A stretch of DNA of 62,090 bases, filler included, from Globobulimina sp. (Eukaryota), in the NCBI GenBank assembly GCA_003354225.1. It is 23 parts of 23 records of this genome, joined end to end, with 100 filler letters (N's around TTAATTAATTAA, not from the genome) between each part and the next. Parts side by side here need not be neighbours in the genome. Positions count along the whole stretch, not along the records: positions 51,381 to 53,983 come from PIVH01005780.1; 22 more parts are not named here. The stretch is one strand, 5' to 3'. The notes beneath the pieces are model-generated. The model worked only from the letters and a program-made list of their open reading frames with translations. It had not been told where the DNA came from and made no database searches. The translations under genes and the position numbers were made by a program. Positions within the stretch are counted from its first letter, which is position 1. Each line of letters starts with the position of its first letter. Of this stretch, positions 1 through 62,090 are shown one piece after another.

Positions 1-28
1 AAAATAAATACAATCAAACAATGGCCTG

Positions 29-912
29 TCATTTATTCAGCTTATCCTTTTTTTGCTTCTTTTTCTTTTTCTTCTTTTTACCATTATGTTGCCAATCCCT
101 CCAACTGTTGACTCTATTATTCCTTCCCTCTTCCCATTCTTTTTTATATTTCTTTTCCGCCGCTCTCTGTGCTTTTAATTCCTCTCTTCGCGCCAATGTT
201 TGTTGCTCAATTTTTTGTGATGCCTGGTCTTCGATTCTTTTCTGCCACGCACAATCTATCAATATATCCCGTAATTGAATCTTTATTTCCTCCGCTGTGG
301 CACCATCATCATCCTCTCTCTCATTCCCATTTTCATTTTTACTCTTTTCTTCTTTTTGTAATCTGATCATACAATAATCACAATTACAATCACAGTGCAA
401 GGATATTGATAGAAACTTAACGCATTGGACTGAGTGGTTGCGGTTGCGGTTGAATCTATTTTTTGTTTTTTTGTGGGTGGTTCCTGGCATACAAACTGTC
501 GGCCTTTTTCGATCATTTTTCTTTCAATGACTCTGCGCCTCGCCTCATTTATTTGATGTTTTAATTTTATGACAAAATCCTTTGATTCTAAATCTTTTTT
601 ACAATTATTTAGCATTGTAAATGCTCGCTGTGCATTCTCTTTTAAATATTCAGGGCACCGATCCGGATGCACTAATAATGATAATTTGCGATATTGTTTC
701 TTTATATTTTTCTCATCCAAATCCAATGATATTTGTAATATTTGAATTGGATTTATTTTCAATGCGTTCAATATACGCTTTATTTCGTTTTCGCTTTGGG
801 TGTTATTCACATCTTTAACTAAATCATGTACTGCCTACAACATAGGCAACGATGCATCCATTCAAAAGCAAATAATAAATAAAAATGCATTTAAATACCT
901 AACTTCAGCCAT
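29..912 (-). CDS. DNAJC8: DnaJ homolog subfamily C member 8-like (J-domain, spliceosome-associated), 3 exons
   Basis: J-domain YRKLSLLVHPDR and C-terminal WEEGRNNRVNSWRDW; GT-AG introns 835-903 and 363-421 join MAE|AVHDLVKD...SNA|LQKEE in frame. Confidence 0.85.
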
Positions 913-1018
913 TGTTACACTTTTTGTAAATTCATTTGGTTTTTCTGCAACTTGTTTTATTTTTGATTGATTTTCACGGGTTGTAATAGGAGAAATAGGC
1001 GCCACCGCTGAGATTGAC

Positions 1019-2099
1019 ATGGTGTTTGCTTTGATGTTAATTTTCAGTATTAAACAAAAACTTTATCAAAAAAAAATGGTAATAATTCTGTTGCTTTGTT
1101 GGAATATTTTAACCTGTGTTTCTATTGAAACCAGTTGGAGAAATACGTCGTGGACAGCAACGCAAACTTACCCAATACAAACAACAAACACTGAGAAACA
1201 CCTACAACCAACCAGCATATGGCTCGCTTTATCAAATACAACAATGTTTGAGTATTATGATACTAATGTAAATAATAAATCTTCTAATTCAAATCAGTTT
1301 ATATTTGCGATTATTGCGTACATTTTATTGGGATGTATTATTAGTGGCTGCTTATCTTCTTTTTGTATAATTTGTTTTGTGTGTTATTTTATTAAAAAAA
1401 AAGTGAATAAACGTAAAGAAATAGAATATGAAGTAAAAAGACAGGGAGGTCAACAAAATGATTCTTCTGTAAGCACTGACCATGGTATATCAGCAACAAT
1501 AGCTAACATTGTAAATGTTGTTGCTTCTGCTTTTGTCCATGATATGGAAACACATAGCAATGGAGATGACGATGAACCACATTCTTCCAAGATATCATCA
1601 AATGATTCAAATCAGTCCATTGCAAATACAGGTTTGCGTTTGTGCTCAGCTCGAAATTATATTACTGTATTTATATATGTGTATATTTATGAAAAAAGAA
1701 TCACGGATATCCGCATGCAAAGTTAATGAAAGTATGAATCACATGGATACAATAAAAATAAATCATCAGTTAAATATGTCAATTTTGGTGGCAAGACATA
1801 ACAAAACACCATCAGCATCACTCAGCACTCATGTATCAAGTATTGATAATGATAACGATGAGAAATTATCACAAATTTGTAATACAACTGATGGTATAAT
1901 ATATGCGGAATCTGACGTATACATTGATGAGACTGTAACTGATACATCAATCATAGTATTAAGTAATGATAATCATCATACTCCAAATATTTCATTTGGG
2001 CAAATTTTAGAAACATCTGATGATTATGATGTGATAATGACAGTTTTTTCAAATGCATCGAATACTTCAGAAACATATGATTATGATGTGATAATATGA
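1019..2099 (+). CDS. single-pass membrane protein with signal peptide and acidic disordered tail (probably one intron near 1632)
   Basis: N-terminal hydrophobic segment, Cys-rich TM (FIFAIIAYILLGCII...CFVCYFI) followed by KKKVNKRK; two overlapping ORFs. Confidence 0.5.
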
Positions 2100-2141
2100 T
2101 TTTTTTGTTATTGGCTATATATATCTTTCAGTTTGGTGATT

Positions 2142-2606
2142 TTATTGTAAAATGATCTCTTCATAATTTTCCAATTGTTGTTGAAACGATTGATTTGGAC
2201 AAATGCAGGATCTCCTTTGCTTAACATATTGTGTTGCAATATCACATTTATATTTATTTTTATACATTAAATAAGCAATAACAATGGTCGACGATCTACT
2301 CACTCCCATTTGACAATGCACCATACATTTTTCATTCTCATTATTCATTATTTCATCAATAAATTCGTTACTTTTATCAAAGAATGTATTTATAGCAACA
2401 CTCTCTGCATCATCAACTTTAATATTTAAATACGTTATTTTAATCTGTTTATGCTCCTCAAAATGATTTGCAATTCGATTTGTTACATTAATAATATGTG
2501 TAATTTGTAGGTTTTCGATAATGTCCCAACTTTTAGCATGCGTTGCATCGCCGAGATATAATTTATTATCAATAATTTCATTCGGATAATCTTCACGTAT
2601 TTTTAA
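2142..2606 (-). CDS. dual-specificity protein phosphatase, 5'-truncated
   Basis: Open frame YPNEIIDNKLYLGD...THIINVT...VDD...VHCQMGVSRSSTIVIAYLM...ICPNQSFQQQL (HCx5R motif). Confidence 0.9.
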   Translation of the reverse strand, partial: LKIREDYPNEIIDNKLYLGDATHAKSWDIIENLQITHIINVTNRIANHFEEHKQIKITYLNIKVDDAESVAINTFFDKSNEFIDEIMNNENEKCMVHCQMGVSRSSTIVIAYLMYKNKYKCDIATQYVKQRRSCICPNQSFQQQLENYEEIILQ

Positions 2607-2706
2607 NNNNNNNNNNNNNNNNNNNNNNNNNNNNNNNNNNNNNNNNNNNNTTAATTAATTAANNNNNNNNNNNNNNNNNNNNNNNNNNNNNNNNNNNNNN
2701 NNNNNN
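2607..2706. other. artificial contig spacer N44-TTAATTAATTAA-N44 (first of 22, recurring every ~2.7 kb)
   Basis: Identical 100-bp spacer with stops in all six frames between size-sorted contigs. Confidence 0.98.
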
Positions 2707-2731
2707 GGCGTTCATCAAAACAGATTATGGC

Positions 2732-5123
2732 ATGAATACATCTTCATGGATAGTGTTAGGAATATTATCTTTAATATTCCATACTCTGTTATCAATTCCC
2801 ATTTTAATATGGGCCATACGTACAGTGTGGCAACACCAAAATGAAACATTTTTCAAATCACGAAAGAAATTATTAATAAAACTAATATTAATATACTCGA
2901 TATTTATGATTGTTATCCTACGCCCAATTGAGTTAATTGTAGGTCCATTGCGTAGCATTATATTCCATAGAGTCAAAATACCTGAATTTGTAGTGTCATG
3001 GATTACATTTATTACAATGAACACCTCATCGTTTGTTGTCATACAATTATATGTGTTAAGAGCCTGGATTTATTTTTTTAACATTCAATCAGTCTTAGCG
3101 TTACAAGACAAATTATGGGAAAAAACATTATATTCTACAAATTATGACAATTGGTACTTAAAATCCAATGCAACATACGGCAATGTTAAGTTTTGCAGCA
3201 AAATAATCAGTATATTTTCCGCATTTTTTGTGATAATTTTATGTATAATCCGCGAAATTGATCCACATTCAAAAGGATATATCGCTGTTATCTTTGGTTT
3301 CCAATGTTCATTAATCATATTATTTATTATATTATTTGTTGTCATCGCAAACATTTATTCTGTAAATGACTTATTTGCTCTCCGAAATGAATTAAAATTT
3401 GATTTAATTACATTATTAATAATATTTATATTCCTTTGCTGTATAACCATACTGTTCTGGAACCATTATCAATTGATTTGGTTCACTTTCCTCGAATTGA
3501 CCTCAGCATTGCAATTAATACAATCTGTAATGCCCTGTTTCTGGTTTTTTAGAGCTCGCAACAAGAAATTGAACAGAAAAAAGCCGAAAGAATCTCCAGT
3601 GTCCTCACTATCACCGTGCGCATCGCCAAACAAATTAAGATTATGGTGGCTCAAAAACGGAAACTTGCGCTCAAATTCAAACAACCCCAAAACGGAAACT
3701 TGCGCTCAAACCGCATTACAAATTTCTGCCTCAAATTCAAATAATCCCAACAACCGATCCCATTCACAACTGCAGGCTGCAAATGTACGATCCTTAAAGT
3801 TCGAAGATGTCGTATCCGATGCACGTGGTTTCAGGGAATTTATCAAGTTCTTATCCTTATCATTTTCGTCTGAAAACATGTTATTTATTGCTGAAGTTAT
3901 GCGGCATAAAAACTTTATGTTCATGCGGGGATTGGTGGAGTTTGAGTCCATTGGCTATTATCTCGATTTGCCCTCCAAAGTGATTGATTATATGTGGTAT
4001 GTTCCAGATGAATATAAAAATCTTAATCACGCTCGCAAAGCCAGAAAAAAAAGGAAATCATTGCAGCATAGTCGAAAAGCAATGAGTTTTTCCAATTTAT
4101 ATAAACAGAAACGAGATTCGCTATCCATGCAAACCAAAAGCTGTCCCGCTGTGAATATGACTGCGCCTGAAACAAAGTTTGCATTTTCAAACCAGATAAA
4201 ATTGAGCCAAATCATAGATGATCCCCAAAGTACTATGGATAATGAAATAGAAAGCAAACATAAAAAACGCATTCAATGGATAGATAAACAAAAACGAAAA
4301 AAGAATATGAAACCTAAAAATAAAAAGTTACGTGTTGTAGAAATATGTACACTGCAACAAAATATTTGTTATATGTTGTTTGTGATGTAAGCTTAAGAGA
4401 GAAAAAGAGAGAAGTTGAGAATGATACATGTACAGATTTAGGCGTTATGTCAGACATTGAGGATAATTTAGAAATTGGTATGGATTTAGTGATGGTGACC
4501 GATGATGAGCACAGTGTGTCGTTGAAGGAATCGCCGAGATTAACAGCTATGATCTCACCCAAGTTGTTAGAGGCCACAATCATGAAAAATACAGATGACG
4601 ACACTGATATATCGATGCGATTGCATTTGAATATTAATCCCATTGATATTCCCGCCTCAGATGTCAACGATGCTGACACTGAGCTTACACCAAATGACAT
4701 GTCGCCGCGATATGATGATTTTAAAATTGATGATTTCTTCCAGGGATTTGATGATAAACAAATCAACGATGTACTTATTACACCGTTGGAAGACGCACAG
4801 GTTTACTTTCATTTTTTTTTAAAATGTACAAGCTCAATTTTGTTAAATAGAGGATCCGTGATCGATATATTGTGAATGGAGCTGAATTTCAGATCAATTT
4901 AAGCGGCGGTACGCAGTATCAGACATTGCAACACTTTGCCAACGATCCTCAGCACATTGACTGGAAAGCAAAAATGTTGGAGCGGAAACAGAAGAGGTTG
5001 GATGTCAAAACAGTGCGAAATGGAACCAATTTACCAATACAAGTTGGATCAGATTCTGATCTGGCGGGATTTCAAATTTGGGGAGAAGAAACTTCACTTT
5101 GTGAATCTTTCTGCCAGTGGTGA
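2732..5123 (+). CDS. 7TM-RGS protein (regulator of G-protein signalling), spliced, 3' end uncertain
   Basis: About 7 hydrophobic helices, then GFREFIKFLSLSFSSENMLF; after intron 4801-4850, RIRDRYIVNGAEFQINLS (RGS motifs). Confidence 0.7.
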
Positions 5124-5184
5124 ATATACATCCATGTTGATGGTTGTGCATTCATGGTAGTATGAACAAAACGTTGCACCGCAT

Positions 5185-5312
5185 ATGCACACAAACACAC
5201 ACACGCACACACAAGCACACACACATGCGCACACACAAACACACACACATGCGCACACACAAACACACACACGCACACACAAACACACACAAACACACAC
5301 ACACACACACAC
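5185..5312 (+). repeat. compound CA-rich microsatellite at contig end
   Basis: (CA)n interrupted by CAAA/GCGCA. Confidence 0.9.
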
Positions 5313-5464
5313 NNNNNNNNNNNNNNNNNNNNNNNNNNNNNNNNNNNNNNNNNNNNTTAATTAATTAANNNNNNNNNNNNNNNNNNNNNNNNNNNNNNNN
5401 NNNNNNNNNNNNTTAAATTTAAAAAGAAACTAAAAAAAAACCTTTTTTTTTCAATCCTTTCGTG

Positions 5465-6359
5465 ATGAGATCTGTATTCTTATGTTTAGTATTGTTAGCT
5501 CTTGCATTGTGTATTGGTCATTCAATGTCTGACAACAAATGTATGTTTTCATTCCATCCACAATTACAACCTTTATATTGCATGACATTCATTTGATATA
5601 CAAACCAATATATATTACGTCTTGGAGGTAGATAATGGAATTAATAAATACAATGAGAGACAATTTGGTGTGCTTAATACAAGGCGTCTTCTTGATAATC
5701 CACAGAAGGAACTTCGTCGAGAGAGAAAAAAGGAAGCCAGAGATAAAAAACACGCAAAACAGGAAACAATAAATGTCGAAAATTCATATCAAGAGTTTCA
5801 ACACGAAATGGACAGAGAGAGAGGAAATGAGCGAAGAGAAAATATAGAAAATGAAAACCAAAACATTGATAACAGCGCACAAGAAATGGCAACGGATAAT
5901 ACAGAAAATAACAGCGAGAATACAGAGACGTTGGATATCGATGCAAATATTGGAGGTAAAGGGAAAGATAAAAGAATTTCTCGATACAAATTCGAAAACG
6001 GTTTTGCGAATAGCAAACAAAATGGAGAAGAAAGTTACATTAACATTAATGGCAATGATCACGCGGAGAGTTCTCCCGCTAAATCTGTGCCAAAAACTGT
6101 GTTTAAACAAGTTGGCTCGTTTGAAGTTAAAAAAGCATATAAAATGAATCAAGTGTGGAGCAAGAGAACCTTTTGGTTGTTAGTTTGCATATTATTAATA
6201 AATATATTTGCTTTATTATATTGCATTTGTGGAAGAACTATAATGGCATATTTGAGGTCAATGCCAACAAATTATAATCTCACTATAAAACCAAAGAGAC
6301 TTAGTGATAGTGAGACGGATATTGATGATGATACCAATGATGAAGAGTATATTGAGTGA
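5465..6359 (+). CDS. type I membrane protein of unknown function, 2 exons
   Basis: Signal peptide MRSVFLCLVLLALALCIG; intron 5541-5631 restores the frame; TM FWLLVCILLINIFALLYCIC. Confidence 0.6.
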
Positions 6360-6553
6360 ATACAGCATGATATGTGTACTAATTATTTATTTTTTTTTAC
6401 TTTTTAATTTATGGGTTTGGGTTGAACCGTTTTCATTTACTTTTTCTTATATTCTTTTTTCAATTTTTTTGCTTTTTGTGTTAATTTAATTAATGCATAA
6501 GAAAGGAATCTATTATTTTTAAAAACAATTGTTTTCTGCATTGCACTGATTGG

Positions 6554-7585
6554 ATGTCGTCTACTGTTTTGAACCTGGTTGAAGAATTATTGTCATATTT
6601 GCAAGCAAATATGAGTATTAGTATGGAGGAAGAGAAAAACTCTGAATTCGAATCTTCTATTTTATGCACACAACCCTTGGATATGAATGAGGAAATAAAT
6701 CGTGTGATTGACAATGGATTGAAGGAAGATTTATCGAATCGTGGCGATATTTCAACTCTATCAACAATACCATCCACAGCAATATCATCCGCATATTTAT
6801 TAGCAAAAGCAAATGGTATTATATCTGGCATTAAGATCACACAGCAAGTTTTTTTCAGAATTGATAAAACAATAAAATTTGAATGGTTTAAAAAAGATGG
6901 AGACGTTGTAAAAAAAGGCGATATCATTGGAAATATAAATGGCAGATCACAATCAATATTGACAGGGGAGAGATTGTCATTAAATTTCATGCAAAGAATG
7001 AGTGGAATTGCAACACAAACCAATAAAATGGTGAGTAAAATTGCCGAATTAAAAACATCAAAAACGAAATTGTTGGATACAAGAAAAACTGTTCCTGGGT
7101 TAAGAATAATCGATAAAATGGCAGTTATTGATGGAGGCGGTCAGAATCATAGAATGGGTTTGTATGATATGGTTATGATAAAAGACAATCACATTGAAGC
7201 AAGTGGCGGTATTCACAATGCAGTACAAAATGCAAATAAATATTTGATAGACAATAATTTGAAAAAGCAGATAAAAATTGAAATTGAGACAAGTACATTG
7301 GAGCAAGTTAGACAAGTTTTAAAATATGGTGACAATGGAAGGATTGATCGGATTATGTTGGATAATATGGTTAAAATGGATAAGGAAAAGAATGTTGTTG
7401 ATACATCAATGTTGCAGGATGCATTGACGTTAATTGATGGTAAATTTGAAACAGAGGCCTCTGGGAATATCAGTCTGTTTTCTATCAAACAAGTGGCAAA
7501 AACAAATGTTGATTTTGCATCAACCGGTTCAATTACACATTCTGTGACTGCCCTCGATATTTCCTTAAAATTCAACAAGATGTAA
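6554..7585 (+). CDS. nadC: quinolinate phosphoribosyltransferase (nicotinate-nucleotide pyrophosphorylase)
   Basis: EDL..RGDIST, GERLSLNFMQRMSGIAT, LLDTRKTVPGLR, HRMGLYDMVMIKDNHI, IMLDN, EASGNI, ITHSVTALDIS. Confidence 0.95.
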   Translation: MSSTVLNLVEELLSYLQANMSISMEEEKNSEFESSILCTQPLDMNEEINRVIDNGLKEDLSNRGDISTLSTIPSTAISSAYLLAKANGIISGIKITQQVFFRIDKTIKFEWFKKDGDVVKKGDIIGNINGRSQSILTGERLSLNFMQRMSGIATQTNKMVSKIAELKTSKTKLLDTRKTVPGLRIIDKMAVIDGGGQNHRMGLYDMVMIKDNHIEASGGIHNAVQNANKYLIDNNLKKQIKIEIETSTLEQVRQVLKYGDNGRIDRIMLDNMVKMDKEKNVVDTSMLQDALTLIDGKFETEASGNISLFSIKQVAKTNVDFASTGSITHSVTALDISLKFNKM

Positions 7586-8139
7586 AGTGACCTATTGGTA
7601 TATAATCAAATTGAACTTTTTTTTTTTTCTTACAGACATAGTATTTTTGTGATAAAATATTGATTGTCATTTCTGAAGAAGATGCAGAGATGATACAAGT
7701 TCCCGTGTTTTTGTTATATGTGGATTTAAGCGATCAGAATTTCAATTCAATTCAATGGATTCATGTATTTAAAAGAAAATACAAATATTAACAAGAATTA
7801 CTTTTCATTTTGATTATTTACATCATTTGCAGCTCCAGTTTTTGTGCATGTACTGCCATCATTAGTTGTTTTATTCTCTCTCAATCCATATACATTTTTT
7901 CCTTCTTGTAAATATTCACCTTTAACATCATCAACACTGTCATCCATATTATCGCCTTCCTCTTCCAACTCAATTTTATATCTTTCTTCGATGGCACTAA
8001 CCATCAATTCTTGGGCACNNNNNNNNNNNNNNNNNNNNNNNNNNNNNNNNNNNNNNNNNNNNTTAATTAATTAANNNNNNNNNNNNNNNNNNNNNNNNNN
8101 NNNNNNNNNNNNNNNNNNTTATTTATTATTGTATTTTTA

Positions 8140-8196
8140 GGGTTGTTTGTCAATTTTATGGTTGTTTGTCAATTTTATGGTTGTTTGTCAATTTTA
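8140..8196 (+). repeat. 19-bp tandem repeat x3 (GGTTGTTTGTCAATTTTAT)
   Basis: Directly visible tandem copies. Confidence 0.85.
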
Positions 8197-8220
8197 GGCT
8201 ATAAATATCGTTTTTTAGTT

Positions 8221-9650
8221 TTATAGCACTAAATTGTTGTTTTGAAGGGTATAATATGCAATGAATTGGTGTTGCAACTTAACATCATTACGGTCTGCGA
8301 TTGGTTTATTCTCTGATTGTTTAATTGGTTCCTTTTTGACATCATCCAATTGTGGTTGACCCACATTAGCCACAATAGGCACATTAATATCAGTGTTTAG
8401 CAATAATTTCTTAATTTCCCTCAATATTCGCCTTCGATGTGGCTTTTTCTTAATACCCATATCATTCATTAATTCATCCTCATCAATATATTCATCCAAA
8501 CAGTTTAAATTATCATAGCCGGCATCTACAAATTGTTGATAATATTGCGGTAATCCTAAAACATCACGAAACCATTGTTTATATTCCCCTTCTTCCGGTT
8601 TTGTGCCATTTGTGCAGTCCCCTTCGAGTTCATTTTTTATAGTTATCTTCCAAAATATAGAATCGCCGGAAATTCGAATTTCCAAAATATAATTATCTTC
8701 ATCGTCAACTAATTCTTGCCATGCTTCCATTAATTCCTCTCCGTCATCAATATCAACTGCATTTTGCATCTGCTGTAATTTTATATTATTTATAAAATAT
8801 TCCGAGTTAATTTTGTTAATCAATGTCGTATAATTATCTTCCCACTCTTTCTCATCATCTCCCTCATTATTTGCTGGTCTCCAATCAAATGAATTATTCT
8901 CGTAAATTATTTTAAGGGCATTTTTATCAATTTGCGGTTGTTGAACCTATGTAACACAGAAAACACATAACAACACACAGCAAATATATACATTGTACAT
9001 TGTACATAACTTTAACAAATAAATGCAATAATTGTGTGGATGTGGCTTGTTCGTCGGGAGTGTCATATAATGCATCGGTTAAATCATCAACATCATCAAT
9101 TTCAATCTCAGTGCCACCAATATTTTGATATAAAACGAACTCAGAATCTAATTCAAATTCTGTGAGAATTGCTGCTTGTAACTGTTGATATATTTCTTCA
9201 TCCCATTCTGATTCGTCTGTTTCTTTTTTTATTTTATAATCAAATTGTTTTTCTTCGTAATGGACCGTAATAATATAAAACTTTTCTGATTTGATCTGAT
9301 TTATATAAATTAATATGTGGATGGAAAATATAGAATTTATACATTGCATATTTAACTGTTTTAATAATTTCGACGATAGGAATTGGTTTTGGAGGTATTA
9401 ATGACAACACTTGTTTTAATTGATTCGCATCTGATTTATCAATTATTGTGTTGTTGATTGAGATTGTCCATTCAGACGCATTCATGTCTGATAATTTGAA
9501 TTTCTTTGCGATTTTGGATAATAATGAAGACAGTTTTTTATCCCAATCACCGGACGCTGGGCTTGAAATATTCAACTCCTTTTTCTTCACATCTGGTGAC
9601 TCAAAGCGTAATCTGATGGTAAGAACCTTGTGAATGTACTCAGAGGCCAT
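8221..9650 (-). CDS. protein with ~3 PB1/ubiquitin-like modules and a SAM domain (spliced)
   Basis: Repeated acidic motifs IEIDDVDDL / VDIDDGEEL after beta-strand-helix units; SAM YKQWFRDVLGLPQYYQQFVDAGYD...MGIKKKPHRRRILREI. Confidence 0.6.
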
Positions 9651-9699
9651 ATTTGGCAGTGTTTTAAAGTTTTAAAAAGCTAGCTCGTTGCTTAGAATC

Positions 9700-10723
9700 A
9701 TGTCAGCCGAAACAGGTTGGATAGAATCATTACCATTACAAATTCCAGACAATGAAAGCTGTCAGAAACATAAAATCAAGTTTGATTTTAGTCATATTGA
9801 ATGTATCGACAATTATTTATTTTTATGGAGGGACAGTTATTCAAATAAAATATTGCGAATTAATTTGGACACAAAAGACATTCAACCAATTATTATTCGT
9901 GAAAATATTAAAATTAATTCGTTAAAAATCATGTCACGAAACAACAAACATTTTTTATTAATTTCAGAGAATAAATTAAAATCACAAATTCATTTTATAA
10001 ATGTTAACCAACCGAACAAACCTTTTTCATATCAAAGCTTTTCATCCCATATTATTCAGATTGAATATAGCTCCATCTCTTCCAACACTGTCTTCGTACT
10101 CACAAATAATAATTTTAAGTTACGTTATTTATCCTTGCACTCCGTTCAAAATAAAATAAAACAAAATAACAAAAAGCATTATTGGTTTAAATGACGACTG
10201 CACTCAAATAATATATCATGATCGCATCAATGTGTTAGGCAAACATTTAATAAATTTTTGTTTGGGAATACCCAAACATTTACATGACAAACTATTTAAT
10301 GAATATAATTTCTATTATGGATTCAGCAAATTTGCTGCATATTTTATCAATAAATTTGGTGAAATCTACGTGTGTTCGCCTATAATCCCACATAAATTCC
10401 AATGTTCCTTTCAAACGTTGGATGCCCTAAAATTACATTTTGATGCTGATGATGAGGATGCTTTGTTATACGACATTTGGCTGAATCAAACCTGGCATTT
10501 TTATCATAATCTAAGTGATGAAAATGAGCAATATGCCACCTATGATGCAACGGCACAATTCATCCACGAAAATAAAACCATTTATAGAGATATTTACAAA
10601 TTGTACTCTGTGTATTCTTGTTTAATTTATACTCATACTCATACTCATAGAGATATTTACAAATTAAATATCCATCAAACTGCAGCACATAACAACGCGC
10701 AGTGTGTGAAAATTAGCATGTAA
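9700..10723 (+). CDS. Nup88/Nup82-like N-terminal beta-propeller (frame break near 10190), partial
   Basis: IIQIEYSSISSNTVFVLTNNN..LRY and FAAYFINKFGEIYVCSPIIP resemble conserved Nup82/88 blocks. Confidence 0.45.
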
Positions 10724-11049
10724 NNNNNNNNNNNNNNNNNNNNNNNNNNNNNNNNNNNNNNNNNNNNTTAATTAATTAANNNNNNNNNNNNNNNNNNNNN
10801 NNNNNNNNNNNNNNNNNNNNNNNTAAATATTTAATTTTGACAGTTTTTCATGATTTGCATACATTTTAACATTTCATCAGATTTTTACTTTTACAACTTT
10901 TGATAGAAAAAAAAAGGGTAAATCAATTCGAAATCCGTAATACAAGCAGAGACTAAAAATAAACAAGTATTTATCTGAAACAATCAAATCACATAAGAAA
11001 AAAGAAGAAAAAAGAAAAAAAAAGATGTCATGCTAGCAACAATATACAT

Positions 11050-13331
11050 TTACCAATTATGGTAACCCGAATCATCAAAAAGTGCATTATCATTGACAAT
11101 GGAATCATTATATCTCATATTAATAATATTTCGCGTATGCTCATTCCCATCATTGTGATTATTTTTATTCCCCATCGAGTGAGCCGATAACTGTCCATTT
11201 TTCTCATTTTTCTTGTCATTATTTTGAATTTTTTTATACGGATTGGGCTGCGGTATGGAACCATCCAAAAACTGACACAAATGCAAATAAAAACAATCGA
11301 TGGCCTCTTGGTTATGAATCACGAATTTCCCTTGAAAATCTTTTTTATTTTCAATCGACTGCGCCAACAAATGCCAAGTAATAATGCCATGTTTCGCCAA
11401 TGGCTTAATGTATTCGAGCAAATTCGGTTCGTTGTTATATGAACTAATCCATGTTTTAAACTGTAATATTTCTAACTTAAATTCATTGATTACTTTCAAT
11501 ATCAACTTCCTATGCAACTCATTGCTTATTCCAATCTTCAATTTCAAAATCTGATCATTCAAATCCACCATACGGCAGATATTCCCATACTTAGCGTTGC
11601 GAAACTCACTCAAATATTGACTCAAACCAATGCGGCCAAACAGGAAATTACGAAACTTGCGATATTTCGGATCAATGTTATAGACATCATTCGAAATAGT
11701 AATCAACTCCTTATCCACCACATTATTTTTCGCCTTTTTCTTTTTCTTCTTCTCCCGCCCCGTTCGAGGCGACTTTGGCTTGGAACTCTTGGATTTTCCC
11801 GGCAATTTTTTCATCCTCTTATTCATTTCCATAATCTCGTACGAATATTCTTCCTTTTCCTGCATAGCCAACGCTAACTTGTCCAATAAATCCAAGTTCG
11901 TCTGTTTAATCTGCACATTCTCCGCATGCAACTGCGTATATTGCGCATGTGCCATAGCATACTTTTCCTCAAAGTCTTTTAGTTTTCGTTTCACGCGTTT
12001 TAGCTCATCCAACAATGACAAATCGTCATTGCCGCCGCCAGCTCGCGACGACAATGACTTCCATGTGTACGAACTGTCAAAATCATCGAATTCCTTCTGT
12101 AGCAATGTCGAGGTTTTGATGCTTAAATGCAAGCGTTGCGAGGATTTGCCATTATGTCCGCCACAAATATGGATCACACCGCACCGCGTTTCCACCGCTG
12201 TCATTCCATACAAGTGGTCGGGTAATTTGATCCCCAATAACTTCCATATCCGCTTACTTATGTCATAGATGTAGATATTTCGCGAACACTTCAAATCGCC
12301 CAAATCGCCGCCAAATATAAGTATGTAATTGTTTAACACGCACAAATAGGCGAAATTTTGTACCGCCACTGGCAAATCCCCGATATGCTTCCATTTGTTA
12401 TCCGCTTCGACTTCGTACTTTTCTTCTTGTTGGCTGTCGAGGTCATTGTCGAGGTACAGTCTGTACATTTTTGTGGTGGGCGACAAGCTCGAACTCCATC
12501 CTTTTTTCACATTGCAACCGCCAAAGACGATGATTTGCGGCCGATGATGGCGTAAATACGCTTTGATCACTTTTTTATTGTTTTTTTTCTCGCGCATACG
12601 GTTCCTGCCAACATAGACAATGCCGTGATAGGTCAGCTCTGCACATATTTGTCAATTCCATTGTGAGTGCGAGGATATGTCACTGTGTATACTATATATG
12701 CTTAACTGAGCGGTAATTTTGGCCCTTCGCGCCATTGTCGCAAAGCTCGGTTGTATATGTAATATTTATTTGGCTTTCTGTTGCCACCAATCACATGCAA
12801 TTCGATGGAATTGTTTATTTTTGCATTCTTGATGGCAATGCATTTGGTGCCGATGCCGAAGTCTTTTGCGCGCGAATTGGGCGCAGTGTGCCATTCATGC
12901 GACAATGTGTTGAAAAATAATAAATGTTTGCTTTGTGTGCTGCCGCCGGTGGAGATGATGAGATTGTCACAGGTGGAGACACAGTGCCCTTTTGGCACGA
13001 TTTTCTTAGGAAAATAGGGCAATTTCTCGTAGGTTTTATAGGTGGCGTCATAGACCCAACATTGGTTATTGTTGTGGGAGCCCAATATGTAGATACGGTT
13101 GCTGGAGATGGCGTTTTCTTCATTGACACGGGATGTGCCCACACAGGGCATGTACATATTGCGTGGCAATTCGGGATCTATGTCCCATTGATTTTGTAAT
13201 GATGATTCCAATGAGTTTGTATGTGCCGGATTGGGTGAATTGTTCATGTTTAAGGAGTGATTGGGTGAGTGATCACTAGTATTGACTGGAATTGGTGCGC
13301 TGCGAGTAATAGTTGCTTTGAAGAAGTCCAT
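11050..13331 (-). CDS. Kelch-repeat + coiled-coil + SAM-domain protein, 2 exons
   Basis: Kelch GG motifs (IISTGG, LHVIGG, IIVFGG, ILIFGG, IHICGG); intron 12639-12706 gives LPLK|LTYHG; SAM IGLSQYLSEF...IGISNELHRKLILKVI. Confidence 0.8.
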
Positions 13332-13528
13332 GACTCTGGTTAATAGTTAGGGTTTTCTTGTAAAACAGTACTAGTACTTTACTTTAGTTTACTTATCGGA
13401 GAGCCCTAATGGCGTTTCTTTCTGCATGNNNNNNNNNNNNNNNNNNNNNNNNNNNNNNNNNNNNNNNNNNNNTTAATTAATTAANNNNNNNNNNNNNNNN
13501 NNNNNNNNNNNNNNNNNNNNNNNNNNNN

Positions 13529-14300
13529 CCAATACATTTTTAACATCAACACTTGTTTTAATATCTTGTTTAAGATGATATAATGTTAAAATTCCTTTTT
13601 CCTCCAATTTTGAAGCATATTGTATTAATGGTTGATGAATTTGTAATTTTTGATTAAAATGCTTCATCATTTTATGAAATTCATTTATTTTTTCTATTAA
13701 TAATTTACAATGCAATTCATTATGTATTCCCAATTCATTTTTCATGACATCTCGTGTTGAATTATCATCATCAAAATATTTAATCATTTTAATATCATCA
13801 TATTCATTCTCTCGAAATACTGACAAATACTGTGGTAATCCAACAGTTTCATCCAACCATTTTTCAAATTTTAATTTACACTCTTCAGCATTTATCGAAA
13901 ATAAATCGTATATTGCGGATTGTTGTGGTTTTAATTTTACTGCTTTATCATCCTCAGCAGGAATATATTTTATATCTATATTGCCACAAACAGACGATTC
14001 TGGCTTATCATTGTCGGTGACATTGTTAGTAACAATACCATATGGTATGGAATTAAATGTTTTTATATCTTTATCTGTGACATAATCTGTAGCATCACAC
14101 CATGAATGCATCGATACACAACCTTTATTTTTACAATCCCTTTTATCTAAAAAAGCAGAACAATATCTCCGATGACCAAACCTTGCTTTAAATTTCCTGC
14201 CATTAACAAAACCAAAATTATGTTGCTTACAATAAGTAATTACACGTCGAGCGGATTCGACTTTCTCAAATGTAATTTCTGCAAAAATCGTACCGTTGGT
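13529..14300 (-). CDS. NOT4-like RRM + C3H1 zinc finger fused to SAM domain, fragment
   Basis: AEITFEKVESARRVI...GRKFKARFGHRRYCSAFL...C.NKGC..MH matches the CNOT4 RRM-ZnF pattern; SAM WLDETVGLPQYLSVFRENEYDD. Confidence 0.65.
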
Positions 14301-14454
14301 TGAGAACATTAGATCATTGTAAGTTGTATGTAGCTTTTTTTTTATATTGTGATCTAATATTTTTTTTTCGGCAGGTTTTGCAACGAACGATTTTTAGCAA
14401 AATCATATTTGGAACGATTTTTAGATTGTTAGCAAAATCATATTTGGAACGATA

Positions 14455-14803
14455 TATATCAGTTGGTTTAGATTGTTTGGAACGATTTTTAGCAAAATCA
14501 TATTGTTCCGAATTAACTGAATTTCACAAAGCGTATAGAATTTATCGGTGCTGTTTAACGCCAATGGTACGAAAAGAAATCGCGCAGGAAATTTGTAAGT
14601 TGTTTTTGAGCCCAAAGGCACAGTTTGGATTAAGCGGTTCTGGCGATAGCAGGAAAAAAGTGTATGGCATTATGCAGAAATGTGATGAGCTCCAATTGGA
14701 TTATCCGATTGATTTATTGGATGAGACACATGTTTGGGTTAAATTTCAAATACAGCAGAATTCATGGATGAAATTTAAAATTATGATACAATCCACCGAG
14801 TAA
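14455..14803 (+). CDS. RGS domain, C-terminal fragment
   Basis: GLDCLERFLAKSYCSELTEF...AQEICKLFLSPKAQFGL...DLLDETH..V...SWMKF. Confidence 0.55.
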
Positions 14804-15146
14804 ATTAAATAAATTTATTATTTATTTTTTTTTGTTACGGCACAATATATTAAATATATAATATAAAGTTCTAAACAGAGACGTATCTGATTTTTTGATG
14901 GTATTATTTATTTTTGTTTTTTGTTTTTTGTTTGGAGTGCTTTTTTTGTTTAAGAAAAAGAATATTTTTACTTCGTGTTTCTCGGACCCAATTATTCGTC
15001 AAGTGTTTGTATATGATTAGTAAAAAAAACAAAAAACCCAAAACTTTATATAAAACTGAGTGACTAGCTTGCAAAAACAATTTATTACAATTATAACGAC
15101 ACCTAGGTCCTAGGTATCAATTCCAATCGTAATACTAGAACATTCA

Positions 15147-15900
15147 CTAACAAACGTTTATATAAACAAAAGATAGTAAAAACAAAAACAATGTAATAAA
15201 TAAACCATTAAACAAAAAAAACAAAAATACACAAAATGATAGTGAGATACTAATTATTTTGGTAAATTGTTGAATATAATTTTTATTTTGATTTAAGACA
15301 TGAAATAAATTACAATAATTTCCAGAAATATCTTGTATTATTGCATCGCTATCATATTCTTCAAAATGTATAAATTTTTGTAATTTATTTACTAAATGCA
15401 AGTGATTATTGTCATTAATAATTGTGTCAACAACATATTGTATCATATCTTGCATAAATGTGCTTCTTTCATCTTTTCTCTCTCTTTCATTTATTTCATT
15501 TACATTGCAATTGATAATAATATTAAATTTTGTATTCTTTTCATTTAATATTTAATCGATTCAGATTTAAATCTTTCATTTCTTCTTTTTTATTTTTGAT
15601 TATTTTTGAGATTTTCTTAATTTCTTCATCCACACAATCACAATCTGCATCCTCTCTATTTCGATAATGTCTTTTTGTGCATTTACAGTCATTCATATTT
15701 GCGCATATTTTAATATTATCATATTTTGCTAAATCATTACTAATTTTATTTAATGTTTCAGTCTCATTATGTTTTGTCATTATAATTAAATGGATATAAT
15801 CCGACAAACACATTAAATATGACTCACTACAAAATTCAATAAATATTGCTTCTGTATTCGCATTATTCTCTTTTGAACATAATAACTCATAATATCGTAA
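15147..15900 (-). pseudogene. broken fragment of a His/Cys-rich module (likely N-terminal part of the ART-like family)
   Basis: LSDYIHLII..KH...C..MNDCKCTKRHYR and FEEYDSDAIIQD in different frames. Confidence 0.4.
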
Positions 15901-16235
15901 ATGTGGTATATTGACCTATTATACCCCCCTATTGTAAGCCCCTTGTTCACTACTTTAGTATCTTAGACCTTAAGCTAGTCACTAACCCATTCTACCTATA
16001 CTCCACTGAATACCATATATGGTGCGTCGACTTCGCGATCTTATCTGGTCCTTCCGCCAGAACTATCGATCACAAAAAAGAAAAGCGGTATTCATGAGTA
16101 TTAGCTAATCAATATTAATTATGGAACGTTAATNNNNNNNNNNNNNNNNNNNNNNNNNNNNNNNNNNNNNNNNNNNNTTAATTAATTAANNNNNNNNNNN
16201 NNNNNNNNNNNNNNNNNNNNNNNNNNNNNNNNNTT

Positions 16236-16370
16236 ATTTTTTGTTTGCATAACAATTATGGTTTCAATCTCTAATCGATATCTTCCACCAAATATTAAAC
16301 GTTCTGCCTCCTCCGGAAAACAACTCAGCCAGCTACAGTCCAAAAAAACTTCATTTTGACCCCACCCCGA
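16236..16370 (-). CDS. ADP-ribosyltransferase-like catalytic-loop fragment (absent from the ORF track)
   Basis: Minus strand reads NEVFLDCSWLSCFPEEAERLIFGGRYRLEIETI, i.e. S-x-F-x-x-E-x-E-x-L like the R-S-E ART signature. Confidence 0.55.
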
Positions 16371-16845
16371 TTTATTATTTAATTTATAAATTATAAATTA
16401 TCAATCTCAACTGTTGCGATTATCAAAATACTCAACTCTTAAAATTATCAAAATAGTTAAAACTCAACAATGTGGTTATATATTAATGACCTCTCGTGTT
16501 ATAGCAGTATTATTCGATATTAATAATGGATCATAATCAACATTTATGATATTACTCATATTCGTATCTGAAGAACTTATCGAATCAAATGAATTGGAAT
16601 CAGTATTACTTTTATTGATGTCGTTTTCAATGTATCTTATGTTTTCTGTGAGATAATAATATCTGATAATAACGTATATCGAAACTGCACAAGCAGTGAA
16701 TACACCAAACAGTACACGATTTAATTTCATATATTTGTGTGTTTCCAAAAAACTGTGAGTTAGATTTCCGAAAACTTAACAAGAAACGAAACAAATTTAC
16801 AAACATAAAAAAATCACAAAAACAAACTATTTTATTACCGCTTCA

Positions 16846-18327
16846 TTAGAATTGTTTTTCTTTCTCAGCCGTATTTCTGTATTTTTTACCTTTACTAAAT
16901 ATTCTCTTAATTTTCGCCGCATCCACATCACTCACATCATCATTAAACAGCAACGCCTTCATTTCTTGACTCAAATTCTTTCCAACCTTTACACATATTT
17001 TACTAAAATCAATATCCAAAAATTCACCATACATTCTATGGTATTTCTGCCCCATTTTACTCTCATTATAATATCTAAACACTTGCTGTATATATTTGGG
17101 TGTATCCTTATCTCCATTCAACAATTTAACCAAAGTCGCCTGACTCTCATCCGTCACTTCCAAATTATATTTCCCTCCCTCAAAACCAGCAAAACCAGTA
17201 CTTAACATTTGCCATAGATTCAATGCTTCAAAATACGCATTAAAATCATAAGAAGCATCCCCCGCAACACATACATTCACCACACTCAATTCACCAAATT
17301 CACCGAGAAACACCACCTCATTCTTACCATCCTTCTCCGCAAAGCAACAGAAAGGCGCTAAATCAAAATATTTAGTATCATTAAATTCATTTAAAAACTG
17401 CGCTTTTAAGCTCAATATCAATGTCCCTTTGCTAAATATATGCGTTTCCCGACATGCGCTCAGAGGAATGCTCAAAAAACCTGTATTAAAAAACATCCAT
17501 TCATCATTTCTCCGTTGGTCTCCCCCCTCGCTGTCCGTATCTTTTTTTTCTTCCCTCTCCTCCATCGCATTTAAGCCACCACTTAAACCCACATACACCA
17601 CCATATCGGCAGGCATTTTACGCCCAAAATACGTGATAACTTCGTATAGAAATCTATAAAAGTGGTAGAATTTGGATGGTAGACCTTCGGTTTTTAGTTT
17701 GTATATGAATGTTGGCGCATTGTTGGGAGGTAATATAAGTAAAATAAATACTTAACTGACTCTATATCGTGCTACATATTTAGGGAAATGAGTGTATAAT
17801 AAGATGGCAAATACATGCTCAATTCCTAAGGAATCGCCTTTTTTAATGTCGACGTTAATGCCGGCATTAAAATTGGCGGTGAATTTGGTTGAAATGTCTT
17901 TGTTTTGGTAGATTGATTTTGCTCTTTTCAAAATGATAATGAATTCTGTTTCTGTTAATCTATCAGTATCGATACATTCTGCTTTGAATGTGACATTTTG
18001 TGGATTTACATCGTATGCTGGATTTATGAAATCTTGCTCCAATTTATAGGATTGTGGCGTAATTAAGTCAGAGTCGACGTATTTGGCACTATCCGGGCGG
18101 ATAATGTTAAGCCAGTTTTTTTCATCATCATCGGTGTATTGTATGATTGTGTCTTGTTTAGAATCGTCGGATTTACTTTTCTCATCACCGCAAAATACAC
18201 ATTTTGTTTCGTCACGGTTGCCGTATACATATCGACCACAGCATAAGTATCGCTTATTTACATATAGACATTGTTTGCAAGTCCATTTCTTAAATTTGTC
18301 ATTGGTGTCTGCTGTGTACGACATTAT
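16846..18327 (-). CDS. zinc-finger + degenerate ART-like protein (break between 17752 and ~17720)
   Basis: WTCKQCLYVN...CVFC finger; IEHVFAILLYTHF; FYHFYRFLYEVITYFG; VVYVGL; YFDLAPFCCF...NEVVFLG; same motif order as the 52853-53983 protein. Confidence 0.5.
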
Positions 18328-18938
18328 CTTTAAGGTAGTTGTGCACTTAGGGGTTGTGTTATATTGCGAGTATAAATTTAGGCTTGAGCAAAAATTACAA
18401 TTATTGCATGACAAAAATAATATAAACGTATATCAACATTAATGCAAAAATGTAATTTTTTGCCAATCATATACATGCCCTAATCGAAACTTTCTGGACC
18501 TAATCGAAACATGCCCTAATCGAAATTTATAAAAACAAAACATGTAAATATGCATGAATTTAGGTTTAAAAAAACAAGATAAAAATATAGAAACGTTAAT
18601 ACTTAAACACCAAAAAACAATTACAAAAAAAATAAAAATCCAATATCAATACAAAAAAATGCCAAAATGATAACCATACAAAATGCCATAAATATTTATT
18701 TTTAAAAACAAACATAACAAATTTAATTATTTTTTGGTTAAAAAAAAACAAAAATAAATAACGAATATGATTTACATAATGTTAATAATTAAAACACAAC
18801 AGAAAATACTAAAAAATGTTCATGCAAAAAACAAACAANNNNNNNNNNNNNNNNNNNNNNNNNNNNNNNNNNNNNNNNNNNNTTAATTAATTAANNNNNN
18901 NNNNNNNNNNNNNNNNNNNNNNNNNNNNNNNNNNNNNN

Positions 18939-19127
18939 AATCAAGAAATAAAAATGGATCAAGATTGTAAAAAATGTGTAATGGCTTTGTGGTTATTGGG
19001 TGACAATCAAATTGCTTTGAAGTTCTACCACAAGAAAGGAGGTATAATGGTGAATGAGAATGAAAGTGCGAGTTTTGGCAAAAAACGTTATCGATATTGT
19101 TCAATGGTTTTCGGACTAAAAACATAA
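18939..19127 (+). CDS. GNAT acetyltransferase C-terminal fragment (absent from the ORF track)
   Basis: Frame from contig start reads ...VMALWLLGDNQIALKFYHKKGG..., matching the GNAT motif LWVL..N..A..FY.K.G. Confidence 0.6.
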   Translation, partial: NQEIKMDQDCKKCVMALWLLGDNQIALKFYHKKGGIMVNENESASFGKKRYRYCSMVFGLKT

Positions 19128-19159
19128 ATTATAGATCTTGGTGATTCGCATAGGACTGT

Positions 19160-20707
19160 TTACATGTTATTTTTCCTCCATTTTTGTATAATAATCTTCA
19201 GAATTCTATTTGGAACAATATGTTTTAACTGAGCTTTTTGTAAAGTAATGGGATCCTGATGTTGTGTTTTAATATATTCCTCAATCGCTTTCCTTTCATA
19301 TGTTTGTCCACTCACACTTAAAATAACTGGATCTGCCATAATCTCATACGTTATCGGACAACAATACTCCTCCGGTTCATCATCACCATAAACACAAACA
19401 TTTGCTGCTGTTTTAAATCTTTCTTTATTTGTTTTTATTAAAATTTTAATATGTTTATACAAACTCTTTCGATCCGCAAAATTATATAAACCCAAATTTA
19501 ACAGATCTTTCTCTGAAAACGCAATCAAACCACACCCATTAATCCCTTGTTTATCCACTCCATTCGTTAATATATTTAAATATTTTTTATATTTTCCATT
19601 TTCTAAATATTTAATCCATTCAATAATATCCTTCCCACTCCATTCATTTATAGCAATCGCATAAATATCTCTCTTTATATCATCCTCGTTATTATCATTT
19701 CTATCCATCTGTTGATTAAATGTCATCGTAGTAACCAAAGCAACTTCATTTGCATTATCAACATGCACCCAATATTCATAATTTTTATGTTTATAGACAT
19801 ATTTCACTTTAATTTGTCCGGATTTCCTATTCACATCAAATGCAACCACTTCTGCAACTTTCCAGCCTTTGTGGGCCGTAATATGCACTGGATTTACATC
19901 AATGTAATCGCCAATATTTAAATCATTAAATCTATGCATATTACGCGAAGTAATTGATTTATCCACAGCAAAACTATGGATTTGTTGGCCGTAATCACTC
20001 CAAAACGCTTTACCCCAATCTGAATATTTTATTTTTAGAGTACTCCCCCATTTCTCCATTATCTGCGCACTCCGATACAGTCCAAATCTGTCACGATGAT
20101 CGATGATATCTCCAGCAACCAATGCATCCGCAGCAGACAGACTCATATGACCGATATATTTACTCTGTTTAGTGCAATAATGATCGTTTTCCATCTGTTT
20201 TAATATTGTCATTTGTTCGGTGGTGCTCATTCTATATAATGTTAAATGTTTATTCTTTTGTTTTTCGTTATTTGTATAATTCAAAACAGCAGCATTTGTA
20301 TCGAAGTTTGCTTTCATTAAATATTGATTTGCAATGTGTTCCTCGCTGCAATTGGTTGACGACATAAAATATTGTCTCTTTGATGCGTTTTGTGCCATTA
20401 ATATTTGCTCGGAAGAACTCATTCTTTTTAAATCATTTGGCGATATTTGATCAATTACTTGTGTGTCCATTATATAATTATTTAAAGCTGCTTCCATGTT
20501 CCACCCATTCGACGATAAATATGTATATGCTTTATTTACATTATTATCGTGTGTGAAATCCATTAAATTTATAATTTTTGTTTTTTTCAATGTTGTGAGT
20601 TGATTAATATTAATACTGGTCAACCCATTCAGCTTCTTATCCATTTCTTCTTTGCTATTTTTGTTTGCATTTTCATCATAAGGGGTTGACAAAAAACGCG
20701 ATGACAT
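19160..20707 (-). CDS. U-box E3 ligase with UBA-like repeats, Tudor/agenet-like pair and SAM
   Basis: U-box PEEYCCPITYEIMADPV...GQTYERKAIEEY...DPIT...PNRILK; SAM WSGKDIIEWI; UBA-like AYTYLSSNGWNMEAALNNY. Confidence 0.85.
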   Translation of the reverse strand: MSSRFLSTPYDENANKNSKEEMDKKLNGLTSININQLTTLKKTKIINLMDFTHDNNVNKAYTYLSSNGWNMEAALNNYIMDTQVIDQISPNDLKRMSSSEQILMAQNASKRQYFMSSTNCSEEHIANQYLMKANFDTNAAVLNYTNNEKQKNKHLTLYRMSTTEQMTILKQMENDHYCTKQSKYIGHMSLSAADALVAGDIIDHRDRFGLYRSAQIMEKWGSTLKIKYSDWGKAFWSDYGQQIHSFAVDKSITSRNMHRFNDLNIGDYIDVNPVHITAHKGWKVAEVVAFDVNRKSGQIKVKYVYKHKNYEYWVHVDNANEVALVTTMTFNQQMDRNDNNEDDIKRDIYAIAINEWSGKDIIEWIKYLENGKYKKYLNILTNGVDKQGINGCGLIAFSEKDLLNLGLYNFADRKSLYKHIKILIKTNKERFKTAANVCVYGDDEPEEYCCPITYEIMADPVILSVSGQTYERKAIEEYIKTQHQDPITLQKAQLKHIVPNRILKIIIQKWRKNNM

Positions 20708-20760
20708 TTACAGTTTTAGGTTTTGTTGACTAACTCGGTCAAAAACATGGTTGCTGTTAG

Positions 20761-21285
20761 ATGTTAGGCAATGACGCTTTGGATTTGCCGTGTGAACTGC
20801 ATCAAATAGAACCAGGGATTATCTTTAACCTGACATGTCACAATGGCTCGGATAATTTCATTGTTGATCAATATCCGGTTCCAAAATTCAATAATTTCTA
20901 TCATCGGAATCATACAAATCAAAATAATGTATTGACTCAATTGTCAACAAAATCAAATTCGATGGAAAGTTCACCGCAACATATTGATCCAAACAATGAT
21001 ACGAAGGATGATGTTAATAAGAATAAGGAGAACGATAGGAATGATAAACAAAACAGAACATTGAGAATCAGTCAGCCTCTTTATGTGAATCCAAAACAAT
21101 ATTATCGTATATTAAGAAGACGCGAAATACGAACCCAATTAAGGAACAGATTAATTCGCGAAAATAAAGTGCAAACATTGTATAATGTGAATGGTAGAAT
21201 TATCAAATTTAAATCAAGACACAAACACGCTAAAAAACGGCCGCGTGGCCCTGGTGGACAATTCTTAAAAAAACAAACTAAATAA
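20761..21285 (+). CDS. NFYA: CCAAT-binding factor subunit A (NF-YA/HAP2)
   Basis: PLYVNPKQYYRILRRR...SRHKHAKKRPRGPGGQFL. Confidence 0.85.
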   Translation: MLGNDALDLPCELHQIEPGIIFNLTCHNGSDNFIVDQYPVPKFNNFYHRNHTNQNNVLTQLSTKSNSMESSPQHIDPNNDTKDDVNKNKENDRNDKQNRTLRISQPLYVNPKQYYRILRRREIRTQLRNRLIRENKVQTLYNVNGRIIKFKSRHKHAKKRPRGPGGQFLKKQTK

Positions 21286-21643
21286 CCAAGAGAGTTTTTA
21301 TTATTATGTTTTTTTTAATCTAAGTGTTTTTTTTAATCATACTTAACATGAACGTGGATGAAAAAAGTGATACATTGGAAGTAAAAGAAAGTTCAGAAGA
21401 AAGTTTAGTAATATTTGCATGACTTATGTGAATAAACACAATTACTACACAGAAGACAAAGGGGTAGCAACTAATTATAGCAGTTTCTATCAAATAGAAG
21501 ATGATCAGAATAGAAAACGAGTTTTTTATAAATATTAATTAAANNNNNNNNNNNNNNNNNNNNNNNNNNNNNNNNNNNNNNNNNNNNTTAATTAATTAAN
21601 NNNNNNNNNNNNNNNNNNNNNNNNNNNNNNNNNNNNNNNNNNN

Positions 21644-22666
21644 TATAGGAAATACAAACTTGAAATTTGAATTGCTACTAACTTTCCCAGCATAATAAAA
21701 TAGAACAAATGCCATAATAACTGCAATATATCGACCATACCGTGCCATGTTTGCTTTCCACCATTGCCACCAAGTTTTTTTTTTTAGTTTGGTATCTTGT
21801 GTTTCATCCTTACTCTCAATCCAATCAATAATGTCATCATCTTTTTTGTCTTGACCTGCTAACTCATAATAGCTAACATTCCCTTTTTCAACGTTGGTCC
21901 TTGGCTTCAATTTAATTTTAAATTTGTTTGTTGTAGCAAATTCCGGACAATACCATGAACTTTCTTTGTCGCGTAGTACGCTCGCAATCGTAGTGATAAT
22001 ATCATATAAAGTATATTCATCCAAATCCATTTTCCTCATCGTCAAATCCACAGTATTCATAAATACGTTTTGATCGCCAATAGCATGGCTTTTTGTGGTT
22101 GCGTAATATGTGCAAATGTTACTGTCGTTGTTGACAGTATTTGGATTCTGCGAGCGTCCCCGTGAAGGAATTGTTAGCACCGTTGCATTATCGGCACCGC
22201 GACAGGTATCGATAACAAACAAACGCATGGAATCAGCTGCCCAGTCCGCACCAACTTGCACGGCATCAAAATATGATCGAATCTCATCATAATAAATTGG
22301 AGTACAATCACTTGTGATCAATGCTTCATTATAGCCGTGACCAAATAACATAAGTATCAGTGCATCGTATTGTTTTATTAGAGGGTTACGGACATTGTTT
22401 AGCATAAACTTAAATACATCGTTGTGATATATCTTGGTTCTAGTTTGCTTTTTTTTGTCTTTCTCATCATCATCATTGATGTTTGCAAGGATAGTTGTGT
22501 CATAACAGAAATATTCGCTCCATAATTTGATACTTTTTTCGACATCGGCAATAACACCATTTAAAGGTTTCCAATTTGGATTTGGATGGTAATCATTGAT
22601 TCCAATGATGGCAACCAACGCATTCGTAACTGTTTTGGTTGTAGGTCCGTCGATTTTAACTTGCAT
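21644..22666 (-). CDS. caspase-like peptidase C14 with C-terminal TM segment, 3'-truncated
   Basis: ALVAIIGINDY, LNGVIADV, His-Cys dyad motifs LFGHG and VIDTCRG; TM YIAVIMAFVLFYYA. Confidence 0.8.
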
Positions 22667-22865
22667 ATTAGGCTGAAAATTGAAAAAACGGTTTTTTTAG
22701 AGGCTAGTACTTAAAAATAAATGTACCATTTTGTAAAACATAAAACTCAAACACTTGACATAAAACTCAATGGACACAATTAATTTTTCAAAATCAGAAT
22801 ATATATATTTTGTAATATAACACTGAAATTGTCTGAAAATATAACTCGATCTAAAAAGTATAATG

Positions 22866-24248
22866 TTAATGTTTAAACAATTCATGTTCCATTATCAATT
22901 GAATCAAAAAATGTTTTTCTTGGCAATCGTTTGGATTTATAACTTGATCTAAATTCATTGGTTTGGAATTTTTATATTCTTCCAAATCAATCATATCCTT
23001 CTCCCATTCATCAAAATGTTTTTTACATAATGTCTTTTTACCCCATACCGAATCATACCATTTTTGGGATACTCTCGAACCACAATACCGACACCATTCA
23101 TCCTTACGATCCCATCGCAATTTTAAATGAGTATTACATTCAAATGCTTTCGCTAATAAAAAATCTAAATCATACGTTCCCAATTTCGCTTTTTTACTTT
23201 TTAACAAACCAATCATAACACAATCGATTGCAACAAAAATATAAATAAACATACGCTGGATTTGTGTTTGTATCACAATCAAAATCTCGTTTCCGTTTAA
23301 TACGATTTGTTGTTTTAAATTTATTATTCATTCTATGACCAATTGCTTTATAATCATCGCCGTCACTGTCACCCACCACGATATTCTTTGCTTTTTTTCT
23401 TTTTTTTATTACGATTGGTTCATTTAATTCCATTCCAATATCAATGTTTTTAAAGCCGCCGTGTTTGCCATTTGGAACAATCTTTAATTGTTTACATTTT
23501 TGTTGATATTGTTCAATTTCGTACATTGTGGCTGATCGAATGCAATTTATATTGGATTCTTTCCCATGTTTACAATATGTACACTCTTTAAATAGATTAC
23601 CGATGGTTCGCGTTATTGTTTTGTGATTAACATCGGCTAAACACGGATGTTGAGTACTTAATGATTGATTTGGTAATGTTCGAATATAATGAACACCGCA
23701 GTCATTATTATTATTATTATTTAATTGTTTGTGAGTGCAATATATCCACATTTTATCCACACTTTTTGTAATTGGTTGAAAAAATTTAGATTCTGAATCA
23801 TTATATTTTTTTCTCTTTTTTTTGGATTTTTTCTTTTTAGTTTTACGGTGTTTTTTATTTTTTTTTTCCTTCTTTTTATTTTTGGATTTTTTCGGAGGAT
23901 TTAATTTTGAAATATCTTTGCTATTTTCATTGTCATTTGTATTACAATTTGGTATCATTTGTATTCCATTTTTTGCAAAGAAATTTGGCATATTATTAAA
24001 ACGAATGTTATTGGCCATGGTATTTGTGCTAATGGTGCTGGTTAGGCATGTTATTGGTGCATTAGTTTCATTATTTGTATTTTTGTCATTAAATGCATTT
24101 AATATGTCACTGTAATTATAGATATCTTGTGAATCGTTGCAATTTGTTAATAATAATTGACATAAAGCAACTAATTCATTTCTGCGTTTGATTGCATTCG
24201 AGTTCGCCTCATAATTGTTATTTTTCCCGTTATTACAATCATATTGTT
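22866..24248 (-). CDS. basic low-complexity protein with C-terminal GATA-like zinc finger (intron ~23197-23253)
   Basis: WCRYCGSRVSQKWYDSVWGKKTLCKKH (CxxC-x17-CxxH). Confidence 0.5.
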
Positions 24249-25025
24249 NNNNNNNNNNNNNNNNNNNNNNNNNNNNNNNNNNNNNNNNNNNNTTAATTAA
24301 TTAANNNNNNNNNNNNNNNNNNNNNNNNNNNNNNNNNNNNNNNNNNNNGCCTTGATGTTTTTTTTTTTGAGAAAGGAATTGAGTGGCAATCCACCACTGC
24401 AAGCACAACAAAAATGATACTGGAAATAAAGCGATTTGAGTGGCAATCCACACTGGAAACAAAAACACTGAAAACTAAAATATGACACATTTTATTGCAG
24501 GAAAAATTGGAGAAAATACTAAATATAATAGATACAGAGATAGATTTGAATCGGATTTATTGGACGGATATAAATTTATACCATTGGCTTTTGATAGTTT
24601 TGGAGGAATCAGAATCAGTACCAAAGAAAATGAGAATATTCCATCAAAATGAGATTAATCCTGCTATGAAAATGAGAAGTAACAGCTTATTTTGCCATGA
24701 AACATGGGGTGGTGTTATGTCAAAACTCATCGTTAAGCTATGTCCTGTCTCTGTGTGGTGTAGAAAACAGGTAAAATACTAATAATTTGTTTGAAACTCT
24801 ACAAAACTCAAGAAATCAATCAATAAATTAACGAAAAACTGCCTGAACGTACAATCGCAACAAATGTGTTTATTATTATTACTGATTTTGAAATAGTGAT
24901 TAGTCTCTGTCCCTGTCCCTGCGTAGAAATATAGAAATATATAAATATATGTTTTTGTAAATAATGAAAAGGAATTAAATACCAAAAATAGCAGAGCATA
25001 GCATAGCAAAGCTATTATTTTTGTT

Positions 25026-25825
25026 TTATTTTGTATTATTTTCATATTTAATGAATAATTCATACCTTTTATTTTTTAATTTGTTTTTATTTTTTTTCTT
25101 TATATGATGTTTTGAATGAGAATGAGAATGTGAATGGGAATGGGAATGCGATTTATGTGAAGGTGAAGGTGAAGGTGAATGTGAATGCGACCTCGAGAAT
25201 GAACGACGCCGTGAACGCGAACGTGAACGTGAACGCGAATGACGGTGTAACCTCTTTTTATCCTTTTCTTTGCCTCTTTTCTTTCTTCGTTTCTTTGAAT
25301 TTTTTTTCATTTTTTTTTTAGATAATATTTTTTTATCATTTTTGCCATTAATATTCTTTTTTGTTTTATTTTTTTTGAATTTTCTTTCTCTTTCTCTTGA
25401 ATGAGAATCAGAATGAGAATGAGATCTGTAATATGAAGATGAAGATGATCTTGATCTTGATTTTGATTTTGATTTTGATTTAGATCTGGATCTTGATGGA
25501 GAATTGTCATCTTCTCTAAAAAATGCATTCCTGTGATATCGGCCGGATTCTTTACTCCATTCAATATTTATTCTACATCCACTAATCTCTGAGCCCTGTA
25601 ATTCTGTCATTGCGTCTTCTGCGTCGCGGATATCCTCATATGTAATAAATGCAAATCCCTGAGGTTTTAAATCACATCTTGTTAATCGACCATATTTTTC
25701 AAATTTTCTCTCTAAATCTGGAAAATTCAATTCATAACAAATCAAATCAAAATGGACAATAATTCCATACAATCAATACCTTGTTTATGAATTCGTGAAT
25801 TTAAACGACCAACAAACAAAGCCAT
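25026..25825 (-). CDS. SR splicing factor (RRM + RS/SH-rich tail), 2 exons
   Basis: MALFVGRL; intron 25718-25779; GFAFITYEDIRDAEDAM; RS/SH dipeptide repeats. Confidence 0.85.
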
Positions 25826-26072
25826 TGTGGATGAGTTAGTCAAATAATTGAAATAAAATAAAATCTCACTATAGCAGTAAGACTAAAAGCACCGTTGAGT
25901 TGTTACGAATATCACTATAGCAGTTGTGTGATGTGGTCTTTTTATGTGTTTTTGTTAATTTTGTGATTAAGCTTTTTAAGAGTTTTTGGGAAGCGACCAG
26001 TTTTTGCAGTGGATAGATTAAAGATTGGTGCAAGACAATTATATTCCTTCTTATCATAATATCTGACATATT

Positions 26073-26390
26073 ATGTCCAACCAAGAGAGTGAAACCTCAA
26101 ATAACGCATCGAGTCCCGCTCAAACCGAGAATAATACAGCAATAAATTTATCAACACCGTCGAGAAAAGTAGGTGTTGGCGATAGCTTATCTGTGAACTC
26201 GTGTTTATCGGGGCCCAATAATCCAAAAACTCTACGACGAACCAAAGAGGGTAAGATTCAGGTTGTTCATTTTGATGAACGCGTTGTTGTTCACACTGTG
26301 CCTCATTGGGACCCTTCCAGAACGCAGTCATTTTCTGACGTCTCTAATCCAGCCAATGAAACAACGTGTAATTGTTGTGTTGTTGTATGA
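26073..26390 (+). CDS. small CaaX protein with RVxF-like motif (paralog 1)
   Basis: 105 aa; QVVHFDERVVVHTVP; ends CNCCVVV*. Confidence 0.7.
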   Translation: MSNQESETSNNASSPAQTENNTAINLSTPSRKVGVGDSLSVNSCLSGPNNPKTLRRTKEGKIQVVHFDERVVVHTVPHWDPSRTQSFSDVSNPANETTCNCCVVV

Positions 26391-26556
26391 CATTGACATT
26401 ATACATATACATATACTGCATTATGTACATTGTACTATTCACCATCACGTCACATCATTCTTCATAATCACTCAAAATGGTATACGTATACGTATAGAAT
26501 ATATATCTCATTTATTTATATGTACTGTATATTTTTTAAAAATAATAAAAAACAAT

Positions 26557-26946
26557 ATGCATCAAAATAAAATAGTTCAACAACAAGAACCGCAACGGCA
26601 ACAACAACAACAACAACAACATGATGTAAACAATAATAAGAAGAAGAAGCACAACAACAACAACAACAATAACAAACATCACAAACATAATAATAATAAT
26701 AATAATACCAACAACAAAAATAAGCAAAGTAAGAAAAATAAAGCATCAAAAGGAATATTAGCATCACCAACTAATCCAGCAACAATTCGCCGTTTATCAC
26801 AAAATGACGATTTAACGAATGTATCCTGGCATAAACGGGTTGTTGTTCATAGAGTGCCTCGATTGGATGCTTCGCGGTCAATGTTTCACCCAAAAAACAA
26901 ACAATCAACGAATTCGAATCAATGTGAATGTTGTATAGTTTTATAA
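26557..26946 (+). CDS. small CaaX protein with RVxW-like motif and Q/N tract (paralog 2)
   Basis: ATG at 26557; KGILASPTNPATIRR...NVSWHKRVVVHRVP; ends CECCIVL*. Confidence 0.7.
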   Translation: MHQNKIVQQQEPQRQQQQQQQHDVNNNKKKKHNNNNNNNKHHKHNNNNNNTNNKNKQSKKNKASKGILASPTNPATIRRLSQNDDLTNVSWHKRVVVHRVPRLDASRSMFHPKNKQSTNSNQCECCIVL

Positions 26947-27052
26947 TAAAAANNNNNNNNNNNNNNNNNNNNNNNNNNNNNNNNNNNNNNNNNNNNTTAA
27001 TTAATTAANNNNNNNNNNNNNNNNNNNNNNNNNNNNNNNNNNNNNNNNNNNN

Positions 27053-28285
27053 AACCAGACTGAAGAATATTTATCAGCAATCATTCCTTGGATGATTGCG
27101 CTACACAATTTATTTTGGTGTTTCTATTTCTTTTATTTGTTTGGCTGTTTCGAAAACAAATTCCCCGCCGTTAGCATCGGCATGAAACGTTCCGCATCAT
27201 TGGTATTCGTGACACATGCCATTGCCCCATTTTTTATGGGATTCAGTAATTTCTACGTACCCATCCTGTTCATTAACTCACTGTTAAATACATCCTATCC
27301 GTGCCGAGCCGATTTTATCATAGAAATCTTATTATATGCATTCTGCAAATTTGCTCTATTTTTATTTTTCACCTTCCGCGTCGACGTTATTCTGCGAGAC
27401 TCCTTTTTCGAATACAAACGTTTGCAATCGTGGCTCCTGCGGTTATCCGGATTTATTGGCTTTGTGGCGCTGTCGATATATTTACCGACCGCAGTCAAAG
27501 GCGACTTGGACGGCGATAGAGATTTTTGTCTGTTACGGAAAGAATCGTATTTGGCACTATATATCGGTGCGGCCTTCAATGCATTGATGTTTCTCATTGT
27601 TATCATTATATTTGCTCGTAAAATATGCCAAGTTACCGTTATATTGCTTGCCTATATATTTTATATTCGCTTTTCTATGAAAAAGGTAACACAGACCAGC
27701 TCTACCAATGTGAGAGAAGCAAGCATCGATTATAATAAATCCTTGCATGGATTCGAACAGCTGAGCTATACTACAAATGTCAATAAGGAATCTTTCAAAT
27801 TGATTGAAACATTACAGTATCACACATTGTTAATCACATTGAATGTGTGCATCGAATTGATATTATTATTTGTCTCGCAATGGACAGCGATCAGTGCGAT
27901 ATGTTTGGCATTGTCTATGTTTGTGGACATATGGTGTTTGTTGCTGATGTTTCGGAAAGTTTGGTTCAAGAAATATTGCAATTATTGTCTGATATGCTCG
28001 AAGCCGCTATGGGAATGTTGCGGTGTCAAATTGCCGCAATTGTATGATAGATATGATAGGAATCAGTCACTCAGAAATAGGGATTATTCTGCAGCAAAAT
28101 ATAACAATGACTTTGAAAATTATTTTTATGACGATAACTGTAATCGAAGCACGCAAACTGAGTTAACCAATGCTGTCAAACCTACACTTTGGGACAAACT
28201 TAAACGAAATAAAAGTGCGACCAAAAAGAAGCAAAAATATAAAAGTAAGGAAGATGAATTGTATCAACCGTTGAATGAACAATAA
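27053..28285 (+). CDS. GPCR-like 7TM protein, 5'-truncated
   Basis: About 7 hydrophobic helices, Cys before TM3 and in the second extracellular loop, Cys-rich juxtamembrane tail. Confidence 0.6.
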   Translation, partial: NQTEEYLSAIIPWMIALHNLFWCFYFFYLFGCFENKFPAVSIGMKRSASLVFVTHAIAPFFMGFSNFYVPILFINSLLNTSYPCRADFIIEILLYAFCKFALFLFFTFRVDVILRDSFFEYKRLQSWLLRLSGFIGFVALSIYLPTAVKGDLDGDRDFCLLRKESYLALYIGAAFNALMFLIVIIIFARKICQVTVILLAYIFYIRFSMKKVTQTSSTNVREASIDYNKSLHGFEQLSYTTNVNKESFKLIETLQYHTLLITLNVCIELILLFVSQWTAISAICLALSMFVDIWCLLLMFRKVWFKKYCNYCLICSKPLWECCGVKLPQLYDRYDRNQSLRNRDYSAAKYNNDFENYFYDDNCNRSTQTELTNAVKPTLWDKLKRNKSATKKKQKYKSKEDELYQPLNEQ

Positions 28286-28410
28286 GCTGTGCATGTAGTT
28301 GTATTATGTTCTTACTGTGCATCCTAAGCATGTCTTTGTTAGTCAGCTCGCTTTGTATTTACAAAACAAAAAGATTTAACCATACGTCCTTGCACAAATC
28401 CAAAGCATTA

Positions 28411-29412
28411 TCACAATCCATTTTGTAAGCCAGGTATGTTAATCCCGTGATTCTGAGCTATTTCCTCTACCTCCGCCGCAATTAAGTCTTCCAAAAACTT
28501 CTTAAACTCGCTATCATCAATCACGTCATCCCCATCACTAAAATCATCAAATGTTTGTCCAGATCTTCGAAATCTAGTTTTATATCTCCTCGGCAACGCA
28601 TTTATCAATGCTTCGAACTCATCCCTGTTGAGTCCAGATCCTCTCTCTCCATCTTCCATTCTCTCAAAAACATCAAATGCATTGAACAATATATCCCTTT
28701 CACATTGCCGGATTTCCCTCTTTTTCCCTTCGATCCGCTGTTGGAAACTTTCCTTTATAGAATCAGATTTCACCTCATTCGATTTGGACTTTTTTTTCCT
28801 ATCATCCAACCATTGCCGGAACTGTCTACTTTGTGTGCGGAGCTCCGCATTGCTCACTGACTGTTCCAGCTCAATCTGAGCTAATTTATCTTTGATCTCT
28901 CGCAAATTACCCACTTCCTGCTGTATACGGGAGCTTTTGTAACAATGTTATAGTGCTGATTCGAATGGATTCATTGGAGAGGATATATATAATTATGGTA
29001 CTAACCGTAGGTCGAGCAATGTGCGCAAACTTTGCACTAAGTCGTCGATCATTTTTTTTAATCTGAAGATTTCACTGAAACTAAATGTTGCAAACGCAGA
29101 CATTATGATTGATAATGCAGCGCATAAAAAATACCCCCAATTCAATTGAGCTCCCTCACCGTCCATATTTAGGTATACTCCATAAAAAATTGGTGCTAGA
29201 ATGCCCAACACGATCCATACTGAAAATTGACATTTTTGTCCCAAATCTGAAGACTTTGAGCAACACCAAACAAAACATGCAAAAGGTCCTGCGGATGATT
29301 CTGCTGCTTCAGCTTGTTTTTTTTCCTCTGCCGTTCGTTCATTACTAGCTCCACCTCCTCCAACTGCGAGGTTTACTACTCCGGGAAGCAACGCTGCTGC
29401 TTCAGTTGCCAT
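28411..29412 (-). CDS. 2-TM + coiled-coil + EF-hand protein (spliced)
   Basis: Two TM helices in exon 1; FSDGDDVIDDSEFKKFL and GLNRDEFEAL EF-hand-like loops. Confidence 0.6.
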
Positions 29413-29550
29413 TGGAGAAATGAAAAAACCTAGCTCTTGAAAATAAATCTATGGGATTACAGTTCGAATTGGTGGTGTTGAAAAACACCTGGTTTGATCA
29501 ATTCAATTCAAAATATAATGATAATATATAATGTATTGATCGATCGAGAT

Positions 29551-29655
29551 CTATTTTGTATTTGCAATGTATAGTTGCAGTGCTTTCTGTGCCTCCATCT
29601 GGCAATGCTTTGCGAATTCGCCGGGTAAACATAAGCGAACCGCACATTTTATGGC
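29551..29655 (-). CDS. divergent histone H2B, C-terminal fragment (absent from the ORF track)
   Basis: AIKCAVRLCLPGEFAKHCQMEAQKALQLYIANTK* aligns with H2B [29 protein letters not shown]. Confidence 0.8.
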   Translation of the reverse strand, partial: AIKCAVRLCLPGEFAKHCQMEAQKALQLYIANTK

Positions 29656-29756
29656 TNNNNNNNNNNNNNNNNNNNNNNNNNNNNNNNNNNNNNNNNNNNN
29701 TTAATTAATTAANNNNNNNNNNNNNNNNNNNNNNNNNNNNNNNNNNNNNNNNNNNN

Positions 29757-30747
29757 CTAAACTGGTCAAAATTGACCACACTCTCTACAATTGGCGATAG
29801 ATCTATCTTTTGTGCCATATTATTATTATTTATTGATTTTCTCTCCTCCTTTTCTGGTTCATGTGTCATAATACGTATCGGTGGATCATTTGTGTCAGAT
29901 TCACTATCTCCCGATTTCCGCGCTGTTCCGGATCCAGTCAAGTCTGATACACTCATTTCGTCAGAATGTCGCTGCATATCGTTTATGGTGCTATCGCTCG
30001 ACAAATATATATCGTCACTTTTGGGGGTTATGTCTAACTGATGCGGCATCAACAAATGCTTTGTCTCACTGCCTATCTGTATCACTAACGCATTCCTATC
30101 AGTTTTGAGTCTATCGTACTGTACGTCGGTGTCGACGAGCTCTTCCTCGATGGAAAAAGTTTTGTTAATGTTTTTCAGTCTAAGCTCTGAAGTCAATTTA
30201 GGAACACTGACGTTCCTATCTTTTAACGCAGGCACCGGTACACTCAACTCGGTGGCCCAGGAAGGTTCAATATTATTACTAAACTTCCTGTTATGAGTAA
30301 TACTCCCTTTCCTTACATGGCTCACAACAAAAGAACGAGAATTCATTGACTCTGCTCTTGGCGATCCTAACTGGCTCGTATTATATACAAGAATCGCTGA
30401 ATTTGTTCTGTATTTTTTATGTCTGTTTGGTGCTGCAACAATCTCCAATGGTCCATCTCTCTTTTTTTTCATACTCGTTTCTATCCCTTAGCACAGAAAC
30501 AGTTTGCATCAGATGCGAGTCATACGACTGTATGCCATTACGTACAAACAAATATTAATGCCATACCTGCAGTGATTACCTTTTCCAATGCATTGTGCAA
30601 TTCGTCGTCTTTCTCGCCGGTGGTTATGTTGATAAGCCATGTTATTACAATGGTGACAAGGATCCCTGCAAAGAATCCCAGATAAATTGGCCATGGTTTG
30701 CAAAGCCAGGTTTCTATCTCAATTATTTCATATTCTGTGTTGGACAT
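29757..30747 (-). CDS. single-TM protein with disordered tail, 3'-truncated
   Basis: TM IYLGFFAGILVTIVITWLI; an intron at ~30488-30567 joins KVITA-G-IETSMKKK. Confidence 0.45.
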
Positions 30748-31359
30748 TGTGTGGTTTGATAATAGTTTCCGTGATGGATTTATTGGTGTTTGTTTGAGGT
30801 TGATTGTGATGGATAGGTTTTGATTGGCTATGGTTTGGATGATTTGTATTGGAATTTGCTGTGAAAGAATTACATTTTTTGAGATAAATATGTGACTTTG
30901 ATTGATAATATCACACAGTTTGTGGATCAAATGATTGTTGTATGTTTGCATTGTGTCGATTTGTAATTGAATGATAAGTGTTTGTGGATTGAGGTGATAG
31001 TTTGTTAACGTGTTAAGAAATGATTTTAATGTAATTAAAGTATTTACGGCTATATTTTGTTTATTTTTGTGATATTTTTGTGATTGTAGGTATTTAATTT
31101 TATATAGTTTACACTAACATGGATTTGGCGGATTGGTGATGAACCATTCAGAGTGTAGCAATGTGATTGGTATTATGAATGATGTTGATAACGAAGATAA
31201 TGAGTTAATAAGCTGTATATGTTGCTCATTGATGATGTTGAAGTCATTGCAAACAATATTGTGAATGAAAGAACACAATATTATCAATTTGCAAAGGCTT
31301 CTGGGTGACATGATGTGAAGAGAAAGAAGGTTTTTCGTCGATCAGCGATCTTATAAAAA

Positions 31360-32359
31360 ATGGGCCTTGGAAATTCCAAAAAGAAAAGAAACAAATTTTT
31401 ACATGATTGTTCATGTAAAATGTATGATGAATGTGGTCATTGCTGCAATACACTATGTTTAGGAGAAAAAAACTTGGAGAAAAAACGGGAAAAATTAGCA
31501 TTAGCGTTAAGAAAATATAATTGTGAATATCTTACAAACGCAATCATGGAATATTTATCCTGTCTAGAAATTACACAATTTAATTGTAAACCATACCATG
31601 ATAAATATGTTGCTTATGTCCATTCAACGACTCTTGATATATGGCCTAAATTACCATGCTCGCACTGGAGAAAATATGTTGGATGCAGTGGTGAAAAAAA
31701 TGATAACTCATATAACAATGTTAAGGAACTTAAAATTGTTGTTCTTGGACAAGGAGGTGTTGGGAAAAGTGCTCTCGGTCTGATATTCATATATATAATA
31801 CATATCGATCAAGTAATATATTTATTTGTTTATGTTGTTATTTAGTGATAAGATTAGTGACTGACAACTTTCTCGAAGAGTATGATCCAACCATAGAAGT
31901 TAAGATATTTTATAATTTATATTATTATGCGTGTTTCCAAGTGTTTTTAACAGGATTCGTATAGAAAAATGATTTCAGTCAATGGGCAATGTCTTTTATA
32001 TGATGTATTTGATACGGCGGGAAGAACAGAATTTAGTTCTATGGAAGATCAATGGATAAGGGAGGGAGAGTTTTTTTTATTATGTTTTGCAGTGAATGAT
32101 GAATTAAGTTTTGATGAAGTTATACTAAAAAGAGAACGAATTATCAGAACAAAAGATGGTGGGAATTATGGAATGATTTTAGTTGGAACGAAAGCAGATT
32201 TATTATATGATGAGGAGTGGAAACAGAAAAATAAACAAGAAAAATATCCAAAGAAATTTGTGGATAGAAATACTGCAATTCAACAAGCAATTGAATGGGA
32301 TGTGGCATATATTGAAACCAGTGCATTGGACAGAAAAAATCATTTGTTTGTGTTTGAGC
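31360..32359 (+). CDS. Ras-family small GTPase with Cys-rich N-terminal extension, 3 exons, 3'-truncated
   Basis: G1 GQGGVGKS, G2 YDPTIEDSY, G3 DTAGRTEF, G4 TKAD, G5 ETSA; introns 31778-31845 and 31899-31953. Confidence 0.9.
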
Positions 32360-32747
32360 NNNNNNNNNNNNNNNNNNNNNNNNNNNNNNNNNNNNNNNNN
32401 NNNTTAATTAATTAANNNNNNNNNNNNNNNNNNNNNNNNNNNNNNNNNNNNNNNNNNNNGACTTTGGAGTACCATTCATTTTGTTTAATCTCAAATTGTA
32501 TTCAATTGCGTTGACAGGGGGTTCTATGAATTTATATTACGGGGATATATTAATTGTGTTGCCAGGCGTTTGCTGTTTAGTGTTTAGTTCAATACTAAAT
32601 AGACCTTTGGAATTTATCCGGTCGAATTCGCCTTGAGTTCGAGTGCTTGAAACCTATGGTGGAGTGTATATGATCTCTAAAGGGGTTTTTTGATGAATTG
32701 ATGTAATAATAATATGGTTTCAGTGTCTTTCATTCACCAAAAAATTA

Positions 32748-33752
32748 TTGTTACATCAAAATTCACGAATGCTACAACGAGAGCGTTCTACATCAACAGC
32801 AGATTATGACAGACGCCTCAAATTATATTATTGGGCCCTATCGTTTTGGAAGAAATATAAATTTTGGAATCAAAACATTATCATAATAATAACATCCACC
32901 ATAACTATTATTGGCGCAGCAATCCATCTCAGTCAAGCAAAATCATTTGAAGAGAAATGGAATGCTGAAACTCAATTAGCTGCGGTTGCGGCAACATGTG
33001 GCAGTATAATATTTATTGCAATTTCATCAGTGATTTTTCGAAAATTTCAATGTCGTTGTTGTTTGGCAGTTGTATCTACAGATAATAAATTCAGATTGTT
33101 ATGCATGGCAAAGACAACATTATTATTAATTAAACAAATGTTAATACAAGAGTTGAATAGCAATTGGCAATGGATTTTTCGAATATTATCCGTTGTTTCA
33201 TTAATATCGATAGCGACAATTACATACGCCTTTGATCGCAATTTTATACAGAAATTAGATATGAAGCATGCAAACCTATTTTATATAACGTATGGAATAT
33301 CATATTTTCTAAGCAATTTCTCAGTTGCATTGATTGTTATTTATAGCATTCATAGTGTATCAGATGATGGTTTAGCAGTAATATTTCCATTTATGTTTTT
33401 ATATTTTACCAAGTTATATAATAATGAATATTCGCGATATAAAGAGGATACGAAGAGGAAATCCAACGGAAATGTATCTACAAAACAACTTGCAACAAAC
33501 ACCAGATCTTTATATTATTTTCAAAGTGTAGTTGTCACAATGTCCGCAATGATATTTGTTGTTGTGATACTGTTGGATGTTGAAGGTATTCATCAGATAG
33601 AATATTCTGTTAATTATGTAATCCAAATGATATTTTCAGTAATAATATTTGTGAATGGTATCATAATATTATATATATTGAATGGTCAGGAAAACGAATT
33701 GGAATATGTGGAAAATGTGTTAGAAATGCATTATGTAAATTTGAATTCATAA
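32748..33752 (+). CDS. multi-pass membrane protein of unknown function
   Basis: Long ORF with about 7 hydrophobic segments. Confidence 0.5.
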   Translation: MLHQNSRMLQRERSTSTADYDRRLKLYYWALSFWKKYKFWNQNIIIIITSTITIIGAAIHLSQAKSFEEKWNAETQLAAVAATCGSIIFIAISSVIFRKFQCRCCLAVVSTDNKFRLLCMAKTTLLLIKQMLIQELNSNWQWIFRILSVVSLISIATITYAFDRNFIQKLDMKHANLFYITYGISYFLSNFSVALIVIYSIHSVSDDGLAVIFPFMFLYFTKLYNNEYSRYKEDTKRKSNGNVSTKQLATNTRSLYYFQSVVVTMSAMIFVVVILLDVEGIHQIEYSVNYVIQMIFSVIIFVNGIIILYILNGQENELEYVENVLEMHYVNLNS

Positions 33753-34056
33753 TTGTTTAATTATATGTAACGTGCAAATCTTTATCTGGTGGTTATATTT
33801 TCTTCCCACTATAAGTAAACGATAGCCAGTATATCCCATTAGATAACCACCCCATGGCGATAAGTTTGCTATAGCTTTGTCTTGGATTTGCAAATCCAGA
33901 ACAAAGCCAGAACAAATGTATAATTGAATTTTCGGTATACAAAGGGGTTATCCAATGGGATATATCGTTAAAAAATGATTTCTTGAGTTTTGAAGACAAA
34001 CGCACCAATAAAAAACACAATGAGAACACATAGAAATAATGACAACAAACATACAC

Positions 34057-34965
34057 TCATAAAAACATGGGAAAGTAATCTAAAATCAACATTTCAACAT
34101 CATTTGGTATTTTATGATTTTCAGCAGTCAATGCATAAATATATTGCTTAATTAACAAATGAAAATATTGTAAATGAATAATAGCTAACTCGACCGGTAT
34201 TTCCCCGTTTAATGATATTTTAAAATGAAATGGCAATGGATTTTCACCAAGAAAATGTGTATAATTTTTATCTGTATTCACAGCAACACAATGCCCATTT
34301 GAGTTATTAAATAAATATTTATTATCACATTCGAACATATTCCCTGTAAACAATAAATCCCAACAATATGTGTATATGCCTTCATCATCACTATCGGATT
34401 CAGAATCATATGTTTCTGTTTCTATCGCTGTTGCTGATAATCCATGGTAATAAAATAAAAAAATGATCCCTTTGAATCCAACCACGATATTGATTTCCCA
34501 GTCTCCATTGCCCGGTATTTTGGGCAATTTAATGTCATCAAATATTCTCCATTCGAAGTCTTGTTGATCATTATAATCATAATCATAATAATAAATGTTT
34601 TCTGAATTGGTAAACATTATTAATGTCGAAGTAGCCTCAATGTATACAATTTTATATGCTCGGATTTCTTTTTCTTGCGTGTCAGTTTGTAATGTTTCTA
34701 ATTGTATGAATTGCCGCGATTTCAGACTGAATTTCAAGTGGTTTAAGCTTGATTTGTTTCGGTGGTTATTTGCTATGAAATGTATACCATCGATGTTCGC
34801 ATAACAAGATTCAATGTTATATAGCAATTCGAAATGCGGTATCACGCATTTAATATCTTTCTCAAATTGATGCGTAAAATTAGCAATTTTGATGGATACA
34901 AAATATAAAACTATACTGTATATTAATGACAATAATAAGCAATTGTTTTTTATCGTTTTCAACAC
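34057..34965 (-). CDS. degenerate Kelch-like propeller with C-terminal IPxDxxxLIxxY motif
   Basis: DGIHFI, IYYYDY..W...IKLP, NYTHFLG repeats; terminal KIPNDVEMLILDYFP. Confidence 0.45.
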   Translation of the reverse strand: MLKTIKNNCLLLSLIYSIVLYFVSIKIANFTHQFEKDIKCVIPHFELLYNIESCYANIDGIHFIANNHRNKSSLNHLKFSLKSRQFIQLETLQTDTQEKEIRAYKIVYIEATSTLIMFTNSENIYYYDYDYNDQQDFEWRIFDDIKLPKIPGNGDWEINIVVGFKGIIFLFYYHGLSATAIETETYDSESDSDDEGIYTYCWDLLFTGNMFECDNKYLFNNSNGHCVAVNTDKNYTHFLGENPLPFHFKISLNGEIPVELAIIHLQYFHLLIKQYIYALTAENHKIPNDVEMLILDYFPMFL

Positions 34966-35162
34966 GGATAGTTGGTGATAATTTCGAAAATTTGAATGGG
35001 AATAATGTTGTTGATGAGTGTGATTTTGTATTCAGTATAATATTGTTTGCGCAAATCGCAATNNNNNNNNNNNNNNNNNNNNNNNNNNNNNNNNNNNNNN
35101 NNNNNNTTAATTAATTAANNNNNNNNNNNNNNNNNNNNNNNNNNNNNNNNNNNNNNNNNNNN

Positions 35163-35228
35163 TGGCGCAATCGGAAGCGCGTAACGTTCGCAACGTTAAG
35201 GCACCGGGATCGAAACCCGGGTACTCCA
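35163..35228 (+). tRNA. tRNA-Ala(CGC), 5'-truncated by contig start
   Basis: D-arm GCGC/GCGC, anticodon arm TAACG-TTCGCAA-CGTTA, T-arm CCGGG-ATCGAAA-CCCGG, followed by a T-run. Confidence 0.85.
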
Positions 35229-35319
35229 TATTTTTATTCTTATTATACTTTTCTTTTTTTTTTTGTTTCGTGCAGGGGAAAAAAAAAAGGTATATTTTCC
35301 CATAAAGAAAATAAATATA

Positions 35320-35392
35320 TGGAGTACCCGGGTTTCGATCCCGGTGCCTTAACGTTGCGAACGTTACGCGCTTCCGATTGTGCCAGGACCCC
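35320..35392 (-). tRNA. tRNA-Ala(CGC)
   Basis: 73 nt GGGGTCC...GTACTCCA; G3:U70 Ala determinant; CGC anticodon; eukaryotic Ala-type ATCG T-loop. Confidence 0.9.
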
Positions 35393-35567
35393 CATTTTGT
35401 TTTGTTATATGAATGTATCATTTATATGTGATATATAAACTTCATGTTTATTACCGTCATGAAATTATTTTTTCAAAAACTTATCAAACAGCTCTCAAAA
35501 ATGCAATCCGTTCGAACTCTTCAAAACTTTAAGAAATCAATTTAACTAACAATCCTACATAGGACCC

Positions 35568-36386
35568 TTGCATTTTCTTCTTCTCGATTTCTTACGAACT
35601 CTTCAATCGTTCCTCGAAATTGCTTACGCAAAAGAGAACGATATAAGACACAATAAAAATGACAAATCAATTGTGCAATATATACTAAATGAATATAAAC
35701 TGAATGCACATCTAAACAAATTAATATTGACAAATAAAATAATTATATATGATGTATACTATATAGGAGCGCCTATTCGCGCCGGTATACAAACAAGAAT
35801 TATGTCCCACAAAGATTCCATTATTAAACCAAAGTTAAATGATCAAGAATCGAAAGTAAATCAACCAAAAGAATTAGCATCCAGTAAATTCAGTGTTAGA
35901 TTAGAATTATTGCCTTCAAAATCCCAACGACAGAAAGTTCCAATTAAAATGCAGCGACTGTATCATATTAACGATGATCTCGATTTATCACAGCCTGAGG
36001 TAATCATAGTATCATTTGCCGAAGAACTATGCCCAAAGAATCAACAACCAAACTGGCTTAAACCTGGAACGATTTACGAAATCCATGCATTCCGAAATAA
36101 AGCGCTGCATTTCCCGGCTGTAGACTTTAGAAGTTGATTAATGTAGAATAAGATAACGCAACACAATCACTCAATTAACAATATTCCACACTTGTGAAGT
36201 TTTGGAAATGTTCGGCACTTCAAGATAAGATCAGAGGTCGCAACGCATCGTAAAATCGAAATTATCCCATTCCAAAAAGAACTGATCTGTAATCTGCATC
36301 GATACCGAGCGGTGGACGATGCCTACTTTTTATCGGAATGGTCCCTAAAAGAAAGAATAAGAAATTATTTTATGGAAAAAGTTTAG
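35568..36386 (+). CDS. hypothetical protein (probably spliced; last exon ~36200-36386)
   Basis: 189-aa ORF plus a downstream open frame FGNVRHFKIRSEV...YFMEKV*; weak OB-fold-like pattern VIIVSF.E...LKPGTIYEI. Confidence 0.35.
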
Positions 36387-36414
36387 ATCCGGAGCACAGA
36401 TATAAATATTTTTA

Positions 36415-36610
36415 ATTTGGATGCGAATAATTAATTTGGATGCGAATAATAGCGAGCTTCGCTCGCTAATATGCCTCCAATAAATCCCATATTTTGATGA
36501 TATTAATGGCGAGCTGCGCTCGCAAATATGCCTTCAATAAATACCATATTTGGATGAGATGCGAGCTTCGCTCGCAAATATGCCGTAAATCAATGCCATA
36601 TTAGGATGAT
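36415..36610. repeat. tandem array of three ~55-bp double-hairpin units
   Basis: GCGAGC-TKC-GCTCGC at 36452, 36509 and 36561, each followed by AATATGCC-N11-CCATATT..GATGA. Confidence 0.9.
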
Positions 36611-36697
36611 GATTCTGAAGAAAATGAAAAGGTTTTAAATCTGTTTTATTTGTGACAATCAACAGTATGATATCTGGCATGAAATTTATGTCAATTT

Positions 36698-36884
36698 CAT
36701 AAAATCACTCTAAATATGAATCAACGGTATTAAGCCTCGATTTTTTTCTATTGATATCTGTTTTTTTCTATTTTTAATCTGCTTATGTATGACCCTTGGA
36801 CAGATTAAAAATAGAAAAAAACAGATATCAATAGAAAAAATCTCGGCTTCATACCGTTGATTCATATTTCTCGGTGATTTTATG
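36698..36884. repeat. long imperfect inverted repeat (~84-bp arms, 19-nt loop)
   Basis: 36698-36781 is the reverse complement of 36801-36884 apart from a few internal mismatches. Confidence 0.95.
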
Positions 36885-37865
36885 GGGATTGTCAGATTAG
36901 CGTGTACATGGAAAGATGAATACACAATGATCTGCCTTCTCAAATCTCGAGAAAATGTGACAGAACAACTACATAATATAATATTGAAATTCTAGTGTTA
37001 TGAACGCATTGCTAGTATGTTCAAATATGAATCCCAAAATAAGCTGTTTTTCACAAGTAGGAGAAAAAAGAAAAGTGATTTTTTGAATTCGAAATATTTA
37101 ATTGTGGTGATCGCATTTCAACTTTTAATAGCAGTTGATCGATCAACACAGCTGTGTCTGTAGTGTTGGGTGTAGATTATTACAACGTGTCACCAACGAT
37201 CAATTCTGTCGCAAACTACTATAAAATACAGACAATTTTAATGCAGAGTAATATATTGGGAAAAACGTAGATAAACATCATGGGAGATTTGAGTCATTTT
37301 GAAACTTTATAATTAGATTAGATTAGATGAATTTAACATAAACTATGTGAGAACACATCGTTTAGCAATATAAATATGTAACAGATACAATATTGAATGG
37401 AAAAAAGAAATAAAATAAAAGAACAGACACAAAAAAACGTAGCTGTACATAGATATGACATAAAAATATAACTGATAATACACAGTATTATCAAATCACA
37501 AAGATAACACGCAGATAAATAATGTTTTTTAAAACGACAAATAATTAATTTAAATTTTTATACTTTTCATTCTTAAATTCTTAACAACTTCATACCTTAA
37601 ACAATCTCTTTAGCATTTTGAAACTTGCCAGCAATTTATTATACAGTCTCATAACTTTGCTTTATAAATCTCAAAACGCGGCCTATTTAAGACATATAAT
37701 CCATTGATTGTAAAATATTCAATAACAACCAGCGGGAATTTCTTTAATAATTTTTCAAATTGTTTNNNNNNNNNNNNNNNNNNNNNNNNNNNNNNNNNNN
37801 NNNNNNNNNTTAATTAATTAANNNNNNNNNNNNNNNNNNNNNNNNNNNNNNNNNNNNNNNNNNNN

Positions 37866-38717
37866 ATAATCTTTTGCTTCCTTCATATCATCGTTGCTCA
37901 ACGCGTTTTCATCATGACCTGACACTGCAGAACGTTCAGAATCATAAGATTCAACATATTGAGGATATGTCGCACTCTGTGCATTAAGTAAACTCAATCT
38001 GTGCCAACGTGCGGTATTTCTTTGAGCGAGTTCACTAAGTTCTGATTTGTCAAAAACATTGGATAATATCATTGTTCTCGGCGCTGCAAATCGCATCGTT
38101 TTTTGATAAGCACAGAGTTCTGTATCGATATCGGCTGGCTCTTTATGCATATTATCCAATGAACTCTGATACGATTGCGTCAAGTCGGCAACTTGTGACT
38201 GCAGTGCCTGAGCTTTAACAGTCGTCTGTTTAGCAAATGCTTTTTGAGAATGATATTCAATATCCAATGCTTCATAATCTGCTTTTAACTCTCTTAATTG
38301 TTGTGATTCTTTATATATTTTGCCTTTTAATGATATTTCTTCCTTCTCCAATTTATCCAATATTAGCGCATATTGTTCATTCTCGTCTGATAATCGTTTA
38401 TTTTCACGTTCTAATTCCTTGATTCTGTCAGAATCTCTTTGTATTTGTCTCTGTGACTCTTCGTAATAAGTTTCTAATTTTTCTAATATTTGATCCTGAT
38501 GTTGCAATGAATAGCGATGTTCGTGCAATGTCTCGCTGGATTGCTTTAATATTTGCAAATCTTCCACTAAATCTGTTTTCTCATTCTTTAATTTATCCAC
38601 TTCAATGCTATAAGTTTCTAATTGTAATTGTAATGTCTTTACTTGTTCTGTTAATTGTTCGTTATGGAGTTCTGCTGGGGTTCCAATTGTTTGTTTGTAT
38701 TGTTGTAGCTGTAGCAA
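37866..38717 (-). CDS. coiled-coil protein, partial
   Basis: Heptad-rich E/K/Q ORF. Confidence 0.5.
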
Positions 38718-39108
38718 TTCTTGCTATATATTTTGTGTTTTGTTCGATCAGTTTGTTTTGGTTTGTAAATTAGTAACAATTAACAAAATTATTTTAACTG
38801 TCAGATCATCATCTTGTGGTTTTAGCTGTGACATCATGTTTTTTCTGAAATTTGTAGTTAAAAACAGAGCTACTTCACTCTTTAAAATCAGGAAAACGTT
38901 TTATGCCAAACAAATGAGTGATAGTCTTATACAAAGTCAAGTGGTATGATGTCTGATACACAATACATTTAATTGTCATGTATTTGTACACCACACCAAA
39001 GGAACAAATTGCCATAGAGAATTTTGAAAGATTACAAAATGATAATGAAGCATTGAAGCAACAAATCAAACATTTAACAATTACAATCTCTACATACCAG
39101 GATGAAGT

Positions 39109-40179
39109 ATGTCATATTTACAATTAAAAAAAACAAACACATTTCATGATAAAAATAAAATTATAAAGAATAATAAATTTGAAAGAGAGAAAGAAGAACT
39201 TCTAAAACAGATTCATTATTTTCGTGAAAAATGCGAAGAAACGGCGTCTTTTGCATTTTTAAAATCACACACTTTGTCCAATTCGTTATCGACATTAAAA
39301 CAAGAAATGAATATATTAACCAAAAAAAATAAGAAATATAAACAAAAAGTAAATAAATTCATCGCTGCAATGCAATTATTCGAAACTGAAAATATTGAAT
39401 TAAATGAGCAAAATATGGAATATTCCGCCAGAGTCAAAGTATTACGATTAAATGAAGAGTCTTTGACAAAAACATGTTGTCAACAAACAGCGGAATTGGT
39501 TAAAATTAGAAATAATTTGCGAGATATTCAAGGCAAATATGACAAATTATATGTGCAACATACCGACATTCAACAAGAAAATGAAAAATTAAATGAGATC
39601 ATAACGTATAAGAACAATGACAATGATAATGATAATAATGATGGACAGCATAGAATATCATATTCAATCACACCGAGCGCTGATTCGTCGCAACCGACAT
39701 CGACAAAGAAATCATATGCATTGATTTATAAGTTCGAATCAAATGATTTTAATCATCTAAATGTGTTTGCAAATGAGTCTGAAACACAAAGTATAAAAAC
39801 ATTTGAGTCCAAATCTGATAATGATTGGAAAATGGACTTTATTATGGAAAAAGAACGTGAATTAATGGAGATTGAAATTTTAAAAGCTGAAAATACGGAA
39901 TTAATAAATAAATTAAATAATAATAACAATGGAAATGACAGCTCGGATCCAATAAAGAAATGTGCAAAACCTAAAAAATTATCAATAAAGAAAAAGGGAA
40001 AAGAGAGAATATCCAAATTAAAGTTATTGGAACAAAAGGCAAATGTATTGGGCATAAGAGATAAAGCATATTGTTCATTCTGTTGGATTTCTAAAACACA
40101 AAATGAAAATGAAGCACCTACGCAGATTTGGCCTCGTTATTGGCGCACTTTGACTGGTGTAGCAAACTGGATTTATTAA
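39109..40179 (+). CDS. coiled-coil protein
   Basis: 356-aa ORF rich in heptads; start probably upstream. Confidence 0.5.
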   Translation: MSYLQLKKTNTFHDKNKIIKNNKFEREKEELLKQIHYFREKCEETASFAFLKSHTLSNSLSTLKQEMNILTKKNKKYKQKVNKFIAAMQLFETENIELNEQNMEYSARVKVLRLNEESLTKTCCQQTAELVKIRNNLRDIQGKYDKLYVQHTDIQQENEKLNEIITYKNNDNDNDNNDGQHRISYSITPSADSSQPTSTKKSYALIYKFESNDFNHLNVFANESETQSIKTFESKSDNDWKMDFIMEKERELMEIEILKAENTELINKLNNNNNGNDSSDPIKKCAKPKKLSIKKKGKERISKLKLLEQKANVLGIRDKAYCSFCWISKTQNENEAPTQIWPRYWRTLTGVANWIY

Positions 40180-40690
40180 TATAGGGTTATTCCCAAACGT
40201 TTTTGCTTTTAACTTTTACAAATTGTATTTTAATTTTGCTTTATTTTTGTAGAATGTACTTATTTTTATAATTTCTTTGACTTTTAAAGTTCAAAAAAAA
40301 ATAAACCATCTAAAATTATTTTAAACCATAATGGAGAAAAACATAATACGCATACATTTAATATAAAACTTTAAAAAAAAAACGAGCTATATATATATAA
40401 ATATTCAGTGAATTATAATAAACTCCATGGGAAAACCCAGCATGAAGTGCCTTTTTTCTATCTTTCCANNNNNNNNNNNNNNNNNNNNNNNNNNNNNNNN
40501 NNNNNNNNNNNNTTAATTAATTAANNNNNNNNNNNNNNNNNNNNNNNNNNNNNNNNNNNNNNNNNNNNATATATTGAGTACATGATATAATAATTCATGA
40601 ACCCTTTGATTTTGTTCTGCTCCGTAGACTCCAAGTGTGTAAATGCCATGATTTTTATGCTGTTTTTTAAGTAGTACTGAACTTTTGAGC

Positions 40691-42503
40691 ATGTTCCGCG
40701 CACAAACTTTATCGCCTTCAAAATCATCAAGTGCGGATCCAAAACCATTGTTGCAAGATGACGCACTCGCAACAACGTTAACCAATTCAAACGATCTCGA
40801 ATTACACCGCATAAAACCTTCAACATTTGATGAAACATTGGAATATTACACTGTGGATGAGGCCATCTCCAAAATCGGCAATGGTAAGTTTCAATATCGA
40901 CTAATGTTTTTAACAGGGGGTATATGGGCGGCAGATGCAATGGAAATGATGTTATTATCATTTGTAATGCCAATATTAAAAGACGAATGGTCGTTGGCCT
41001 CCCCCTTAGATGGTGCAATATCCTCCGTTGTATTTGCGGGAATGTTGGTCGGCACCGCATTTTGGTCTATTTTATCAGATAAAATTGGTAGGAAAAAAGT
41101 TGTCATCATTTCAAATTTAGGCTGTGCTATATTTGGTGCTGTATCAGGTTTGGCACCGGGAATATATTCAATGCTCACTGCCAGATTTTTAGTTGGCTTC
41201 AGTGTCGGTGGCAGTGGCACTGCATATACCGTATGCTAATAATACCCATCAACGCACACATCCTCGCACATAAACAATTAAATCTATGTTGTTTTTGCAA
41301 AACAGTTATTTGCAGAATATGCGCCGCAGGAAGTCCGTGGCAAAATGCTTGTAATCGAGCAGAGCTGGTGGTCTTTTGGCGCAATATTCAGTGTAATGTT
41401 AGCATGGTTATGTCTGATACAATTTTCCTGGCGATATTATATGGTTTTGTCCTCGATTCCGCTATTTCTAATCAGTGCTTTTAGCAAATGGATGCCAGAG
41501 AGTAGCCGATGGTTATTGGCCTGCGGTAAAGTTGAAAAAGCTGAGAAGATCTTGCAGTACGTAGCTGAGGTGAATGGTGGTAGTTTGCCTACGGGGCACT
41601 TGAAACCGGTCAAGATCTCGGGAAGGGGCAATCCTTTCGATGCATTTAAGGTTAATATAGAATCTATTATCAAATTATCTTTGTAGTACTTACTGACTGT
41701 TTGTTTACATTCAGCCAAAATATAGAAACACGTCAATCTTGCTCTACATATCATTTTTTATGTGTGTTTTTGGGTATTATGGCATCTGTTTTATCTCTGT
41801 GAAATTCTTCGAAGAGGTGGAAGGCGGAGCTGTGGTCGGTGCAAAAGGCTGGCAATCGCCGAAAACATATTGGCAATCTCTGATTGCTGCTTCCTCGGAA
41901 TTACCGGCATTGCTTATTGGAGTTTTCATTTTGGACAAAATTGGACGCAAAAAATCCTTATGGATGTCATTCAGTGTTTTTGCAGTGGCCAGTTTTTTAT
42001 TGGTCTTCCCATTGGTCCAAAACAGCACAATATTTGGGGTGTTGTGCGTATTCATGGCACGTATGAGCATATCATTGGGGTTCATGGCAATTTATATCTA
42101 TTTTAGCGAATACTATCCCACAGCCATACGTTCTACAGCTCTGGGCATGGCATCGTCGGGTGGCAGGATTGCAGGGATGATTACATCATTGGTGTCGGAG
42201 GACTTGCCATTCACAATTGGGATATTATTATATGCAATATCGGGGGTGATTGCATGTGGCTGCACACTGTTTGTGGGCGAGACTATGGGCCGTGCAATGG
42301 CCACCAGCGTGGTGGAAGCACCCGAGTGGATAAAAAATAATTTGAAGCAATCGGTGGATATCGCAGCGGACGAAAACTATGAGCACAACTTTGAAATGCA
42401 AACTCAAGAAAAGTTAAGGAAAAGGAAGATTGATAAAGAAAATTATGAGGAACTGATTGATGAGGAGACGGATACGATAAGTCATCCAACCGATGGAATA
42501 TGA
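40691..42503 (+). CDS. MFS transporter, SV2/SVOP-like, 3 exons
   Basis: ADAMEMMLLS, SDKIGRKK, PESSRWLL, DKIGRK, YFSEYYPTAIRSTALG; introns 41231-41305 and 41651-41714. Confidence 0.9.
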
Positions 42504-42603
42504 AGAAAGTGACATTTCAATGACATGTTTTGAAAATAGTTTTTAAGTCGAGTTTTTTAATTAAGTCAATTGAGTAGTTTTAAAAAAGTCAAATTAAGTG
42601 CTG

Positions 42604-43171
42604 TCATTTGATATAAATCCAGAATGAAATATGGAAAGTTATATAAATTATCCAGAATAAAATGCTTTTGTAAAGTTTAAATGTTTGAGATAATATTCCC
42701 AACAACAATGGCATCAATAAATAGATGGTAAATGTGATTGAATTCCATTTTTGAATGGATGTAAATGAGGTTCGTGCACATGCTTTAATTACGCAATAAG
42801 TGATAACAATTCGCATTTGAACTGCATTAAATTTTTTATTTGAAGTTGCAATAAGCATTTGACATATAATTGGCACTACAATCGAGATAATTTCATCATT
42901 CCCATAAATAATCCATATATAAATATTTAACTCGACAAATAGGATTACAAAATGAACCAACCCGTTTGGATTTATTCGTTTAGAGCTGGTAAATGCCCAC
43001 AGCATTATAGTTTGCACACAGGCGAATGATACAATAATCTCTACTTCGAGCGAGAGTAAATAAATCATAATCATTTGCAATAAGCTATATGCGAAAATCC
43101 ATAGCATTTTTTGTGCATTTGAAAACCTTTCAAATTGGAACATATACATTTGATGAGATACAACTATAAAT
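42604..43171 (-). CDS. membrane protein fragment
   Basis: Hydrophobic ORF running off the contig end. Confidence 0.35.
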
Positions 43172-43271
43172 NNNNNNNNNNNNNNNNNNNNNNNNNNNNN
43201 NNNNNNNNNNNNNNNTTAATTAATTAANNNNNNNNNNNNNNNNNNNNNNNNNNNNNNNNNNNNNNNNNNNN

Positions 43272-45874
43272 AATCTGTTCCTAAATGATAGATTGAATCA
43301 TGATAATGACATTTTGATGTTCCATATTGGTCCATGACATATTTATAATTGGATAATTGATTTGGATCCAACGGCACTGATCTCACATCATATTCGGATC
43401 AACGGCACTGATTTGTGTCATATTTTGTGAAGGATTGTGTTTCAAATTATTGAGTACTGTCTCGTATTCGGGCAATGCTTTGCATAGTTTGTCTGCAGTT
43501 GGGTTTGATCTGTTCATTCCATATTCTTTGACTAAGTATTTCTTTTGATGTTTGTAGCACTGATTCTCCTCCAAAGTTTCATGAATCAATGCTATAATTT
43601 TTTGGAGATGAGTGTTTTGTTTGGAGTGTGTTTCTGATGCTTTTGAGAGAGGATCTTTGTTGTGTGTGTCATCTATTTTGTTAAGCAACCATTTCGTTGC
43701 GCCTGTCGCAGAGGACAGTGAGGCCAAAGGATTGAATAGTTTGGTATATGGAATTGCTTCAGGTTCTATGTTGTCGTTGCGGGTAATGTCATATTCTATA
43801 TCATCATGACCACAGCGGATGTCGCTAGATAGCACATGAATGTTGAAACACCAAATTGTCAAAGCATGTTCCAAAGTTTTTCGAAATATGTCAAAAGTGC
43901 CTTTGGTGGGAATAAAATATGTTCTAATGTCAAATCAATGGTATATTTCTCAAATATTTCCGCAACACAACTCAAAAAAAAATGTCTTTCCTCAGCATAT
44001 TTAGTACATTCTATCATATAATGATATACAGTTTCTTTGATTCCACAGTGTTTACACATTCCATTATTATTTTTAGCACAACATTGTCTGGCGCAGATCA
44101 TATAATATTTTATGACATTATATTTTTCCGTTTGTAATTTATAATATTGATAGTGATTCAAAGCATGAAAATACCAGTTTAAACTCACATGTTCTGTCCG
44201 TAATTGATTAATCATACTGAATTCACCCATGGTAAGAAATTTCATATCCAATTTCCATGCGTATTTTCTGTCGTAACGTTTCCAAATAAACAAATTTTTT
44301 GATATGATATGTGCAGATTTGTTTGATATATATTCGTTCTGATTCAAATTCTTCCATTTTTTCTTCGCAATATTTTTCAAATGTTTCAACGAAGATTGTT
44401 CTATTTTTAGATTACCTCTGTGACCAAGTCTCAGATAATCTTTCACCGCGGTGCTTGCCAAAATATCTGCTATTTTATTGCCTTCACAAACACCTCTTCT
44501 GCACCATTGTACTGCAACAATTTTGTTATATTTCTGTCCTAAAACAATGACATTTTTATAAATCTGAACGATTGATTCATAATTATATCTTTCTTTTACT
44601 CAAAACTTGGATATTTGGTCAGATTTAAATGCTCAATAATTCCCAGTTTTTTCGCACTGATATAGGCTTGCAACAATGGAGATTTCTGAGTCTTTCTTCA
44701 TTTTCTGTACTATTTTGTCCCTTGCTTGGATGATTTTGTCATTGTATTTCACTAATTTGGTGCTGCTATAGTATGGATTGACTTTGGGTGTGTTGGGTAT
44801 GGTTTGAATGTTGGAATGGGTGAGTTTGACTGAAATTAATTTGTGATCGCTTCTAAATCTGTTATTCAAAAGATTGAAATTGATTTTTGTGCCTTCCCTC
44901 ATCCATTTTTGTGGTTTGGATATGAGTGCAATGTCGAGTATGCTGCAGTGCTTGCGTCTGTTCTTTGTCTGGTAATAATTGTGCGTGAAATGAGTGTTTT
45001 GTTTGGAGTGTGTTTCTGATGCTTTTGATTGAATAGTTTGGTATATGTAATTGCTTCAGGTTTTATGTTGTCGTTGCGGGTAATGTCATATTCGATATCA
45101 TCATGACCACAGCGGATGTCGCTAGATAGCACATGAATGTTGAAACACCAAATTAGTAATAGAAACAAGGTCGACTCTGACATTGTCAAAGCATGTTCCA
45201 AAGTTTTTCGAACTCTAAAGCATGGCCACACTGCTCACTTCGATCAGTCACTGGGAGTTGTCATATCACGGCAACGTTAGCACTCAAGGAGTCCTTTAAA
45301 ACAAACAAAGGTAATTAGTGCACTTAAAAAAAAACAATTCGCCATCAAATTCTTCCATTTCGATATCATGCAATGTACCGTAAATATTCCTCGATTTTAT
45401 CTGACTTTGAGCATCAGCAAACAATACAATATTTATGTTATTCTCTCCAATACACAAATATCTGTCAAACGTTATTTCAAATGCCATATGAATCCAATAT
45501 ATTTCCAAACCGTTTTGTTGTATTATTTTATATTTATTATTCTTCCCTCTCGTGCCTTAGATCAATCCGTGTTGGAGATATCGAAAATATATTTGTGATA
45601 TAATCCATCAATGAACAATTATTGATTAATATTATGTATTTGTTGCATGAATTGTTTAGTCCATACTTCACCTTCAATGATGAGTTGAATATCAAATGTT
45701 AGACTCACTGTGTCATTAGTGTAACATGGTTGTAATGAGCAATCTGTTCCTAAATGATAGATTGAATGTTCCATATTGGTCCATGACATATTTATAATTG
45801 GATAATTGATTTGGATCCAACGGCACTGATCTCACATCAAATTCGGAAATTTGTGTCATATTTTGTGAAGGATT
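43272..45874. repeat. internal duplications: 43272-43437 ~ 45741-45874 and 43607-43885 ~ 44990-45211
   Basis: Near-identical direct copies differing by short deletions. Confidence 0.85.
43859..44902 (-). mobile_element. decayed APE-type non-LTR retrotransposon fragments
   Basis: SDHKLISVKL (end of an APE endonuclease) and QLRTEHVSLN...CKHCGIKETVYHYMIECTKY..ER (LINE C-terminal zinc knuckle). Confidence 0.65.
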
Positions 45875-46023
45875 NNNNNNNNNNNNNNNNNNNNNNNNNN
45901 NNNNNNNNNNNNNNNNNNTTAATTAATTAANNNNNNNNNNNNNNNNNNNNNNNNNNNNNNNNNNNNNNNNNNNNTTGACAATAATTCACTGATTCTGTTA
46001 TATATCTAATACATACTGCATAG

Positions 46024-47044
46024 ACTTTAATATTAGTGGTCCAAAAATGTAAAGCAAAAACATTCACTGAATTACAAACTGAGGTAACAAAAGCGATTCA
46101 AATATTAGACACACAAACATCATCCACCATGGCCATTCCCTTAAATTCAGTGTGTAATCAATTCAAAATGTTTGTATTTAGAAGGCATCAAAACACCTCC
46201 CATGCAGTTAAAAAATACCCATAAACATTGCAAATAGATCCTAGCACTCATAAACCATAAAAAAAAACCCATGCAGAAAATTAAAGAATTGAAAAAAGAA
46301 GTTGTTGAACGAGGCAGATTCTTTGTAAATCGAGCGAAAAAAGCCAGGGAATTTATCGCTAAAAAGGCAGAATTTTTTATTCGTGATGGAAGCACAATAT
46401 TATCACACTCCAAATCGTCGGTTGTGTTATCTGTACTAAAACATGCAAAGGAGCAGGGAAAGAGATTTAATGTCATCATCACACGAACAGAGCCGACCCA
46501 GTCTGGTTTGTGCGCAGCCAAAGAAATGGAAAAGTTAGGCATTCCCGTCAAGGTTGTACTGGATTCATCGGTTGCTGTGGTGATGGAGACTGTGGACTTT
46601 GTGTTGGTCGGAGCCGAAGGGGTCACTGAATCGGGCGGCATCATTAATAGAATTGGAACCTACCAAATGGCGATTTTAGCAAAGACAATGAGTCGGCCAT
46701 TTTATGTGGTGGTGGAATCACATAAATTCAATCGGTTGTATCCATTGACACAAAATGATATCCCATGGAGGGAGAAAGCTCATCATTTACAAAATGAGGA
46801 AAATGAAACAAATAAAAAGGAGGAGGAGGAGGAGGAGGAGGATAAGAATGAGAAAAAAGAAAATGATGATGATATGGAGATGGAGGAGTATGATGAGATT
46901 GAAAATGAGAATGCATTGTTAACGATTGAGAATGACAGAGGTCGTGATTATACACCACCGGAATACATAACACTTTTATTTACAGACTTAGGGGTATTGA
47001 CTTGTTCTGCGGTCAGTGATGAACTCATTAAATTGTATCAGTAG
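46024..47044 (+). CDS. EIF2B1: translation initiation factor eIF2B subunit alpha, 5'-truncated, spliced
   Basis: FIRDGSTILSHSKSSVV, VDFVLVGAEGVTESGGIINRIGTY, PFYVVVESHKFNRLYPLTQ, DYTPPEYITLLFTDLGVLTCSAVSDELIKLY. Confidence 0.93.
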
Positions 47045-47229
47045 ACTTGTGGGAGCATAATGTTAACTTTTCTTGCCTGTGTTGCTAATCATGTGAACTC
47101 GGTGAAGTCGAATGGTGTATTACAGAGAGTGTATTGTACACAAGTTAATATATTGGATAAACAGTTGATTTATTCTGACAAATATATGTTAACAATATAA
47201 AGAGTAAAACAGCTGGTAATGATTCAGAA

Positions 47230-48069
47230 GTGTTAACACCAAAAAAAAAGCGATATTTTAATGCATTAAAATTTGAAAAAATTGTTGGGGAAAACAAATG
47301 TAAATATCTAGTGCAGCAATTGGTTCATAAGAATACTTTTTACGGACATCCATATATTACAGAAATATATAACAATATGATGGAAAGTGGCAACATTGAT
47401 GTGTCAGAAGCATTAGATGTTATGTATTATATTCGACAGTTAAGACAATATAAATGGAAGTTTGTGGATAAGCATGATTTTGATTATACTCAATCACCGA
47501 AACATTACAGTAATTTTCGGAGAGCACTGTGGTTTTTTTGCATATATGATATACGAATTGAAGATGGGGAATATTTTATTCACAGCAATTCAAAATCATT
47601 GCATCATTGCATGCGATTGCATGCATTTTGGCAAATGCAAACTGAAAAATTTTTCAATTTAGACAATTTGATTTGTGATATTAGCAGAGACCGAACAATC
47701 GAATGTAGCCCACACGAACTTACTGCATATATTGGCACTTTAGGTGGTATTGACGATGATCCATTTTTCGGATTTTTATGGAGAAACTTATCAAACATCG
47801 CTGTTGGACATCAAAAAGAAAATTTAAAACAGCGTATTTGTAATCGTTGGGATCTTGATACCAAAGAAAATGGATTATTGCATGAATATTGTGACCTCTT
47901 AGTGCCTTTATTATATAGAAACAATTCAATATATTTCAATGAAGAACAATGTGGGAGCATTGCAGCATTGAGGGACAAGATATTATTAGGTGGAAATGTT
48001 AGAGAATATATAAATGACATTGGAAGAGCTTTACACCAGGAAATAAATGTATCGCTTGGTATCGTTTGA
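47230..48069 (+). CDS. hypothetical protein
   Basis: 279-aa open frame in AT-rich DNA; no motif recognised. Confidence 0.4.
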   Translation: MLTPKKKRYFNALKFEKIVGENKCKYLVQQLVHKNTFYGHPYITEIYNNMMESGNIDVSEALDVMYYIRQLRQYKWKFVDKHDFDYTQSPKHYSNFRRALWFFCIYDIRIEDGEYFIHSNSKSLHHCMRLHAFWQMQTEKFFNLDNLICDISRDRTIECSPHELTAYIGTLGGIDDDPFFGFLWRNLSNIAVGHQKENLKQRICNRWDLDTKENGLLHEYCDLLVPLLYRNNSIYFNEEQCGSIAALRDKILLGGNVREYINDIGRALHQEINVSLGIV

Positions 48070-48678
48070 TTTCTTAGTGTTTTGAAGAAATATTGTTTTC
48101 TCAGTCGAGTCAGTGCTAAACAAAACATTTTGCTGTGTAACTATGATGAACTTCCAGCTTTCAATCGATGTACGGAATTTAGTTCAGGTTTCACCACGAC
48201 CATCGTATCTACGCCAAATTGAGTATTTGAACATAGTTCAAGAGACAAACGCTAAATCAATTAAATCATTCAATTTCAAAGGTGTTATATGTTTTTAAAT
48301 GAAATAAACCAATTAACCCAAATTATACAATATTAAAAAAAAAAGATGCACCAAATAATTGTCAGTTTGTAATGGGTGTATTCGATCACGTTTCAAATAT
48401 ATTAAATGCTGTACAATCACCAATATGTGCTGGTGCTACCGATCGTGATTATGATTGTATCAATGTTCTGAAGGAAATGTGTTTAAAACCATCCAAAATT
48501 CGTTTAGTTGTATACGTATAATATAAATATACAGCAATTATTTACTCAGTCAATATAAACAGGAACAAATAAACTTANNNNNNNNNNNNNNNNNNNNNNN
48601 NNNNNNNNNNNNNNNNNNNNNTTAATTAATTAANNNNNNNNNNNNNNNNNNNNNNNNNNNNNNNNNNNNNNNNNNNNT

Positions 48679-49356
48679 GACCTCCATCAAGGCTATTGGG
48701 AAGAAGGTAAAATCTATTATTAGACTGATGATGTCAACCACCGTTTTATAATTGAGTGGGATGGAATATCGCATAATGATTATGGCTGGCCTCCAAAAGA
48801 AGAATATTTTCAAGTGATACTATTAGATCCTGCTCATTATTATACTACAACCGGTGACGGTGAGATTATCATCCAATATAAGATTGTTAAACAAACCCGT
48901 AGTAATACGATTGGAATAGAGAACTACTCGCAGGATATTGGGTTACAGTATGTTTACAATAAGAGCTACGATCCTACAGCATCAGCATTAAGAGGTGAGA
49001 CGGCAATAAAGTTCACCACAGAACCTCCATATGTTTCTGTGTCCATTGATGAAGAAACGGACAATAAACATAATCCAGGCAATGGCAATCTGGAACAGAA
49101 TTATCCAAACCCATTTAGTATAAGTACACGTATAAATTATTCAACTGCTAAACAAAGTAATGTAACTCTAGATATTTATAATTTAAGGGGGGAGTTAGTT
49201 AGGACACTGCATAAAGGGCCACAGCCTGAAGGCAAATATGTAGCTGTATGGAATGGTACAGATGAAATTGGAAATAGGGTTAATTCGGGCATATATTTCT
49301 ACCAACTTCAAACAGATAGCACTATCGAGACTAAGAAACTGTTCATGCTGAAGTAA
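48679..49356 (+). CDS. bacterial secreted protein C-terminus with FlgD-Ig/T9SS-like tail (C25-peptidase-type architecture), 5'-truncated, in-frame TAG at 48721
   Basis: NHRFIIEW, FQVILLDP..Y.T.TGDGEIIIQY, QNYPNPFS..T.I.Y, LDIYNLRGELVRTL, WNGTDE.G..V.SGIYFYQL. Confidence 0.8.
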
Positions 49357-49379
49357 TATGTATCAACAGATAGGATCCT

Positions 49380-50570
49380 ATGTATAGCTTTTACATATTG
49401 GTGTTTATTATTATTACTGCCGCAGTTGTGGGTTTGATAGAATTTTATCTCCATCAGAAACGAATTTATTCTATCCCTATCCGGATTCATATAAACGGCA
49501 CCCGTGGAAAATCGAGTGTAACGAGGTTGGTGGGTGCCGGATTGCGTGCTGGTGGAATTTCAACAATCACAAAAGTAACCGGTACATTTCCACGCCTAAT
49601 TATTGAAAGCGGCATTGAAACTTACATTCACCGGAAATCTTCCGCCAATATTATTGAGCAATTATCCATAGTTAAATTTGCTGCATCCCGAAAAGTGCAG
49701 GCATTAGTAATGGAATGCATGGCATTACAACCGCAATACCAGTGGATTACTGAAAATAAGATGATTCATTCCAATATCAGTGTAATGACAAATGTAAGGA
49801 TGGATCATGTTGATGTTATGGGCCGAACATTACCTGAAATTGCTGAGACAATGGGAAAGACAATCCCAAAAAATGAACACCTTTTTACTTCCGAAAATGT
49901 AATCCCTCAAACACTTAAAAAGATTGCCGATAAACGAAACACTATCTCTCATTTTATTGATTCTAGTTCAGTAACTCCAGAGGAAATGAAGGGATTTACC
50001 TATATTGAGCATAAGGATAATGTGGCTTTGGCTCTTGCAATTTGTGATCATCTGAACATTGATCGTAAGATAGCATTAACAGGTATGCATAAAGCAGTCC
50101 CAGATGCTGGTGCATTAATGTGTTTCAATGTTGAAGCGTTTAGTAAACAGCTGTTTTTTTATAATGCGTTTGCTGCTAATGATCCCAATTCTACTCTTAT
50201 GGTTTGGCAAAAAATAAGAGATGAAAATAGGTTGAAAGGTACTCGTATAGTTCTTTTAAACACCCGGCATGATCGAATGGATCGCGCAAAGCAACTGGCA
50301 GAATTGGTTGGTAATAAATTAGCATCTGAAATAGATTATTTATTACTCATGGGGCAATCAACAGAAGTAGTGGAAAACATGACAATTGGTTATGGTTTGC
50401 CTATGAATAAGATTATCAATTTAGGTCTGGTGACACCTCCAAAAGTTTTTGAAAAAATATTATCAGTTACCGATAAAATCTCTACTATTGTAGCCATCGG
50501 AAACATGGGAGGAATGGGTGCTGAAACTGCGGAATTTTTTGAACATAGAAGCACAGTGAAGAATGATTGA
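49380..50570 (+). CDS. capB: poly-gamma-glutamate synthase CapB/PgsB (bacterial)
   Basis: RIHINGTRGKSSVTRL, ANIIEQ, VMECMALQP, TNVRMDHVDVMG, NAFAANDPNST, GNMGG; AGGA upstream; no introns. Confidence 0.93.
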   Translation: MYSFYILVFIIITAAVVGLIEFYLHQKRIYSIPIRIHINGTRGKSSVTRLVGAGLRAGGISTITKVTGTFPRLIIESGIETYIHRKSSANIIEQLSIVKFAASRKVQALVMECMALQPQYQWITENKMIHSNISVMTNVRMDHVDVMGRTLPEIAETMGKTIPKNEHLFTSENVIPQTLKKIADKRNTISHFIDSSSVTPEEMKGFTYIEHKDNVALALAICDHLNIDRKIALTGMHKAVPDAGALMCFNVEAFSKQLFFYNAFAANDPNSTLMVWQKIRDENRLKGTRIVLLNTRHDRMDRAKQLAELVGNKLASEIDYLLLMGQSTEVVENMTIGYGLPMNKIINLGLVTPPKVFEKILSVTDKISTIVAIGNMGGMGAETAEFFEHRSTVKND

Positions 50571-50742
50571 AATAGCTATTACATTAGGTTTGGTTTTTAG
50601 TTTGCTTTCTTACGAAGTATTCGGACTCGCTGCCGGAGGTATTGTAGTACCAGGCTATATAGCATTGCAGCTTTCTCACCCCGACCGATTGGCAGGTATT
50701 CTGATTGTGAGCTTATTAACTTATTTGATTATTAAAGCGCTT
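50563..50742 (+). CDS. capC: poly-gamma-glutamate biosynthesis protein CapC/PgsC, N-terminal third only
   Basis: Overlaps the capB stop; GLVFSLLSYEVFGLAAGGIVVPGYIAL; resemblance ends after about 60 aa. Confidence 0.85.
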
Positions 50743-51380
50743 GTTCGAGCGCTATCTGGTGCCGGTACTACTGATCCGAGATCTGATGTGGAAGAATGTG
50801 ACAAGAAGAAGGAATATTAAATTCTTAATATGTATAATAATACTTGACCTGTAATGACATTTATGACATATTTATTATTTATTTTTGATTTTGAAGGACA
50901 TGGTGCATGCAACACTTAGCGTATCCTTGCACGCGAGAACGTGAACACAGACTGAAAATGATTGTTGAATCCTCAACGTGTTGAGAGGTTTTCACAGATA
51001 TCAAGATATAAATTGATAACCAAACACATTGACAAGATCTTGTCTAACAAATGAACGAACAATGTTCAAATTGTCAGAACTAATGCCATGATATCTATTT
51101 ACGATCCAGCTGTTATTTTTTGTATACCCCTCTTGATTACGCGCCTTACTTAAAACACCAACAGATCTCAATTCATTGGTTATATTTTGCAACTTGGTTT
51201 TCCGCACAATTTGGGCATATTCGTCTATATGTTTGAATCTGTTTTCATTTTTACCAATCATTCTATTTACAATTGGAATANNNNNNNNNNNNNNNNNNNN
51301 NNNNNNNNNNNNNNNNNNNNNNNNTTAATTAATTAANNNNNNNNNNNNNNNNNNNNNNNNNNNNNNNNNNNNNNNNNNNN

Positions 51381-53983
51381 CAATGACCCAATATTTAATT
51401 ATATGCTGCAAATATATGACACATTTAAAAGAATAGAGAGTTTTAAACAAAGCATGGTATTAAATGTCAATATAGATGACATACAAACAGATGATCATGA
51501 AATGCCGGAACCAGTTTACAGTTTGACATTAAATGAAATACAATATAGAAAGATTAAAGGAATTGAACATTTTGCAAAAATTGTGAGTAATACCTCCACT
51601 AAAGATAAGTATATGCATTTATTGAATCCTGTGAATTGGGATATAATTATTGATTCAATGTGTTTCAATATGGACGAACAAGACGATAAAATAAAAAAAC
51701 TTGAAGCACTCAATAAAATTGTACAGAGATCGTGCATTAATGATAAATATAGAATCATTAACTTGAACAACAGAATAGCAAAAGAAAAGATTTTAAGTGT
51801 TTTTGGAGCAATGGAATTTCTTAAAGGGGTTGGATTTGAACACAATATTTTAACCAATCGATTGGCGCTCCGGGAAGGAAGTACAGTTATTATTGACATT
51901 GCTGTCAATTGCATGCTTTTTAAAATAAAGATATTGAATTTATTGCAACCTTTGCAAAGTGCATGGAAAGAAATGGTAGAAATTATGTGCCAGCTTCCGT
52001 CGTTTGCATCGGCCACAGAAACAGTGACAAGATTAAGTTCGATGGATTTATATAATTTTCCAGACAATTATCACGACATAGCAACTAAAGTGAGGCAAAT
52101 CACAGTTAATAATACAGAGATCAAATATATTCCAACCAAATTACTCAATGAGTTGGGATTCAAAGTAAATGTTACTGAGCGTAACCAATTAATTATGCAA
52201 TTATTTCAAATTATTGTTTCAATTTGGAAGCAAGTTAATGTGATTGAAGAGGAAGAAAGAAATCATAAGCAACAGATAAATGATATGGTTCCATCCATGG
52301 AGCGATTAACCAGTGTATCACCACAGATGTTGCAGAAAGCATTGCCAATGTATCGTAGACAAGAAACCTCGCCAGAGATTATGGAGAATATTTTTCGATT
52401 TGGAAGATATTACAATGATAACAATGATGAGCTCGAGGCAAAACAACTCATTTCTGATTTGGAATTAGCGGAATTATATAACTGCGATAATATGGAAGAG
52501 TTAGAAGATGAATTATTGTCAAAAGTTTATGAAATGCAAGCAATAAATTTCCAAACCGAAGAATATTTGGGATATATTCAGCATTTCAAGGAAACTAAAA
52601 AACAAATGAAATCGAGGCAGTGTGAGGATAAACAAAATTGTACGTGGCACAAGGAAATGGTTCAATTATGGTCGTTGAATCAAATGCAGCTCGTTCACGT
52701 TATGTTTTATCATACAAAAGGTATCATTTATTCAGCGAATCTTCAGAAACAGAAACATTAATGTTATGTAGTTACAATTTCTACATGTTGCTGTTTCTGA
52801 GTCTATATGTTGATTTCAATAAATTATCCTTATATTATGCTACTATATTCAGATTATAATGAGATTGCAACGTCAGAACGTAGAGCGAATAGATTTAGAC
52901 AGGAAGTTAATACATGTTATGAAAGGCCGATAAGAAAACGTGTCGATGCGGTTCAAACCAAAGGTGAACCATATATTGCTGACCTAGAAAAAAAACAATC
53001 TGAACCAGGGGCCACAGTGTGTGCTGTTGGCAATGATTGCGGTTTGTTGACAGCGTTACTTCACAAATGTTATAATGTCGATGATATTCATAGCAATGAT
53101 TCAATTGCAATAAATCGGAACGAATATAAACAAGAAATTGATCATTGTTTAGAGTGTCATGGCAATTTTCGCAGTCAATGTCCTTTCGAAGAGAATTGTA
53201 AATTTCAGCAAAAATTGAAAGAATGCAATAATAACAGATTTATTCAGCTCCATCTACATTTTTATCATAATATGGCCATCGATTCAGATGAAGATATCAT
53301 TAAAATGAGACCAAAAATGGATAATTATAATGAAGAAAGAATACAATATAAGTTTGGCTTAGAATGTGGTGATAATAAGGCAACATTTGGCATTTTGGAG
53401 TTTGGAACACGTTTTATTATATTAAAGAAATCCGAGGCAAGATTCAAAAATCCAAAAGATGAGATACTGCACAATACCTATTGCAGTGTAAAAAAGAATG
53501 AATGGAATGATTTATTGCGGAAATGTATATCTTTTGCAAAAACGAGAAATGGAAAAACATCGCGTTTGAATACAAAAGAAATTGTTGCATTAAAATTATA
53601 TACAGATTTCGATCTGTTACAAAGAGAGTTTCGACGGTGTTTCAGAGAAAAGGATATGAATAATCGGAGAAAGAGACAGAGTCAATTTTATTTCTGGAAT
53701 AATTTACTTGAAACTGCGTGTAAAAAATCAAAAGATACAACCAGCAAAAAATTATATCATGGTGTTGATGATAAAAAATTAGCAGCATCGTGTTTTAGTG
53801 GAACATATTACGGTATGTTATAATGTTAAATGTTGTTCATTTAATTTATATATTATATTTAAAACATACACTATTACTTAGGTCCTGTGTCCACTACAAC
53901 TTATTTCTTGATAGCCAAAGGATTCGCAGGTGACAATGGTCAGGTTTTAGAGTTGTATCCGTCATTTGGTGCGAAAGGACTGC
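51381..53983 (+). CDS. PUB domain + His/Cys modules + ADP-ribosyltransferase-like domain, 3 exons, truncated
   Basis: PUB KYRIINLNN...ILSVFGAMEFLKGVGFE; introns 52721-52852 and 53813-53881; ALKLYTDF, KLYHGV, GPVSTTT..IAKGFA...GQVLEL. Confidence 0.7.
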
Positions 53984-54083
53984 NNNNNNNNNNNNNNNNN
54001 NNNNNNNNNNNNNNNNNNNNNNNNNNNTTAATTAATTAANNNNNNNNNNNNNNNNNNNNNNNNNNNNNNNNNNNNNNNNNNNN

Positions 54084-56187
54084 TGCATAAAACTAATCGC
54101 ACCCTCACTCGCTACAATATGATAGGTATAAGCAACCACACCGTTAAAAGAATCAATCGCAAGTTGCAAAGGATAAGCATACGCATTATAATCACTGGTA
54201 TCGACATACGAATAATATTGAATTTCGACAGCATCCATCTCACCGGGCACATATAAACCAAAACCAACTCCACTCTCATCCGAAGATATATAATCGAGAG
54301 TACTTATAATGATAACTCCATTGGAAGACGCAATCGAAGAAGCCCTCATATCCAACACATCGCTGTCATATCCAAAAGCACCACTGTCAATATCATATAT
54401 TCCGAGCGCGTATACACTGCGCCAACGCCAGGGCTGAGCCTCCACCATATACACAATCCCATCCATCACGGTACAATCAAACGGCCAAAACGGTCGGGGA
54501 TATAAACCATTTTGATCAGTTATATTTTGGTGTGAATATATTTCATTTACCACCCAATTCTCTGCACTCACATCCACTGTCCACATATAACCAAAATAAC
54601 CGTCCATTAAATAGGCCATGTTGGAGTTATCAGGATCTATACACACCGAAGACAGAGCTGGTAAACTGTTGTCGACATTTGCATCATAATCCGCAGTCTC
54701 CACATAATTAACCACATTTTCAGTGCTTAAATCCTGCGCAAAAAGCATTCCAAAAATATCAGTTCCATAAAACATATCATTGGCAATGTCAGCAAGTTGA
54801 TATATTGCAGAGCTTTCTCTCTCCGGAATTACAGTCTCTCGAAGAAAATCCGGACCTATAAATCCATCATCAGTCATCCCTAAATCTACCGGCCACTGCG
54901 AGCTTATTTCGTTCAAATCCGGTTTATTAGAAACGGCAGTGAGTGAATTAATGTATGCAAACTTTCTGCGTTTTGGATCCCAGGCAATATTAACACTCAT
55001 TGCTTCGCGACGGACACTAGTATTGCCGGGATCAACTGTGTACATTGTAAAGTTTCGACTTAATCGGTTTAAAAACGGTCTGCTGCTAAATCGGATAAAA
55101 TAAATCTCACCGCTGCTTAATGACGGCACACACATTGTATTATAGGCACCGACAGAAAAATCGCCCGGAGACTGCAAACCGTCCATACCAACGGTAAATA
55201 CATGCGTTGTATCTCCGGTATCATAATATAACAACGAATCTGCTGTTGCTGCAATAAGATAATCTCCGATGAACTCCAGACTGGTGCCAGAAACTGTTAA
55301 TTTACCAGTGATGATACTCAATGTATCCGTGCCTGCAGTCATCACTCCCAATACCCCAGAACCATCAGCTCTGCTTTCAATGAAATAAACAATGCCATCT
55401 TTAACTGTGCACGCGTTTGGATGGAATGTGTAATTACCACCACCAGACTCTGTGAATAAATCATCATTCTGATCCTGCACAGTATCCGTTCCTCCGTTGT
55501 AAACTCGGACAGAATCGTTGTAATATACACCCGATACAAGCCATATTCCCGCGTCGTTGTTGGTGTATGAACCGTCGTTGTTGAGACCCGGAGCAGTGAC
55601 ATAAATAACCTCTGTATCAGCATCATAACATACGCCATTTATACCCGCAGTGCCAATGGTGACCGTGTCTTCATCTGCCGTAGATTCAAAGATCAAATCC
55701 CATTCTCGGATGGAGCCTTCTTTCGAGGCAAACCAAATTGTGCCCATATCTGGCAAAAAAACAGCACCTTGGGAGTCGGAATAGTCTGCGGCTGAATAAT
55801 CAATATTAAGTAGACTCCATTTATATGCTTTGTTGGGATGGCTTCCCGGCAATTTATATGCTGCATTGCGCCAATGATCGAAAAATATCCACGCTGTATC
55901 TGTGTCACTGCTGACATACGTGCAGCTCTCTGAAATTATTGATTATTTTGTTTGGGTTTATTTCTGTTTTTTTTTATACGTAAACACTTTGTAGACATTG
56001 TGAAAAAATCGTCTACGTCGATATGTTTACAGAAAAGAAGAGGATGTGATATTATATAACTTGTTGAGCCATTTAATGCAGATACTCCTGTATATGTCTC
56101 TAATAATTTAAAACTTGGTGTTGGTAATGCTTGTGTTACGGTTGCGGTTAAAACCGCTACAACCAATGAGATATACTCAAACATCAT
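54084..56187 (-). CDS. secreted acidic beta-rich (propeller-like) protein with internal duplication, 2 exons, 3'-truncated
   Basis: Signal peptide MMFEYISLVVAVLTATVTQA; intron 55930-55979; repeats FHPNACTVKDGIVYFIES / FWPFDCTVMDGIVYMVEA. Confidence 0.65.
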
Positions 56188-57504
56188 TTTGCTAACAGCT
56201 AACCACACGGAAGGATGCTTAATCACACGGAGAATATTAATAAACAAGGCTGAAAGGATGTTTTTTTTTTGATAATGTTAGGACAAGAAATGCTTGACCT
56301 TTCGAAACTGCTCATATATCCAGACATTGATAATCCACAAATATATCATGGATGTATCAATATTAAGGTTTAAACTTTAAAGTTCTTTCATTTGATTTTA
56401 TAACAATTCATTTCAACACAATAACAAATTTTTTTTTTTTGCAAGGAAGAAGTAACTTTAACAGAATCAAAGCTTTGAAATAAAATTTACCAATCCATCA
56501 TATCTAATATCAAACAGTGGAGAAAAGAAAGACGACGTAATATGTGAAATGGATGGCAAATTATCTCAAATATTATATCATTGTGAACCGATGATTGAAA
56601 AAAGATTACTTGAATGCCAAAGTCCAGAACAATTTATAAATGCATTATATAACATTTTATACAAAACCGTAGATATTTCATCGATTNNNNNNNNNNNNNN
56701 NNNNNNNNNNNNNNNNNNNNNNNNNNNNNNTTAATTAATTAANNNNNNNNNNNNNNNNNNNNNNNNNNNNNNNNNNNNNNNNNNNNATAAAGGGTTTTCA
56801 ACTCTAATTTCAAGTATAAAACCACTTATTTGAACAATGGCTGCTATTTTAAAAGATCTAAGAGAATTCCTCTCATATTCTCAGATTATGGTCACACACA
56901 CACAACAAACACAACAGACAAGAAGAATAACACTTTCAACAGAGAAACCAATTCTCAACGAAAGCTGTTAAATGGAATTTGATAGTTGAGAATCACCTAT
57001 CATATTTTTTCATTGCACTGTATTTTTGTTTGTATGCTAAATAGATGTCGGAATCCATCTCCTATTTAAACCACCAATTTTTACATTGGATATGTTTATG
57101 CATAAAATAAATATATTATATTCTACCCATTTTTGCACATTCTACTCATTTTTACACGCACACACCATAAAATAAATATATTTAAGAGCAAAATAGTCTC
57201 GTAAATTTTTACTAAAATTCTTTTTTGTGCATATTTTTTTAGTAAAACGTAAAAAATAGTAAAATTTTAAAACTGTTCTAAAATTGTATGTAGCTGTTTT
57301 TGTGGCGGCTCAAGCTCATAATTCAAATATTTATACACAATTATGACACAATAAATAGATAAAGCAAGTCATTTTCATTCAAAAAAAGACTAAATAATCA
57401 TTAAAAAAAAACACTAAATAATCATTAAAAAAAAACATTCAATACGTTTTTAGAAAGTAAAATATCGTGGACACATCTGCAGTATCACCAAAAGTTTTCA
57501 TCTT

Positions 57505-58342
57505 ATGCAATCTGATAATTTTTACGTTGCTGGGTACCAAAAACAGCAATTGGAGACTCAATTTAATTCGCAAAAAAGGCAAAATAAATACAACTGCAGT
57601 GACATATTATTTGTGACCCAAGGGCCAAAGGGGGGGGGTATGTTGGAAATGTTTGTGCCTTCTGTGTATTCAAAGATAACGTTCAAGCTATTGGCGATAA
57701 TCGTGATGGGGTATGTGGTGTTGGTATTCATGAAAGAAGAATTAATAAATTGGCAAAGATCAAATATTTTCAAGAAAATGGTATCAAGATCAATAAGGTG
57801 TTTACAAGTTTTCCGTCGAACAGTTGTGTATTTTGGATATCTGATGAACATGAAACATACGTAACTGGGGATCACAGTAAATATCAATTATCAACGGTTG
57901 GTGATGGAAACAGAAACGAACCTCAGTTAATTGCAGATTTGACGAATGTGATTAGTATACATGAATGTGATGGATTAGTTGCATTGTGTTCAGAATATAT
58001 TTTATCAAAACGTATAAAATATTTATGTACAGAAGTATTAAAGGATGTCCCACGTGAATTATGTCAACTTATTGCCGAGTATGCTGAAACCAATCACGTA
58101 TATTCCAATCGTAAATTATTCAACAAAGAATGTGAAGAAGAAAAAAGTAGTAATATTATTGTGAATGCTCTAGTAACATTTGGTAATTATATTAGAAATA
58201 TTCCAAAACAATCATGGATTAAAGTTGATTTTTTCAATGATAAGCACATTGTGAAAATTGTAGCAGGGACCGATTATTTCATATTTTTAGAATCAAATGG
58301 TATGGTATGGAGTTGTGGCCATAATTTTGAGGGTCAATTGGC
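57505..58342 (+). CDS. RCC1-repeat protein, frameshift at G9 tract, 3'-truncated
   Basis: AIGDNRDGVCGVG, VTGDHSKYQL, IVKIVAGTDYFIFLESNGMVWSCGHNFEGQL. Confidence 0.75.
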
Positions 58343-58888
58343 ACCGGTATCATTTATAAGCATTATTTGATCGTTAACGCCGTCTCCAAATTATTGGATG
58401 CTGCGGACATAAAACATTCAATCGAATTGCGACATATGTTTAATAATAATCAGATGAAACCGGCCGACATATTTATCAATAATTGGGGGCCAAACGGCGA
58501 ATCATTGGCTTTAGATATTGGTATAACATCGGTTGTTTGTGACAGCCGCTACGAACGTGCGGCCAATGAAAAATTAAGTGCTGCAAAACTATTCTATCAG
58601 CATAAAATTAATAAATATCAAGAACAATTAAATAATATCAATCCAAATTTAAACGGTTTAATATATCTTCCGTTTATTATGGAGGATTATGGGGGAATTC
58701 ACAAAGAAGCCGTCAGGTTTCTTAAGCGTGTGGCGAAACTACGCGCAGCCTCCATAAACGAAGAAATATCAGTTTCAACTGGATATTGCTTCCAATATAT
58801 ATCTTCAAGATTAAACAAAGCGAATGCAGTTTCTCTTCTGCATCATTATTCTATCTACAATCAAACAAATAAATTCAATAATGATTAA
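58343..58888 (+). mobile_element. 3' end of a non-LTR retrotransposon with restriction-like endonuclease (RLE; CRE/R2-type)
   Basis: KH...KPADIFINNW...LALDIGITS...KINKY...YLPFIMEDYGG (R/K-P-x-D...D...K..KY pattern). Confidence 0.7.
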
Positions 58889-59269
58889 ATAATTATGATG
58901 GACAATCGACAATGTAATTAATACAATAAAACTATTTTCATTGTTTCCTATCATATTATACTTTTATTGTGTTGTTAGTAAGTGTGTGAAAAGAAAAGTT
59001 TTGTTTTATGTTTTTTCTATTATGTTTTGTTCCAATTGCTTCCTTTTTCAGTGTTGATTCTATTTGGAATATATTTAATTAAATTTAGATGCCATATTTA
59101 ATTGGTTCTTTCCTTGAAAAAAAATACCAAACAATGCAATGAATACAAAAAATATAAATCATTGGAAAATAAGTATGAATATATAATGAAACAAATCCAA
59201 ACATTGCAAAAGCATTATGTTTGTCTTGAAAAACAGGTGAAACAATACAGAAAAATCGTACCTGAGACT

Positions 59270-59388
59270 CTCTTAACCGCAACAATGATTGTATAGGCCA
59301 GTGGAGCTGGTATTACCGCGGCTGCTGGCACCAGACTTGCCCTCCACTTGAAATTCAGATACATAATATGATGATCAGAGAATCACAC
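59270..59388 (-). rRNA. 18S (SSU) rRNA fragment, 530-loop region
   Basis: Minus strand TCAAGTGGAGGGCAAGTCTGGTGCCAGCAGCCGCGGTAATACCAGCTCCACTGGCCTATACAATCATTGTTGCGGTTAAGA. Confidence 0.92.
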
Positions 59389-59799
59389 NNNNNNNNNNNN
59401 NNNNNNNNNNNNNNNNNNNNNNNNNNNNNNNNTTAATTAATTAANNNNNNNNNNNNNNNNNNNNNNNNNNNNNNNNNNNNNNNNNNNNAAAAGACAGCGC
59501 TAATAATAATAACACTGGCGATTAAATGTCGATATATAAAGCCAATGATTGCGTACATTTCCAATGGAAACCGTATCAATTCAACGGCTGTACATAAGCA
59601 CAGATTGCGCCACCGATTATTTATAAATCAATGGAGATGGAATACCGTTTTTGTGGTTTGTCAGAAACAAACCTATGGCCAATTGTTATTTATACGCCAC
59701 ACAAATACAGTAAACACTAAACAAAAAAACAGTATTAAATCAGAGATAAATCGCAAAAAACAAAGAAAAAACAGGGGGAAAAAAAGTGAAATGTACCCT

Positions 59800-60537
59800 T
59801 TATAAATCATCAAACATAGCAACAACAACATTATATTTCTGCGTATTTTGCAAACTATTCTCATTTTTATGATTATTTAACATGGTTTGTGCTGCAATTA
59901 AAATACTTTCAGTGGTTTGGCTGTTGGTATCTTTATTATTTTCGTCTTTTATTGCAATTCTAATTACATTTATTAATGAATTCTGAAATAAATGATTATT
60001 ATTATTATCATCCGTTTTAGTTTCAGTTTCAGTTTCAGTTTGAGATAATACTGAGGTTTCACTGGAACTATTATCCTCATCAAAATCTTGATTATCTTCA
60101 CAATTCACATCAAAAACATCATCATCATCGAATACAGGCACATTACTACTCATTTTAGATATATTTGATACATTTGATACATTTTTCGGTATACTCTCGT
60201 TTGAATGAGATACATCAATACATTCGGTAAAATATAGAAAAATACAAAATAAAATACTTACAAATATCAAAAACACTGAAACTAAAAATAATCCAATAAA
60301 TATTAACATCCATCTTGAACTTTCGTAATAATTAAATGGAAAAAATGCTGATTCATGTTCATGTTCTATATGCAGTTGATGTTGATGCAAATGTGTTGCT
60401 GCAGCCGGCTCAAATGTTTTGTCAGAAGATTTAGTAACAGCAATAAGCGGATATATCAATATGTTCCATAACAAATACACACAAATAATGTTGACCCTGT
60501 TTGATAACAATTCCATGGAACTTATCAGATAAATCAT
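59800..60537 (-). CDS. single-pass membrane protein with signal peptide and acidic tail
   Basis: N-terminal hydrophobic stretch, long TM WMLIFIGLFLVSVFLIFVSILFCIFLYF, D/E/N-rich tail. Confidence 0.5.
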   Translation of the reverse strand: MIYLISSMELLSNRVNIICVYLLWNILIYPLIAVTKSSDKTFEPAAATHLHQHQLHIEHEHESAFFPFNYYESSRWMLIFIGLFLVSVFLIFVSILFCIFLYFTECIDVSHSNESIPKNVSNVSNISKMSSNVPVFDDDDVFDVNCEDNQDFDEDNSSSETSVLSQTETETETKTDDNNNNHLFQNSLINVIRIAIKDENNKDTNSQTTESILIAAQTMLNNHKNENSLQNTQKYNVVVAMFDDL

Positions 60538-60696
60538 AAAAAACGTCCTAAGTCAACTATTTTGAAAATGAAAAAATCAAAACAGAAAAAGAATTTAGAA
60601 ATCACAGCGAAAGGCCAAAAGCAGTGGCAAAGACAATTAAGCTTAATCAGTATTTCATTAACAGCGCATATATGAAATTTGTTTCCTTTTCCATAT

Positions 60697-62090
60697 TTAC
60701 CAATGGTGTCTATGTTCCTCTGTACTCTGTGCTGTAAATTTATGTTTTTGATCAATATTATTAACATAATATTTGGCTGGAGTGCGTTTCAAATCATCCC
60801 ATTTATTTTCCCATTTTTTAACAGAGTTTCTTAAATCATATATTTCATCTTTTAGTTTGTTGATATCTCCGTACATATTCTGCTCAATGGAGAAACTGTA
60901 TGATCCCGACCTTGATCCTAAGCCTAAGCCATGTTTATTTACCATCCCATCATATTTTGATTGCAAATGCTTATGATCAACCACTAAATGATCATACTCT
61001 TTTTTTATATCCTTCAATTCATCCAATTCATTCGCATACTTTTCAATTTCATTCGCATTGTTTTCTTGCAATTCTTGTGATTCCTTTTGTATTTTGCCCA
61101 TTGTTTCTTTGATGTTTTCAATCTCATTCTCTTTCTTCGATACGTTTTCACACAAATTACCAAACTTTTTCTCAATTAATGTGTGATAGTCATTGAAATT
61201 ATTGCCCATATTTTCGATACATTTCTGGTATTTGCGGTTTCCAAATAAAACAATTTCATCCAACATATTTATACAATTATTATACACATCACTTCTAATA
61301 AAATCATCATTGCTTTTCTCATTATCATTGATTATTAATTCCGATTTATGTTCAATTTCATTTTTTAACTTCAACAGTATATCATAAAAAGCATCAAAAT
61401 CATTGACAATGACTTTGTGGTCTTTTTGTGTTTGCGTTTTCTTGACCAAAGCTTCATTCATTTTGCTTAATTTATCTATATTTAGCTGTTTACCGTCTAA
61501 TTCTTTTCTCAATTTTTGATTTTCTGCTGTAAACAGCGACAATTGACTGACAATACTTATATTTGATTGTCGCTCTTTGTTTCGTTCTTTATTCTGATAC
61601 GAAATTAATTCGTTTTGGGTTATTCTAAATTGCTTGGAAATACCATTTAGTTCTTGTTGTAACTCTTTCGAATATTTACGAATGCTCGATATTTCAACCT
61701 GTAATTTGTCGTTTTTATCCAAAATTCTTTTCTTCTCTTTTTCGTAACAATTTGCATCGGCATTTGCCTTTTGTAGCTGCAGATGATATTGTCCTTCTTT
61801 TTGAGTGTATAAATTGGCGTTTTCTGCTATAATTGTATTCAGTTCATTAATTTTATCGTTTTTGTTGAATAATTCTTGTGAAAAAATGTCAATTTGATTT
61901 TGCAATGAAGAATTTTGTTGAACCAATTCTTTTTTACTCTGTTTATTTTCATTCAAATGGCTTTCTAACTCAATTAGCGTCTCTCTCATTTCTTTATTTT
62001 CCGCGGCTTCTTTGTATCTGTAACTATCAATTTGTTTTTGCAGACCTTTGGATAAAGCAGTTTTTTTCTGTAATGTATTTGAAATATCTT
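60697..62090 (-). CDS. long coiled-coil protein, 5'-truncated
   Basis: More than 430 aa of heptad-rich sequence, open to the window end. Confidence 0.6.
   Translation of the reverse strand, partial: DISNTLQKKTALSKGLQKQIDSYRYKEAAENKEMRETLIELESHLNENKQSKKELVQQNSSLQNQIDIFSQELFNKNDKINELNTIIAENANLYTQKEGQYHLQLQKANADANCYEKEKKRILDKNDKLQVEISSIRKYSKELQQELNGISKQFRITQNELISYQNKERNKERQSNISIVSQLSLFTAENQKLRKELDGKQLNIDKLSKMNEALVKKTQTQKDHKVIVNDFDAFYDILLKLKNEIEHKSELIINDNEKSNDDFIRSDVYNNCINMLDEIVLFGNRKYQKCIENMGNNFNDYHTLIEKKFGNLCENVSKKENEIENIKETMGKIQKESQELQENNANEIEKYANELDELKDIKKEYDHLVVDHKHLQSKYDGMVNKHGLGLGSRSGSYSFSIEQNMYGDINKLKDEIYDLRNSVKKWENKWDDLKRTPAKYYVNNIDQKHKFTAQSTEEHRHHW

What the first reader, a model, noticed from the sequence alone, without database searches (positions are those of the whole stretch)
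51381..53983. PUB-domain protein fused to an ADP-ribosyltransferase-like domain: flagship of an expanded modular ART family
Seen: after splicing, the protein has a PUB domain, two His/Cys modules (H..C....C...H..FYH), then ALKLYT, LYHGV and GPVSTTT..IA..FA..G.VLEL. Known: cholera/C2/VIP2-type (R-S-E) ARTs have a helical 'AL..YT' region, a YRG strand, an STS motif, 'A..F' and ExE; PUB domains bind p97/Cdc48. Inference: a eukaryotic toxin-like mono-ART with His in place of the Arg, targeted to p97. Related pieces occur in two other random contigs (15147-15900; 16236-16370 and 16846-18327), implying very high copy number with shuffled N-termini, possibly an undescribed defence/signalling system.
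Basis: partly seen in the sequence, partly recalled or inferred. Interest (0 to 1): 0.7.

Follow-up and report, generated by a model that had tools for sequence, protein, structure and literature searches.

The report
Huge foraminiferal ADP-ribosyltransferase family, histidine variant
A spliced gene of a shelled marine amoeba (foraminifer) encodes a toxin-fold protein-modifying enzyme with an unusual active site; it belongs to an overlooked family with hundreds of copies in this one genome, and some bacteria appear to have taken copies of it.

Summary
Both introns are skipped in contigs of public runs, giving an 800-codon open frame cut by the contig end. It encodes a PUB domain, two His/Cys modules and an ADP-ribosyltransferase (ART) core. 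A model of the closest intronless paralog has the cholera-type (ARTC) fold: ART2.2, Tre1 and XopAI at Z 13-14. His sits in the Arg column. Across 82 genomic cores: His 62, Ser 82, E-x-E 81/82, an H-S-ExE triad I did not find in print. At least 301 contigs of this genome carry the core; 4,758 clusters match in the wider library. The His/Cys module is a helical domain with eight conserved ligands and no solved match. Bacterial contigs carry intronless copies with signal-like N-termini, nested in one foraminiferal subfamily. p97 targeting is weak: this PUB pocket is partly decayed, and PUB occurs in 6 of 134 relatives. Activity is unshown, and Arg-to-His cripples iota toxin.

The parts
51381..52720 (+). 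Exon 1 (5' end may be cut by the contig edge; first Met at 51403)
   Evidence: a spliced relative extends 39 nt further 5'
51680..51870 (+). PUB domain, pocket partly decayed (approximate limits; Pfam match 51739-51849)
   Evidence: E=1.9e-9, above cut-off; alignment to PNGase and UBXD1 PUB
52480..52716 (+). His/Cys module 1, degenerate
   Evidence: E=1.6e-5 to subfamily profile
52721..52852 (+). Intron 1, 132 nt, GT..AG
   Evidence: skipped in 4 of 4 runs
52853..53812 (+). Exon 2
53020..53268 (+). His/Cys module 2: C-x5-C..H-x4-H..C-x5-C..H-x4-H, putative metal (two-zinc) domain
   Evidence: sequence; family form folded, ligands counted
53446..53751 (+). ART helical N-lobe including LKLYT (53590-53604)
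53752..53763 (+). ART strand 1, LYHG; His codon 53758-53760 stands in the Arg column of R-S-E enzymes
53813..53881 (+). Intron 2, 69 nt, GT..AG
   Evidence: skipped in 3 of 4 runs; absent in paralogs L003, L004
53882..53983 (+). Exon 3: STT motif (53890-53898), A..F helix, next strand; contig ends before E-x-E
   Evidence: continuation in L002
16236..16397 (-). Other contig: C-lobe piece of a family member with E-x-E
   Evidence: E=4e-12
16849..18432 (-). Other contig: degenerate family member (His, STT and first Glu lost; stop or short intron at about 17752, not resolved)
15150..15915 (-). Other contig: His/Cys module (15544-15915) and 'YDSDA' module (15150-15551), no ART on the contig
   Evidence: E=3.6e-7; module in 48 of 181 relatives

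Best explanation
This is an intact, spliced member of a foraminiferal family of intracellular mono-ADP-ribosyltransferases with an ARTC fold and a hybrid H-S-ExE active site. SHOWN: gene structure, fold, His in the Arg column, invariant Ser and Glu, purifying selection, copy number, domain shuffling, bacterial copies. INFERRED mechanism: NAD+ is held by a His-Gly strand as in diphtheria-toxin/PARP enzymes, with conserved N-lobe residues (Tyr62, Gln69, Arg77, Arg86 of L004) making up for the lost Arg. The second Glu drives nicotinamide release, and the first Glu of E-x-E points to arginine as acceptor. The His/Cys domain upstream binds metal and, with a leucine-rich-repeat-like C-terminal domain, controls the core. 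Swappable domains (PUB, PITH, UBA, ubiquitin, PH and others) place each copy at, or let it sense tampering with, a different host machine, most often the ubiquitin-proteasome system. ARH hydrolases would erase the mark. The most likely role is conflict with engulfed or resident microbes. In this member the PUB is a weakened docking module, not proof that p97 is the substrate.
For: Fold: pLDDT 92.6; Foldseek ART2.2 E=4.9e-5; XopAI Z 13.8 (rmsd 3.1, 176 aligned), Tre1 13.7 (3.1, 165), ART2.2 13.4 (3.2, 173), against PARP16 5.6. His opposite the Arg of Y-R-G (probability 96.6, E=4.8e-10), and that R-type profile aligns to Vis, HopU1 and Tre1. Ser 82/82, Glu 81/82 and 82/82 in cores only 19-31% identical to L004; 194, 191 and 194 of 201 in library proteins. 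dN/dS 0.12 between the finding and L002 (15 synonymous, 8 non-synonymous changes). 12 of 23 named partners are ubiquitin-proteasome domains. Only 11 of 143 long Met-starting proteins have a signal-like start by a crude hydropathy scan. 23 ARH matches in the genome. Bacterial contigs keep H-S-ExE copies behind signal-like N-termini. Iota Arg295 superposes on diphtheria-toxin His21 (PMC3202787, passages), so His at this place binds NAD+ in the sister clade.
Against: No activity measured. In iota toxin, Arg295 to His drastically cuts NADase and transferase activity, and a second NAD-binding Arg (Arg352) has no conserved counterpart here. The His column is not fixed: 20 of 82 cores carry Cys, Thr, Arg, Tyr or Ser. 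The hits were chosen with a query that contains the Ser and Glu, which inflates their conservation somewhat. The model is of paralog L004 (53% identical), without NAD+, and I had no coordinates to check the cleft. The LRR-like reading rests on Atlas scores of 0.82-0.83, a lead only. I did not check whether the ARH matches are eukaryotic. The defence role is inferred from expansion and transfer, not from any direct test.
Confidence: 0.55

Rival explanations
1. The core binds NAD+ or ADP-ribose, or hydrolyses NAD+, but does not modify proteins: a sensor or NADase family.
For: Both NAD-binding arginines of iota Ia are missing, and Arg-to-His cripples that toxin. The strand-1 residue varies. 24 of 181 proteins carry two or three cores.
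Against: The first Glu of E-x-E is kept as Glu in 81/82 and 191/201 cores; in iota, Asp at that place keeps NADase but loses transferase activity. Bacteria keep the full triad.
Confidence: 0.2
2. Active writers of ordinary cell signalling and proteostasis control in a giant cell, with no link to microbial conflict.
For: Partner domains are housekeeping signalling and ubiquitin modules. The ART core is under purifying selection. PUB itself is expanded, 47 matches.
Against: Hundreds of divergent copies (median nearest-neighbour identity 46%), repeated independent domain capture and repeated uptake by bacteria fit an arms race better (inference).
Confidence: 0.15
3. One reading: this member docks on p97/Cdc48 through its PUB and ADP-ribosylates it or its clients.
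For: PUB above the Pfam cut-off, with Tyr wall and cornerstone Asn kept. Host p97 ends in acidic-Ile-Tyr-Asp-stop (L213). PUB was joined to ART cores more than once (one clade rejected, p-AU 0.003).
Against: The Asn matching HOIP Asn85 and the Arg matching PNGase Arg55 are absent. The closest paralog has deleted the cornerstone segment. PUBs also bind other proteins such as OTULIN. Most other ART-linked PUBs lack the cornerstone Asn.
Confidence: 0.15
4. Nucleic-acid-directed ART, like pierisin or scabin.
For: The Arg-rich His/Cys domain could bind nucleic acid (inference). Earlier notes report NADAR fusions in this genome (unchecked).
Against: E-x-E rather than the Q-x-E of scabin and SCO5461 (PMC8120803 table). 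Scabin matches at Z 7.0 over 94 residues against Z 13-14 for protein-directed enzymes.
Confidence: 0.08

Closest known systems
ARTC / R-S-ExE arginine mono-ARTs: rat ART2.2 (1gxy), Tre1 (6drh), XopAI (6kly), HopU1 (3u0j), ExoS/ExoT, Vis
   Same: Whole fold with helical N-lobe (Z 10-14), S-T-[ST] strand, A..F helix, E-x-E
   Different: His instead of Arg in about 80% of cores; 14-20% identity; below Pfam cut-offs; mostly without signal peptide; multidomain; hundreds of copies per genome
ARTD / H-Y-E clade: diphtheria toxin, PARPs
   Same: His-Gly on strand 1 at the NAD-binding position
   Different: No Tyr on strand 2 (Ser in 82/82), E-x-E, ARTC N-lobe; structural match only Z 5-7 over about 80-100 residues
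PUB-domain p97 cofactors: PNGase, UBXD1, HOIP
   Same: PUB domain with K-Y-R and cornerstone Asn
   Different: Two pocket residues lost; joined to an ART, a pairing not evident in the two listings that held both terms (listings only)
Canonical R-type ARTs of the same genome (PF01129 hits L131-L139)
   Same: Homologous core
   Different: Few (13 matches), and outside the His-family branch in both trees

Membership tests
ARTC (R-S-E clade) | ARTC fold with helical N-lobe and split beta-sheet cleft | tested here: met
   model of paralog L004
ARTC (R-S-E clade) | Arg on strand 1 | tested here: not met
   His in the finding; His 62, Arg 5 of 82; His 170, Arg 10 of 201; column matched
ARTC (R-S-E clade) | S-T-S type motif on strand 2 | tested here: met
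   STT at 53890; Ser 82/82
ARTC (R-S-E clade) | Catalytic Glu in [QE]-x-E | tested here: met
   past the contig end in the finding; E-x-E in the 96%-identical L002; 82/82 for the second Glu
ARTC (R-S-E clade) | Score above Pfam PF03496 or PF01129 cut-off | tested here: not met
   best 23.2 bits against 23.4 for the L002 exon; 0 of 134 library proteins above cut-off; L143 just passed PF01129
ARTC (R-S-E clade) | NAD+-dependent mono-ADP-ribosyl transfer | not testable with these tools
   needs an assay
ARTD (H-Y-E clade) | His on strand 1 | tested here: met
ARTD (H-Y-E clade) | Tyr on strand 2 | tested here: not met
   Ser in 82/82
PUB domain | Pfam PF09409 above cut-off | tested here: met
   37.7 against 34.3 bits
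PUB domain | Cornerstone Asn and Tyr wall of the PIM pocket | tested here: met
   alignment to PNGase read with PMC4017264 passages; residue mapping is my inference
PUB domain | Asn bonding the PIM Tyr (HOIP Asn85) and Arg binding the p97 C-terminus (PNGase Arg55) | tested here: not met
   replaced in both alignments shown; HOIP also lacks that Arg and still binds p97
PUB domain | Binds the p97 tail | not tested
Any solved zinc-binding fold (His/Cys module) | Structural match to a solved domain | tested here: inconclusive
   confident model (pLDDT 87.7) without a clear match

The most novel reading that the evidence does not exclude
Foraminifera run a cell-autonomous immune or surveillance system built on a third kind of ART active site (H-S-ExE, bridging the cholera and diphtheria clades). 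Hundreds to thousands of enzymes per genome are each gated by a new two-zinc domain and fitted with captured decoy or targeting domains, and bacterial symbionts have repeatedly taken the enzyme from their hosts and secrete it back as an effector.
Probability: 0.3. Interest if true: 0.9.

Novelty: new variant of a known kind. Interest (0 to 1): 0.72.

Why it matters
ARTs are sorted by two triads, R-S-E and H-Y-E. A natural family with His on the ARTC scaffold, if active, shows the first position can switch and offers hundreds of natural variants for asking how NAD+ is bound in each clade. It is among the largest gene families in this genome yet is nearly invisible to Pfam, so foraminiferal annotation misses it. 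It brings a conserved, confidently folding His/Cys domain with no solved match. The bacterial copies point to host-to-bacterium transfer of a toxin-fold enzyme, the reverse of the direction usually described (the PMC8120803 abstract describes eukaryotes adopting ARTs from bacteria), and give a handle on immunity and symbiosis in a major marine lineage where little is known about either.

Tried and rejected
Pfam on the finding's own ART pieces: no ART family. Sequence-profile searches of solved structures gave only sub-threshold ART hits (ExoT E=0.19 and 0.036). His/Cys module: no PDB sequence hit, no usable Atlas hit, Foldseek best E=2.6, wide structural search best Z 5.0; this does not show the fold is new. 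Profile comparison of the finding's short module with the family form was not significant (probability 1%), so their homology rests on ligand spacing and position. Prokaryote genomes: no relative with two single-protein queries (0 of 106 and 0 of 42 candidate stretches); viral contigs none (0 of 23 and 0 of 11); these scans see close relatives only. A pattern search for the p97 C-terminal part found 0; it was found by family search. No RNA holder on record was listed. Complex prediction of PUB with the p97 tail was not available. Literature: ten searches showed no description of this family; 'H-S-E' with ADP-ribosyltransferase gave 0 papers. I saw only listings for most hits, and no supplements. 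A 2015 review of ART natural history that I recall (Aravind and colleagues) was not held; it or its supplements may mention rhizarian expansions. Rejected: allelic redundancy as the source of the count (0 of 82 cores above 90% to their nearest neighbour; exact duplicates had been dropped first); a bacterial contaminant origin of the finding (two confirmed spliceosomal introns); a PARP assignment.

Full report
OBSERVATION. The window is a chain of about 2.6-kb contigs separated by N spacers, and the finding is one contig, G000:C5780. It holds three exons on the + strand. Contigs from public runs skip 52721-52852 (4 of 4 runs laid) and 53813-53881 (3 of 4), both GT..AG, and one 2,590-nt contig of a relative about 95% alike spans all three exons and runs on past the end. 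These four were 4 of 8 runs listed; none is on record as RNA, but spliced contigs are most simply transcripts. The spliced frame is 800 codons without a stop. It reads PUB (Pfam E=1.9e-9, above cut-off), a degenerate and a complete His/Cys module, then LKLYT, LYHG, STT and the A..F helix. The contig ends before the last strand, which the 96%-identical copy L002 supplies with E-x-E. L002 may be an allele or a recent paralog; between the two the core has 15 synonymous changes in 87 sites and 8 non-synonymous in 345, dN/dS 0.12.

THE CORE IS AN ARTC-FOLD DOMAIN WITH HIS FOR ARG. I folded the closest intronless paralog, L004 (53% identical to the finding's exon-2 part), on an 88-row alignment: pLDDT 92.6. 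Foldseek's best matches are ART2.2 (E=4.9e-5), ExoS, Tre1 and C3. The independent wide search ranks XopAI (Z 13.8, rmsd 3.1, 176 aligned), Tre1 (13.7, 3.1, 165), ART2.2 (13.4, 3.2, 173) and HopU1 (12.3, 3.6, 175) on top, with diphtheria toxin at 7.1 and PARP16 at 5.6; viral matches are also ARTs. Profile comparison with seven PF01129 hits of the same genome puts Y-H-G on Y-R-G (probability 96.6, E=4.8e-10), and that profile aligns to the Y-R-G of Vis, HopU1 and Tre1. Among 82 full-length intronless cores (kept from 142 non-duplicate hits in the loci fetched), the strand-1 residue is His 62, Cys 8, Arg 5, Thr 5, Tyr 1, Ser 1; Ser is 82/82; the two Glu are 81/82 and 82/82. In 201 cores of library proteins: His 170, Arg 10; Ser 194; Glu 191 and 194. 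The triad is H-S-ExE. A review names H-Y-E and R-S-E as the two family triads and says the Arg positions NAD+ (PMC8120803, passages; also PMC3482391, passages; PMC13229280, one passage). Against activity: in iota toxin Arg295 to His drastically reduces both activities, and Arg352 is also needed. For it: the same review places Arg295 on diphtheria-toxin His21, and says Asp at the first Glu position keeps NADase but loses transfer (PMC3202787, passages). The family keeps Glu there, and has its own conserved N-lobe residues (Tyr62 76/82, Gln69 60/82, Arg77 68/82, Arg86 56/82).

SIZE AND RANGE. Four searches of the 70-Mb, 48,370-contig assembly hit 301 distinct contigs. Each scored at most 150 candidates, out of 149, 319, 386 and 496, so this is a floor. 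Median nearest-neighbour identity among the 82 cores is 46% and none exceeds 90%. The 18-row profile finds 4,758 clusters at 50% identity with E up to 0.001, and 1,110 at 1e-30; I saw only the best 150. Of 30 proteins looked up, 20 carry an organism name, all Bolivina argentea or Nonionella stella (that these are foraminifera is my own knowledge). In a FastTree tree 284 of 297 cores form one branch (support 97) apart from the canonical R-type rows, with a few Arg-bearing lineages inside; the outgroup is long-branched and not one clade, so the order of events is unsure. None of 134 library proteins passes an ART Pfam cut-off, which explains why the family is overlooked.

ARCHITECTURE. Upstream of the core most members carry a His/Cys domain: 84 of 119 library proteins with at least 200 residues upstream. 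In 43 genomic copies eight positions hold Cys 36, Cys 42, His 43, His 43, Cys 40, Cys 42, His 42, His 41. It folds as five helices, pLDDT 87.7. Two zinc sites are an inference from the eight ligands. The finding's module has the same spacing but is shorter, and its link to the family form is not significant by profile comparison. A short acidic 'YDSDA' module occurs in 48 of 181 proteins. Downstream, the finding's subfamily has a duplicated alpha/beta domain with weak leucine-rich-repeat leads. I scanned 134 of 181 library proteins, mostly the longer ones: 23 have a named partner, PUB 6, PH 5, PITH 3, and one each of ubiquitin, UBA, Skp1-POZ, SPRY, PX, RasGEF, CAP-Gly, F5/8, Sad1 and SAM (SAM together with a PUB); 111 have none. 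Genomic ORFs add ankyrin, MYND and UBA. 21 of 181 proteins have two cores and 3 have three.

THE PUB AND p97. The host p97 gene lies on two contigs; the C-terminal piece ends in an acidic run, Ile-Tyr-Asp, stop (L213), the type of tail PUBs bind (PMC4017264, passages). That L213 is the same gene as L145 is inferred from sequence type. The finding's PUB keeps K-Y-R and the cornerstone Asn but lacks the helix Asn and the PNGase Arg55. Its closest paralog L114 has deleted the cornerstone segment and has no Pfam hit. The genome has 47 PUB matches. The finding's PUB groups with a non-ART PUB (97/84), and ART-linked PUBs are rejected as one clade (p-AU 0.003; 53 rows, only 74 columns). So PUB was recruited more than once, which favours some link to the p97/ubiquitin machinery, but this copy is decaying. 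I could not model the complex.

BACTERIAL COPIES. Several library proteins begin with signal- or lipoprotein-like peptides. A metagenome scan gave 6 loci from 84 candidate stretches. In three, the ART genes are intronless on 28-30% GC, 73-80% coding DNA: L228 beside MnmG, a sodium transporter and FabD; L227 beside a SUF protein (just under its cut-off); L230 as a tandem pair among secreted-type genes with no named neighbour. Five of six such cores nest in one subfamily that includes the intron-bearing genomic copy L013, at 71-72% identity to their nearest neighbour; the tree needs 4 label changes, at least 2 forced by well-supported branches (quick tree, 77 selected rows). P0113 and P0091 were labelled bacterial from their N-termini alone. 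Repeated host-to-bacterium capture is the simplest reading; an intracellular Bacteroidota-type symbiont is my guess from recall; chimeric assembly was not excluded.

MECHANISM AND VERDICT. Most likely (0.55) these are active intracellular arginine mono-ARTs that bind NAD+ through a His-Gly strand, are controlled by the His/Cys and C-terminal domains, and are aimed by shuffled partner domains, in conflict with microbes; 23 ARH matches in the genome (origin unchecked) could erase the mark. Rivals: NAD+ sensor or NADase (0.2), housekeeping signalling (0.15), nucleic-acid target (0.08); p97 as this member's partner 0.15. It works like an ARTC but fails the Arg test of the R-S-E clade and the Tyr test of H-Y-E, so I file it as a new variant. 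Ten literature searches and five look-ups of earlier scan notes showed no description; subscription papers and supplements were out of reach. Interest 0.72.

Noticed in passing
window 48678-51280: Bacterial-type genes (poly-gamma-glutamate synthase PgsB at 49383-50567, NCBIfam E=8e-126; a PgsC-like start; an ORF with a secretion-type C-terminus, recalled) switch to AT-rich eukaryote-like DNA near 50740: chimeric contig or transfer junction.
   Followed up: partly
window 54086-55942 (-): 619-aa bacterial-looking repeat or propeller-like ORF on a 38% GC contig whose other end is AT-rich.
   Followed up: no
L135:816-1673, L140:1345-1944, L141:661-2109, L142:347-1846: A second non-Arg ART clade in this genome, with Ser or Thr on strand 1 (Y-S-G, Y-T-G), outside the His family.
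   Followed up: partly
L107, L105, L121, L092, L071, L083: A subclade with Cys on strand 1 (Y/F-C-G) and intact Ser and E-x-E; the search with L107 had 496 candidates.
   Followed up: partly
G000 PUB matches, L150-L178 and L190-L198: 47 PUB matches in one genome; many ART-linked PUBs lack the cornerstone Asn; one PUB sits with RanBP zinc fingers and RasGEF_N (L190), one with SAM (L197).
   Followed up: partly
P0178 (library protein): 577-aa protein with two very divergent cores and a zinc-ribbon-like motif, on long branches; source type unknown.
   Followed up: no
P0195 (library protein): Another member with a lipoprotein-like N-terminus in the same subfamily as the bacterial copies; context not seen.
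   Followed up: no
window 17755-18432 (-): The degenerate family member starts with a Cys-rich zinc-ribbon-like segment in place of the usual His/Cys domain.
   Followed up: no
window 43386-45234 (-) and 58331-58885 (+): ORFs that look like non-LTR retroelement pieces, by recall of their motifs.
   Followed up: no
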